A stretch of 61,717 bases of DNA, counting the filler, from Diploschistes diacapsis (Eukaryota), in the NCBI GenBank assembly GCA_023645945.1. It is 6 parts of 6 records of this genome, joined end to end, with 100 filler letters (N's around TTAATTAATTAA, not from the genome) between each part and the next. Parts side by side here need not be neighbours in the genome. Positions count along the whole stretch, not along the records: positions 48,731 to 55,174 come from JALAIB010001393.1; 5 more parts are not named here. One strand, 5' to 3'. The notes beneath the pieces were generated by a model that was not told where the DNA came from, searched no databases, and was given only the letters and a program-made list of their open reading frames with translations. Positions within the stretch are counted from its first letter, which is position 1, and each line of letters starts with the position of its first letter. The position numbers were made by a program, and so were the translations under genes. Positions 1 to 61,717 of this stretch are shown piece after piece.

Positions 1-122
1 AGGGAGGTTTGGGGGAGGGAGGTTTTCTTTTTTTGGAAGTCATGTTGATTGCGATGAGGGTAATGCTCGAGCTTCTGGTTTCGGTTACGCTTATAGGAAC
101 GAATGTATAATCGTGCGTGAGT

Positions 123-3100
123 TTACATGTAATCCACGAGCTCGCCCAACATCAGGCGCTGGTACTGGTCCACCACCTCCTGAGTCCTCACAAGCACACC
201 CGCCGCAAGCACTCTAATCTTGTCGTCTTCTTGGCTTCCAGAGCCCAAGTTCTCGAGCACCTGCTGCACCCAGGCCCGAGTTTCCAGTAACTCCCTCGAG
301 TGGTCCTCCGCGATCCTGCGCTGGTCATTACCGTTGATGTCGAGGACCGTAAGAAAGGCAAACAGCAAAGCCTCGAGGACCGGCTTCGCTGCAAGTGCAG
401 CAGTTCTGACAGACAGAAGCAGCGCCCAGAACTCGACTGTCATGGCGGGCAAAGACAGCGTGTTGGCGCCAGATGCCGAGAGAATCAAAGCTATCGTCTT
501 GAGAAAGTGTGCCTGGAGGAAAGACGTCTGGAAGACACTATTGGGCCCGTAGACTTGTAAACTCGTGCGCCAACGGCCTGTCAAGGGGTAAAAGAAGCCA
601 TCAGCTACTATCTTTGCCAATTCATTGGTGATAGGTCGCTTGCGCTTCTTCTCCACTTCCATGCGCGATGAGAAGGTGCGTGTCTTCAGCACGTTGGGTC
701 CTGTCAACTTGTCCGCTGCTTCGGCAGCCATGGGCTTGATCATCGTTCGCTCAAGCTGCTGCGAGAGGGCGTTGACGGGAGCGGCGTCGATCCGATACGC
801 GCGGTCATATTTATCGGGTAACTTTTTGGAAGGGAAGAGCTGCTCGTTCGCGACGTATGCTCCCGTCAGTTCAGCGTCTTCCTCTCTGTAACCGGCCAGC
901 TCTCTGGCGGCCATGGTTAAAGCTGTTAGCATTGAAGCTCGTTGGCTCATGGAGTAATCACCGCTGAAGAGCATGCTGGAGAACCACTGCCCCATCTTTA
1001 CTGGTTGAGCAACTACGAGGGCGACCATGGCTTGTATACGCATCTCCTGGAATTTATCCAGGTCATACTGGTCCTGCAGGCCTGTGATTTGCGACGCAAG
1101 CTGCTCGATATGTTCCGTGACTTCGCTACCGAATCTTGACTTGCGCCGGATCAGACTCGCAGCCGTTGAAATTGATAGTTTGTGCCGGTCATAGTTCTCT
1201 GAATCTCGGAGGCCAGTGATCAGATCCCGAATGTACACCGGCGCAACGGGTTTGTTCCTTTGAATCAGCGTAGGGTCTTCCTCCTCGTCCTCTTGATCGG
1301 AGTCCGGTTTCGCATAGATAGGAAGGTTGTCATCACTGCTATCTGTGTTATTGTCTGATTCATCAGTAATCTCCGTGATTTCAACAATCTTTGAGCTTGA
1401 AGGTGCTTTCTTGTTTTGCTCAGGCTTCTTTGAAGGTTTTTGGATGGGCTTCAACGTCGCCTTGGATTTGGCAGGGACCAAGTCGTCCATTGAACCTACT
1501 GCATCTTCGACATGTACCAAGTTGCGGTACCATTTGCCTTCATCGGAATCGACACCTTCGACACCAAAATTCAACTTTTTCGCTGGAGCATCCACTCGCT
1601 CAGAAACGGCCATACCGAATACCAATCCCAGAAACCTCGCTCTATCCGAAGTAGCAGCTAAGCGATTTGAGACCGCATTCAGATAAGGGCTGGACTTTGA
1701 TAGCTCTTGTATAGAATGTCTGTTGGTTTTGAGCATCCAGCCTACAGCAATGAGAAGATCCTGGGTGCACACTAAAACTGTTAGATTCAACCGAGAAGGG
1801 AAAGGATCTCGCACCTTCTTGATTTAGGACGGGGGCATGCTGTATGAAGAGCTTGTCACCAAACTGGTCCAAAAGCTGTTTAAGGACTTGCTCGCCATGG
1901 TTAGAACCAGTTTTTCGTCCATCCATAACAGAATCGGAATCCATGCTGCTCTTAGCACTGAAAACAACGGTCAGTACAGCACGTCGAACACCGAGTTCGG
2001 CTCCAGCAACTCCTGAGACACCACTGGTAAGCCAGTCAACAAGGTAGTTCTGGAGGACCGTATCGTTCTGAGTTAACTGCTCTAGTGCATATGCCATTCC
2101 GCGAATCAGACGTTCTTGGTTCGAATCAGTGGTAGACATTAAGCGTTTGGACATCAATCTAAGGATGATTGATAAGACTTTGGTCTTCTCGAAGGCAGAG
2201 AAACTGGTAAAGAGACTCAAAGCTATGCGCATGCCATTCCGATCCCCATTGAGCATTCCGGATAAAGCAGCCTCCACGATATGATCTTTACCCTCTTAGA
2301 CCATGATAGTCGCTGAATGAGTTTCCACTTACCGTGACCAAGCGATATGCCTTTAACCAGAAGTGACGCGCCTATCTTCCACGTATCTGTATCGGCCTCC
2401 TTGAGTTCTTCGAGAAAGCTCCTGATATTCTCCCCTAGCCAGCTTGCATAAATCTTACCTTCGCCGAGCCAGTTGAATTCGGCCTCTTCTCCTCGATTAA
2501 AGTCGCAGAAGCTGAGGGCTTCTGCTGCTAAGGAAAGCACTTTGCCTGATGTCAATTGAGACACGAGCTCTTTCGCTAGTAAATGGCGCTGTATGGGCTT
2601 TACGACGCCACTCTCGATATCCTGCCATAGCTTCTGAAACGTGCCACTACCCCGTAAGGTGAAATGGAGTACTTCTAGGACGTCTCGAACATCGTCTTTG
2701 ATCCTTTCTTTGGGAATCTTAGGTTTGACATCCCTCTCCTGTTTACCAGCGTCGAGCGAGATCCGGAGCCTTGCGCAAAGTGCACCGACCCCGGCAATGC
2801 TAGTTAACAATCTAACAAGACTTTTGCGTTCCTTCGCATAATCCGTCTTAGATTCCCCATTTAGTAATCGCCAGAAGTTGGGAATGGTCTCGTTGACGAG
2901 CACACTCAAAAGCCGTGTTGCTTGCGGTCCAGGAACTTTGATGCTGAGTCCTGCTGGCGGAAATTGTAGCCATCTCAAGCATGCTTGTAATGTCTTGAAC
3001 GAAGGCTTAGATTGTAAAGCCTTCAGAATACCTTGCCATGAATCGAGCTGTACTTCAGGCTCTGACTCTTGAATGAGCGGCGACTTGGACTTTATCGTAG

Positions 3101-3164
3101 GTGTAATGTGCTCGGTTTGATCGGAAACCCACCGCGTACTTGAAACCTTCAATAGATCATCCAT
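123..3164 (-). CDS. TEL2: Telomere length regulation protein Tel2 (TTT complex); 3 exons, introns 2286-2332 and 1772-1814
   Basis: Three overlapping minus-strand ORFs join in frame via GT-AG introns. The C-terminal part has the fungal Tel2 pattern (acidic linker, PVYIRDLITGLRDSENYDR, LIRRKSRFGSEV). Confidence 0.85.
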
Positions 3165-3331
3165 TTTATCTAACAGGTGTGATGAGATATAACATGTCCG
3201 TTAAGTCTAATGGTCCTTCTGACTGTAATTGTGTGGCATTACGCATGACTTGAAGTTTCGAAGTATTTGTTCTACAATGTTGTTAAGTTGTCTGTGTATG
3301 AAATTCGAGATTCCCTTTGGCTTCCCAAAAC

Positions 3332-4833
3332 ATGAAGATGGCGGAAGCCAGTAGTTTAGGAGGCCACAGTGGTGTAGCCACTTCTCGCAAAAGATGGTGA
3401 ATCTAGCTTCTGTTCCAGGCTTCTACCTATGTATGTGTTAACTTGTTTGAAGGACGTATCTGGACCGAGTTTTGACGAGGTCGGGTCCCTTCGCAGACCC
3501 CGACTGGGTGCCTGGAGAAGAGACAATTTTCATGCTTGAATCGGCTAAGGTCTTGTAAGTAGACTCTCTAGCATAAAAAGAGCCTTACTGACTGTGTATA
3601 GGGTAATGTTAGTTCTATCACGTCCGCGGATATGATAAAGGCTGATAGAGCATAGAGGAGCTGGTGGCTTAGGATGCGAGATTCTAAAGAACCTTGCCCT
3701 ATCTGGTTTCAAAGATATTCATGTAATTGATATGGGTAGGTACGCCTCATCACTTGAAAGCTTTTACTGAAACTCTAGATACCATCGATGTCTCAAACCT
3801 GAACCGTCAGTTCCTCTTTCGAGAAGCAGACGTCGGCAAGTCCAAAGCCGAAGTCGCGGCCGCCTTTGTAGAGAAACGTGTCAAGGGCGTCAAGATTACG
3901 CCCTACAATGGCAAAATCCAGGACAAAGGCGAGGACTACTACATGCAGTTCCGCCTCGTGGTCTGTGGACTGGACAGCATCGAGGCGCGGCGGTGGATCA
4001 ACGCCACGCTCGTCGACATGATAGACCCAGAGAACCCCGAGTCACTCAAGCCCCTTATAGATGGCGGGACGGAGGGCTTCAAAGGCCAGGCCCGAGTTAT
4101 CCTACCCACACTATCTTCCTGCATCGAGTGCCAGCTCGACATGCACGCCCCTCGTCCCGCCGTACCCCTCTGCACACTCGCCACCATCCCACGGCAGCCC
4201 CAGCATTGCATCGAATGGGCGCACATCATCGCCTGGGAGGAGCATCGCAAGGACGACATGCTCGACACCGACAATCCGGAGCACATCACCTGGCTGTACG
4301 AAAAGTCTCTCGCGCGGGCCCAAGAATTCAACATCACGGGCGTCACGTACTCGCTCACGCAGGGCGTCGTCAAGAACATCATCCCCGCCATCGCCTCGAC
4401 GAACGCCATCATCGCGGCCAGCTGCTGCAACGAGGCGCTCAAGATCCTGACGAGCTGCAACCCGTTCCTGACGAACTACATGATGTACAGCGGCGACGAC
4501 GGCGTCTACACGTATACCTTCCAGCACGAGAAGAAGGACGACTGCCCCGTGTGCGGGAACCTCGCGCGGGACCTGGACATCGATCCGGACTCGACGCTAG
4601 AGGACTTCATTGCTAGTTTGGCGGAGAGGCCGGAGGCGCAGCTGAAGAAGCCGTCGCTTACGAGGGGCGAAGGGGGGTCGCTGTATGTGCAGTTTCCGCC
4701 GCAGTTAGAGGAGCATACGAGGCCGAATCTGTCAAAGAAGATAAGGGATCTGGTAAGTGACGGGGAGGAGATTGGGGTGACGGATCCGGCGTTCATGATT
4801 CCGTTCAAGTTCAAGTTACGGTTTAGGGAATGA
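3332..4833 (+). CDS. UBA3: NEDD8-activating enzyme E1 catalytic subunit; introns 3397-3452, 3555-3601, 3608-3655, 3736-3778
   Basis: Spliced product gives [37 protein letters not shown] and the catalytic [19 protein letters not shown]. Start could be ATG 3332 or 3338. Confidence 0.93.
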
Positions 4834-5068
4834 AATATTGGAACAAGCGAGCACAGAGACCCGAGTAGAATAATACGACAACGAACAAAGTCGAGGGACT
4901 CTGTGGCGATAGGTCAATCTGGTGAGAAACACCTAACTATATGAATTGGTCTCAATGGGTTCTTCTAGGAGTGCTACAGCCTTAGCAGAACAAGACCTAA
5001 TACGAATATTTACAGATGCACTCTTCATAAGGCTGATCGGAACAAAAGAAGGAAAGCATGCAGTGATT

Positions 5069-6577
5069 TCACCGGTCAACCTCACCAAACACCAAATCCA
5101 TCGTACCTAAACCAAAATTAGTGAAATTCGACGTGTAGCATGATAATAGGATTTACCAATGATTGCTACAGCATCTGCCAGCAAATGCCCTCTCGATATC
5201 TGATCAAAGCTTCCCAAATGGGCGAACCCTGGAGCTCGAATCTTACAACGGTAAGGTCTCTCGCTTCCATCACTCACCACGAAGACGCCCATCTCTCCCT
5301 TTGGCGCTTCGATTGCAGAGTAAGTCTCTCCGGGTGGAACACTATAACCCTTTGTAAACAATAGGAAATGATGGATCAGGGCCTCCATGTTCTCTTTCAT
5401 GGCAGCGCGGGGTGGCGGCGAGACCTTGTAGTCTTCAACGCGTACCGGACCTTCCGGTATCTTATTTAAACATTGGTGGATGATCCGCAGACTCTGTCGG
5501 AACTCCTCCATCCGGCAAAGATACCGATCGTAGCAGTCACCGTTCACTCCAACGGGCACATCGAACTCAACCTGATCATAAGCATCGTAAGGTTGGCTCT
5601 TTCGAATGTCCCATGGAACACCAGATCCCCGCAACATGACGCCCGAGAAGGAGTAGTTGAGAGCTTCTGCCGCAGATACCACGCCAACCCCCTTTGTCCG
5701 GCCTATCCAGATTCGGTTGTCTGTGAGCAGCTCTTCCGTTTCGTCAATACGATCGCCGAACTGGGTAGCCCACTGATAGATGTCGTCGAGCAACCCTAGC
5801 GGAAGATCTTGATGAACACCACCAGGCCGCACATAGGCTGCGTGTAACCGGGCACCAGAGACTCGTTCGTAGAATTCCTAAGAAATGATTAGACGAAGCA
5901 TTGAGCATCCTTCACAAACATACCATAAGCTTCTCACGTTCCTCGAAACCCCAGAGGAAAGGAGTGAGGGCTCCCACGTCCATGGCATGCGACAAGACTG
6001 ACATTAGGTGATTCAGTATTCGTGTAATCTCTCCAAATAGGGTTCTTATCCACTTTGCTCGCTCCGGGATTTCGATATTGAGCAACTTCTCCACTGCTAG
6101 AGAGAAGCACTGTTCGTTGGTCATCATCGAAACATAATCCAGCCGGTCAAAGTACGGTAGTGCTTGTAGGTAGGTCTTGTATTCGATCAATTTCTCTGTG
6201 CCTCGGTGTAGTAAACCGACGTGGGGATCAGCTCGAATGATTTCCTCGCCATTGAGTTCCAGAATCAGCCTCAGCACTCCGTGAGCGGCTGGGTGTTGGG
6301 GACCAAAGTTAACGGTGTAATGTCTAATCTTCCGGTTTTCAGCACTCGAGCCCTCTTCAGGCGTCATATTGGTGTGCTGTAAGTCGTCCTTATCATCTTT
6401 TTGCGCAAAATTCTCGTCGGTGGGGATCAGGCGTGTTCCCTCTCCTGTTGGCGTTGCATAGTGGCGAGGTAGGGAGGTTCCGATTGAGCGAGCTTGAAAA
6501 GATGGTCTGGGGGTCGCCGGCCTAACACATAATCGCTTCGCAGTATTGCTCGCTAGACGCACGAAGGAGGGGACCAT
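5069..6577 (-). CDS. NDUFS2: NADH:ubiquinone oxidoreductase 49 kDa subunit (complex I); introns 5878-5923, 5107-5156
   Basis: [32 protein letters not shown] and C-terminal [12 protein letters not shown]. Arg-rich N-terminal presequence from ATG 6577. Confidence 0.96.
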
Positions 6578-6794
6578 TATGGGGAAATTGAGGTGCAACA
6601 CGATGTGGTGTCGTGGAAGTGGGAGGAAATGTTGATATGGAGTTCGACGAGATGTGGTGACGAGATAGTTTATGCGATTTCTGATTGGTTGAGACAATCT
6701 GAGCTCTGGCGGAGCTTTTCTGCGCTCCCACAAAACAGTCTCATCCCACCAAGGCTTTTTTTTGGGGAGGAGAGCAACAATACCTTAGTTACGA

Positions 6795-8021
6795 ATGGCA
6801 CCAGGACGCTTGCACAAGCCATCCCAAGCTGATATTGATCACCGAAAGGTTCTCACTCTATTGTAGAAAGCTAGTACAGATACTAATTGACTGAAGATCG
6901 TTGGCGTAAATCCTGAGACAGTAACACATACCTCGTCCATAGACTTTCCAGGCCATTACCCTGGCGAGGATCAAGCTTGGGACTTGGAGGAATTCAAGCA
7001 GGTATCATAGTTTGTTTGCGATGAACCTTACTTGATGCTTACGCTCTGCCAGTCGTTTCATATCAAATTTCATCTAAACGAGAAATACGATGCTTCATTC
7101 TCACTCATCGGCATCGATGCGTCTATCGCTAATGCTTTCCGTCGCATACTGCTCGCCGAAGTACCAACTTTCGCCATAGAAACCGTCTTTGTGCAGAACA
7201 ACACATCAATAGTCCAGGATGAGGTCCTCGCGCAGCGACTAGGACTGATACCCCTTACGGGCAATCCAGAGGGCTTCAGGAAGATGGATTGGTGGCGTCC
7301 GATTGAGGACCAGCCAGATGAGCCCAACATCAATAGTCGAAACACTTTGGTGTTGAAGCTGCAAGCCGAGTGCACAAAGAACGCAGAAGCAGCGGAGGAC
7401 GAGGAAGACCCCCTGATACTTTATCACAATGCGCACATATATGCCAAAGACCTCGTTTTTCACCCGGTCGGAGAGCAGCAAGAGTGGTTTTCCGAACAGA
7501 ATGGTCCTATACGGGCATTCAACCCTGATATCCTAATAGCCAAAATGCGACCCGGTCAGGAGATTGACGTTCAAATACACTGCCGCAAGGGCATCGGGGG
7601 AGACCATGCCAAGTTCTCTCCGGTCGCGACTGCGAGCTATCGGCTGCTTCCCCTCATTCAAATCACTAAGCCCATTTTTGATGCGGAGGCAAAGAAATTT
7701 GCAAGGTGTTTTCCACGAGGGGTTATCGCAATCGAGACCGTCACTGAGGATGATTGCTTGAAAGACAAATCATGGCGGGATCATATAGGAAAGCAGAGAG
7801 CTGTGGTCCGGAATGCGTTCAAGGACACAGTGTCTCGGGAATGCCTGCGTCATGAGGAGTTCCAGGGCAAGGTCAAACTTGGGAGGGTCAGGGACCATTT
7901 CATCTTTAGCGTGGAGAGCACTGGGCAGTTCGAGAGTGATGTCCTTTTCCTAGAGAGCGTGCGGGTGATGAAAGCCAAGGTTTCTGCGCTGAGGCGAGAT
8001 CTGCGAGCAATCGTTGGTTAA
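6795..8021 (+). CDS. RPC40: RNA polymerase I/III subunit AC40; introns about 6849-6896 and 7002-7052
   Basis: DFPGHYPGED, IDASIANAFRRILLAEVP, NNTSIVQDEVLAQRLGLIP, DHAKFSPVATASYRLLP, DHFIFSVESTG. Confidence 0.95.
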
Positions 8022-8839
8022 AGAGGAGCATAGAATATTGGTAGCATTGCGAGGAGTTTCTGGCTTGAATTGGGCCGAGATACCCCCATCAGCGTACATT
8101 GGCGGACATGGCGGACTCTTGGTGCAACTTGAAACCTTGTGTTTATCTATTTAACCTTTCACTTGTGAGCGCTTGACTTGACTTTGATATTAACAAAGAT
8201 TGGCCGTTGAGAAGCCGGTGCATCCTCCGCTCCTAATGCTCAACGTCCTTCTGTTTTGGGTACGTAGTATCTTTCTTGTACGTAAAAATGAACTCCAATG
8301 GGCCGACGGAATGAACAACATACATACTTATTCATGCCCATACATATACATACCTACTGCAAGCTTACCTGCAAAGTACTATATAAACACAAAAAAAGTC
8401 CGGAGGTATCTCCGCAGAGAGTTTCACCCCAATCACCACCCATTCTTGCTATCTGGCTCTGTCCTCTACTTAACCAGACTGACGATTGTTTCATTCTACC
8501 ACAACATTAGACTGATCAAGGCAGCTGAGTTACAAGGTAGCTACTGTCTTAGGATTGTTTGTACGCGGGTTCTTTAACGCTCGTTGCACAAGCTGCGCAA
8601 GAGTGACGCCATATTTTTCATTCTCCCCTATAACTTGAAGCTTTTCATTGTACCTGCTAGACTCTTGTCTAACAGCTCTGTTTTCTACAACGGGGACGAC
8701 TTTATTGTTTTTCTCTATACCGTTGACTGCATCAGTACCGATTCGCTCTCTCTATAGCAAATACTGTAGTTCAAAACCTCACTTGTGCCATGGCACCTAT
8801 TGTCAAGAAGTTGGGATAAAGGACTACACAACTTCAAGA

Positions 8840-10093
8840 ATGAGTCTCCTGGATCTCCTCGCTGGCCTTCTTTCTAGAGCCACGTCCTGGATTCTTTTCT
8901 TCCTCCGACCCCTGCTCAATCCCTTTCTTGGTGACCAACCCGTCATGGCCCGTTTCAGCAACCCCATGACATCAAACGAGCGCGGTTCTTCGGAAACGAA
9001 GACTAAAGCGAGTGAGACTCAACTATCCAATAACCCTTCTCGCTCCGACTCCTCCGCTCAAGCACCTTTGAAGCCCGCCATCATCGACGTCCTTCTCACC
9101 CGAGAGCTCATCCTCAAAGCCTCGTCCCACAGCCTCCCCATAGACCTTATAGACCAGATCCTTGACGACGCTGAATACTGGCGGCACATATCCGGATCCA
9201 AACATAACACAATCGTCGCCCGCGGCAACACGGATTACGCAGACGTCCTCATCATCCGTACGCCTCCCATCTGCGCCCTCGCCACTTTTGGGTGCGACCG
9301 AGACTCTCTCGGCCTACCCGAACCCACCCGCCTCCACCCAGCAAGAAAAATTGTGTTCACGATCCGCAGCCACGACCAGGGCTGGTCCGGCGAGCCGCCT
9401 GAAACAAAAGGCACGTACAGGAACAGCCACACGTGGTTCGACGCGCAAATAGACAAGCAGTTCCGACCCATGCCGGGTGAGGGCGACAGCATAAGTGACG
9501 TGCCATGGGACCTGAGCAGCGTGCGCTTCCTCGAGGCCTGGCCGGGCCATCGACACCAGGTGGATGAGGAAGAAGAAATCGCGCAGGCGCGGGGCGAAGG
9601 CGAGGTCGATGCCAATGAAAACCCGAGCGCTTCGCAAGACCATGCAGCTGCTGGCAAGGTAGCGGGAGCAAGCACCGAGTCAACGGCAGCGGTGCAGAAT
9701 TCTGAAGCTCTTAACGCCGGTGCCGCAATAGTGACCTCGTCCACTGGAATCAGCTCGCCATCCGCTGCCGTGCGGGACAAAGAAATGACCAGCCCGCGGC
9801 TCTTTTCCCCCGCCTACCTTCGGACGCACCCGTACCAGGTTCAGCACAATGTGCAATCCCGGCGCCAGACCAAGGAGCACCAGATTGTATGGCGGTGGAC
9901 GGACTGCTCGCCACCGGAGGGCCCCGAGGCGGAGGCCTTGGAAAGCGCGGGCAGGGGTAAAGCGACGGGGGATGGGAGGTTCGTTAGAGAGCTGAGACTA
10001 GGGGATTGTGTGAGTTTGTGGGGGAAGGCGAGATATCCACAGTGGGAGAATAGGGTGGAGGGGGCTGAGGTGGAGATCTACTTTGCGTTGTAG
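8840..10093 (+). CDS. Fungal hypothetical protein with F-box-like motif
   Basis: Long uninterrupted ORF with LPIDLIDQILDDAEYW (F-box-like), RKIVFTIRSHDQGW and WGKARYPQWENRV. Start ATG 8840 or 8945 uncertain. Confidence 0.65.
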   Translation: MSLLDLLAGLLSRATSWILFFLRPLLNPFLGDQPVMARFSNPMTSNERGSSETKTKASETQLSNNPSRSDSSAQAPLKPAIIDVLLTRELILKASSHSLPIDLIDQILDDAEYWRHISGSKHNTIVARGNTDYADVLIIRTPPICALATFGCDRDSLGLPEPTRLHPARKIVFTIRSHDQGWSGEPPETKGTYRNSHTWFDAQIDKQFRPMPGEGDSISDVPWDLSSVRFLEAWPGHRHQVDEEEEIAQARGEGEVDANENPSASQDHAAAGKVAGASTESTAAVQNSEALNAGAAIVTSSTGISSPSAAVRDKEMTSPRLFSPAYLRTHPYQVQHNVQSRRQTKEHQIVWRWTDCSPPEGPEAEALESAGRGKATGDGRFVRELRLGDCVSLWGKARYPQWENRVEGAEVEIYFAL

Positions 10094-10835
10094 GTTTGAC
10101 GAGGAGGGGGGAAGTAAGGAAAGAAGGAAGCAAGTAAAGAAGGGAAGAAAAGAAGAGGACTAGAATGAAGGAAGGAAAGCAAAATAGAGGGGGAGTATGC
10201 TGTGCCTGCTTACTTGCTTACTTGCTTGCTCGCTGGCTCCACGACTTTATACTACAGAGATAATCAACATGTGGTGGCTACAACACTGCATGCTTGGAGC
10301 CGTGAGCTTGCTTCTGGAGCTTCGGAAGCTTTTTGGAAAGAAGGAACACCGGAGGTGTGGCTGGGTGGGGTTCTGCTACCTACAAGGGTACCCCAAGTTC
10401 GCAAGCACTTTTACGAGCGTTATCATTATGATTGAGCTGTGTGACGGGGCATAACAGAAGCACATTTCGCTTTAAGCGCCCAGGCCTTCCTCGTTTCGAA
10501 AACTTGCTCGCTTCGAGGGCTTGAATACTTTTGAGAGCGTATGTTATGTGCATCGATTCAATACAGCTTGAACGGAGCCTCTGCGACAACATCACTCAAT
10601 GAACAGAATAGAAAGTCCGATTCACAATGTTTCAACGCTTGCATTCCGCACCCATCCGGCGAAATACAAGACATGTAGATCCAAAGCCAAGAAATGCCGC
10701 GTGGTGCCACTTGCCTACCTGTACAATCTAGCAGAAACCCCAAGGAAACATGTACAGTGTGCCGCTGAATTTGTCCACCACCTACAGTTTGACATCTCTT
10801 GACCCATTGCCATTATACCCAGAAACAGAATTCCT

Positions 10836-13003
10836 TTAGTACTCGAGGCTGGGCTGCTGGCCCTGCACGCGGCCGATGACAATCTGCGCCGCATACTTGG
10901 GAATGACTTCGTCGTCATGGAGCATTTCGAATTCTGCCAGACCTTGTTAGCCACCACTGCCAATACATCAACACCCAGAAAATAAAAGCATACCTTCAGT
11001 AGCGTCCCGGCCCATGTGCGAGAATAGCGCCTGCGGGCCACCCGGATGCTCGTCCAGCCAGTTGGTGACGTCCAGCACGACGCCCTTGACGACGATCCAC
11101 AGGTCGTCCTTCTTGTTGTGCTTCTTCACCTCTTCCATGCTGAACTCCTTCTCCGGCACCTTGAACTCGCTGATGTCGTTTGGCTTCGACACCTTGCCCG
11201 GGTCCTTGCTGTCGGCGTCGTCGCCCTTCATCACAGGGGCAGAAGAGCGCTGAGATTGCTCGTGGATCTGAGAGGCACCGGAAACATTGTTAGAGCGGCC
11301 GCCTTGGGCCCACTCGACCGAGATCTTGCCGGGTGTGGAGGGGTCGATATGCAGGGAGATCTGGCCGAGACGCGAAGCGGCGGTGGAGATGCCGCCTGTG
11401 ACGATGTTGCGGAAGAGATACTCGCTAGCAGAATCTCCTGCGACACGACCGTACACCACGCATCCAAGCAGTGACGAGCCACCTAGACGATTCGCGCCGT
11501 GGACACCACCAGCAAGCTCACCACATGCGTAAAGACCGTCGAAAGGCTTCTTCTCAGAGTTCAGCACCTGGGCCTTGTCGTTGATTTCGATACCACCCAT
11601 GGTGAAGTGCAGGACTGGCTCCATGATGGCAACGTGAAAGGTGTCATCAACGCTGAATGGCAGATTGTGGAAGTATTTCTTTCCAAAAGGATCTTTCTTC
11701 TTGCCATCTGCGATATCATTGTAATCCGAGAAAGTCTTGGAAAGCGCAGACTCGCCGCATCCAATCTCTTTCGCGAGCTCCTTGCCGCTCATCTTCTTCA
11801 TCAGGCCTCTGCCAGAGTAGTGGCGTGTATGGAAATCAAGAACATTGGATGCCTTGGAGTTGAGCACCAATCGGATGGGCCAGTTCTTGGCTTCCTTCTG
11901 CTCCCACAGTTTTCCAGATACGTAATCGCGGTGACCTAGTTCGTCTGAGAATCGCTCGCCCTTGGAGTTCAGAAGGAGACCACCTTCGCCACGGAGAGCT
12001 ACGTAGAATAGTCAGGAAAGTTGAATGTTTTGTTTAGTTCGGCGCTCACCTTCAGCAGCCAAGAACTTCCACTTCGATGTTGGGTCCTTGGGGTCGACTA
12101 GACCCGTCGGGTGCACCTGGACCTTGTCAAGGTCAATACCGTTCGCCCCAATCTCCATCAACATCTTCAAGCCATCACCTGTTGCGTGATTACCGTTGGT
12201 TGTGGATAGATTATAGGTATCAGGTCGGTGAGTCTTCAATAAGCCATTTTCGGTGAAGTCCGCAGCGTATCCACCAGTTGCTAGCACAACGACACCGTCC
12301 ACGCTGTGGGTTTCACCATTGAACTCATAGTTAACGCCGGTGACGTTATTGCCGTCTTTCCTTATTGACTTGACCTTGGCCTTCTTGATTACCTGTACCC
12401 GGTCTGGGTCGCTCTCCACAAGCTCTTCAAGGCGCTGCATAAGAGCATAGGTAATGGCCATTCCGGGAAACTTAGCATCGTGCCCACGGTGTGTCCTGGG
12501 CTGAGAGTGACCACTGAGATGAAATGAGCCTATCATTGAAGGATCGGGTTGTAGCTCTTACCCTAACCGCGAGACAAGTGTAAGATCAAGGTTGAACACA
12601 TCTTGCAGCCATTCTACGGCCGATGATGACTTATATGTGAGAACCTTGATTAGGTCTGGTCTCGCCTTGTCTCTCGCTGATTTGATCGTATCGTCGTAGA
12701 ACTGCTTGACGCTATCGCCAATCTTCTCGTCGACCTGTGTCCTGGTCAAGGCTCCGTTGATACCCGAGGTCGCCTTAGTAGAGTTGCCGCCAAAGAAATC
12801 CACAATGATGTTAGCACAGAAAAGGTGACAACAGGTGACAAAAACTCACTGTTCTTGTCCAGTAGCAGGACAGTGCCTCCGTTCAAATATACGGTATGCG
12901 CAGCGCTCAAGCCCGATACTGTCGCGGACTTAGCATGTGAAGCAGAGAAGCGGCAAGAATACTCACGTCCACCGCCGACAACAATCACCCTAGGTGCCGC
13001 CAT
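10836..13003 (-). CDS. Soluble FAD-dependent fumarate reductase (Osm1/Frd1-like) fused to a C-terminal cytochrome b5 domain; 6 exons
   Basis: VIVVGGGLSGLSAA (FAD binding), GGNSTKATSGING, VQVHPTG, LHFTMGG, GGVHGANRLGGSSL and cytb5 heme motif WLDEHPGG. Ends IGRVQGQQPSLEY*. Intron 2 has a non-canonical acceptor (see findings). Confidence 0.92.
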
Positions 13004-13700
13004 GGTGATGAAAGAGGGATATGAATAGGTTCAGCGAGAGGAATAGGATATGGGCTTTCAGAACGGTGGAAGAATGAACGGCGTTGGAAGAGTATTTGAG
13101 AGAACTGACGACAAGATGGACGTTCTCGGAGACATGGGATATGCCTCGGTTACTGCCAGTAGTATATATTGTAGGGGTACTCCCCGCAAACCGCTAACCT
13201 CCATTTACAGCGTCCGTTATTGGCTACGGAGGCTGCTTCATTATACACTATTCTTTCTTCATATTTTGGTTCTAGATCTGGCATCTTGATTCCGTTCACA
13301 TGTACGAAAGAGATGTAATCAACCTGACAGACTACTGTGTCAGGCGGGCCGAGTACAAAACCGCTGTGCACGTTTAACATGTGATTTGTATTTAGTTACT
13401 GCCAGGCAGATACTTCAACCCATACTATAACCGCTGTGGATACTTTTCTTGTTGTCCAAGACATGGCTGAAAATCCTCCAAGAGAGCAGGTGAGAGAACC
13501 GTAACCTGGTAATCATGAGTTAGTACTACTGGCAAAGTTTGTATATAGCATGTGAGGGATACGGCTGATAGAATCTTGACTCGGCAGAATAGATTTTCCT
13601 CACATAGCGCAAAGCGAACTTGAACCGCAGCGCTTACGTCAAAGGCTTTACTCTGCAGTCTTGGTTCACTTCAACAACTTTATCCTGCATCATCAAAAAC

Positions 13701-14404
13701 ATGAGGCCACGACAAGTCTTGATATCTGTCTGCGTATCCTGCGCAGCTACTGCTGTCTTATCGCGACCCATCCTCCCCTCCTACCTTATATCTCAAGTCT
13801 CTGCCCTACAAAACATTTGGGAACGACCCTTCCTTCCGCTGCCTGGCACATCCTCTGGCAACGAAATGCCCTCAGACGAATCCTCTCCGGACTCGGACCT
13901 TATAATATCCGATGTTATCGCGCGAGAGCGGAGCATCAACGTGTTCGCTGGCTTCACTCGGGACGTTGATCCTGTTTCTGGCCGGTTGGATGATCTGTCC
14001 AAGAACAGCACCATCCTCGCCCCACTGAACAGCGCTATTCAAAAGATGGACCACAAGCCTTGGGAAGATTCCAGAGAGTACTCGGCATTTGGTAGTGATG
14101 CTTACGCCAAGGGCGATGGGGAAGAGAGAGCACACAAGAACCTTGGTAGATTCGTTCAGGCGCATGTAGTGCCAGCGAGCCCGTGGAAGGAGGGTGAGAA
14201 GGTAGAGACGTTGGCCGGAACAAAACTCTGGTGGGAGAAAAAGGGCGAAAGCAAAGTGGTACGTTTCGACACGGGATAAGTTACTTAAGAAAAGTGCTGA
14301 AGATAATGCAGATCCAGCCTGGCAATATCCCTGTCACGAGCGTTGCCTCCAAGGTTGCTAACGGAGAAATCTGGATCATTAAAGGGGTCTTGAACGACGC
14401 ATGA
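13701..14404 (+). CDS. Secreted fasciclin (FAS1) domain protein; one intron about 14259-14311
   Basis: Hydrophobic signal-like N-terminus, STILAPLNSAI (FAS1 H1-like) and C-terminal VANGEIWIIKGVLN (H2-like). Confidence 0.8.
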
Positions 14405-15480
14405 AGCTGAGAGCAGTTGGGCATTTTTCGGAGTTATTTTGGTGTGCTCATTACGATGGCTTATCATACGACGAATTCCTTATTTTATGAACTCGCTTCT
14501 GTTCGTTCTTTGCGTCCATGTCTATCGAATCTCTAGCATTGTACCTAGTGAGCAGCAGCATGCTTCGGTTTGATTCCCGGCACCCTTCAAGCTAGCCCCT
14601 TTCTGTTATGGCAAATATCTTTAGCCTGTTATTACTCAAAATGCATGTAACGTTCAAATCGAATTCAATTTTTGAGATTGCACGATTGACATACTTTCAA
14701 CGTGACGGCTAGTCTTCATTTTCAACTGACATTCTTGTCTTCAATTGCACAATGTCTGTTTTGGTACTAAACTAGCCTGCAGAGTTGTTTCCCTGGTCCA
14801 CACATTAAAGGTATCCAAAACTGCTGCGCAATAAAGGCTAGAACTGTTCATCAGATATGAAGAAGTTGAAGTAGCCGAGATAGGTTAACAAGGTCACTCC
14901 GTATAATAACAACGGGGGAAAGATCTCCAATGCATTCATGGCAATCAAAGATGGATTGGGCACTCTCCAACTCTACATGGCATTTTCATTGAATGATGAT
15001 GAAAATCCAATCCATGGATGCTTCGTGCTTGTCTCCTCGTGCTCCTAATCGAAATCTAAAAGCCGATATAACAATAGACTTAAATCCGGGCTCTGATGAC
15101 CAGATACAGTTTAGTTTAGCCAGGCCCGGAATGGCGTAGTAGACCCCCGTCACGCTAACCAGTCGGTATGCCGTAGTGTTCCTCCTACTTTCACTCCATG
15201 TTCTACTTTTAGTACTCTTTCCCTACTAGAAGCGCCAGCATCGTTCATTACGCGCAACCGTCGTCCTGTCTATCAGTTTTGCTGTTTGTATAACATGTAC
15301 CAATAGCGAATCCTATAGTGGAGCGGCTTGTCAATCAAGCAAGGAGCCAAGGCGCATCTTCCGACCGCAGCTACAAGCTTTGTTCTCCTCGTGGAAGCCG
15401 TTGCCAAGTTGCACAGTCTCTTTATCAAAGTCTTGCGCCAAAAGTAAAGCTCGACGCCAAATGTAGAGTTGCCGACCACC

Positions 15481-18400
15481 ATGGAACCCCAGTCAAATCC
15501 AAATTGGCGAGCCCCTGCCGGTCCTCCTGGCCCTCCCTCCAACATGGAGCAGCATTCGCAAATTCAGCAGCGCAATAGCGGAGGGTATAAGTGAGTAAAT
15601 AGATTGAAGCGTTTCTTGACTTAGAAAAGGCTTGGACATGTCTAGCTTGAACTGCAGCAGCTGACTCTTACCAGCTCCAACTCTGCCCACCAAGGACAAC
15701 TTCCGATGCAGATGCCAGGATCTGTCTCGTTACCGCCGCCCCCTCAAGGTAAGCTCTGTCTCTGCTCTGAAGATCCCTGGCTCAGTTCAAAGCTCATGCC
15801 TCTTCTCTAGGTGCCTTCTTCAAGTCTCAGTCGAACGCCAATTCACTCCCTTCGCTCGCCGGGCTCACACAGTCATCTCCCCCACAAGTCGCTCCTCTTC
15901 CTCAGCCACAACATAAAGGACAGACACCACCAGCCCTCCATCATCAACAACAATCACTGCCGCCCCAAGGTGCCCAGCAAGGGCCGTCCTTTCCACTGCC
16001 CACACTGGCGCAGTCTATGTCGCAAGGCCCCGTCGATCTTCAGAGAGAGTGCCACGAGGCGGAGATGCGAGAAATAGAAGAGCGTACGCGAATGCAGGAC
16101 CACGGGATGCGGGAACAGCGGCGGGTCCTTGAGCATCAGCGCTCGCCTCCTGATACTCATATAGGATCCCTACCGTTGCAAGAGCGTGCCCGAATGCAGG
16201 ATCACGAGATGAGGGAACAGCGGCGGGCCCTGGAGCATCGGCGGTCGAGCCCAGACGCTCATATAGGATCCATACCGTTGCAACAGCCCACGGCATCTCG
16301 CATACCGCAAGGTCTCCATGGGCCAAATGGATTGCTCGCTGTCGACCCAAGTACAGGTCTTAGTGGCGCTCTAGGCGCACCCAGCGGCCCAGGAAATGTC
16401 TTTGCAACTAGCTCTTCTGCTCATGACGGTGTTGGGGGTGGTTTCCTCCAGCCGGGACCGACGCCTCCGCAGCATCTGTCAGCTCTCAATAGCGCTGTGC
16501 AGCCTCCTCAGCCCATTGCGAACGGCGGACCTGGTATGAACCAGGGTCAGCAACCCATCCTTAACGACGCCCTAACCTATCTGGATCAAGTAAAGGTCCG
16601 GTTCCAAGATCAGCCGGAAGTTTACAATAAATTTCTAGACATTATGAAAGATTTCAAAAGCCAAGCTATTGATACGCCGGGTGTTATTGAACGCGTCTCC
16701 ACGTTGTTTCACGGACACCCCCAACTTATTCAAGGATTCAATACATTTCTGCCCCCAGGATACAAAATTGAGGCCGGTTATGACAATGATCCGAACAGTA
16801 TCAGAGTAACCACACCATCTGGCTCAAGTCTACAAAACACGGGCCTTCGTAATTTCCCCCTACAAATCGGCGGAAGACAGATTGGCGGCATGGTTGAAAA
16901 TACTAGATTGTCCCCGCATCAGATACCTGCCGAAGCTGGCTATCAGTTTCTTGACGGTCCCTTGGAGCGCGCCTTTCATCGAGACAGACCTGCGGATGTC
17001 CCCTTTAGTCCAAGCTCTCATGCTATACCAGGGCCCCTTCTGTACGCGCAACAACATATGGCTCGTCAATCACGACCCGCTTATGGTGCGAGGGACGAGG
17101 AAATGAGCTCTATTGAAGCGGCTGCAATGCACCAGCAAGAACAGAGGGGCGTGTCGCAGCTTCAAAATGCAGCACATGTCGCCGACAACCAGGCAGTTGC
17201 GTTGACATCGCAGGACCAGTTGCCGGATTCTCAACTTGCAAGCATCAATCAAGGTGGCGCTGGAGTCAACGGCGGTACCCTGGGTGTTCCTCTGGAGTTA
17301 CAGTCCGGGTCGCAATCCGCGGCGGAAAAGCGTGGACACATTGAGTTTAACCATGCAATAAGCTACGTTAACAAAATCAAGGTTAGTGGGTTGTTAGTGT
17401 TGTTTGTCTTTCTTGAATTCAATAGCATTGAAATGTTGAATGAAGATAGTAGCCGAAACTACAATAGCTTGGGGAAAGTGCGACTAACATTTTTCCCAGA
17501 ATCGCTTCGCAACACAACCTGAAATATACAAGCAATTTCTCGAGATTCTTCAAACTTATCAACGCGAATCGCCACGACCGATCCAAGACGTCTATGCTCA
17601 AGTCACTCAGCTTTTTAATTCAGCCCCGGATCTTCTTGAAGATTTCAAACAGTTCCTACCTGATCCCGCTGCACAAGCCAAAGCTCAAGCCGGTGGTTCT
17701 AGGATGACTGAAGAAGCTGCTCTTAGCAACGTTCGAGGAGGTGAGGACTACGTTAGAAACATGCCTGGCATGACACAAACACCAAAGGCTGACAAGATGC
17801 CACCAATCGGGCATTTCGGGCCTACTTCTGTCACCAAAGACAGCAAGAAGCGACGAGGAGGTCCGGGTACTTCTGCAACAGCTGGTTCGAGCGCTGCTCA
17901 AGATGCCTCTGCATCCAAGGCTACGAATTTGCAAGGCGGAAATCCTGCAAAGGTGGGCTGTTTTAAAACTTCTAAGGGAAACAATAAGCTAATCACTTCA
18001 CAGCGGCCCAAGATCAGTGTCGCAAAAACTTCAAACGTTGACATTCTGACGCCCTCGCCTTCACTCGTACCCGACCTTCCACATCCGATACCCCCATCGG
18101 CTTCAAAGGGTCCTCCTGATGCCAATGCTGTCGTTGAGCGCATTAAAAAATATCTGGGTAACAAGCAAGCTTGGCTTGAGTACTTGAAGCTGATGCAGAT
18201 GTTCACCAGCCATATCATTGATAAGCAGACCATGATTGCCAAAGTCGATGATGGATTTATCGGCCACAATGCTGATTTGTCGAGCGCCTTCAAGAAGGCG
18301 ATGGAATACGATCCCAACGACATCATCATTGCAAATATGCCAGCTCCAAGCGACAGCAAAGTGGTTCTATCTAATTGCCGAGCGCTTGGTCCTAGTTATC

Positions 18401-20713
18401 GCATGTTGCCGAAGAGGGAGACTTTCATCAAATGTTCTGGTCGTGACGAGATGTGCTATCAGGTCCTCAATGATGAATGGGCTTCCCACCCAACCTGGGC
18501 CTCTGAAGACGCTGGCTTTATCTCCCACAAGAAGAACACTTATGAGGAGGCATTGTACCGTATGGAAGAAGAACGTCATGACTACGACTTCAACATTGAG
18601 ACTGCTATGAGAACCATCCAGTTGCTCGAGCCCCTGGTACAGCAGATGATGCTTCTTGAGCCCGAAGAACGCAAGCTGTTCAAGCTTCCCAAGGGCTTGG
18701 GAGGCCAGAGTGAGGCTATCTGGCAGCGTGTCATCAAGAAGCTCTACGATCGGCCCATGGGTTGCCGTATCATTGAAGATATGTACAACAAGCCAACCAA
18801 GCTTTGTCAGGTCGTTCTTCTCAGGCTAAAGGAGAAGGTCGAGAAGTGGAAGCAGGCACAGCGCGAATGGGAGAAGGTATGGCGTGATCAAACCCACCGG
18901 CAGTTCTGGAAAAGCCTCGATCATCAAGGGATCAACGCAAAGACGGAGAACAAAAAATACTTTCAGCCAAAAGCTCTGCACAGCGACATTTTTGCCAAGT
19001 ATGAAGAACAGAGGCGCCAAAGGCAGCTTAAGCCTGCAAACCAGGTATCATACTATCAGCTTGCTTTCGCTTTTACCGATGTCGAAGTCATCTATGACTG
19101 CTGTCATATGCTTCTGACCTATCTCCGCACCTCATACGTTCACGCCGACTCTGCCAAAGTGGAAAAGTTCATCAAGGACTTCATTCCAACTTTCTTCGGC
19201 CTCGACAAGGAGACTTTTGCAGCTCGCATGATGGACGTCTATAGCGACACCCCCCCGAACGAAGAATATGAAGAATCCAACGCTAATGACGAGACTCCAT
19301 CGCATAGAGGTCGGCGTATGGCGAATGGCAAGCAAAATCTTCTCCGAGGTGTTCTCGATCCGAGCAAACAAGGAAAAAAAGACTCGAGGATGAACAGCAA
19401 AGAGTCTACACCGGATGTCATGTTCACCGACGATGACTCCGGAACCCCTACCGAATCGCTCTCTGACCAAGCACCCCGCCTCGAGCCGTCTGAGAGCAGA
19501 TGGATGGAACACCCACGGGAGCGCCAAAGCAACAAGCTGAACGAACCATTTGCGAGAACTTCGTACAGTCTGTACGCTAATCTGAACATTTATTGCTTCA
19601 TGAGGCTATTTGCTATGTTTTACGAACGTCTCGCGAACCTCAAAGCTCACGAAGACTCCGTGAGGGAAGATGTGCGCAGAGCGATGCAATTCAAGCCGGC
19701 CATGGAACTTAGGATTGCCGATCGCAGTCCTACAGAGTTCTTCGACGACGTCTCACCGTCAGCAAACTACTATCGTCAGGTCCTCAAACTATTCGAATCA
19801 TCACTGGAGAGCAGCAGCGACATGGCCAAGATTGAGGAGACACTGCGAAGATTCTATATACCGTGCGGTTATCAGCTGTATAGCTTCGACAAGTGGCTCA
19901 GCAACATCCTCAAATTCGCGGGCCAAGGGGTTGTGAACGATGCTAAGGATCGCAGTAATGATATTATGAATTTGTTCATGAGCAACAGGAAAGAAAGCCT
20001 GACGACACACCAGACAGAGATCGACTACCGCAAGCAAGTTGAGAAGCTGGCGAAAGATGGCGATGTTTACCGCATAGTTTACGTAAGTCAAAATTGTTCA
20101 TCTCAATATTCGAACGCTGACCCCTTATCAGCATCAAAGCCCCCAGCAGGTTACCATGCAGATTTTCCGCAAGGATGATCAAACCTTCGATACAGACGGC
20201 AAGTCCGGCGACTTCAATTGGTCTTACTATGTAACGGCGTACATCATGTACGAGTGGACCGAAGGCGTCCCATACAACATCACCTGGCCTTTTCTCCGCC
20301 GCAACATTCCGCGCAACAACCTCAAGACGGAGGAAGACTTCAACAAGAAATACCTCCCATTCGCCGGCGAAGAAGCTCTTGAGGTCCGCATCTCTCCCAA
20401 CAGCTACCGCCTGATGTACGAGATCGGTACCAGGGAATGGTGGTTGCAGGCCAAGAAGGTCCGCGCCCGTGGTCTGAAGAGCATGCCTGCTTTAGGGAAT
20501 GAGCGTAGGCACAAGTTCGAGGATAAATTCGTCAGGAATCCCAAGTGGATGGCGAACGCCAGTTCTGAAGAGGTAGAGAAGACACTGGCGGAGTGGAGCA
20601 AGTTTGCACACACAGAGGTCGAGAACGAAGGTGGTATGGGTGCCACGGCGACTACTGCGGCTGCTGTTGACGGGCCGGTAGACAAGGAAGATGAAGAGAT
20701 GGTCGGTGCTTGA
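15481..20713 (+). CDS. SIN3: Sin3 transcriptional corepressor (PAH domains + HDAC-interaction domain); introns 15591-15674, 15749-15810, about 17382-17499, 17953-18003, 20083-20130
   Basis: PAH1 [13 protein letters not shown]...[12 protein letters not shown]2 [25 protein letters not shown]...[23 protein letters not shown] lies in a strong ACCATGG context. Confidence 0.93.
16078..16281 (+). repeat. 102-bp in-frame tandem duplication within SIN3
   Basis: Two diverged copies starting at 16078 and 16180 encode ERxRMQDHxMREQRRxLEHxRSxPDxHIGSxPLQ. Confidence 0.9.
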
Positions 20714-21452
20714 TTTGAAGCTACGTTCATGACCGCATGGGACTCGGCGCACGCTAGGGGGGGGGGAAAGACGTTGGGTATACCGCTACAGGCTTTTGAC
20801 AGCGTTATACTTCGCCACGTTTACAGACAGAGTAGCACATGGAAGGTTTTTGGCATGCAACAAGCAGCGATTGCCAGTGTATACATACATTAGTGCTTGA
20901 GCACATTTGGTTGATAGGGTGTGCCGGGTAGATACAGTTGCTCTGGGAGCAGAGATTATACCACGTTTGTATTGATCTGCACCAATTTATACGTTCGCCT
21001 CCTCGACTATATGTACTCTGCCCCGCCCACTTCCACTTCGATGCCGAAGCAATTCCATCTCGATATATACACCAATCTCGCAACCACTACATCGTTAGTT
21101 ACAGACAAGCAGTGAGGAAACCCCCCTCCCGTCAGACTCCCGAGTCATCTTGAAGTCCCAACCGCAGCTAGGGCTTCATAATCAAACTGGACTGGACTCA
21201 TGCAGCCCCCCGTTGGCGAACAGGTAGGAAGCAATATAGCGAGGCCCATCTAGTCGCAGCCAAATGTTGGCTAGGCTGTTGTGGCCGAGAAAATATTTCC
21301 CCATGGGCTTGACAATGCGTAGAACCAGTGCTCTACTATTCGCTCCAATCCCAATCCTCAAAGCTCGGTAGACGGAAGAAGGGAGGCTCGCAACGGGCTT
21401 GCCATTTGTCGATCAAAAAGCGGATCCGTGCCTTCATTGCTCGTGCTATGCT

Positions 21453-22811
21453 TCAAACCGCCATAGCCGGCAAGCCGCCAACGCCCCTCTGAGCCAACGG
21501 GTTCGGCCCCTCGTCCCTGTTCTTCGGCTTCGGCTTCGGCTTCGGCTTCGCCACGTGTTTCCCAGCCGCCATCGCGCTCTTGTTCTCCCTCCTCGCCTTC
21601 TCGACGCCCTTGCTCCTCCTCTCCATCGCCGCCAGCCTCTCCTTCAGCCCCATCCTCTCGTCCACCTCCTCCGCCAGAGCCCCCATCTCCTCCGTCAGCC
21701 CCATGTACTCCACCGCCTGCCCGTAGCTCTTCGCGCCGTGACACTTCCGCCCGGCCTCCGCCTTCCCGGGTATCAGCTGCGCAAGCGTGAACTTGGTGTT
21801 CCCCCACCTATTCTCCGTCGCCAGCGCAAGCCGCATGTACTCCGCCGCCACCTCCTCCCAGCCGGCCACGCCCCCCTCCTCGACGGGGCGGAAAACGCTC
21901 GGATTCGCCTCCGCCGCCGTCGCGATCATGGCCCCGTCCACCCCAAACTCCGCCGCCAGCCGCTCCCCTTCCTCCCGCGACCCGACGTCGCCGTTGACCA
22001 GGCAGGCCACGCCCGCGGCGCGGCAGATGTCGCCGATCATGGGCAGCTGCTCCCGGATGGCGCGCTCGCGCGGCCGCATCGCCGTGGTGCGGCAGTGCAC
22101 GGTCAGGCCCGTGATGCCCGTGGCGACCAGGCGCTGCACCAGGGCGCGCGTGCGGGCCGGCGTCTCCAGCAGCCGGATCTTCACGCTGATGCCGATGCCG
22201 TGCACGGCGCCGACGTGGGCGACGAGCGCGCGCAGGATGCTGCACAGCCGCTCCGGGTCCTGCAGCAGCGCGGCGCCCATGCCGCCGCTTGTCGAGAACG
22301 GCTTCGGGCAGCCCGAGTTCACGTCGATGCCCGCGACGTCGGGGGCGATCAGCTTGGCGGCTTGCACGGCCGTGGATGGCTGCGCGGTGCCGATCTGGCA
22401 GATCAGCTTTCCTCTTTCCTTTACCGGGTGCAGACGGTAGATTATGCTTTCTTTCGGCGGCTTGCCCGAGTCGTGGCCGTTGTTGTTGGAGGGGTAGCGT
22501 GTGAAGTCTATGGTGCCCGTCGCCGGGTTGTACCTGCGCGTCGTGCCGATGAGGGCCTTGTCGATGGTTTCGGGGCCCCAGACTAGGTCGGCGCCGTATT
22601 TGAGGGCGAGAAGGCGAGAAGGGAGTTCCCCGGAGCGGACCATGGGGGCGAGGACGATCTTTTTGCGGTAGTCAACGCCGTTTGGGGGGATGGGGACGAG
22701 CTTGGGGAGGCGGGATGGCGGTGAGGATGGTGGTGGTGTGGCGGTGGCCATGGTTGAGTGCTTGATGGGGGATGCTAGGAGGGTGCGGATAGTGGTGGTG
22801 AGTCTTTGCAT
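21453..22811 (-). CDS. DUS2: tRNA-dihydrouridine(20) synthase (Dus2/Smm1 family), intronless, very GC-rich
   Basis: LAPMVRSGELPSRLLALKYGADLVW, IDVNSGCPKPFSTSGGMGAALL, VHCRT, NGD. Confidence 0.9.
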   Translation of the reverse strand: MQRLTTTIRTLLASPIKHSTMATATPPPSSPPSRLPKLVPIPPNGVDYRKKIVLAPMVRSGELPSRLLALKYGADLVWGPETIDKALIGTTRRYNPATGTIDFTRYPSNNNGHDSGKPPKESIIYRLHPVKERGKLICQIGTAQPSTAVQAAKLIAPDVAGIDVNSGCPKPFSTSGGMGAALLQDPERLCSILRALVAHVGAVHGIGISVKIRLLETPARTRALVQRLVATGITGLTVHCRTTAMRPRERAIREQLPMIGDICRAAGVACLVNGDVGSREEGERLAAEFGVDGAMIATAAEANPSVFRPVEEGGVAGWEEVAAEYMRLALATENRWGNTKFTLAQLIPGKAEAGRKCHGAKSYGQAVEYMGLTEEMGALAEEVDERMGLKERLAAMERRSKGVEKARRENKSAMAAGKHVAKPKPKPKPKNRDEGPNPLAQRGVGGLPAMAV

Positions 22812-23654
22812 GGGCGTGGAGCCATCAAGGTCGGGTGTGAGGAGTCATTAGAAGATGGAGATGGGGAGATGTTGAAGCCTGGGCAAGCATAACTTGATTA
22901 TGCGGAATGCATAAATTATGCATTTTATTCAACTTCTTTTCTAGCCTACGTTTAGATACATCTATGTACCTTCTTTGAAAGACCTTTAACGTGCCAGCGC
23001 ATTGGACAAACACAACACCGTGTCTAGCACTGACTGTATCATTATGGCTGTTTTCAGATAGCTTCCAAACAGAAAGATTGCCGGAAGTGCCCTTGATAAC
23101 TAGTTATAGAGTATTATAACCGAAGGACTATTAATAAAAGACTTCATTCATGGCGTCAATCAACCGCCTCATCGGCTTCCCCTATTAGTCCGTGGATATG
23201 AGACGGCAGCCACGCCCTAACTAGAGTTTACGGGCATCCGTTTCAACCAGGACCACCACCACCAGCTTCCGGATAGCCTTTATGTATCATGTATCTGGCG
23301 ACACACATGACGAATTCCCCACCCTTGACTGCTGTATAGATATCTGGCCGAAGCTGTCAATGCCACGGTGACCTTGTTGTCATTCAGTATCCTTGGAACA
23401 TCGAGCATAAGTTACCCCCGCTTCCGTGTAACAATGCCAGCTATGCTATTTTAAACCATGTTCTTGTTGGTCCACTGGTCTGGAGGAGGAGGCTGCGCTT
23501 TGAACAATTTCCAATGTTTGACGTGTTCCATGTGCAGTGAGCCGAGATCAGAGCATGCTGAATAGTCAGTGGGTATGGATAAGAGACCGAAGGGCTTACC
23601 ACGCCTCTTTCACTGTGAGTTGGATGAAGACCATCTCCTGTTCCCCATCGCTTG

Positions 23655-23708
23655 CCAGCTTCCAGCTTCCAGCTTCCAGCATTCAGCATTCAGCATTCAG
23701 CATTCAGC
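23655..23708 (+). repeat. Compound heptanucleotide microsatellite (CCAGCTT)3 then (CAGCATT)4
   Basis: Read directly from the sequence. Confidence 0.9.
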
Positions 23709-24020
23709 AGCTGTATGCAATATGCCAATATCTGAAAGTACCCCGCGTCTTTTCTCGTTTTTCTCCAAAGAGTTTGGCGAATCATAGTTGGAATTTGACT
23801 GGATGGGAATAGAAGGCAAACCACCTATTCAGATAACACACATGCGGAGTCCGCTGTCATCGACGATTTCAGTTACGTCAGGCTTCAATTGGGACTCCTA
23901 TAATATATCCTCTCACCTTCACTTGTTCTCAAGGACTCATACACAACTTAGAATTACGCTTGGCTAGTAATCTTCTATTGAATCAAATATAGACGGCTTT
24001 TAGTTGATTTTGCTATATCC

Positions 24021-24284
24021 ATGATGAAGATCCTCTCGGGCTTACCCTTCGTCACTATAATGATTTTCGGTGCATTTACTGGCCAAGCTACTGCTGGGCC
24101 TATTGCCTACGGTATATGCCAGGCAGGTTGTGCTGGCGTTGTCATGGCGTGCTATGCCGCGGCGGGAGCAACATGGGGCGCAACTGCTGGTGCGACTGCG
24201 CCAGCATCCATTGTCGCTTGCAACACTGCTTTCGGCTCGTGTCAGGCGGCTTGCGCGGCAATAGCACTGGCACCAACGCCGTAA
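24021..24284 (+). CDS. Small secreted 6-Cys, Ala/Gly-rich protein (resembles the 'zygote-specific class V'-like family)
   Basis: Signal peptide ending ATA|GP, then YGICQAGC...CY...ACNTAFGSCQAAC. TATA-like element near 23898. Confidence 0.8.
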   Translation: MMKILSGLPFVTIMIFGAFTGQATAGPIAYGICQAGCAGVVMACYAAAGATWGATAGATAPASIVACNTAFGSCQAACAAIALAPTP

Positions 24285-25099
24285 CCTGTCGAGGCTCTTG
24301 TCGAGAGAAGAACCAGATGTACGCTATCTTATTCTATTGAGACATTACATTAATGATGTTGTTAGTTGGACCGGCTCCCAGCGAAATGAAGAGAACATTC
24401 TTCAACGTGTAACAACTGTGCCTCTGCTTTGCGGTGCCTCTGCTTTGCGATTAGTTCGTCCGGTCTCCTTCCTAAATTTGAAGGAACCTCAGCTATGAAG
24501 TTTGCAAGGAGTTCAGCCTGGACTTCTCTTTCCAGTTCTCCGACGGTTGCCTTATACAGCATGAAATAGGGCCGATTTCAGGTACATTGCATTCAAAACA
24601 CACACCAACATTGTTTTTCCTGGATTGATGAGAACAATATTATATTGCTTGTTGAAAAAATCGGCCACGTGGATGAAATATGCGCAACAGGAGAGCCAGC
24701 TAAAAATCCTGTCGCTACTCTACGGTCAAACTGTCGTTAAGGAACTACATTGCCTTTCCCACATGCTGCTGTTGGTAGTATATAGCTACTATTCCCGAGC
24801 GAATTTAAAGCGAAGGAAACTACCGTGCAAAAATGAAACAACAATATCAGGTTGTAACACCGTTTCAGGGACCATGTCTATTCTCGAGAATACATGCTCG
24901 CAACTTCTCTAGTCTCCGCCCTCCAACGGGCCTAGACGGTCTTGCACGATACTTACTAATGTGTCGTCGGAATCTCAGATATTGAAAATGCTAGGCCAGT
25001 ATAAATACGTACATCTCGAACTAATATCGGTCTGATATACCCAGCGGATTTGGAGAGGAGTGGCTTGGCTTCGATTATGTTCAATCCCTCGTAGTGCAA

Positions 25100-26615
25100 G
25101 CGGAGTCAAACAAAGCAAGTAGAAGCTTTTCGACTGAGATTGGCAGACGTGTCTGATGAAACTATCACTTGAGCATGGCTCTTTCTCGGCCGATCCTTTT
25201 GAAGTCTGGCTGAAGCTAGAACTCTGTAACTAAACATGAAATGTTTACTGCCAAGCCTTCGGGTTCTGGGCTTTTATCTCTGTAAGCATAACTAGGTTCA
25301 ATGAATGATCGCTAATGAACAACCCATTAAAGCATCCACCTAACGCAGCCATTCACCAACAGTACTGGTGCCCTTTTAAGCATATTGCCAAAGTCTGTTG
25401 GTGTTTCTACAACACTACCGATAACACATGGAGAAATGAATCTGCGACGGGTTACGGTGCCCGCACTCAACAGCCGGATACACCCGCTACCATCCTACGA
25501 CTCGTCTGGTTTACTGGCACTGATAGGAGGCGAGTATTCAGGTCTAGGTTTCTGTTATGAACGGTGGGGGAACAATTGGGTCCATTTTCGCGAGTGCTTC
25601 TCTGGACGACAAAGCCAGCAAGTCCTGGTATCAGCAAACCGCAACCGGCGCTACGGGTATTCTACTGATGATGTCCCGATGTCCACAGTCATGTTCTTCA
25701 GCGTTGTGGTGAGCGCTACAGGGAGCGATTCCGTTGAAAATTTTATCTACGGTGGTCACAATGGCAGTTGGATTGAGACCGTGCCCGAACCTGATCCAAG
25801 CAGTAGCGATGACGAGGCGCAGGCAGCCTTTGATCCGGTCTGAGTGCTTTGTATTCCAGGTTTCGTGCTGCTCAAGTCGAACGATACCAGCCGCTCAGGC
25901 AAGGTCAGGACATATTTGCGAGCGAATCGGTAATAGACAGATGATCAGCATTGGCGGTCTGAACCCAACGCTACCATGGACTGAAGTTACCGTTCAGCCA
26001 GATCCTTGGAATCAATAGCTGGGTGTGTTTGATATGGTGAATTTGACCTGAACAAGAAATCACGAGCCCAACGCCGGTCCTTACACGGTTCCTGAAGCAG
26101 TACGGCAATGGTACGCTAATCCGTAAGTCTAGTCTTAATTTCAATGTGGTCTTGTTCATGACTCGAGATCACTGATGTTGGGCTGACCAATCTCTACAAA
26201 ACCTCGAATTCTTCGGTCATTTGGACCTCTCAGAACCTGAAAGCAGTCTTTTCTCCTTCTAACGCTTCACTTGTTAACTCCAGCTCCGGGTCCTCTAGCT
26301 CGTCCCTCTCTTCTTCCAACTCCATTTCCGTGCCTACCTTGGTAGGAGCCGTTATCGGTAGCGTTGTTAGACCTATTCCACTAGTGATGACTGTCTTCTG
26401 TATCTAACGTCACCGAAGACATTGGTCTCTGTCGTCAGAACAAATATGGATGGAGCTAGGAACCGAAGGAAAGAGGATGCCGTATGACGACCCAGGACTG
26501 GGCGCTATCATGGCACCATCGGTTGAGTTAAGCCCTGGGAGGATAAGATTTGCTGAACGAGCTTCGAGCGCGGGAGTAGTAGATGTAGGAGTGCATGAGC
26601 TTCCTAAGAGCTTCC
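25100..26615 (+). pseudogene. Decayed kelch-repeat single-pass membrane/cell-wall-anchored protein
   Basis: Motifs in shifting frames: YNTTDNTWRNES, SWYQQTATG, FIYGG, V*VLCIPGFV, RQMISIGG, PWNQ*LGVFDM, a Ser-rich linker and TM VGAVIGSVV followed by RHRR. Stops at 25841, 26016, 26049 and 26405. 5' limit approximate. Confidence 0.75.
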
Positions 26616-26985
26616 TGCGGATATTGAACGGCGCTAACGATAATGAACGATCTAACATTAGATTCAATATATCATTTTTTGTAGCTATTCTACTATACCA
26701 GTGCCCTCTTGAATACATTTGGGAGGAGAACAGGATACAAGGAAAAGGTAGCAAATTCCATTTTGCGGCTGCTGCTACATGGAAAGGTTGTGTTCATTTT
26801 TTCTGTAAGAAGTAAGGTTTAGGGCTGAAAAACTTGGGACATCCTCCAACCCGAAACCACAGGTATAACTTGCGATTGATTGCGAAGTGCATCACTGTAT
26901 TAGGGGGGAATATCGAAGAAAAAAAAGTTTGCAGCAGGTCTAACAGGTACAAGCAAAAACGTCTCTGTCCCAACATGCCTGCTGA

Positions 26986-28349
26986 ATGTTGTCCCGCTGC
27001 CAGTCTTCCGTCCAAGGAGGGTCAAGAAATCTAGCATTTAAGTCCCGAATCAACCTGTGTGCAGTTGCTGGTAGGAGAAGTCCGACGACACTGGCGGACC
27101 CCACCTTGACCGCATCTGCCCCTCGCTTCAATAGCGAAGTAGATAAATCTGCTACTGCTGTTGCTGCTGCTGCTTCTTCTCGGACGCAATTGATCGCCAG
27201 ACATCTCTCTTCGAGTACAACCAACAAGTCAGATTCCAAAATGCCTCGGTTTGGTGTTCGCAAAATAGGTGCTCCGTACACTTTGGAGCACCGTGTCTTT
27301 GTCGAGATGGATGGAGTACCCTGCTCCCCTTTTCATGATATTCCCCTTTACGCCAATGAACAGCAGAACATCCTGAACATGGTCGTTGAGATTCCAAGGT
27401 GGACAAACGCTAAGCTTGAAGTAAGAAAGCGCCTCGATACGCTTGCAATCGCCCTTTGGGACACGACACCAACGTTCGACTTCTTGGACATGACTGACAT
27501 ATGACACCAGATCTCCAAAGAAGAGGAACTGAATCCGATCAAGCAAGACATCAAGAAGGGCAAGCTTCGCTTCGTGCGCAATTGCTTTCCGCACAAGGGC
27601 TACCTCTGGAACTACGGCGCATTCCCGCAGGTACGGTTCCACCCATGTAGGCGCAAACCAAAGTAACAAGCATTTTGCAGACTTGGGAGGATCCCAACGT
27701 CGTCCACCCCGAGACCAAAGCCAAGGGTGACAACGACCCGCTTGATGTTTGCGAGATCGGAGAGCTGGTCGGCTACACCGGCCAAATTAAGCAGGTTAAA
27801 GTGCTTGGCGTCATGGCTCTGCTCGACGAGGAGGAGACCGACTGGAAAATCATTGTCATCGATATCAATGATCCACTAGCGCCCAAGCTTAACGACATCG
27901 AGGATGTCGAGAGGCATCTACCGGGTCTACTGAGGGCCACGAACGAGTGGTTCCGAATCTACAAGATTCCTGATGGAAAGCCCGAGAACCAATTTGCCTT
28001 CTCCGGCGAATGCAAGAACAGAAAGTGAGTGAAAATGGTGCAGATATTTCGGTTCAGGACTTAATCATCTCGACAGATACGCTACTGATATCGTTCGTGA
28101 ATGTGCCGAGGCCTGGGAGAGGCTCATCACTGGTAAGACACAACCAGGCGGAGTTTCAATGTAAGTCCATACGCTAAGAAAATCATGATCGTACGATAAC
28201 CTCTGGCCAGCAAAAACACTCAGGTTCAGCACTCTCCTGGTCGCGTGTCTGCGGACTCCGTCCATGTTCTCCAAGGACAGAACCTTGCACCGGCACCCAT
28301 TGACCCAACCATCGATAAGTGGTTCTTTATCTCTGGAGCCGCCGTGTGA
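26986..28349 (+). CDS. IPP1: Inorganic pyrophosphatase; cytosolic start ATG 27241, in-frame upstream ATG 26986 adds a presequence; 4 introns
   Basis: [61 protein letters not shown]. Confidence 0.95.
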
Positions 28350-28562
28350 AGCTCAATGGCAATTACTCCAATGGGGAAAGAGTGAGCGTTGAAAGCCGTA
28401 TATGTCTCAGATGCGTTGGACGAAAAACTAGCATGAGCAGTTGTATAAGGCTTCTGTGCTTGCATGGATATAAACATGAAATGAAAAAAGCGCAAATTTC
28501 CCAAGCTGCTTGATGTTCTGAAGGTCCCGTATGCAGATAAATCCATCGTTACATCAGCCTCC

Positions 28563-28944
28563 TCACCCAGCCAGCTCCGCCTTCCTTGCCAACATCCTCG
28601 AATGCCTGTCCACCTCTTCCGTAATGTCCTTGAACCCTAGCTTCTCCGTGTCGAGCATCATCTCTTTGCCATCCTCTAGAGACAAAGGCGTCAGCACTCG
28701 GCAAAACCCCATAGCGAAGCTTTTCTCATCCCTCCCTCCCCTGTGCGCGGGCAAGTGAATACGTACGGAACTTTATCTTCAACGAGCTCGGCTCCGTGCT
28801 GGTCCGCGGTAGCACGTCGTTCCTGATCCTGATGGACTGGAAAGCGGTCGGGCCGAACTGGGAGAGAATGCTGCGGCACGTTTTGGCGCGGGCGGAGAAG
28901 GGGTTGAATTTCAGGGACACGTCGGTTATGAAGCGGGTTATCAT
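28563..28944 (-). CDS. MRPL44: Mitochondrial large-subunit ribosomal protein mL53 (yeast Mrpl44); one intron about 28677-28766
   Basis: MITRFITDVSLKFNPFS...DGKEMMLDTEKLGFKDITEEVDRHSRMLARK. Confidence 0.85.
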
Positions 28945-28968
28945 GCTGGGCGGTGGAGAGTTGGGGTT

Positions 28969-29068
28969 NNNNNNNNNNNNNNNNNNNNNNNNNNNNNNNN
29001 NNNNNNNNNNNNTTAATTAATTAANNNNNNNNNNNNNNNNNNNNNNNNNNNNNNNNNNNNNNNNNNNN
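28969..29068. other. Artificial contig spacer N44-TTAATTAATTAA-N44
   Basis: Exactly 100 nt with stop codons in all six frames. Occurs five times in the window. Confidence 0.98.
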
Positions 29069-29189
<121 letters not shown>

Positions 29190-32100
29190 TAATGTATGTA
29201 TATTTCTTGCATTCAAGTGTTAGCATATCACGTGCAGTAAACCATTTCTCACTCACTCACTCGCTCGCCCACCTCACTCCTCTTAACTACAACTTCTGTA
29301 CTATACTAGTACTAATTTCGTCAAATTTTCATTCTCATGCTTGCTTCCATGGCTATAGGAAGGGCATTGGTCGGTGGTAGTCCAGCTCTATCGCAGACTC
29401 GAGCTGATAAATAACTTAGAGGCTGACCAGTCTATACTACGTACGTAAGTACAATCAAGTGCCCTTGCTCATGCATCTCAAACTATTGTCTATTCTGCAT
29501 TGCGGAGTCACTTACTCATTCATGCATTATCATTACTCGCCTCCTTCGGAAGTATATCCTACTGCGTGGCATTCTCCGCATCATCGGAAACCTGCCGCCT
29601 CCATCACTGTCCCATTTGCCACTCATCCCATTTGCATTGACCATGACCGTCGTGTCGCTGCAGCCACAGTTAGCGTATCTACAACAACGATCAAACAACG
29701 AACACTGGACGGATTAACCGAGGTACAAAGGGGATAGGAGATCCTAACCGCATCTTACCGCAACCCCTTCTTTTCTATATCTACCTACTACTAGTACCCC
29801 CTTAGCTGTTTGTCACAGGCAGGGGCTGATGCCATATTGGACCCGCGACACAGAGCAACCTACCCATGTTTTTAGACTTGTTTATCCCCTCATAGCGTGG
29901 CTGTAATGATTTTGTTTTCCTGGCAACTTCTTCGGGCCAAAACTCGGTGTTTCGAACCGGTTTCTGCTCAGACCTGGCAATCCGCATCACCGCCCATTCC
30001 TATTGATTGATCGACTCAAGCTTGATCTTGATACTGCGTTCACAAATGAGAATATGTCTCGAACCGCCACAGTTGAAAATATACGCGTAATGGCTAGTTT
30101 TCGTGAAAGCCGTCTTTATACTTTGAGAGAGGTGGGGAAGCAGTTCAGGACAGACGGGGGTCATTGTGGGTCAACAGAACACATTCAATAGGAACAATAA
30201 GAACTTATAAGACCTGGGGTCACTAGGGCAGGCAGTCAAGTCCCTCCTAGCGCTTCTTCTTGACGGAGCACTCCCGGCTACGATAAGCTTCATAGAAAAC
30301 GGCTCAACTTGCAATCCCCATGTCACTACTGTACCCGTTTGAAAGACAAAGCAGGCAACCATGACTACCTTGTTGACTTATAGGTGCTATCCCACTGCAT
30401 GCATACAATGGGTCTGTTGTCAGACGAGAGTAGCCCCGTGTCTGCACAATACTAGCCAATTCCTTCAGAACTCGGAAGATAATTGTACTGAGTTGGGCTT
30501 CCGGCCGTAACTGGAGAGCTGGTAATAGCAGCAGAAAGACCTCTCCACCAGGGCCATTGACAGAATCCTCCAGCTGTCTCGTCACCAAATGGAAGCGCTT
30601 AGGAGTTCGGTGAGCTGGATAACAATGGACGGTGCACTCACCAACGTTCCCATGTCTGTTCAATTCTGTGTGCTCTGGGTTCCCAATCGATTCTTCGGTG
30701 CCTGGTGCAACATTGCAGATACTGGCGAGGGCTTGAATATGACGGTAGTAGACGTCGCGGAAACCCGAAGACTCCAAAAATCCTGATGGAGCAAGATTCC
30801 CTCAAACAAGGCAGTGATTTCCACGATAGCCTGATGGATCATAAGTCCCTTCGGCACCGAGCATTGCGTACGTTTTGCGCCATGTATCGTCAAATACGGG
30901 ATGTACTAAGTAGGCTATAATCTGTGCTCAAGAGCCTCGTAACTAGGCTCGGAAACCAGGCACAGGGCAGGTGCTACTCGGCGCATAGTATGATCGGGCC
31001 TCTATCTCCATTCCGACCTGATTTCTTTTTTTTTTTTAAAAAAAGGGGGCGCGAAGTCAACTCATTCGACCCATTTGTGGCGAAGCTGACCCGGATAGCC
31101 GAGGGGGTGCTTGGGCCCCAAGAAGGGCGAAGAGAAGTAGGTTGAGGGCGGGTGAGCTAGTCATCCAACCCAATCCAGTACAGCTGAGTCGAGCGTTATC
31201 GACAATCCATTGTAGGTGTGGCAGGAGTCGAAGGACTCAGGAGCATCAGGCAGGACATCCTTCGTCGGAGATATTACCCGGTAGGATGAAGACGAGACAT
31301 CTAAAGAGTCAAGACAGCCGAAGACAGCCCGTCCCGGCAAATGATAAGCTTGGAGAGGACTAGTAGCAAAGTTTAGTAGATAGCTATGTGACGAACAAGT
31401 AATTTGTACCCGAGGTGAATCATGCTTGATTCTGGAAGGATGCATGATATGTTGCTGATTGTTTCATAAAACCTTGCGCTACAATAAAACAATCATAACC
31501 CGAAGTCGCAGTCCAGCTGCACTTAAAATAGTAGCGGATAATTACCAGCAATCTGGCGCATAACTTAGAAATTTTGATGAACAGCATCGGATGGTCCTGT
31601 CGGAGGTTACAAGTTTTTTAAGCTTTTCTTGCTCTTTACGGAAAAGCCAAATCACCAGAATCTAGATAAAGAGTACAGTAGAGGGAAGTACGGCATCCTG
31701 GCAGCAGATCTGATTAGCCATCCAAGAACCTACGATTCAGCTTATCGAGTTGCTACAATTCTGGTACATCATGATGGGTACTTTGTAGTACGTTACCGCT
31801 GGACGTTTGCAACAACCATGGAAAAAAGAAGGCGTCGCTTCGTTGCACTACATGGCGGCTCTTGCTGATCTATGGGCGGCAATGCTCTTCTAATAAGAGT
31901 TTTCGAACATCCTATGCTTCCGATATAGCACCTGTTCGTCGGGAACTATCGTAGCGTGACCGCTTACGTCGTGCGACCGTAGTCATCACCCACCATACAT
32001 CATTACAGCTGTGTTGTAGATACAAGAATTGCAGTCACAAGCAAGTCGTTAAGCCATCGGTGACCTGGTCCCTTTCCTCACTCCAATCCTTTCTCCTTGC

Positions 32101-32642
32101 CTCAAGCCTCATTATAGGAAATCAGAGTTTCTCCGTCTTTGGTTGCTCAGTAACTGTTTCTGGACTTCTCAATGACCTATCGGAAAGACCTCTTTGGTAC
32201 CATAATTCCACCATGTACTCTCTCAGTAGAGTAGCCGTTGTTACTGATTCAGAGCTAACTCGTAAGTTGAATACGGTTCAATCCAGCAGTAACGGGAATC
32301 AAAGACTCCGCTCGTCGAATATTTCCATCCCTCCAACGCGCTAGCTGTCGGTTCTTTCAGGTGTGTTAAATATTCCGATCGAGAGAACGCTACTCAAGAC
32401 CTATGTTGACACGAGGTTGGCTGTCATGAGGTCCCATCGGCACTGTAGTAAAGAAGCATGTCGGTCAATCGCTGATTCGATCGGGCGCTGACCTGGATAA
32501 AGATGCTCCTAAAAGCCTGTGGCCGAGCATTTGCTCCACTGGGGGGATGATGTGGAAACGATGTTGCCACGGCTTGTCTCCGTACATTCTGCCTCATACA
32601 GAGGTATTCCATTCAAGCAGCAAACACACAATACGCATTTGT

Positions 32643-34404
32643 TTACTCGTAATCATCGTCGTCGTCATGAGGTTTTGTTGTCGTGTCTGAGGCGAATGCT
32701 ATGCTCTCATCCACTCCATTACTCTCGAGAGTTGTGTCGGTCTTGAACTTCCTTGTAGCCCAGGCGGCACCAAACCCGGCCAGGCTTCCAAAGCCTAGAA
32801 CCAAGGGGATACTATTCTCCCGCCCACCAGAAAGCCAGAAGATAATGCTGCTCAAGCAGGCTGTGAGAGCTTGGGGCACGCAAATGGCGACGTTATGTAG
32901 CGCAAGTACAGTGGCTGCTTCGAGCTTCTGCGGCCCTTCCACCGTATCCATGTAGGAACGAGAGTTCCTTGCCGAGATACTGGTTGTGATCAGTGCAAAT
33001 GGAATCCAGATGGTGCAAGCCCAGCTGATACCAATGAAACCGACAAAAACCATTATCACGGCGATCTCGTCGAAGAAAGCAGGAACGAGCAAGCAGAGAC
33101 CAAATAGAAGTTGAGAGATTGCCCAAGCATTCCGTAGGCTGATGGGTGCAATCCGGTGAAGCAGATGGGAGCCTCTCCGTGTCTTCGAGGCCTTCTTAGA
33201 ACCGCTAATCATGAGCGGTAGAAATGCGCTAGCAATTAAAGAGACAATCGCAAAAACAAGCATCGAAGCCGATCCTTGTCTCGTCGCATCGTCCCACAAG
33301 TCACGGGGGACACTCTCTCGGTCATTGCTCACCAGGTTCTTGAATCGCTTGAGATAGGTTTCGCTAGTGTACGTCGATATGTAGAATAGAAAGGGAAACC
33401 AGCCCATCCAGGAAAAGAATTGCACAATACATACGTTTCGGATGTCCTCTGGAAGAGTGCGTGCACTCCTGAAAATCTCCCGCAAGTTGTGTACGGCACT
33501 TGAACACCGGACGCGGCTGCTGGTTGGAGGTGGCAACGGTTCTTCCTTGATAAAAACACAAGTAATCATAGTCGTCAGTACTAGACATATGCCTGTGAAG
33601 AGGCTCAATGCCGTAAACTGATTGTTCAGCACCGGAAATATCCTTGGAAGGTCTACAACGCCCGCGAGAAAACCAATGATGTTGCCGATTCCGGTAACCC
33701 GGGCAGCCCAAGCATTCGCTGACAACTGCAGCGAAGGGCGGCACTTGTCTACGATTAAAGCACGTAGACCAACCTGGACAGGCTGTATACCGCAAGTTAT
33801 GCAGATGACAGCGAAGATCGCTAACGCCATCCTCAAGGTACGCTCGGCAGCGTGAGTTCCAAGCAAACAAGCCACAGCGGAGGCCGTTGGTGCTGCTTGA
33901 GCCAATAACGCCATGGCAAAAACGATCAAGAGAGTTCCACCTAATATATATGGTTTCCTACGTCCCCATGACGAATAACATCTATCGCTGCAGACTCCGA
34001 CGTATGGTTGAAGCAAAGCTCCAACTATTGGACCGGAAAGCCAAGTGATACCGAGCAGCGACTTGTCCATGCCGAGGGACAAAAGATACGACTGTAAGTG
34101 TTTAGCAAAGGGTATCGCAAGCTTGTTTGAAGGGAACACACAGAGCCATTAGATGACAAAAGCGCAAAGACGGTCTGAAGTCTGTGTGCATACTGTTAGG
34201 CATCCGCAAGATTGCTGTAGCCAAGAAGCGAGCAGCTTACCCTCCAAAGCCGAGAGAAAGAAGTATAAAATGAGGGCCGTTACGTTCTGGCGACACCCCG
34301 ATCCGAGCTTCATCTAGGTTCACTTCCTCATGCTCGAACTGCGCGGATGGTTTCCTAGAAGTATCAGGGATTGCTGCTGTTGCTGCGTATATTTCTTGTG
34401 ACAT
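32643..34404 (-). CDS. Sucrose/alpha-glucoside transporter (GPH family, Sut1-like); two short 5' introns
   Basis: ITWLSGPIVGALLQPYVGVCSDRCYSSWGRRKPYILGG, VCIVQFFSWMGWFPFLFY, LALHNVAICVPQ; multiple TM segments. Confidence 0.88.
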
Positions 34405-34718
34405 CTTCAAATCCCCCTGCTCGCCAATGCCCAGAAGTGACTAGGTTCTCCTCAAGCAGCGTGCGATGGCTAAGTGAAGGATAAAGGCAGATATGAGAGG
34501 AGGTAGAGGCGAACCCAAGGCTTGTCCGCTGGGTCCCGCTGGGTCCCGTTTACCTGCTCCGCAAACCCTTCATACAAAACACCATAGGGCTGATAGTAAA
34601 TCTACGTACACGCTAAGTTAGGTCTTATATAAATTGATATACGCATTTCTTCAAGTTATTTATATGTCATTTGGTGGCACATATAAGCTCATGTTACGTG
34701 ATAATATTTGATACTATG

Positions 34719-34790
34719 TGTCGGAATATAAACATGAACTGCTGCTTGCTAAGTGGTGCGCATCTTTTGGCCTAGTGGTTTAGTTCAACA
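34719..34790 (+). mobile_element. 72-bp solo LTR (TG...CA) with 5-bp TSD CTATG
   Basis: 70/72 identical to 48905-48976. CTATG at both 34714-34718 and 34791-34795. Confidence 0.9.
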
Positions 34791-35086
34791 CTATGTATCT
34801 AAATATCATTTTCCTCTAAGTATTTTACAGTTCTTTTTTAAATTTAATATGGTAATTTTAAGATTTTATAGGTCGTCAAATAGTCTGTTAAGGTTTTGAA
34901 TTTTTTTGGTCTTAGCCTTGACAGTTTCTTGCCCCGTCGCTTGTCCACCGTAATTAAACTCCTATTTCACGACTGCGACTTGCCTCAGTATCTCGGACTT
35001 TAGTAGCGCGTATGGGCTTCGTGTAACACCCGAGTGTGCGCACCGGGGTACAGGTCCCCCTGCTGCCACAGCTACGCACCTACATA

Positions 35087-35526
35087 CAGTACTATGCCAA
35101 AAGTAGTTAGGTCCCCCCCATTTCTCACCAAAAAAGTCCCTTTTTTAGCCCCTATATCTCTGCGAAAACGTTTTTAAAAAAAAAAACAAGAGTCTTTTAA
35201 AAGCTTCAAATATGCATTCGCTTTTTTTTTCAAAATTTTTACATTTTACTGGGGGCCGCAAGATGCGACTGAAAAAAGCGAGGGTACAGTTACCGAACCG
35301 TAACCGCGATTTTTGGCGGGGACCATTTTTCTTAAATGTTTAACCGCATATTAGGCACTCAAGAAATTGTTATAAAAATTTCGTAAAAAATCTCTTGTAC
35401 ATAAACGCTCTTAAAGTTCTTTATAAAGCTTTAAATTTCCGATTTGGCACATTGCTGGGGAAGATGTTTGGGTACAAAGTTGATCGATTTTGGTGAGATA
35501 TGGGGGGGACCTAACTACTTTTGGCA
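35087..35526. mobile_element. Tc1/mariner-type MITE-like element, right end clipped by contig end
   Basis: TA then CAGTACTATGCCAAAAGT...; 35095-35133 is the reverse complement of 35488-35526 at 38/39 positions. No ORF inside. Confidence 0.85.
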
Positions 35527-35626
35527 NNNNNNNNNNNNNNNNNNNNNNNNNNNNNNNNNNNNNNNNNNNNTTAATTAATTAANNNNNNNNNNNNNNNNNN
35601 NNNNNNNNNNNNNNNNNNNNNNNNNN
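35527..35626. other. Artificial contig spacer
   Basis: N44-TTAATTAATTAA-N44. Confidence 0.98.
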
Positions 35627-36238
35627 GATGTGGAGAGGGAGGGGGGTTGGGGAGACGGTGATTTGGGATAGTTTAGGGTGACGGTGATGGTGGTGAGTGA
35701 GGGGATAAGAAGTGCTGGTTGAGTTATACTTTATATCGAATACTTATCTTAAGCTAACAGGTAGGGAGGGTGACCCATAGACAAGGAAAGTAATTGGGAA
35801 TGAAGCAGACTCAATAGCGGCAATATCCCATGGTCTCCGTCTGGAATGATCAAGGTGAAAAGTAAACAAAAGTATCACGTTTCAATCTAGTATGGAGGGT
35901 CTCGCAAACACCGGCTTTGAAAGATTGTGATACCTCTTCACCGCAACCATCCGTCCCCTTCCTCGCTCCTTTTTCCTTCACCCGCAGTCTCCTCTTCATC
36001 GCGTCCTACGCATCCGCTGCTCCTTGGTCATTCTCGCTCGGCCTGTCCCGGCCTTCGCTGCGCGGAGTTCGGTCGTGCTGTCGAATTCGGACGTCCGCCG
36101 TCGCTGAAGCTCAAAAGGCTGCAGTATGAGGCTGCGGTGTCGATGCGGTATGCTACGGCATTGCCTTGAGGAAAGAATATTTGCAAAACAATGCAAGCTT
36201 TCAAAATACTCAAGTCCTACACCACGAACACTCCCAAA

Positions 36239-39200
36239 TTAGCCATGCGTTCCTCTATGTCTGCCATTTCCGCGGCCACGACCTCTGCCGCCGCTGTTGG
36301 ATAAGGAACGATCTGAGTCGGCGGGGTTTATGAAAGTGGACTTATCGGACCAGTCGACATCACTCAACTGTAGCTTCCTGGCACGGTGAGTGCTCCGTCC
36401 ACTGCCGGGCTTCTCGGAAGATCTTCCGCTCGGATGGTGGTGAGGCGCCTGCTGGATCGGTGCATTGTTTGAGTACTTCTCGCCGAGGAGACCTTGGTTG
36501 TCATTATGAGCAGAATATCTCTTGGATATGGGGTTGTGTAAATTGGGATTAGGCCGCAGAAAGAAATCTTCGGTTTTACCGTCAATATCCCCGTTCTCCT
36601 GAGATTCGTTGAGATTGAGCACGAGGTTCTTGATCCTCTGCTGCTCAGCACGCTCCGCCTCCTTTTGGGACTTCATTGCCACTGCAAAGTGCGAATCGGA
36701 GGGCAGCTCAATGGTACGAGTCTGTGACCATAACATTAGTAGATGAATACGAGCTCGACAAACATCGCTACCTGTTGCTTATTGCCACGCTTCGTCATAA
36801 GTGAGAATGCCATCATATTAGCCGGCGAAGGGGTGCTATCCTGCTGTGCGTCATCTATGCCTGCTTGATCTTTTAAGGCTTTACGAATGGGTAACGGCAC
36901 GTCGAAATGCTGCTTGCGCTCAAATTTTCGAGAGTCCATACTCTCGGCCATCATCTTTGCCAGTTCTCGATCGAATTCCGCCTCCGCCTCCGGATCGCGT
37001 TCTTCTTGTTGGCGTGTGACGATAATCTCGGGTTCAAAATCTGGGTCGTGCTTCTGGTCACCATTAATCGCGGGCTGTTGTGGGTCAGCTTGATTCATTC
37101 AGGCAAGAATCAGCTCACCTCTCCCTCAATATCCTCATCCGACGATTCATCTTCTTCAGCTTCTGCACCTGGAAGCTCCTCAGCGTCTCCATCGTTGGAA
37201 GAAATCTCATCCTCGACTTCTTCTTGCTCGACTATTTTTCCAGCTTCGTCACCTTTGTAGTTTTGCGAGACTGCCTCTGCGAAGAGACGACCTGCCTCAC
37301 CAAGGTCTGTGGTTACCTTCCATTGTGGTCTCAGAAGCCCGTAGGTATCGTGAATCATGAAATCAATATCCATCGGTAGAAAGTCTTTGGTAGAAATGTA
37401 GTACTTTTTATGGTCAGCGCATCCCTTTTTCTGCTCATTGTACCAACCTGGAAAAACGCAAGGAAGAAGTCAAGCTTTTTCTTCGCAGGCCCACGTTCGA
37501 AGCAGGTACCACAGGTATCGAGGATGACACAGATTAACCGCACGCGGAAGAAGTCATCAGGTGCATCTAGGGGGTTCAGTCGCTCCGGTATGGGCGTTCC
37601 GTTAACTAAAAACCTTATCAGCTTGGAGTCAGATGAAATTCAGTACCCTTACAGTGCCCGAACGTCGCGATACGGTACATGGTATCAAAGATGACGGGAG
37701 AGTCCAGCATCTTGTAGTTGTAAAGTTCGCCTAAGTACTTGACTTCGGCGACTCTTTTTTGATTGAACTTGAATTCGTTCTGTTCGAGGCCAAGGGCGAT
37801 GTTTTCCAAGAGCGTATCAAGGACTGCGACGACAAAGTCTTGGTGATAACGGTAAAGAGCGCCAACTAGAATCGCGAGGTAGTGGATGTTGCTGTATTTA
37901 ACCTTCCCCGGCTTTGTGAAAATCTTTTCAAGAATTTCGACGACTTCTGGTTCTTCCCAGTGGAGCTTCCTTACAGACTTGAGGACTTTAGTGTACGTTC
38001 GTCTGTTCATGTCAAGGTAAATAAGTTTTCTGATGAATAGTTCCATCGGAGTCCTTTCTTTCTGCTGAATGGCAGTTCTTTCTGGTGGATCAACGTAGTA
38101 CATAGCGTTCTCGATAAGCATGCGCTCCTGCTGACCAAGGTGGTGCGCGGTTTTTTTACGCTGAAGTGTTTCTAGGAAAGACCTCATCCTAGGAGCGGTG
38201 TCTGGGTTTCGAAGAAGATACCTTCCGCAATTCTCTAGAAGATGCGCGATAATCTCTATGTTCATTCTCGAAAAGTCATCCAGACTAACTTTCAGACAGT
38301 GGAAGATGACATGCTCTGGAACGAGCCCGAACTTGGTCAGCTCCGCCAGATAGCGGATGTTGCCAGTTCGTGCTTGCCCAAGGAAGTCCTTGGCCTTACG
38401 ACGCTGGAGGCTTCGAAACTCGTCATCCAGATAGGAAACAAGCCCGTTCGAGATATCTGTTAAGTACTTCCCAAGGGTAGTTACCAAGCGAGAGTAGAAC
38501 GGTAGTAGGTCCGATCTTCCTTTGGGCACTTCCTGAAGACTCCTTAAAAGACGATTACGCGAAGCCTTGGAGTTTAGGAAGCAAAAGTCTACTGCAATTT
38601 GGTCAACGGCGTCCTTAGTTTGCAGCTCTGGCAAGCGCGCGAGAAGTGCTTCGACTTGTGCGCCGACCGTTTTGTTAGCAATAGCAGTAGACTGGTCATC
38701 GGCCGCCTCAGCTGCTTTAGGCTTTTTATCTTCCTCTTTTATCTCGTTTGCCGGATGATCGTTCCTTTTGCCAACCTGAGGTTCGTCTTCTGCTTTCTTC
38801 TTTTTCACGTCTTCAAGTAAGATTCCGGGCACGCGGTCCTTGACGTCAATCAAATTTTCGTAGAACCGCCGCTCTTCCTCGTCCTCCCAGATGCCTGCTC
38901 CTTCGCCCTGTCCACGCAGGTATTCGCCGGCCTTGACGAGCGCAATGGCTCCAGGCGCAGCGGCTTCAACGGAGTCCGTCTCCTTTAGATCGGGCATTTC
39001 AGAGTCGAGCGCATCGCAAAGGACTTGCGCATTTGCAATCAACTTCTCTTGTGTTTTGCACTGCCTTTCATAATTTGCCTGGCGATCCTCGAAGACTTCT
39101 CCAGACTTGACGTAAGCTTCTGTATTCTTACGTCCTTGATTCACTATCGCTTTCTGGTCCTTGATGATGTGGGCTTTAACATCGTCAAAGTATCTTTGAA

Positions 39201-40209
39201 GAATATTCCGAAACCTCTGTTGGAGGTCAACGTCAATCAAGGGTGGGTCAAAGGCTCGGTCGACTGGAGCTGGTGCCTCATCGGCAGAGACTATCTCTTC
39301 CCCATCACAATTTGTCGTTGTTGCTCCTTCAGCCGTTACCGTCTGCCGGCCCTTATCCGTTGGGTTTTCAATGCCCAAAACATCCCACGCAAAGGCTTTG
39401 ACAAAGTTCACAACGAGGGGTAAATTCACATGTTCTCGGTCGTGACCAAGAAGGTCTTTTAGCACTTCGAGTGGAAACGGCTCGGCGATGGCGCTCTTTG
39501 CCCCGGCATCTGCTTTTGCTCTACCTCCTTTATCGACTGCCTTCCCACCCGGTAGGATGGCGCTCTCTTTCCCTTTCACGACCGTCTCCTCCGGCCGGGC
39601 AACGTCCTCCAAGCTTCTTAGCACTCCTACGAGCCATAATTCCGTAACGACCTTGAGCAAGTTCCGCTGTCTCGAAAGTCTCTCCTTCTCTTCCTTCTCT
39701 CGTGCTTCCACCGAAAGCGCCTTCAGTTGAGATCTATCTGGCGTGCTCAATCCTCTTCCTAGTTGCCACCCGAGAAAGCAAGTGTATTCAGAGTGACCGA
39801 AACGCTGGTGGAGGGCGGAAATGACCTCAACTCCAGCCGAGATATCGGCAGGGGTCTTCAGCCTGCAAAGACCTTCGTAGCTGGCTGAAACAACTTCCGA
39901 GAGGTACTTGTGCAGAGATAAGGTCCGGATCTCTTGAAGACATGTTGCAGTTGTATTACTGGCGATTGACGTGCGAACACGCTTGATGAAGGCAGTGTTC
40001 TTTTTCAGCGATGAGTCGAGCGGATTTGCAACAGCGAAAACGTCTGGCATTCAGTGTGAGTAATCGCCCGGCGTCTTGGGCAAGGCGCTGGATGTACCTG
40101 TTTCGCCTGACCACACTCGGGCATTCTGATCGCGCAGTTCGCCTAGTAGTTATTAGTTCAGGTGGAAGTTCAGAATCGAGTCTACCATACGCCTTCTCTG
40201 ACGATCCAT
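36239..40209 (-). CDS. UPF2: Nonsense-mediated decay factor Upf2 (three MIF4G domains); at least 6 introns
   Basis: LDSSLKKNTAFIKR, IWEDEEERRFYENL, NSKASRNRL, DLLPFYSRLV, EVKYLGELYNY, FDRELAKMMAES, LPSDSHFA. First exon MDRQRR from ATG 40209. 3' exon structure less certain. Confidence 0.92.
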
Positions 40210-40612
40210 CCAAGTCTGGAGGGATCTCTTGTAGCTTGTTGAGGGGTGAATGGTTCTGTAGCTGCACTGTAGCAGTTTCGGTAAGTTCACGGTCCTTTCA
40301 TATGAGCAAGCCAACAGCTGTCCTCCTTCCCGCGGACTAGTCGCTGCATGAGGAACGAATTTGATTCACGCCACAGAGTGTTAAAGAGGGTTTGGCATGG
40401 GTTTGCCGGGAGATGATAATTATTTCTTTATTATTCTGAACCCGCTTTTGATACCCACTGGAGCTTATCTGCAAGGGACCTCCCCCTCGCTAAACCCGCT
40501 AGGGATTGATTTCTGTATCTCTGCCAAGACTTAGCCGAGTGTAAACACTAACATGTGACGATACACAAGGGCTACCTCGACCCGACTTCCGTCTCATGAT
40601 GCGACTGCTAAT

Positions 40613-41605
40613 ATGGCCCTATCAGCAGCATCATCTGCAATCTATAACTCTACGTTTACGATTCATCGCCTATCTCCACTGTATGTCGCACAATCGCAGG
40701 GCCTTCTGTCCTCCACAGCTCTCTCAACTTACGCGCGCCGGTTGACGGAGGTTCTTAAAGGAGACATTGATCATGGCCTCGACCTGGTTGATGCTGGAGA
40801 CGAAGATACCAGCAGGCTCGGATCACTGAAGAAATGTCGATGGGCGAATCTGGGCGCTAGTGGTGCCGGCGACACGCATAATGAAGATGGCGGAGCCACC
40901 ACGGCCGATGGCCTGGGCCTTATGGAGGGCATTAGAATCGACATCGAATATGAAAGGGCTAGCTACAGCGCTTTACTACTAAGAGATGCCGCCAAAGAGC
41001 AAGATAGTCGAAACTCTGAATACAGCCTTCCTCTCCTCTTCACAAGAATGCCGGCACCCGTCCGAACAGCTTTCTTAGACTTCCTCGCAGTTACCTTTGA
41101 CACCAGAGCTGAGAGCCTGCGACTGAACGTGCACTTTATCGGCGATGCTTTAGAAAATTTCATTAGCGAGCTTTCGGAGGATCCAGACAGTATGGAAAGC
41201 ATTGTGAAAGAAGTGCAACTGAGCCTTGGATTCAAAAAGCCCGTTCAAGCGAGCCTTCGAACACTTGACATCGCAATACCTAGAGAGGATGTCGGAGGCT
41301 TCTTGGCGCATGGCAAGACTATAAAATCTTCTTCCAGTGGTGGCTCCAAGACGACTTCGGGTCCCTTTATGACTGCTTTGCGGGAATACTTTGCAACCCA
41401 TCTAGCATTGAACGTCGATCATGACCAAGTTTTCATATCGCGTGTCGCTTGTGGCGCTTTCGCTCTCGGTAAGGAAGGTAAGGTGAAGCTGTTTGCGCCT
41501 GCAACCGTTGGTGAAAATGATGAGTCTAACTCACCGAGCTCACCACACCAAAGGGCTATCGCCGGGCTATTGCGATCCTTATTATTAGCTGCAGAGGTTA
41601 CATGA
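40613..41605 (+). CDS. Kinetochore CENP-L / Sim4-complex subunit Fta1-like
   Basis: YNSTFTIHRLSPLY, LPLLFTRMPAPVRTAFLDFLAVTFD, PFMTALREYFATHLAL, SRVACGAFALG. Confidence 0.8.
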   Translation: MALSAASSAIYNSTFTIHRLSPLYVAQSQGLLSSTALSTYARRLTEVLKGDIDHGLDLVDAGDEDTSRLGSLKKCRWANLGASGAGDTHNEDGGATTADGLGLMEGIRIDIEYERASYSALLLRDAAKEQDSRNSEYSLPLLFTRMPAPVRTAFLDFLAVTFDTRAESLRLNVHFIGDALENFISELSEDPDSMESIVKEVQLSLGFKKPVQASLRTLDIAIPREDVGGFLAHGKTIKSSSSGGSKTTSGPFMTALREYFATHLALNVDHDQVFISRVACGAFALGKEGKVKLFAPATVGENDESNSPSSPHQRAIAGLLRSLLLAAEVT

Positions 41606-42083
41606 CCACTCTTACTCTTTATATTACTTTAGAAGCACGAAAAGACGTGTTGCCCCTTTTTGATTCCAGACCAAGGGAGCCTTACGACTGGAGCTAGAGA
41701 AGGTACTTGGAGACCTTCGGTTCCCAGCCAGCCAAACTGCGATTCAAGAGCAGGACGGGTAGATGAAGACAAAAGGTTCTGAGGAAAAGCAGAAAGGTAA
41801 GCCAAGATGCCGTTTTTCAGCACTATCTGCTCACAGCTCGAAGCCAAAGCTGCACAACAGAAGCAAAGTAGCCTTGAACGAGGTGGCCACCTGGATGGAT
41901 CCAGAGACCAGATGAGTAGGGTAAACAAGCAACTCACCACCCACGAATCCATAGTCCAGTAGCCTTCCGAACCTACAATCGTCTCCTGAAGCAACACAAC
42001 CTCATTCCTCCACCCTCTGACGCCACATGAATGCTCACATCCCTCCCCCCAGGCCCCAAGTTCACGCTTTCTCCCTTTCCCTC

Positions 42084-42183
42084 NNNNNNNNNNNNNNNNN
42101 NNNNNNNNNNNNNNNNNNNNNNNNNNNTTAATTAATTAANNNNNNNNNNNNNNNNNNNNNNNNNNNNNNNNNNNNNNNNNNNN
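42084..42183. other. Artificial contig spacer
   Basis: N44-TTAATTAATTAA-N44. Confidence 0.98.
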
Positions 42184-42823
42184 ATCCCTCAACATCCCCC
42201 TCTCATCAAAAAGCACCCCTTCCCCCCTCAACAGCTCCATCTTCTTCAGACAGTTGACCCCACTCGGCGCCTTGTTCCAGTCGCCCATAAAACCCCCGAT
42301 ATACTACCACCACGGAAAACCATCAGCCCCAACATCAAACTCCCCGGGGTACGGGGCAACGAGAGAAGGACGAAAATATAGGAGAGACAGGCAAAGGCGT
42401 CAAGAGAGGGAGAGGGAGAGGGAGAAAGGAGAAGGAGGGTATTTTACGCCATTGGCCTGCACAACCCGATGGCACGGCACCTCGGGCGCGAACGGGTTCC
42501 GGCGTAGCGCGCCGCCGACCGCGCGGGGCGACGAGTGCAGCGCGCGCGCGAGGGAGGCGTAGGTGCTAACGCGGCCGGCGGGGATCTGGCGGAGGGCGGA
42601 GTAGACGCGCTGTTTTTCCGCGGGGGCGGGCCGGGTGTTTAGCATTTTACTTGTCTTGTCTTGTGGATTTTTTTTCTTTTGGGGGATGCTTGTTTTTTTC
42701 TCGCCGTTTCGACGAGCGCAAAAGGGAAGGGGCCAGGGGAATTGAGATAGAAGACCAGTGGGGAAAAAGAATTGGGGACAAGGGGCTTACGGCTTGGTAG
42801 TCGGTTACTTTTGGGGTGGCCAT
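42184..42823 (-). CDS. O6-alkylguanine DNA alkyltransferase, single-domain form; 3 exons, 3' end truncated
   Basis: Spliced: MATPKVTDYQA|RVYSALRQIPAGRVSTY...PRAVGGALRRNPFAPEVPCHRVV...|YIGGFMGDW...LLRGEGV. Catalytic PCHR motif present. Confidence 0.85.
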
Positions 42824-43149
42824 TGTTTTGAAAGTTTTTCAAGAAGAGGGAAGCGGTTTTTTTCAATAGCAGGTTCTGGAGCGTACACGGCAGTCTTGAA
42901 GTACTTCGGATTTAATTTACGCGAAAATATCACGAAGCACGTGACTGCGCGTCGTGACTCATTGTGGTTTGGTCTTTGGATATGTGGCCTAGCGGTACTA
43001 AACTGGCCCTCTACAATATCACACTGATACCTGAAGCAACGCCACAGCAATTCCAAGGTCAACTCGCAGAACAGAACGTGCGATATACCTAGAGCTCCAC
43101 CGACTCCCTCCACCTGTCCATTGAAGAGATAGAAGACGGAGTTGTGTTC

Positions 43150-44161
43150 GTGCCAATATAGACTACTTGGCAAGAAACCAAAGCCAGATCGCCGCACAAA
43201 TTTCTGCCATACTGAGTTTCATGAATATCGCAAGACACGTTGTGAACAGAGCAGAAAATGCCAGAATGAAACCTAGGCGCGCAATAGCGGGATCACCTAG
43301 AAAAGAACGATGGTTGTCACCGTCGGTAGCAGAGCTGTGACGGAAATGCTAAGCACCTCCGCGGCCTTCGAATCTTTGCGTCATAGTGATGGTATGCTCT
43401 TTGATTGGTGTCCATCGCAGCAATGTCATTCTTCGGTGGCGAGCTCAATATATATTTCTGGAAGGACCTAGCCGTCCGATCTATAAGCCATCCGGAAAGA
43501 GGATCACCCTCCCATGCTCGGAATGATAGGGCCACATGGTCTTGGTGATGGCCATTCCAGACGTCTTCCGGGTACTCTAAGAATGCGACGCCGTACTCAA
43601 TGGACCCAGCCAGTCTCAGAGCAGACTAAGATCGTTACTGGCTGCTTTAGGAAGACGAACAAGTCTCTCTGGTGGAGGAGTAAGTCGTCCATGATTCGTT
43701 ACAGACCAAACAAAAAAAGGTCCAACTATTAGCACACTATAATCCTTCTGCTTCTCTCTGATTTCCAACATATTCTGCCATTGCTCGCTATCAGCCGCTC
43801 TCATTCGACCAACACGCCGCTGAAACTGATGTCTTCAATAGTCATCGGATGCTTGGTCTTTCCTTTCCAGAATATGTAGCTGGTTCTCTAGGTCGGCTAT
43901 TTCGGCTTCCATATACAACAAACCCTTAGCATTAAGACACGCAAAGCGTCGAAAGATGTCGAGTCCTGATTGGTGGCCTACAAGGCTTGCAAGGGTATAG
44001 TATTTGTGACTGTCCTTTTTAGGCCTCAAGTAGCTGTCGGGCGCAGACTTTGCTCGGTGACGACCACCAGGACTGTGAGGTTCATAAAGAGAGCGCCCTT
44101 CTTCAGCTTCTCTCTGTTCCTCGTCGTTCCAGATTATATCGGTAGAGTTGCTAGCAGACAT
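43150..44161 (-). pseudogene. DUF6594-like fungal membrane protein pseudogene
   Basis: IFRRFACLNAKGLLYMEAEIADLE, QWQNMLEIREK, DL..L*DWL, DPLSGWL and C-terminal TM helices, interrupted by in-frame TGAs (43835, 43616) and frameshifts. Confidence 0.7.
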
Positions 44162-44859
44162 AGTTCAATAAGACGACTTAGGCAAAGCCTTCCATGAGAT
44201 GATTACTCGGCAGAGAGAAGCCACGACTTGAGCGTTGAGGCTAGGCTTTGGCCGAAAGTTACAAACTCCAATTGCCCTGCTCTTGACCAGTCTCTCGCAA
44301 AACTAATAGACCATTTGTTCTTCGGGTATCGAGGCAAATCAGCCTGGACGCGGTTAGCTATCATAACTCTTCCTAGCATTTATGTACAGAAGCATCTCAT
44401 AGTTGTAGTCAGATTAGTGTGGTCACCAGATCAAAGTATACCTGGCCACAAACTGTTGCAGGTACCGCATGGAATCAGTTCAGAGATGACTGAAGGAAAA
44501 GTCCTCAGACACGGCATACAAGGCACACGGATTTTTTCAAAGAACAGATTTGCGAAATAAGCTGCGTCAATCGATTGACAGGAATGAGAGTTTCAGAGCA
44601 ACTTCTATATCGACATAAAAAATAAGAACGACCTTCTGTGAATGAGTTGAAGTTCGTGAGACTTCCTCGAAACTATGCTGGTTGTTTCCATGCCAGCTTA
44701 CCATAGTGCTTTCCACGTAAGCGCCCACGAATGCCATAGACGCTTCTGCTTCATATTTGAGTCGTAACTGCCGTGTTACGGTTGTCAGCAAATGGGGCCC
44801 GTATGCAGAAGCCCTGTGAGAACAATTCTCCTCTACCAGTGAGTTCTGAGCCTGCTGTT

Positions 44860-45457
44860 TTAACCAGGCCCGATTCTCGGCCTATAGAAGGAGTCAGTAA
44901 CAACCTCGCGCAAGAATAACTCTTCCAGCTCACATGTCATGGTGCTCGCTCAAAGAACTCAAGTAACGGTTGTAGCCTTCCACGCGCTCCTTATGAGTCT
45001 TGACGCCTTCTCGTTTGAGACGTTCATTAAGCTAGACAAATATTAATACCCAGTTCTGCGTCTACAAAGCAGGCCTCGATGTCGGATGACAGCCTTTATA
45101 TGGCCGGAATAATGCGTGGTGAATTAGGATACTAACCGTCTTTCTTCTCCTCTCGTCAAACCTTCTTTCTGTTTCTGTCTTTGACATGCCTGTTACTGGC
45201 TCGGACTTCTCGATCTTGCCATCTTCTTCCGCAAGGATGTCATTCAAACGACTCTCTTCGTCAGCCTCAGCCTTAGTAGCCGGTTGCAAAACGGTAGCAT
45301 CCTCTTTCTTCGAGGTTGAAGTTTCGGGCACGTCCTCCCTGTGATTCTTTGGCTTTTTCTTCTTCTTCTTCAAGTTGTGCTTATCGACTTTCGAGCCCTG
45401 CACGCCCTTGATCTTGAGAGCACCGCCCACTGCAGAGGTGTAATCTCCAGAAGGCAT
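44860..45457 (-). CDS. FAM32A/DUF1754-like protein; 3 exons
   Basis: GGALKIKG, KTETERRFDE, KTHKERVEGYNRYLSSLSEHHDM|PRIGPG*. Confidence 0.85.
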
Positions 45458-48262
45458 CACCGATACAGAGCGTTAGATTATCAGCTTTACTAGTAACGCT
45501 TTCTACAATAGCGTGCCCTGAAATCAAGAGGAGATAGGTAGGGATTCCGTCCGAGGAGGTGCATAGACGCGGTTATGTAAGCTGAAAAGCGATTAGATTA
45601 GATCTACTTCAAGGCTATGATTGGCTGATGAGTGCGCTTAGCCTTCTTTTCTAGAACGACAACTCATAGCCTGCCCAACAATCTTTCCATTTAACTATCT
45701 CAATTTTGCTTGAGACAAGTGATACAAGCATCCAATGGCAATGCCTCAACCAACTGTTGATGGGATCAAAGTGAAAAGAACTTATTGATGACAAGACAAA
45801 TGGGGGTAGCACGCTATACTAAGCTCGTTCGTCCAAGACTGCTCCCTCATTTCTTCCGTCTCTCTCTCGACTCGCTTCAAATGTTGCCATCCATGAAAGG
45901 CGGCAATGGAGGAGTCCGTTGTGTGGTCTACTTTTGTGCTAATCTGCAAGGCCTAGTCAATCTTCCACTGTGATGCAAGTCCCACATCATTATATTATAC
46001 TAGGGTGCCGGTGCACTTAAAGAGCAAAATCTCTATTTGACCCTCTTCTCGTTGAGCATGCTATATTCTCAAAGTCAAACATCAACACCTTCGGTGAGCA
46101 TGCTGTCGCAAGCCTGCCGTACCATCTCAGCTATAGCCGTCGAAACCCGTTATCGCCCCCATAAATTCTTCCGCTCGTCGCTATTGAGCACTTTAGTGCA
46201 GCCGGCTGCCGACATTGTAATACATTAGCTGTGAAAGACTCTGGTACCCGAGCAGCCGCCAATTCCCGGTCCAAGGAATCCGATTTCGCGGGTCGAGTAA
46301 CAACTATGGCAGGCGTAACCCAAGGCCTGATGCTTATGATGCCAGAGATGCTTGTATAAGTGGGACATGGTTGGTATTTATGGTAAATGGAAGGCTTGGG
46401 CCAAGCTTCTCATGCATTTTACTTCCTCAAACGCGCTGCGCAGCCCGAGAATAGAGATTTTGAGCGAGCTGAAAGAAGATCAATCTACTACTTTCTTTCC
46501 CATTACTGACGTTATCAGCTTCATGACAGGAGGATTCCTCATAAGTATGCTTTGTTATATAGTAAAGGCGTCCTCATTGGCAAGACTCTTGAAACCGTAT
46601 TGCAGCAACCCCGACATATAGGACGTGGAGTCATAAGGTAGATATCAAGGATCTCTTGTTATCCTTGTCCCCCTTTCACGAGCAATAACTATATGTACCC
46701 CATGATACCCTGTTGACCTCTAAAGTGGCCCTGAAGATAGGTCATTGGGATCGCGCAAGCTCCAATAACTGCTGCCAATGCTGAAAACTGGGTCCTGACA
46801 TACTTTTTGACGCACATCATTAATCTTTGTGTGCAGTATCTTACAGGCCATTATTTAGGGCATTCCGTATTATTTTCAAGGAGTCCGGTCATATCTAGTC
46901 GCCAGCCGGGTAAGGGAGGCCCCAGCTCCCTCATCTGAAGGTTGCCAAACCTTAACCGGTTTCGCAGGACATTTCTATCCTGAAGGAGAAGAGCAATTGG
47001 ATCCAGCATAGGCTCGTGACTGATATAACTGCATATACATAGGGACATATGAAGAACTATCAGCCTTATTCTGTTGGCCAACCTTAACAGCAGTCACATT
47101 ACGCTAGGTAGACCCCCTTAAGCTCTTAGCCAGCTACTGACTGGCCATGAGAAATTAGTGACGATCACTTTCGACTGCAACAATCAAACTAATCCCACTA
47201 TTGCCTCTGCCGATTCTTTAAACGAGCGGTATGTGAGATAAACTGTGCAAACATTCGGTACAGAGTAGGTGCACATTCAAAGGGCAAGATTGATGTCAAG
47301 TGCTACCTACATAAAGGAACAGAAAGAAGTTGTATAAAAAAACTTTAAAACCTTTCCCCCCTCTCCCAGAGGAGAGGAGGGCAGGAGAACTGTGGGACAA
47401 GCACAGTTTTTTCGGAGGGTTTCGTTGCTGGTACCCTGAAGTTGGCTGCTGTAGTGACTTTGGTGATGGTCGGGTGAATTATCGGTTAACTCGTTGGATG
47501 AGGTCTTGCCACCTCTGAGGATCGAACCGGGGGTAGTGCTGGTCCGAACCCGCAGTTTTGTCGATTTAATAGTCGCCTGAGTTTGACCTGAACCTACTCC
47601 GAGTAGGCCGCCCCTCAGTGGAAACTGAAAGCCTAATTATGATATATATGCTGATTGCAGGACTCTGGCTAGCTTGGACCTTTCAAGCACCTTCTTGCCA
47701 CTCGTCTTGGTAAGAACCACCAGCAGAGGGCAGCACTTTTCTAGGTACGGTATAACTATCATTCTGAATAAGTTGAAGGCGGTTACAGAGGCTATGGAGG
47801 TACTGTATCATACACTCAGTTGAGATGGATTTGGATCTATTAAGCGTGTTAGGAGGCGATCTCATCGAGTTTACTGTGCGCTTGGAGTACTCCTAAGATC
47901 GATGAGATTGTCAGACTTGGTGTAGTATAGTTGATTTATGACTTGATATATTTAACAAATTTGGGTATCTGGAGTATTGTTGTTTCGGGCTCCGAACCCA
48001 ATCGGGAAACTATCTCTACCCGCAATTTGTTGTACCCTTCCTCTATCTCAGAGGTACCATAAATTTTAACTTAAACATCATCGAGAAAGCTATATTCCCA
48101 CTACTGTTAATACCATCAAACCAACATTCCCAATAATTCAGGAGGATGAGTCATTGACATCTGCGTACCTCTCCCCCTAGAGCAACGCATAAGCCCTCAC
48201 CTCAGGGCCTCGGATGAAAGTCCACACTCAACAATCAACGTCCCCATTTCCACCAACTCCTT

Positions 48263-48630
48263 ATGCCATCTTCAAAATCAAAGTCCCCAATCTCTATCTC
48301 CTCGTTCGCCGCCCACCAACTGTCTCTTCTCTCCTCCGAACTCGCCGCCTCTACCGCCTCTACCGCCCTCCTCCTCAGCACCTCCTCCCCCACCGCCCTC
48401 TCCCGCGCTGGCCTCGCCCTGACGAATCTCTCTCTTTCCTCCATTCGCACCGGCCTCGGTGGAAAAACCGTCCTGGAACTAGACCCCGACTCCGCCATCA
48501 CCGCGCCAAAGTCCAAGGCTGGAGACGAGGATGGAGCGGATCACAATGCGGGGGCAACTGGTAGTGGAGGTATCAGAGTGGGGGATGTGGTGAGAGTGGC
48601 GCCGCAGCCGAAGGGGAGCGAGAGAAAGGG
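48263..48630 (+). CDS. HCS1: N-terminus of Hcs1/IGHMBP2-like SF1 helicase, truncated by contig end
   Basis: FAAHQLSLLSSEL...LSRAGLALTNL...RTGLGGKTVLEL...IRVGDVV. Confidence 0.75.
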
Positions 48631-48730
48631 NNNNNNNNNNNNNNNNNNNNNNNNNNNNNNNNNNNNNNNNNNNNTTAATTAATTAANNNNNNNNNNNNNN
48701 NNNNNNNNNNNNNNNNNNNNNNNNNNNNNN
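48631..48730. other. Artificial contig spacer
   Basis: N44-TTAATTAATTAA-N44. Confidence 0.98.
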
Positions 48731-48976
48731 TTTTGGCGTAGTGGTTTAGTTCAACAGGTTATGAGCCCGGGTAGCGCACTGCGCTGCATCCCCACCCGTT
48801 TAGTTCAGAGGTCTGAGGTCGAGTCCCGCTCACGGCAGATTTTGATCTGGCTGGAAAGAACACAGGTAAACAGTAAGAACCGCAGAGCCATGTTTACGGG
48901 GGTGTGTCGGAATATAAACATGAACTGCTGCTTGCTAAGAGGTGCGCATCTTTTGGCGTAGTGGTTTAGTTCAACA
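48731..48976 (+). mobile_element. Miniature non-autonomous copia-type LTR retrotransposon (TRIM-like); 5' LTR clipped by contig start
   Basis: Last 26 nt of the 5' LTR (48731-48756), PBS GGTTATGAGCCCGG at 48757, 148-bp internal region, G-rich PPT ending 48904 and full 3' LTR 48905-48976. Confidence 0.88.
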
Positions 48977-49000
48977 CTGGGTGCCAGCCCTACCAGCCCT

Positions 49001-49442
49001 ACCAGGATTCAACCTTTGAACCAACAAACGTTTAGAATGTTCCAAATCGAATAATTTATATATTTAAAATAATATATATTAAATTTATAATATTTCGTAA
49101 AGAAAATCAAGAATAAAAAACGTTTTTTAATAATCGTAAAAAATATAAATTGAATAAACGAATCGAATTAAAAGATCGTTTTATATTTAATATAAATAAA
49201 ATTTTTAAAATAATAATTCGGGTTAAATCGAATCGAATAATTTCGAAACGATATATAACGCGTAAAAAACGTTATCGCGTTTTTAAAATCGAGAAAGATA
49301 AAAAGAAAGAAAATAGATTCGATTTAGATCGATTAGATTCTAATTACGACGAATAAATTATATTTAAAAACCGTAGAATGTTAATAATCATGATTTGAGA
49401 TGACCGGAATCTGGGTGTGGCCGGAATCCCCGTGAAACACGT
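49001..49442 (+). mobile_element. Heavily AT-biased relic of the 3' end of a Fot1/pogo-type DNA transposon with right TIR
   Basis: Very AT-rich. Residual peptide KRIELKDRFIFN...acidic tail resembles a pogo transposase C-terminus. TIR 49401-49442 has an internal direct repeat (CCGGAATC x2) and ends ACGT-TA. Confidence 0.65.
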
Positions 49443-49637
49443 TATATTAAAAACGCGTTGATATAATGGGGGCGTGAGTTATTGACTTATGTTAGTCACT
49501 GACTAGTGGAATACGTTACTTCCAACAGTTAAGAAGATCTTCGATAATGTTCTATTAGGTTCTAGAGTAGTCTATAACCTCCTAGAACCTTTAAAATCCT
49601 ATTAAAAGCTTATTAGTCAGTCAGACTAACCTATCTA

Positions 49638-49846
49638 ACGTCTTTCCCCAGGAAACGGAACACCCCACGAAGCGGAACACAATCCCTGCACCTTCGTATA
49701 ATGTAGTTGAAAACAGAGTTAGTTTCGTACAAATAATTTTATGTGCGGTTGTGGGGCTCAAAAGCTCGCTTAAAACTATCTAGCGTAATTACATTATAAT
49801 GTAGTGTTCCGCTTCGTGGGGTGTTCCGTTTCCTGGGGAAAGACGT
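49638..49846. mobile_element. 209-bp pogo/Fot1-type MITE with perfect 43-bp TIRs and TA TSD
   Basis: 49638-49680 is the exact reverse complement of 49804-49846. TA flanks both sides. The TIR starts ACGT and contains CGGAACAC twice. Confidence 0.93.
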
Positions 49847-50846
49847 TATGTTAATACTCTGACATTGATTGTATGTTAATTGTTTGATTAATCGATAATG
49901 TTTTCGTTGATTAATATAATAATCGTTGAACAAGAGGCGAAAGCAGATGCAATATCATTATTCAATTCAGTCAAGCAACCAAAAGCATCAAAGATTTCGA
50001 ATCCAGTTCAGTCAAATCAATATCTCTAACTGATTTAGTCTTGCGCTTTGCTTAGGAATCAATACCGATGGATAAAGCACAGCATCTGACAGCCTGTGTA
50101 CTGCTATACTTGGTATGGATTTTAGGGCTTGATTTCTGTTTGGTTGTCGTTGTACGCGGCGTGGCTGCCTAACTTCTCTAAATCTTCTGAACAATCAGGC
50201 ACTCGTACCCCGGCTATTCAATCGTTGAACTGATCATAATTGGTAGCCCTTTCATTCTCGTTCATTTTCTGTACCCATTTTGGCTCATGATACTCCTCCA
50301 GAGTACATAGTAGCGTATCTATTATCTTAGCAATTGAAAGTATCAACACTTCTTGCGTCCTGATTGGTATGCCATTGCAACCAGAAGCTCGGATGATGGA
50401 TTGCTCTTCCTTTCCCGGAAAGAGAGGGGATACTGAACGCTACATTTAGCATCTCACCTACTCCTCTTTACTCTGTCTATCCGTAGCAGCCCGTGAGACT
50501 AGTAATAGCAGATATTATTAGTACATGAATCAAAGTAACCGTTCCCCCTCTTAGCTACTAGTAGCCAACCGGCCCGTGACCGCCCAGTCAGACGCCTGTG
50601 AGAAATCAACCCATTTATCGACATCCTCATCCATTTCGCCATTTCCACTCTTGTTGTTTGCGCGATGGACCATCACCCACAAGATTATCATTCACTACGA
50701 GTCTCTCTACATCAGTGTTTTCCGTCTTTTTAGCCAGCGCTTCCTTTCTTGAGTCGTGCCAAATTTCACTTGTTGTCTTTCACCCAACTTCCAACCATTA
50801 CGGTATTCTACGACTGCGTCCCACCACGTGAGGATACTCCAAAAGA

Positions 50847-52784
50847 ATGGCTAGCACGAATTTCAGAGATGCCATTGTGCGAACCGATGTTAAATGTGCG
50901 CATAATGAAGAGCACGATTACGAAACCCTGGATGATTCTGCGCTGGACGCCTCTAGTCCGAACAGGCCTTCAAGTGTAGGAATGCGAAGGGGATCCTCTT
51001 TTTTAAAGACTACTCCAACCTTCGCATCAGACGCGCCTTGGCATGACTTTGCAGTGAATGCGCAATCCGGTGCCGTGGAGCCCAACAACTCAAGCCAAAT
51101 GTTCGGTCGACCTCGGGCGCAAAACGTCCCTGGTCTCTCAGCACCGCATACCAATCTCTTCTCCCAGCATCCGTCCAATTGGCAGACGAATGGTATGCCC
51201 GAAATTTACTCAGCTGCGACTGGTCTCGACAATCTTGCTGATTTCGATGCCAACCCTCCGGCCTCTTTTGCGCCGGCCAGCCATCTCACCTCGTCAGGTC
51301 CAGCTTTCGATGGTCTTCAACTTAGTCCAACAGACGCTTACCAGCCACTCTCTGGCCTGCCCGCGTCGCCACAGTCTTGCAAAGAAGGCTGGATCTCGTG
51401 CTCCTCGTCGGATGGAGTGGATTACCGTGGGTTAGCGCAGCAAATGAGGACACAATCTCCATCCTTAGTTGCAAATACACATCTACTGCGACGCGATGGT
51501 ATCCGTAAGAAGAATGCCCGTTTTGAAATTCCCGCAGAGCGAAATCTCCGGACGATCGATCAGCTCATCAATCAGACGAGTGATGAGCAAGAATTGAAGG
51601 AGCTCAAGCAACAGAAGCGTTTATTACGCAACAGACAAGCAGCGTAAGATTAATCCGTGCGTTGACACCCACTCGACTGAACACTGCACAGACTCGATTC
51701 AAGGCAGCGAAAAAAGCAGCATACCGAACGTCTCGAGGAGGAAAAAAAGCACTACACGGCAGTCATCAGTGAGCTCGAAGACGCTTTGAACGATCTTAAA
51801 ATGCAGGAAGCCGAATGGACGACAACGAAAGAGAGTTGGGTCTCTCAGCAGCGACAGTATCAACAATACGTCGATGGTTTGATTTTGGAAAAGGAAGAGC
51901 TGGTCCGACGACATACTCTTGAAACTGGGGACCTGCGTAAAAAGAACGCTATACTGTCTGAGCAACTACAACGCATGGAAGGCGTTGGCATGTCAAACGC
52001 GCCAAGCTCTACAGGCTTCTCAGGCGAGTTCTGCGATTTCGACAATCTTACCATGAACAGTTGGGACGAGTTCCCAGTCAACAACGAATTCTCCATGGAA
52101 AGTGAGCCTCATGCTCAGAACAACGCAGGCACTACCCCTAAGAATGACGTCCACAACCTGAACCTGGGTGACGATAAGGCCGTTGCTTCAGGTTTCCTCT
52201 TAATGCTTTTACTGTGTGGTGCTTGGGTAGCTTCGCGAAGCTCAACGTCTTCTTCGCCCTTCCTTCCAGCCATTCCGGACGATATGCGAGCCGCTTCAGC
52301 AACCGTTTTGGACAATATTTACAAAGGCTCTGGTGTTACATTGGATGGCGTTACGGATGGCAACCCAATCGTGACCCCAGCGCGAAGAAGTTTCGTTGTG
52401 AATGGTCCACAAACCGCGCTCAGTGCTTTCGAACTTGCCAGTTTTACTCACACATCGCTGGAATCACTTCATCAGCGCTTAACAGCACCAACTGAGCAGC
52501 AGCAGCGCGAGCAAGCCTTCTCCTTGACGCCAACCCAATATAACGAGCTAGCTCCTCAAAATGCGTACCCGGATTCAAACTTCTTCGGGAGTCCTGATGC
52601 TAAAAATGTCGGTCAAGTTCTGGGTGCCGCCGATACCGCTTGTGAAGGAAATATGGGAGATACTTATGCAAAATCTCTTCTGAAAGGCAGAGTATCGACC
52701 CAGGTACTCAAGGACTTTGCTCGTATGGTTGCTGAAAGCCGTCCTCAACCTTCCGCGCCATGGAAGTTTGAACAGCTTGGTTGA
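50847..52784 (+). CDS. bZIP transcription factor with downstream hydrophobic segment; intron 51644-51691
   Basis: KRLLRNRQAA|LDSRQRKKQHTERLE basic region, a coiled coil, then VASGFLLMLLLCGAWVAS. Confidence 0.85.
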
Positions 52785-53313
52785 ACCTCATCCACGGGCT
52801 CTGCAGGAGCATCACAGGAGCTTCCATGCTGCTGCTCTCTGCATCACCATGAATTGTCCCGACTTTGGTCATCCTTTGGTCAAAGTTCTACAATTCGCTT
52901 GAGTGAAGCTTTGTACCATGGCACCTAATATTGATGATGAGAACGAGGCTCCCGCATGATTTTATGGACGATCTTACGATATACTGACTCCGAGCGAGCG
53001 TTCAACTTCCTGTTAACCAACAACGACTTGCCTTTTCCTCGTTCACGGCGGAATGATTGATACGGAATTTGACCAGCATATAGCACTTCACGACAGATTT
53101 ATGAATTGAATGATGATGACCTGGCTTTGAGTGGGAGAGCAATCATTGACCGTTGGGAACTGGCTTTTAAAACCATGTTACGTAAGGGTTCGAATTTAAT
53201 TGCATCTCCTACTGACGCTGTTGTTATGTCCTTTTGCATCTTCAACTATCTGTGGTTCGCCATGCGTAATACCGTCAACGCTCAGTCTGTAGTTGCTCGA
53301 CTTGCAGTGCACA

Positions 53314-54717
53314 CTATTGTGCACCGTATTTGTCCTTCCATATCCTGTTATTCAGAGCATTAGTGTATTCGTTCGCTCTAACCGCGCGTCTACAGGATTC
53401 GAGGAAGTGGACGAGGTACTCGGAATATTCCAAGTTTGAGACCACCTACCAAGAATTCCCAAGGATCTTGTTGCCCCTTTCTTCTGCTTTCCTGTAGTAG
53501 TCGGCAGCCTTGAATTTGTCCCTCTTCGTTCCGAGCCCCTCCTCGTAGCAGCGGGCAACTTCAACCATTGCATCAGTATCTCCAAGGTTCGCCGCCGTCT
53601 CATAGTAGCTGCGAGCAAACACCGCATCTTTCGCTACGCCCCAGCCGTTGCGAAAGCAATTCCCAAGCTCGAATATCGCTAGCACTAGTTCCCCCTTGGC
53701 TGCTCCGCCCCTCTTCATTCCTGAGGCCAATGCCTGAGATTCCACCAGACCTGAATTTTCGGCAGCCTTGGACAGATACGTTATGGCAAGGGGCAAGTCT
53801 AGTTCAACGCCCCAGCCGTGCCTGATAGCGCCTTGTAGTCAGCAATTCGCCTCCAACGACGTCTCGCAGACTAATCTGAGCCTGGCAAACATCCGATAAT
53901 GATCGACAAGTAACGTGCGGGATCATCGCTGACTGGCTCACCTCAGTGCCAGTCCGTACAGGACCTGAGAGAGCGCATTGTTTGCACCTTGAGGGTTCGC
54001 AAGGCGACCAAACATGGCCGTAGAAGCTTTCAAGTCTTCGAGTCTGCATTAGAGCTTTCCTATGGAGGTTTAGCCTGTGCACTCACCACCTGCTTCATGT
54101 AATCTAATGGCTTCTTGGATGTCGTCCTGGCTATAGATTTAGAACCCCTGCAACACGCTATAGATTTATTGGCGTACATCACCCTGATCATCGTTTATGC
54201 TCCTTGTGGACGGCGACTGACTGTGGCTGTCCTTGGTGTGCCCCGGTGAGCTTTGGAGGATATGAAATTGCGACGCCGACCCCAATGCTGCGTTGCCTTG
54301 CGCCAAGATTGTTGCACGTTTCTCCCATTCGGCCTCTCTCTCCTCCGGGTCACTGGTAGAGCTGGTCACGATTGATGGCAAGTCTTTGAGGATGTTGGTG
54401 AAGCTCGACTCGTGCCTGGAATGCGGACGAAAATGTATTATAGACGATACCTTTCCTCTTCTACCAAGGTTATGGGCTGATTTCGACGGGGTTCGCGAAA
54501 CGCTGTTCTCAATGGCTTGATCACCTGTGATAGATACTCTTCTGCCTCCCCCAGCACCTTCCTCAGACGCGAACGAGGGTGGATTCAATATCTCTTGCGT
54601 ATTGGTGTCGCTCCGAACGATCATCACCTCTGGTTTCCTAGGTTCACTATTGTCGGTTCCTCGATGGCTCCTTTTTAGACCGTCTTTCTTTTTCAGGAGG
54701 TCACGTAGGCCTGTCAT
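53314..54717 (-). CDS. Sel1/TPR-repeat protein (Dsf2-like); 5 exons
   Basis: IQEAIRLHEAG, SQVLYGLALR|HGWG, AIFELGNCFRNGWG, YYETAANLGDTDA, GNSW|IWKDKY. Confidence 0.85.
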
Positions 54718-54915
54718 CCTGGTCGCTATAAGAAAATGTGGCGCTAGAGACCTGGATATTGTGTCTGTCGTTGTGACATAGGTCTACTAGCATGTACTAC
54801 ACGAGCATGTCTGCTTGCCAGTGGGATAAATTAGGTCTGGCATCTCTGATTGCCCCATAAAGCGACTCAGCCCCACTGTTAAGCGCCGCGGTAAACAGAA
54901 CGCTTACAACACATA

Positions 54916-55174
54916 ACGTGTTTCCCCAGGAAACGGGTCACCCCAGGAAGCGGGTTACTCATTATAATATAAATGCGCTAGATAGTTTTAAGCGAGCTTT
55001 TAAACCCCACAACCACACATAAAATTATTTGTACCAAATTAAATCTTTTTAATTATATTACCCCACTTTTATTTTTACGCGGCCGTTTTTCGGCCTTTTT
55101 TTAATTCGTTCAAATATTTCTCCATAATATAAATCTATCCTATTATTACATACGAAACTAATATATTTATAAGG
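54916..55174. mobile_element. End of a pogo-type element related to the 49638-49846 MITE, truncated at contig end
   Basis: TA then ACGTGTTTCCCCAGGAAACGG...; about 140 bp aligns to the reverse complement of the MITE's right half, with many G>A/C>T changes. Confidence 0.8.
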
Positions 55175-55274
55175 NNNNNNNNNNNNNNNNNNNNNNNNNN
55201 NNNNNNNNNNNNNNNNNNTTAATTAATTAANNNNNNNNNNNNNNNNNNNNNNNNNNNNNNNNNNNNNNNNNNNN
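55175..55274. other. Artificial contig spacer
   Basis: N44-TTAATTAATTAA-N44. Confidence 0.98.
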
Positions 55275-55362
55275 CCCTTCCTCTCCACCCTCTCACAACC
55301 CCAGCTCCAATCCGGCCCCCTCCCCGACGGCATAACCCTCGTCTCCGCCCCGAACCTAACAG

Positions 55363-55733
55363 AATGGACCATGGACATCCGGGTGCTCGACCCGAACCCC
55401 ATCTACCTGCACCAAACCTTCCGCCTCCGCTTCCGCTTCTCACCCCACTATCCGATCGAGGCCCCCGAAGTCGTCTTCGTCCACCTGACCGACCCGCCGC
55501 GGCCCATCCCCATGCACCCGCACGTCTACAGCAACGGCATCATATGTCTGGACCTGCTGGACCGCGCGGGCTGGAGCCCCGTGCAGAACGTCGAGAGCGT
55601 GTGCATGTCCCTGCAGAGCATGCTGACGGGGAACACGAAGAACGAGAGGCCAGAGGGGGACGAGCTGTTCGTGCGGACGAATCGCGCGAGGCCGAGGGAT
55701 GTGCGGTTTGATTTTCATGATGATAAGTGTTAG
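55363..55733 (+). CDS. UBE2W: Ubiquitin-conjugating enzyme E2, UBE2W-like; last exon only (5' exons missing)
   Basis: CTAACAG acceptor, then YPIEAPEVVF...HPHVYSNGIICLDLL...WSP...SLQSML...FHDD. Confidence 0.85.
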
Positions 55734-56064
55734 GGTTGGGGACTTGGTTGGCGCTTGGGGTGTTGTTTTGAGGGTTATGGGTGCTACTGTGGATGTTCAT
55801 GAGCGAGCATTGTTTATGGGTGCACTTTCACTTTGCGGTGTGGGTCTTGGTTTGGAGTTTGGAGAAGGCATTGACAGCTGCGGCTGTTTGATGTTTTGGT
55901 CTTTCTTGTTTAGCGCATTTCTATCAGATACGGGGTATCTTGGGACAGTTCCATGCTTAGGTATAGTAGCTTGGACGATTAGTCGCGGGAAAGTTGACCA
56001 AGTGAGTATAGCGCATTCGATATACTGGAATGGATTCTGCCCTTAAAGACTTCAATATAGCGAG

Positions 56065-58349
56065 CTACTCGGCTTCCTCTGCTCCAAAACTGCGCTGCTC
56101 CAGAGCCGCATCCATCATCTTTCTGCCATTAATAATGCCCGTCGTGCAAATCAGAATCTTCCTGTTCGAGTCTCCTTTCTCCAGGAATCTTAGCGCCGCA
56201 ATCTCTGTTCTCGTGATACCGCCCAGAAACATGACAACGACCGTCTTCTTAGCTCCTGTTCCACTTAGAATAGCCCGAGCTTTCGTGGCCGCTTCCTCGC
56301 CCTTCTGTACTTTGTTGAAGGTCTGCCCTTTGGTTGCCTTCAATGCGTCTTCAAAGCCTTGCCATCCGTGTGCCGCGGTGCTGATACCTCCAGCATTAGT
56401 ACTGGGCTGAGACGAAGACTTTGCAAAAGACAACAGATATTGTTTCTGCAAGACACACTGTACCAAACGCACACTCAGGGGCGCATACCCGCTGTAAACG
56501 TAAGCAATGTCATCTGGGTCCTGTTCATTGACTTCATCAACAATCAGTCGGAGAGCTTTGCGGAGATAGTTATAGTTTGTTTTCGTAGGTGCTGATGCCT
56601 GCCCGCTGCCTGTAGGGAGGGCGAATACATTTCCAGATGCCCTTGACACTAATAGCTGCATTTTCTCCAACGCATCCAATGTAAGTACGTGCTGGTAGCC
56701 ATAAGCTTGCAGAATCAGCGTCCGAAAGTTATCCAAATCCTTCGGTCGAAGGCCGCCAGAAACACAAGACTCCAAGCAGAGGAGCCGAAGAACTATAGGC
56801 AGAGGAGTATCTCGTGCTATGAGTTCCTCGATCGCGTCATGCTGTGAACTTGGGTCCGCCCCGGCAGCGAGATTCTGTTGAGCTTCTAGAATCCGCACGA
56901 ACGCTTCAGACCGAGTGTGCTTCATTATTTCCTCTGCCAGGCTGGTGTGTATTTTCAAGCTTTGCTGCTCCGCTTGATACCCCGGCAATTTGGCGACGAA
57001 TTCACGGAGCTCTGTAGTCGAGGTGGAATGTCGTGACTCGTAGTCGTTTGCCAGCCTCCGCGCTACCTTGTTCAAGGCCGGACCAACCACGGCAAAATTG
57101 GAATCTCGTAATTGGCTATACAACTTATCAGAGGAGTCAAGCACGATTTTTCTTTTCGTGCCCTGAGCAGCATTACTCTGTTGCCCCGGAGCCGGTCCCA
57201 CAATTGAGGTGTCGATTTCGGCCTGATTGTCTTTGATACCGTACATCTCATCGATCAGACCCTCGTAGGTAAGTTGGGTGAGGAGCACGCTTCCGAAATC
57301 TACTTCCCGGTCAATAATGACCAGGCTCTCTATGCTAGCGCTAGGCATCATCCCAATTCCAGAAGTACTGGCACGCTCTTCGGCACTTGCTTCCGACCGC
57401 ATTCTCAGCAGAAGCTCCATTAATCTTTGGGCATTATCGCCCTTTCCAATGATTCTAGGAAATAGCCCGTATTCATTCTGTAGGAGCATCAATGCTCTAG
57501 CTGCCAGAAAGATGCATGTTGGGATTTTTTGCTGTCTCTGTGTTAGACATAGGGACAACGCGACGAACGGACGCCATACTAGGTAGAGATCTGAGAAGCC
57601 ATCCTCGAGCTCTAGGGACAGCAGGTCATGATCTAGTGGTAGGAAGTATAGTGGAAACTCGTCCACGACAAGGTCACCGAGGACCCCGGCATCCTCAAAT
57701 ATCTTGTTCAAGACGAGGGTTTTCCGTGGGGTGCTAAACACGGAGAACTCATGCTCAATCTCGCCATTCTGCTGCAACCGTTTGATCTGTTCTGAGGTTC
57801 ATGTGAGCATGTAATGATGTCGCTTCAACTATGGCGAGCAAGTACAGCGCTATAGACCATGCTTAATTCAATTCTAATCTTGGGATTAAGACTGACTAGG
57901 AAGAGTAGAGCATTGGTCTAACTAGTCTACTTTTGCCTCCCTATCATCAATACAACGATAATAAAAGTACTTGCAGAACAGAGAATATGTGAGAGTGCGA
58001 TGACAATGAAAGCTTACCTGCAATAGCTAGCGGGCGATCAGCGCCCTCGCCTCTTGTTAGGAAAACGACGTTTCGCTGAGAAGAGTCGACATTGTTGTTC
58101 TCCAAAAAGAAGACCTTGTCGACCCCATACTGCTGTAGAGTAGAGAACTTGACAAAGAGACCCGTGGGACCCGCAAGTGATTTATCAATAACAAGATTTT
58201 TCTTGCCTCGGACCTAGAGGGATGTAAGCTCCCATTCTCTTCTACAATATGACCCGTGTACCCTTACATACGCCTTCGAGCAGATCCAGGATGTCTTTTC
58301 GCGCCTTTTCTCTGACCCGCTCAGTATCGATTCCCGGGTGAGGTGCCAT
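56065..58349 (-). CDS. VPS33: Sec1/Munc18-family vacuolar sorting protein Vps33; 4 exons
   Basis: VRGKKNLVID, DLLSLEL, IIDREVD...LTQLTYEGLIDE, VYSGYAPLSVRLVQ, FLGGITRTEIAALRF. Confidence 0.93.
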
Positions 58350-58737
58350 GCTTGGCTATCAAACTGGATAGGTAGATGGCTAGTCGATGTTGATTCAATA
58401 CGTTTGAAGGCCAACGTCCATCCACATCTCGAAAGGGAAGGCAACCTGAAGCCGTTTTTTGCACTGGAGCTTACCCCTGTTGGGCGGTGAGTGGCAGAAT
58501 ATTTACTGCGGGAGAGCTTGCAAGTTAATTGCCAGCGCGAACGAACAACAGCCTGCATCTTGGAGGGGCACTCTGAGTCAAATCAATCTGGCATCCATTC
58601 GTGTATGGTTTGTTCGCTGCAGGCCAAGCGGAGGGCTTGTACAATCATTCTTTACTTCACCTTCTGCCCGCCGCCAGGTGGATCGACGCATTATATCAAG
58701 GATTAGTGGAAAGCTTTACCATAAGGAAGCCGCCGAG

Positions 58738-60849
58738 ATGGGGAAAGAGAAAGTTTCCTTTCAGTTAAAGACGCCGAAAGGGACACGAGATTGTAGAATT
58801 GTTGAACGCAAGAAAGACGTTGCTGATGCTTTCCAGGGGATGGGAAAGATATGGTTATCCGTGACCGGATCTTCTCGACAATCACAAAGATCTTCAAACA
58901 GCATGGAGCAGTCACAATTGATACGTATGTCGCTCCACCTTTTGTTCCCTTGCAACAGCTTTCAACATATGCGAGTGAATAACTTGCGGTCCTGTGCCAT
59001 ACTGTCACGCCTCCTCGGCCTCTTCTTATCCATCTCGGCCAGTCCAAGCTTCCATATAGCCATGCTGATTAAAGTTCCCAGCCCCGTCTTCGAGCTCAAA
59101 GAAATACTCTCTGGAAAATACGGTGAAGATAGCAAACTCATTTACGACCTTCAAGATCAAGGAGGCGAACTATGCTCGCTTAGGTACGATTTAACGGTAC
59201 CGTTTGCCCGATGGCTTGCCATGAACAGCAGCATTCAGAACATAAAAGTAAAGTCTGGGGCCGCAACAAGCCTGAGTGTATACTGAAAGGAATAGCGCTA
59301 CCACATTTCCAAAGTGTACAGACGCGATCAGCCAGCGGTGACCAAAGGACGAATGAGAGAGTTCTGGGCACGTCCCCTACAGACACTTCTGCAACCTCGA
59401 GTCTAATACGCTAGCAGCAATGCGACATCGACTTTGCAGGAACCCATGATGCGATGGTTCCCGATGCTGAGATCCTAAGAATAGCTGTGGAGGTCTTCGA
59501 GGGTCTAGGGTGGAAGGGGCGGTACAGCATCAAGGTCAACCACCGACAGATTCTCGACGGAATGTTCGCCGTATGCGGTGTTCCTCAGGACAAGATCCGA
59601 ACGATCAGCAGCGCAGTTGACAAATTAGACAAGTCCCCTTGGGAAGAAGTCAAAAAAGAGATGGTCGATGAAAAGGGCCTGCCGAAGGAGGTTGCGGATA
59701 AGATCTGGAGCTTCGTGCAGAAAAAAGGGGGGAGGGATGTCCTGCAATATCTTCAATCCGAAGAGTCGCTGAAGAGCAACGAGAGCATGACGAAAGGTTT
59801 GGCGGATATGGAGTTGCTATTCACATACCTCGACGCGTTCGGTATAACGGACAAGGTCGAATTCAACCTCTCTCTTGCCAGAGGGCTTGATTATTACACT
59901 GGAGTCATATACGAGGTCGTGACTGAAGGCTCCGCACCACCGGCCTCCTCGGCCGATCCAACGGCCATCGCCCCTCCGAAACCGTCAGGGAAGAAATCCA
60001 AATCAAAAGCAAAAGAAGAAGACGAGGATCGTTCCGACGACCCAACCATTGGCGTAGGCAGTGTAGCCGCGGGAGGCCGGTATGACGGGCTGGTGGGCAT
60101 GTTCTCCGGAAAGAACCAGATTCCTTGCGTCGGGATATCTTTTGGTGTCGATCGGATATTTTCTGTGACCAAGGCGAGGATGGAGGCCGACAAAGCTGTT
60201 CAAGCTGTTCGGAGTACGGAGGTGGACGTGTATGTGATGGCGTTTGGATTCGGGAAGACTTTCTCGGGGTTCTTGACGGAACGCATGGAGGTCTGTAGGA
60301 CGTTATGGGAGGCCGGCATCAAGGTACGCCATTTGCTACCGCTTGACTGGTTCTTGTCCTTTCACTTTCTCTGGCCCCCCATCCTTCACTATGTTCCCTT
60401 TCCCTATTTACAATTTTATGCCCCTCCACCCCTTTCGCCCTCCTCCCTTTCCTTTGAAGCAGCCATTAAACGCCTACTCATCTCTCCACCAGGCCGAATT
60501 CTCCTACAAACTCAAACCCAAGCTCCCCGCGCAGTTCAAGCTCGCCGAAGCAGGCGGCGTGCCCTTTGCCGTCATCCTCGGCGAGGAAGAGCAAGCGCAA
60601 GGGAAGGTCAAGATCAAGGAGATGGGCTTGCCGGACGGACACCCGGAGAAGGACGGCGTGCCGGTCGATCTGAAGGATCTTGTTTCGGAGGTCAGGGCGA
60701 GGTTGAGGAGGAAGGCGGAGGAAGAGGGAGGGGGGATGGAAGAGGGGCGGGAAGTAGCAGGTGATGGTGCGGCGGATACTAAGAGAGAGGGTGCGGGTGC
60801 GCAGGGAGTTGTGGATAGGACGAAGGAGGGGAGTGCGGGTGGGAGGTAG
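58738..60849 (+). CDS. HTS1: Histidyl-tRNA synthetase; 6 exons; probable non-AUG N-terminal extension
   Basis: [50 protein letters not shown]...[36 protein letters not shown]. Confidence 0.96.
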
Positions 60850-61074
60850 TAGAAGGCAAAAAGGTGGACGAGGGGCAGTCCAAAAGATGTGATGGATGGG
60901 TCTCGCTTGCTTGCTGCATCATCCCATGGCGTTTGGGAGGGAAGGGGAGATACCACTTCCGGCAACAGACATCGGAGGTAAACGATGGCAGGCGAGTTGT
61001 TATGCCCATGCGTGCTGTACAACACGCAACAACTCCGCGGACACTCAGCCCATCCCACCCGTTCCCCTTGATTC

Positions 61075-61520
61075 TCGCTGCTGCTGCTGCTGCGCCTGGC
61101 CGACAACTTGTATCGATCTGCACTCGGCTGCCACACACCATGTTCTTAACGTAGGTGTTGTATATAGTGTTCGACGCAAGCTGCAGCAACGCTGCTTGAC
61201 TGACAACCGGCCCCGGCCACCTCTCCCTGGGTGTCCGTACCTCCTGTTTTGAGGTATGATGGGGCTTGCTGTTTCTGAGCGTGCGGGGCAAGTGCATGTC
61301 GCGCATGAGCGAGCTGTAGCACATCAGCCTGTATGCAGGGTCGGGCGGCATGGCTACTGTTGTTGTTACTGTTGCTGCTGCGTAGGTTTATTCTGGCTTC
61401 GCTTACGAGCGAGCGATAAAATACGATACGATACAATACAGTTACGACGGGAATGCGATATGATGCTATGATACGATCTGAACTTGATGCCGCCGCCGCC
61501 GCCGCCGCTGCTGCTGCTGA
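61075..61520. repeat. Low-complexity cluster: (GCT)n, (TGT)n, (GATAC)n, (GCC)n
   Basis: Short simple repeats read directly downstream of HTS1. Confidence 0.7.
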
Positions 61521-61717
61521 TAGGAGATAGGACATGGGACGGCGCACCCAGCATCCCTCGATCCATGTAGAGAGGGTGGAGAAATGCTGTAGTCGCGGCG
61601 GCCGTGTTCCCCACTTCCTCTCTCTTGTCTTCTCTTGTCTTCTCTTTTGTTCGGCTCTCTTCTCTTGACTTCCCCCCCCCCCTATTTCCCCGACCTTCTC
61701 TCTTCACACCATGCCTC

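Follow-up and report, generated by a model that had tools for sequence, protein, structure and literature searches.

Evidence for a miniature, probably copia-dependent LTR retrotransposon in a lichen-forming ascomycete

Introduction

The described elements closest to the one reported here are the fungal Helenus TRIMs (Kojima 2024, PMC10886601). According to the portions of that article used here, these elements are ascribed to copia helpers, they have 5-bp TSDs, and the tRNA-iMet anticodon loop is their dominant primer type. The fungal hosts named in the same portions all belong to the Basidiomycota, namely to the Pucciniales and a few Agaricomycetes. In the accompanying consensus file the 12-mer ggttatgagccc occurs 48 times, at or near the start of the interior among the matches listed. 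The sequence ACGGGGGTG occurs three times in the file and closes the interior of a Puccinia Helenus in both matches listed (PMC10886601).

Very small elements of this kind have also been published from plants. In the sections of the respective articles used here, SMART FRetro129 consists of 85-bp LTRs and a 122-bp interior and is described from the grass family only (Gao 2012, PMC3281118). The TRIM CcaRetroS9 belongs to the same class and is smaller, with 52-bp LTRs and a total length of 233 bp (Gao 2016, PMC4717578).

In the accounts available to us, Ty5-type elements carry TGTTG/CAACA tips and a PBS for an iMet half-tRNA. Ty5 and copia are elements of about 5 kb with LTRs of about 250-280 bp. 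For the lichen fungus Umbilicaria pustulata, the available part of an automated TE census lists one TRIM consensus, and TRIM classes appear in several ascomycete TE surveys, as far as these were accessible to us. The initial annotation of the locus studied here had left open whether its family was already described. The kind of element is known in fungi as Helenus or TRIM, whereas our literature search returned no detailed description of such a mini-element in a lichen fungus.

Results and discussion

The analysed DNA and its host

The analysed DNA, referred to below as the window, is a stretch of 61,717 nt from the Diploschistes diacapsis assembly GCA_023645945.1. Its six parts are joined by five N44-TTAATTAATTAA-N44 linkers, which mark the joins between contigs at positions 28969-29068, 35527-35626, 42084-42183, 48631-48730 and 55175-55274. 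The joined parts shrink stepwise (6458, 6457, 6447 and 6444 bp; the last one ends with the window), which implies that parts adjacent in the window are not adjacent in the genome. Among the eukaryotic proteins encoded in the window are Sin3, CENP-L, MIF4G and a member of the Sec1 family. The latter, a Sec1/Vps33-like protein (56065-57777), shares 81% identity with a protein of Thelotrema lepadinum, and its further named matches come from Xylographa, Lambiella, Circinaria and Icmadophila. These matches place the host among the lichen-forming ascomycetes of the class Lecanoromycetes, close to Thelotrema. In agreement with a lichen-fungus host, the best-ranking public run is labelled as a lichen metagenome.

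Structure of the mini-element

The mini-element starts at base 1 of a 6444-bp contig (48731-55174) of the fragmented assembly. Its first 26 nt (48731..48756, plus strand) are the end of the 5′ LTR and are identical at all 26 positions to the LTR end at 48951-48976; the shuffled window is expected to give 0.00 such matches. Since the contig begins at 48731, directly after a linker, the 5′ LTR is incomplete through truncation at the contig start and not through a deletion. The LTR remnant is followed on the plus strand by the 12-nt PBS GGTTATGAGCCC (48757-48768), the reverse complement of which, GGGCTCATAACC, includes the CAT anticodon. By itself this 12-mer is not rare, as at least one match with up to one mismatch was found in 27 of 100 shuffles. 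Its significance lies in its location immediately behind the LTR end and not in the 12-mer alone. The interior spans 148 bp (48757-48904, plus strand) and ends with ACGGGGGTG, a G-rich polypurine-type tract (PPT; 48896..48904, plus strand) that abuts the 3′ LTR. The 3′ LTR is complete. It comprises 72 bp (48905..48976, plus strand), reads TGTCGG...TTCAACA and closes with AGTTCAACA. A TATAAA box is located at 48913-48918 (LTR positions 9-14) and a T-run at 48951-48954; positions 48954-48964 hold an A-box-like motif. The remnant of the 5′ LTR carries an A-box-like motif, the consensus match TGGCGTAGTGG, at 48734-48744 on the plus strand. From the two LTRs and the interior (72 + 148 + 72) a full length of 292 bp is inferred. 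With TG..CA LTRs, a PBS that abuts the 5′ LTR and a PPT that abuts the 3′ LTR, the element is a genuine non-autonomous LTR element.

The element has no coding capacity apart from two ORFs, 66 and 38 aa long, that are put down to chance; gag and pol are absent and there is no room for them, which agrees with its earlier classification as a non-autonomous element without gag/pol. What the element retains are cis signals only: the 72-bp LTRs, the TATAAA box, the putative iMet half-tRNA PBS and the short G-rich PPT. The 66-codon ORF (48761-48961) opens at an ATG within the PBS and crosses the interior into the 3′ LTR. This ATG is complementary to the CAT anticodon; the ORF itself is probably a product of chance.

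A hairpin with a 7-bp stem and a 3-nt loop (GUAGCGC-ACU-GCGCUGC; 48771..48787, plus strand) follows the PBS in both the predicted MFE fold and the centroid fold; a hairpin behind the PBS had also been noted in the initial annotation. The other features listed there, namely the 26/26 identity of the LTR ends, the PBS, the 148-bp interior, the tract that closes it and the 72-bp LTR, were likewise recovered at the positions given above. Over its full length, the interior has a predicted fold no better than that of its shuffles (z = -0.13). Among 27 non-redundant junction sequences, 26 from metagenomes and the window's own, a comparable hairpin beyond the PBS reached z < -1 in eight, with a mean z of -0.39, and it was therefore dropped as a candidate for a lineage-wide signal.

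A solo LTR shows integration

The family has a further member on another contig of the window, a solo LTR (34719-34790, plus strand) that is identical to the 3′ LTR at 70 of 72 positions. Its last 26 nt (34765-34790) match the 5′ LTR remnant with one mismatch. This solo LTR is bordered on the plus strand by a perfect duplication of the 5-bp sequence CTATG (34714-34718 and 34791-34795). The duplication fixes the LTR ends and shows that a real integration took place. If the LTR is delimited at 74 bp instead, no duplication results; 72 bp is therefore the correct length. The TSD of the solo LTR falls within the range of 4-6 bp expected of LTR retrotransposons. The 5′ flank of the copy at 48731 is absent from the assembly, and only the 3′ half of its expected TSD, CTGGG (48977..48981, plus strand), can be read. 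A blastn search of the element against the window returned nothing beyond the three LTR copies. The initial annotation had further described the element as recently active; this was based on the 26 nt of LTR overlap and is not maintained here.

Related copies in public runs

Contigs of four public runs (X1-X4) were matched to the region 48731-49330 at a likeness of at least 88%. Being metagenome contigs, they do not yield a copy number, and part of the variants possibly stem from different species in one sample; X2 is labelled as a single organism. The most complete match, record 9 of X2 (208 nt), aligns without gaps over 48731-48934 with 17 differences and takes in the LTR end, the PBS, the entire interior, the PPT and the LTR start. 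Record 2 of X1 covers 48787-48936; this contig, record 1 of X1 and records 10-12 of X2 take in large portions of the interior and the 3′ junction. Individual interior sites are covered by as many as four different contigs of one run. The occurrence of the same uninterrupted interior in diverged contigs of two runs, X1 and X2, indicates that the element represents a family and not a one-off deletion, the alternative against which the initial annotation had asked for it to be checked. In X1 a joint from 48950 to 48731 leads from the LTR body into the PBS. Loose ends with disagreeing upstream sequence at 48903 and 48905 in the same run correspond to the 5′ edge of the LTR at other insertion sites. 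In X3 a diverged LTR end lies upstream of the PBS, and in X4 no contig was matched to 48731-49330. Within the element 20 differences are listed, of which 16 read C>T or G>A when the window is taken as the reference; the other copies thus look more mutated than the window copy. A joint from 48974 to 48796, seen in one contig, suggests a variant without the PBS region.

Link to copia elements

The 20-mer AGTTCAACAGGTTATGAGCC, which spans the junction of LTR end and PBS (AGTTCAACA/GGTTATGAGCC), was found exactly in 43 distinct metagenome loci (44 stretches). Apart from this junction, the LTRs and interiors of the 43 loci are unrelated to the element and mostly also to one another; in a blastn search with the 292-bp model the junction alone matched, over 20-38 nt. 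Nine ORFs from eight of the 43 loci were translated and tested for domains. Copia domains (RVT_2, rve, gag_pre-integrase or copia-type gag) were detected in seven ORFs from six of the eight loci (L024, L043, L009, L002, L007 and L004), and the integrase precedes the reverse transcriptase where both occur. The translated ORFs of the other two loci, two in L040 and one in L025, contained no copia domain. The identity of LTR end and PBS with copia-coding loci shows that this junction typifies a widespread lineage of fungal copia elements and bears out the initial assignment of the element to the copia type.

Clean LTR pairs that start with TGTTG were delimited in five of these loci, with lengths of at least 102 (L007, at the locus edge), 142, 168, 185 and 185 bp, and perfect 5-bp TSDs were found in two of the four LTR pairs that could be checked. 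In the related copia loci the TG is preceded by GAGGGGGAG or GAGAGGGAG. The LTR of the element starts with TGTCG, in contrast to the TGTTG of the five clean related LTRs, and at 72 bp it is shorter than all of them. The description of the LTRs as unusually short stands within fungi, but not as a record, as the LTRs of CcaRetroS9 are shorter still. With the exception of recency and rarity, the initial interpretation has proved largely right. No autonomous element with the same LTR or interior was present among the 43 junction loci. The 3′ portion of the LTR (its last 22 nt) had no exact match in the prokaryote-genome collection and none in the viral collection. Neither the window nor the 43 loci yielded tRNA genes.

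Some of the junction loci show structures of their own. In L007 (1-1500), LTRs of at least 102 bp that lie about 1.3 kb apart enclose only a copia-type gag ORF, an arrangement similar to TR-GAG elements. In L004 (7000-8700), 168-bp LTRs with the same junction lie 1.66 kb apart and are flanked by a perfect AAGCT duplication. In L023 (6990-7510), and also in L005, L015 and L003, the PBS recurs several times in the same orientation together with about 85 nt preceding and about 25 nt following it; L023 and L005 each contain two exact-match copies 119 nt apart. These recurring units imply four or more GGTTATGAGCC sites in the leader. Tandem Repeats Finder made no call on this PBS-repeat leader.

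Comparison with described elements

The portions of the Helenus description used here (PMC10886601) show several similarities to the element. Both are protein-less TRIMs with solo LTRs and 5-bp TSDs, dependence on copia is inferred for both, and both interiors open with ggttatgagccc, the PBS of the element being the 12-mer with 48 occurrences in the consensus file of Helenus. The stretch after the PBS is similar to the GGTAGCGCA stretch of LTR-1_PGr and LTR-1_PSt, and the PPT ACGGGGGTG recurs unchanged at the interior ends of Helenus-5B_PCor and Helenus-5_PPol. An origin by internal deletion, visible in interior ends shared with a helper, has a precedent in LTR-1_PTrit and Copia-9_PGr. The differences concern the LTR, the size and the host. 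The LTRs of the Helenus elements, as described there, harbour a complete tRNA-like sequence that includes boxes A and B, whereas the element has a box-A-like motif only. Among the matches listed, Helenus LTR tips are mostly ...TTCAATA, ...TCTACA and ...CTGACA, and also ...TTTCAACA, compared with ...TTCAACA here. The Helenus elements measure 311-1263 bp and the present one 292 bp, and the fungal Helenus hosts are Basidiomycota, while the host here is a lichenised ascomycete (PMC10886601). The element is therefore closest to fungal Helenus but lacks the tRNA module that defines Helenus.

The second similarity is with SMART FRetro129, which, as far as its description was available (PMC3281118), also measures 292 bp, has very short LTRs with a TGT...ACA-type tip and a 5-bp TSD, carries a TATA box in its LTR, is non-coding and has a putative copia helper; a relationship at the sequence level is not expected. 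As elements of 292 and 233 bp (FRetro129 and CcaRetroS9) have been published, the size of the element is no record. With Ty5 and copia, in the accounts seen, the element shares the LTR end ...CAACA and the 5-bp TSD. Unlike these autonomous elements, it is gene-less and its 5′ tip is TGTCG.

A possible tRNA-like module

We examined the element for remains of a tRNA-like module. The box-A consensus, which we take to be TRGCNNAGTGG, is matched at 11 of 11 positions in all three LTR copies; the sole LTR difference in this motif affects an N position. Of the four box-A matches in the window, three are located in the LTRs, against 0.89 expected. For box B, the consensus of which we assume to be GGTTCGANNCC, 16 matches with up to one mismatch were found in the window against 13.2 expected, and none in the element, its LTR included. 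Within the interior, the LTR end recurs as a 10-nt internal repeat, GTTTAGTTCA, which is followed by the T-arm/acceptor-like GGTCGAGTCCCGCTCACGGCA and by TTTT. One may speculate that the segment 48799..48843 (plus strand) is a relic of a tRNA-like module; it bears what we take to be a resemblance to tRNA-His. ARAGORN predicted no tRNA in the element at its default, intron and pseudogene settings, and gave only inconsistent calls at thresholds lowered to 60-80%. Rfam had no match in 48600-49100, and its models detected no tRNA at E-values up to 10. A 9.5-bit Rfam match of 48731-48860 to a mycobacterial sRNA was rejected as a chance hit. Two LTR consensi of Helenus share the 11-mer TCGAGTCCCGC of this interior segment, in their box-B region, as far as the source was covered (PMC10886601).

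Proposed mode of propagation and alternatives

Taken together, we consider it highly probable that the element is a non-autonomous miniature LTR retrotransposon of the TRIM/SMART type, about 292 bp long and dependent on copia, which resides in a lichen-forming ascomycete. Its packaging, priming and integration can be modelled on the known replication scheme of copia and Ty5. Transcription driven by the TATAAA box of the LTR would produce an RNA that extends from the 5′ LTR to the 3′ LTR. This RNA would be packaged by the Gag of a Ty1/copia-type helper into its particles. Minus-strand synthesis would be primed by the 5′ half of tRNA-iMet, and plus-strand synthesis would start at the PPT. The integrase of the helper would then recognise the conserved ...AGTTCAACA end and generate 5-bp duplications. 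Recombination between the two LTRs could subsequently yield solo LTRs, for example the one at 34719-34790.

An alternative is that the element is a dead relic: a copia element shortened by internal deletion, which has spread, if at all, solely by segmental duplication and without mobilisation in trans. It is consistent with this that no helper was found among the 43 junction loci or in the prokaryote-genome and viral collections, that the window has a single LTR-interior-LTR copy, that many changes in the other copies are of the C>T and G>A types typical of repeat-induced mutation, and that the element resides in repeat-rich, AT-rich DNA. A relic is nevertheless unlikely, as diverged contigs from two runs contain exactly this 148-bp interior without interruption, together with the two LTR junctions, the solo LTR carries its own 5-bp TSD at an unrelated site, the LTR edges in X1 border different flanks, and the same design is that of a known type of mobile family. 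The same contigs bear on the possibility that the structure is an artefact of assembly, in which LTR fragments were collapsed or joined into a chimera where the contig ends. The fragmented assembly and the position of the element at base 1 of a short, 6444-bp contig could give rise to such a suspicion. However, a break inside a repeated LTR is the normal behaviour of a graph assembler at a repeat, the PBS and the PPT are placed exactly as an LTR element requires, and both junctions and the whole interior recur in independent Logan contigs of other runs, which makes an artefact hardly credible.

The remaining alternative concerns the promoter. The element could be a Helenus-like TRIMp3, in which a tRNA-derived Pol III promoter is split between the LTR, with TGGCGTAGTGG as box A, and the interior, with GGTCGAGTCCC as a box-B-like piece that is followed by an acceptor-like end and TTTT; the 5′ LTR and the interior would together form the transcription unit. 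Such a reading draws on the fit of the box-A consensus to all three LTR copies and, in the portions of the Helenus source used here, on the occurrence of TCGAGTCCCGC in the box-B regions of two LTR consensi, on a box-B-like piece in the interior of Helenus-2_PGr, and on the PBS, PPT and TSD that the element has in common with fungal Helenus. It conflicts with the failure of ARAGORN, at normal and pseudogene settings, and of Rfam, at E up to 10, to detect a tRNA, and with the lack of a box B within one mismatch in the element, whereas Helenus carries box B in the LTR. The TTTT runs in the LTR and the interior would moreover halt Pol III ahead of the copying of the R region, a related LTR end in an X3 contig (loose end at 48753) lacks the 14 nt that bear most of the box-A motif, and the LTR contains a TATAAA box. 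We thus regard a split Pol III promoter as very unlikely. If it did exist, it would explain why so short an LTR is sufficient, would extend TRIMp3 to lichen fungi and would make the element a stripped-down relative of Helenus in the Ascomycota.

On the preferred reading, that of a copia-dependent TRIM/SMART-like element, miniature LTR elements with a putative iMet half-tRNA PBS occur also in lichen-forming ascomycetes, while earlier detailed characterisation of such elements concerned rusts and a few mushrooms. The element adds a new example of an already described type of genomic parasite and is not a new type. With a 72-bp LTR and 292 bp in total, it lies below every Helenus described in the source portions used (at least 311 bp) and therefore offers a compact natural test case for the minimal cis signals that a copia-type integrase and reverse transcriptase need. 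Elements of this kind are missed by standard LTR finders, and short-read assemblies break in them, as at 48731. The exact 20-nt junction AGTTCAACA/GGTTATGAGCC, shared by many unrelated fungal copia families, can be used as a metagenome probe for the lineage.

Neighbouring sequence

Directly 3′ of the LTR, the stretch 48977-49044 is matched by seven X1 contigs, all of which differ from the window at 49007 and 49015, and X1 has loose ends at 48984 and 49044. The stretch is thus itself repeated in X1, and the mini-element lies in or beside another repeat. The adjoining region 49030-49630 is AT-rich and nearly all of its remaining C residues are in CpG, which looks like the result of repeat-induced point mutation. 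In X1, X2 and X3 the contigs that match 49050-49330 add up to a very high depth, and most of them differ from the window by A>G and T>C; the stretch here is a mutated version of a highly abundant repeat.

Further downstream, a perfect pair of 45-nt palindromic arms is located at 49636-49680 and 49804-49848. Together with inverted repeats of 91 and 43 nt about 5.1 kb apart, it brackets two ORFs (50847-51647 and 51786-52784), neither of which had a Pfam match at E-values up to 1; the repeats concern the regions 49636-49848 and 54911-55050. An unclassified DNA transposon with a size of about 5.4 kb may be present here. In another part of the window, the contig beginning at 29069 starts with a long ACT trinucleotide microsatellite (29069-29190).
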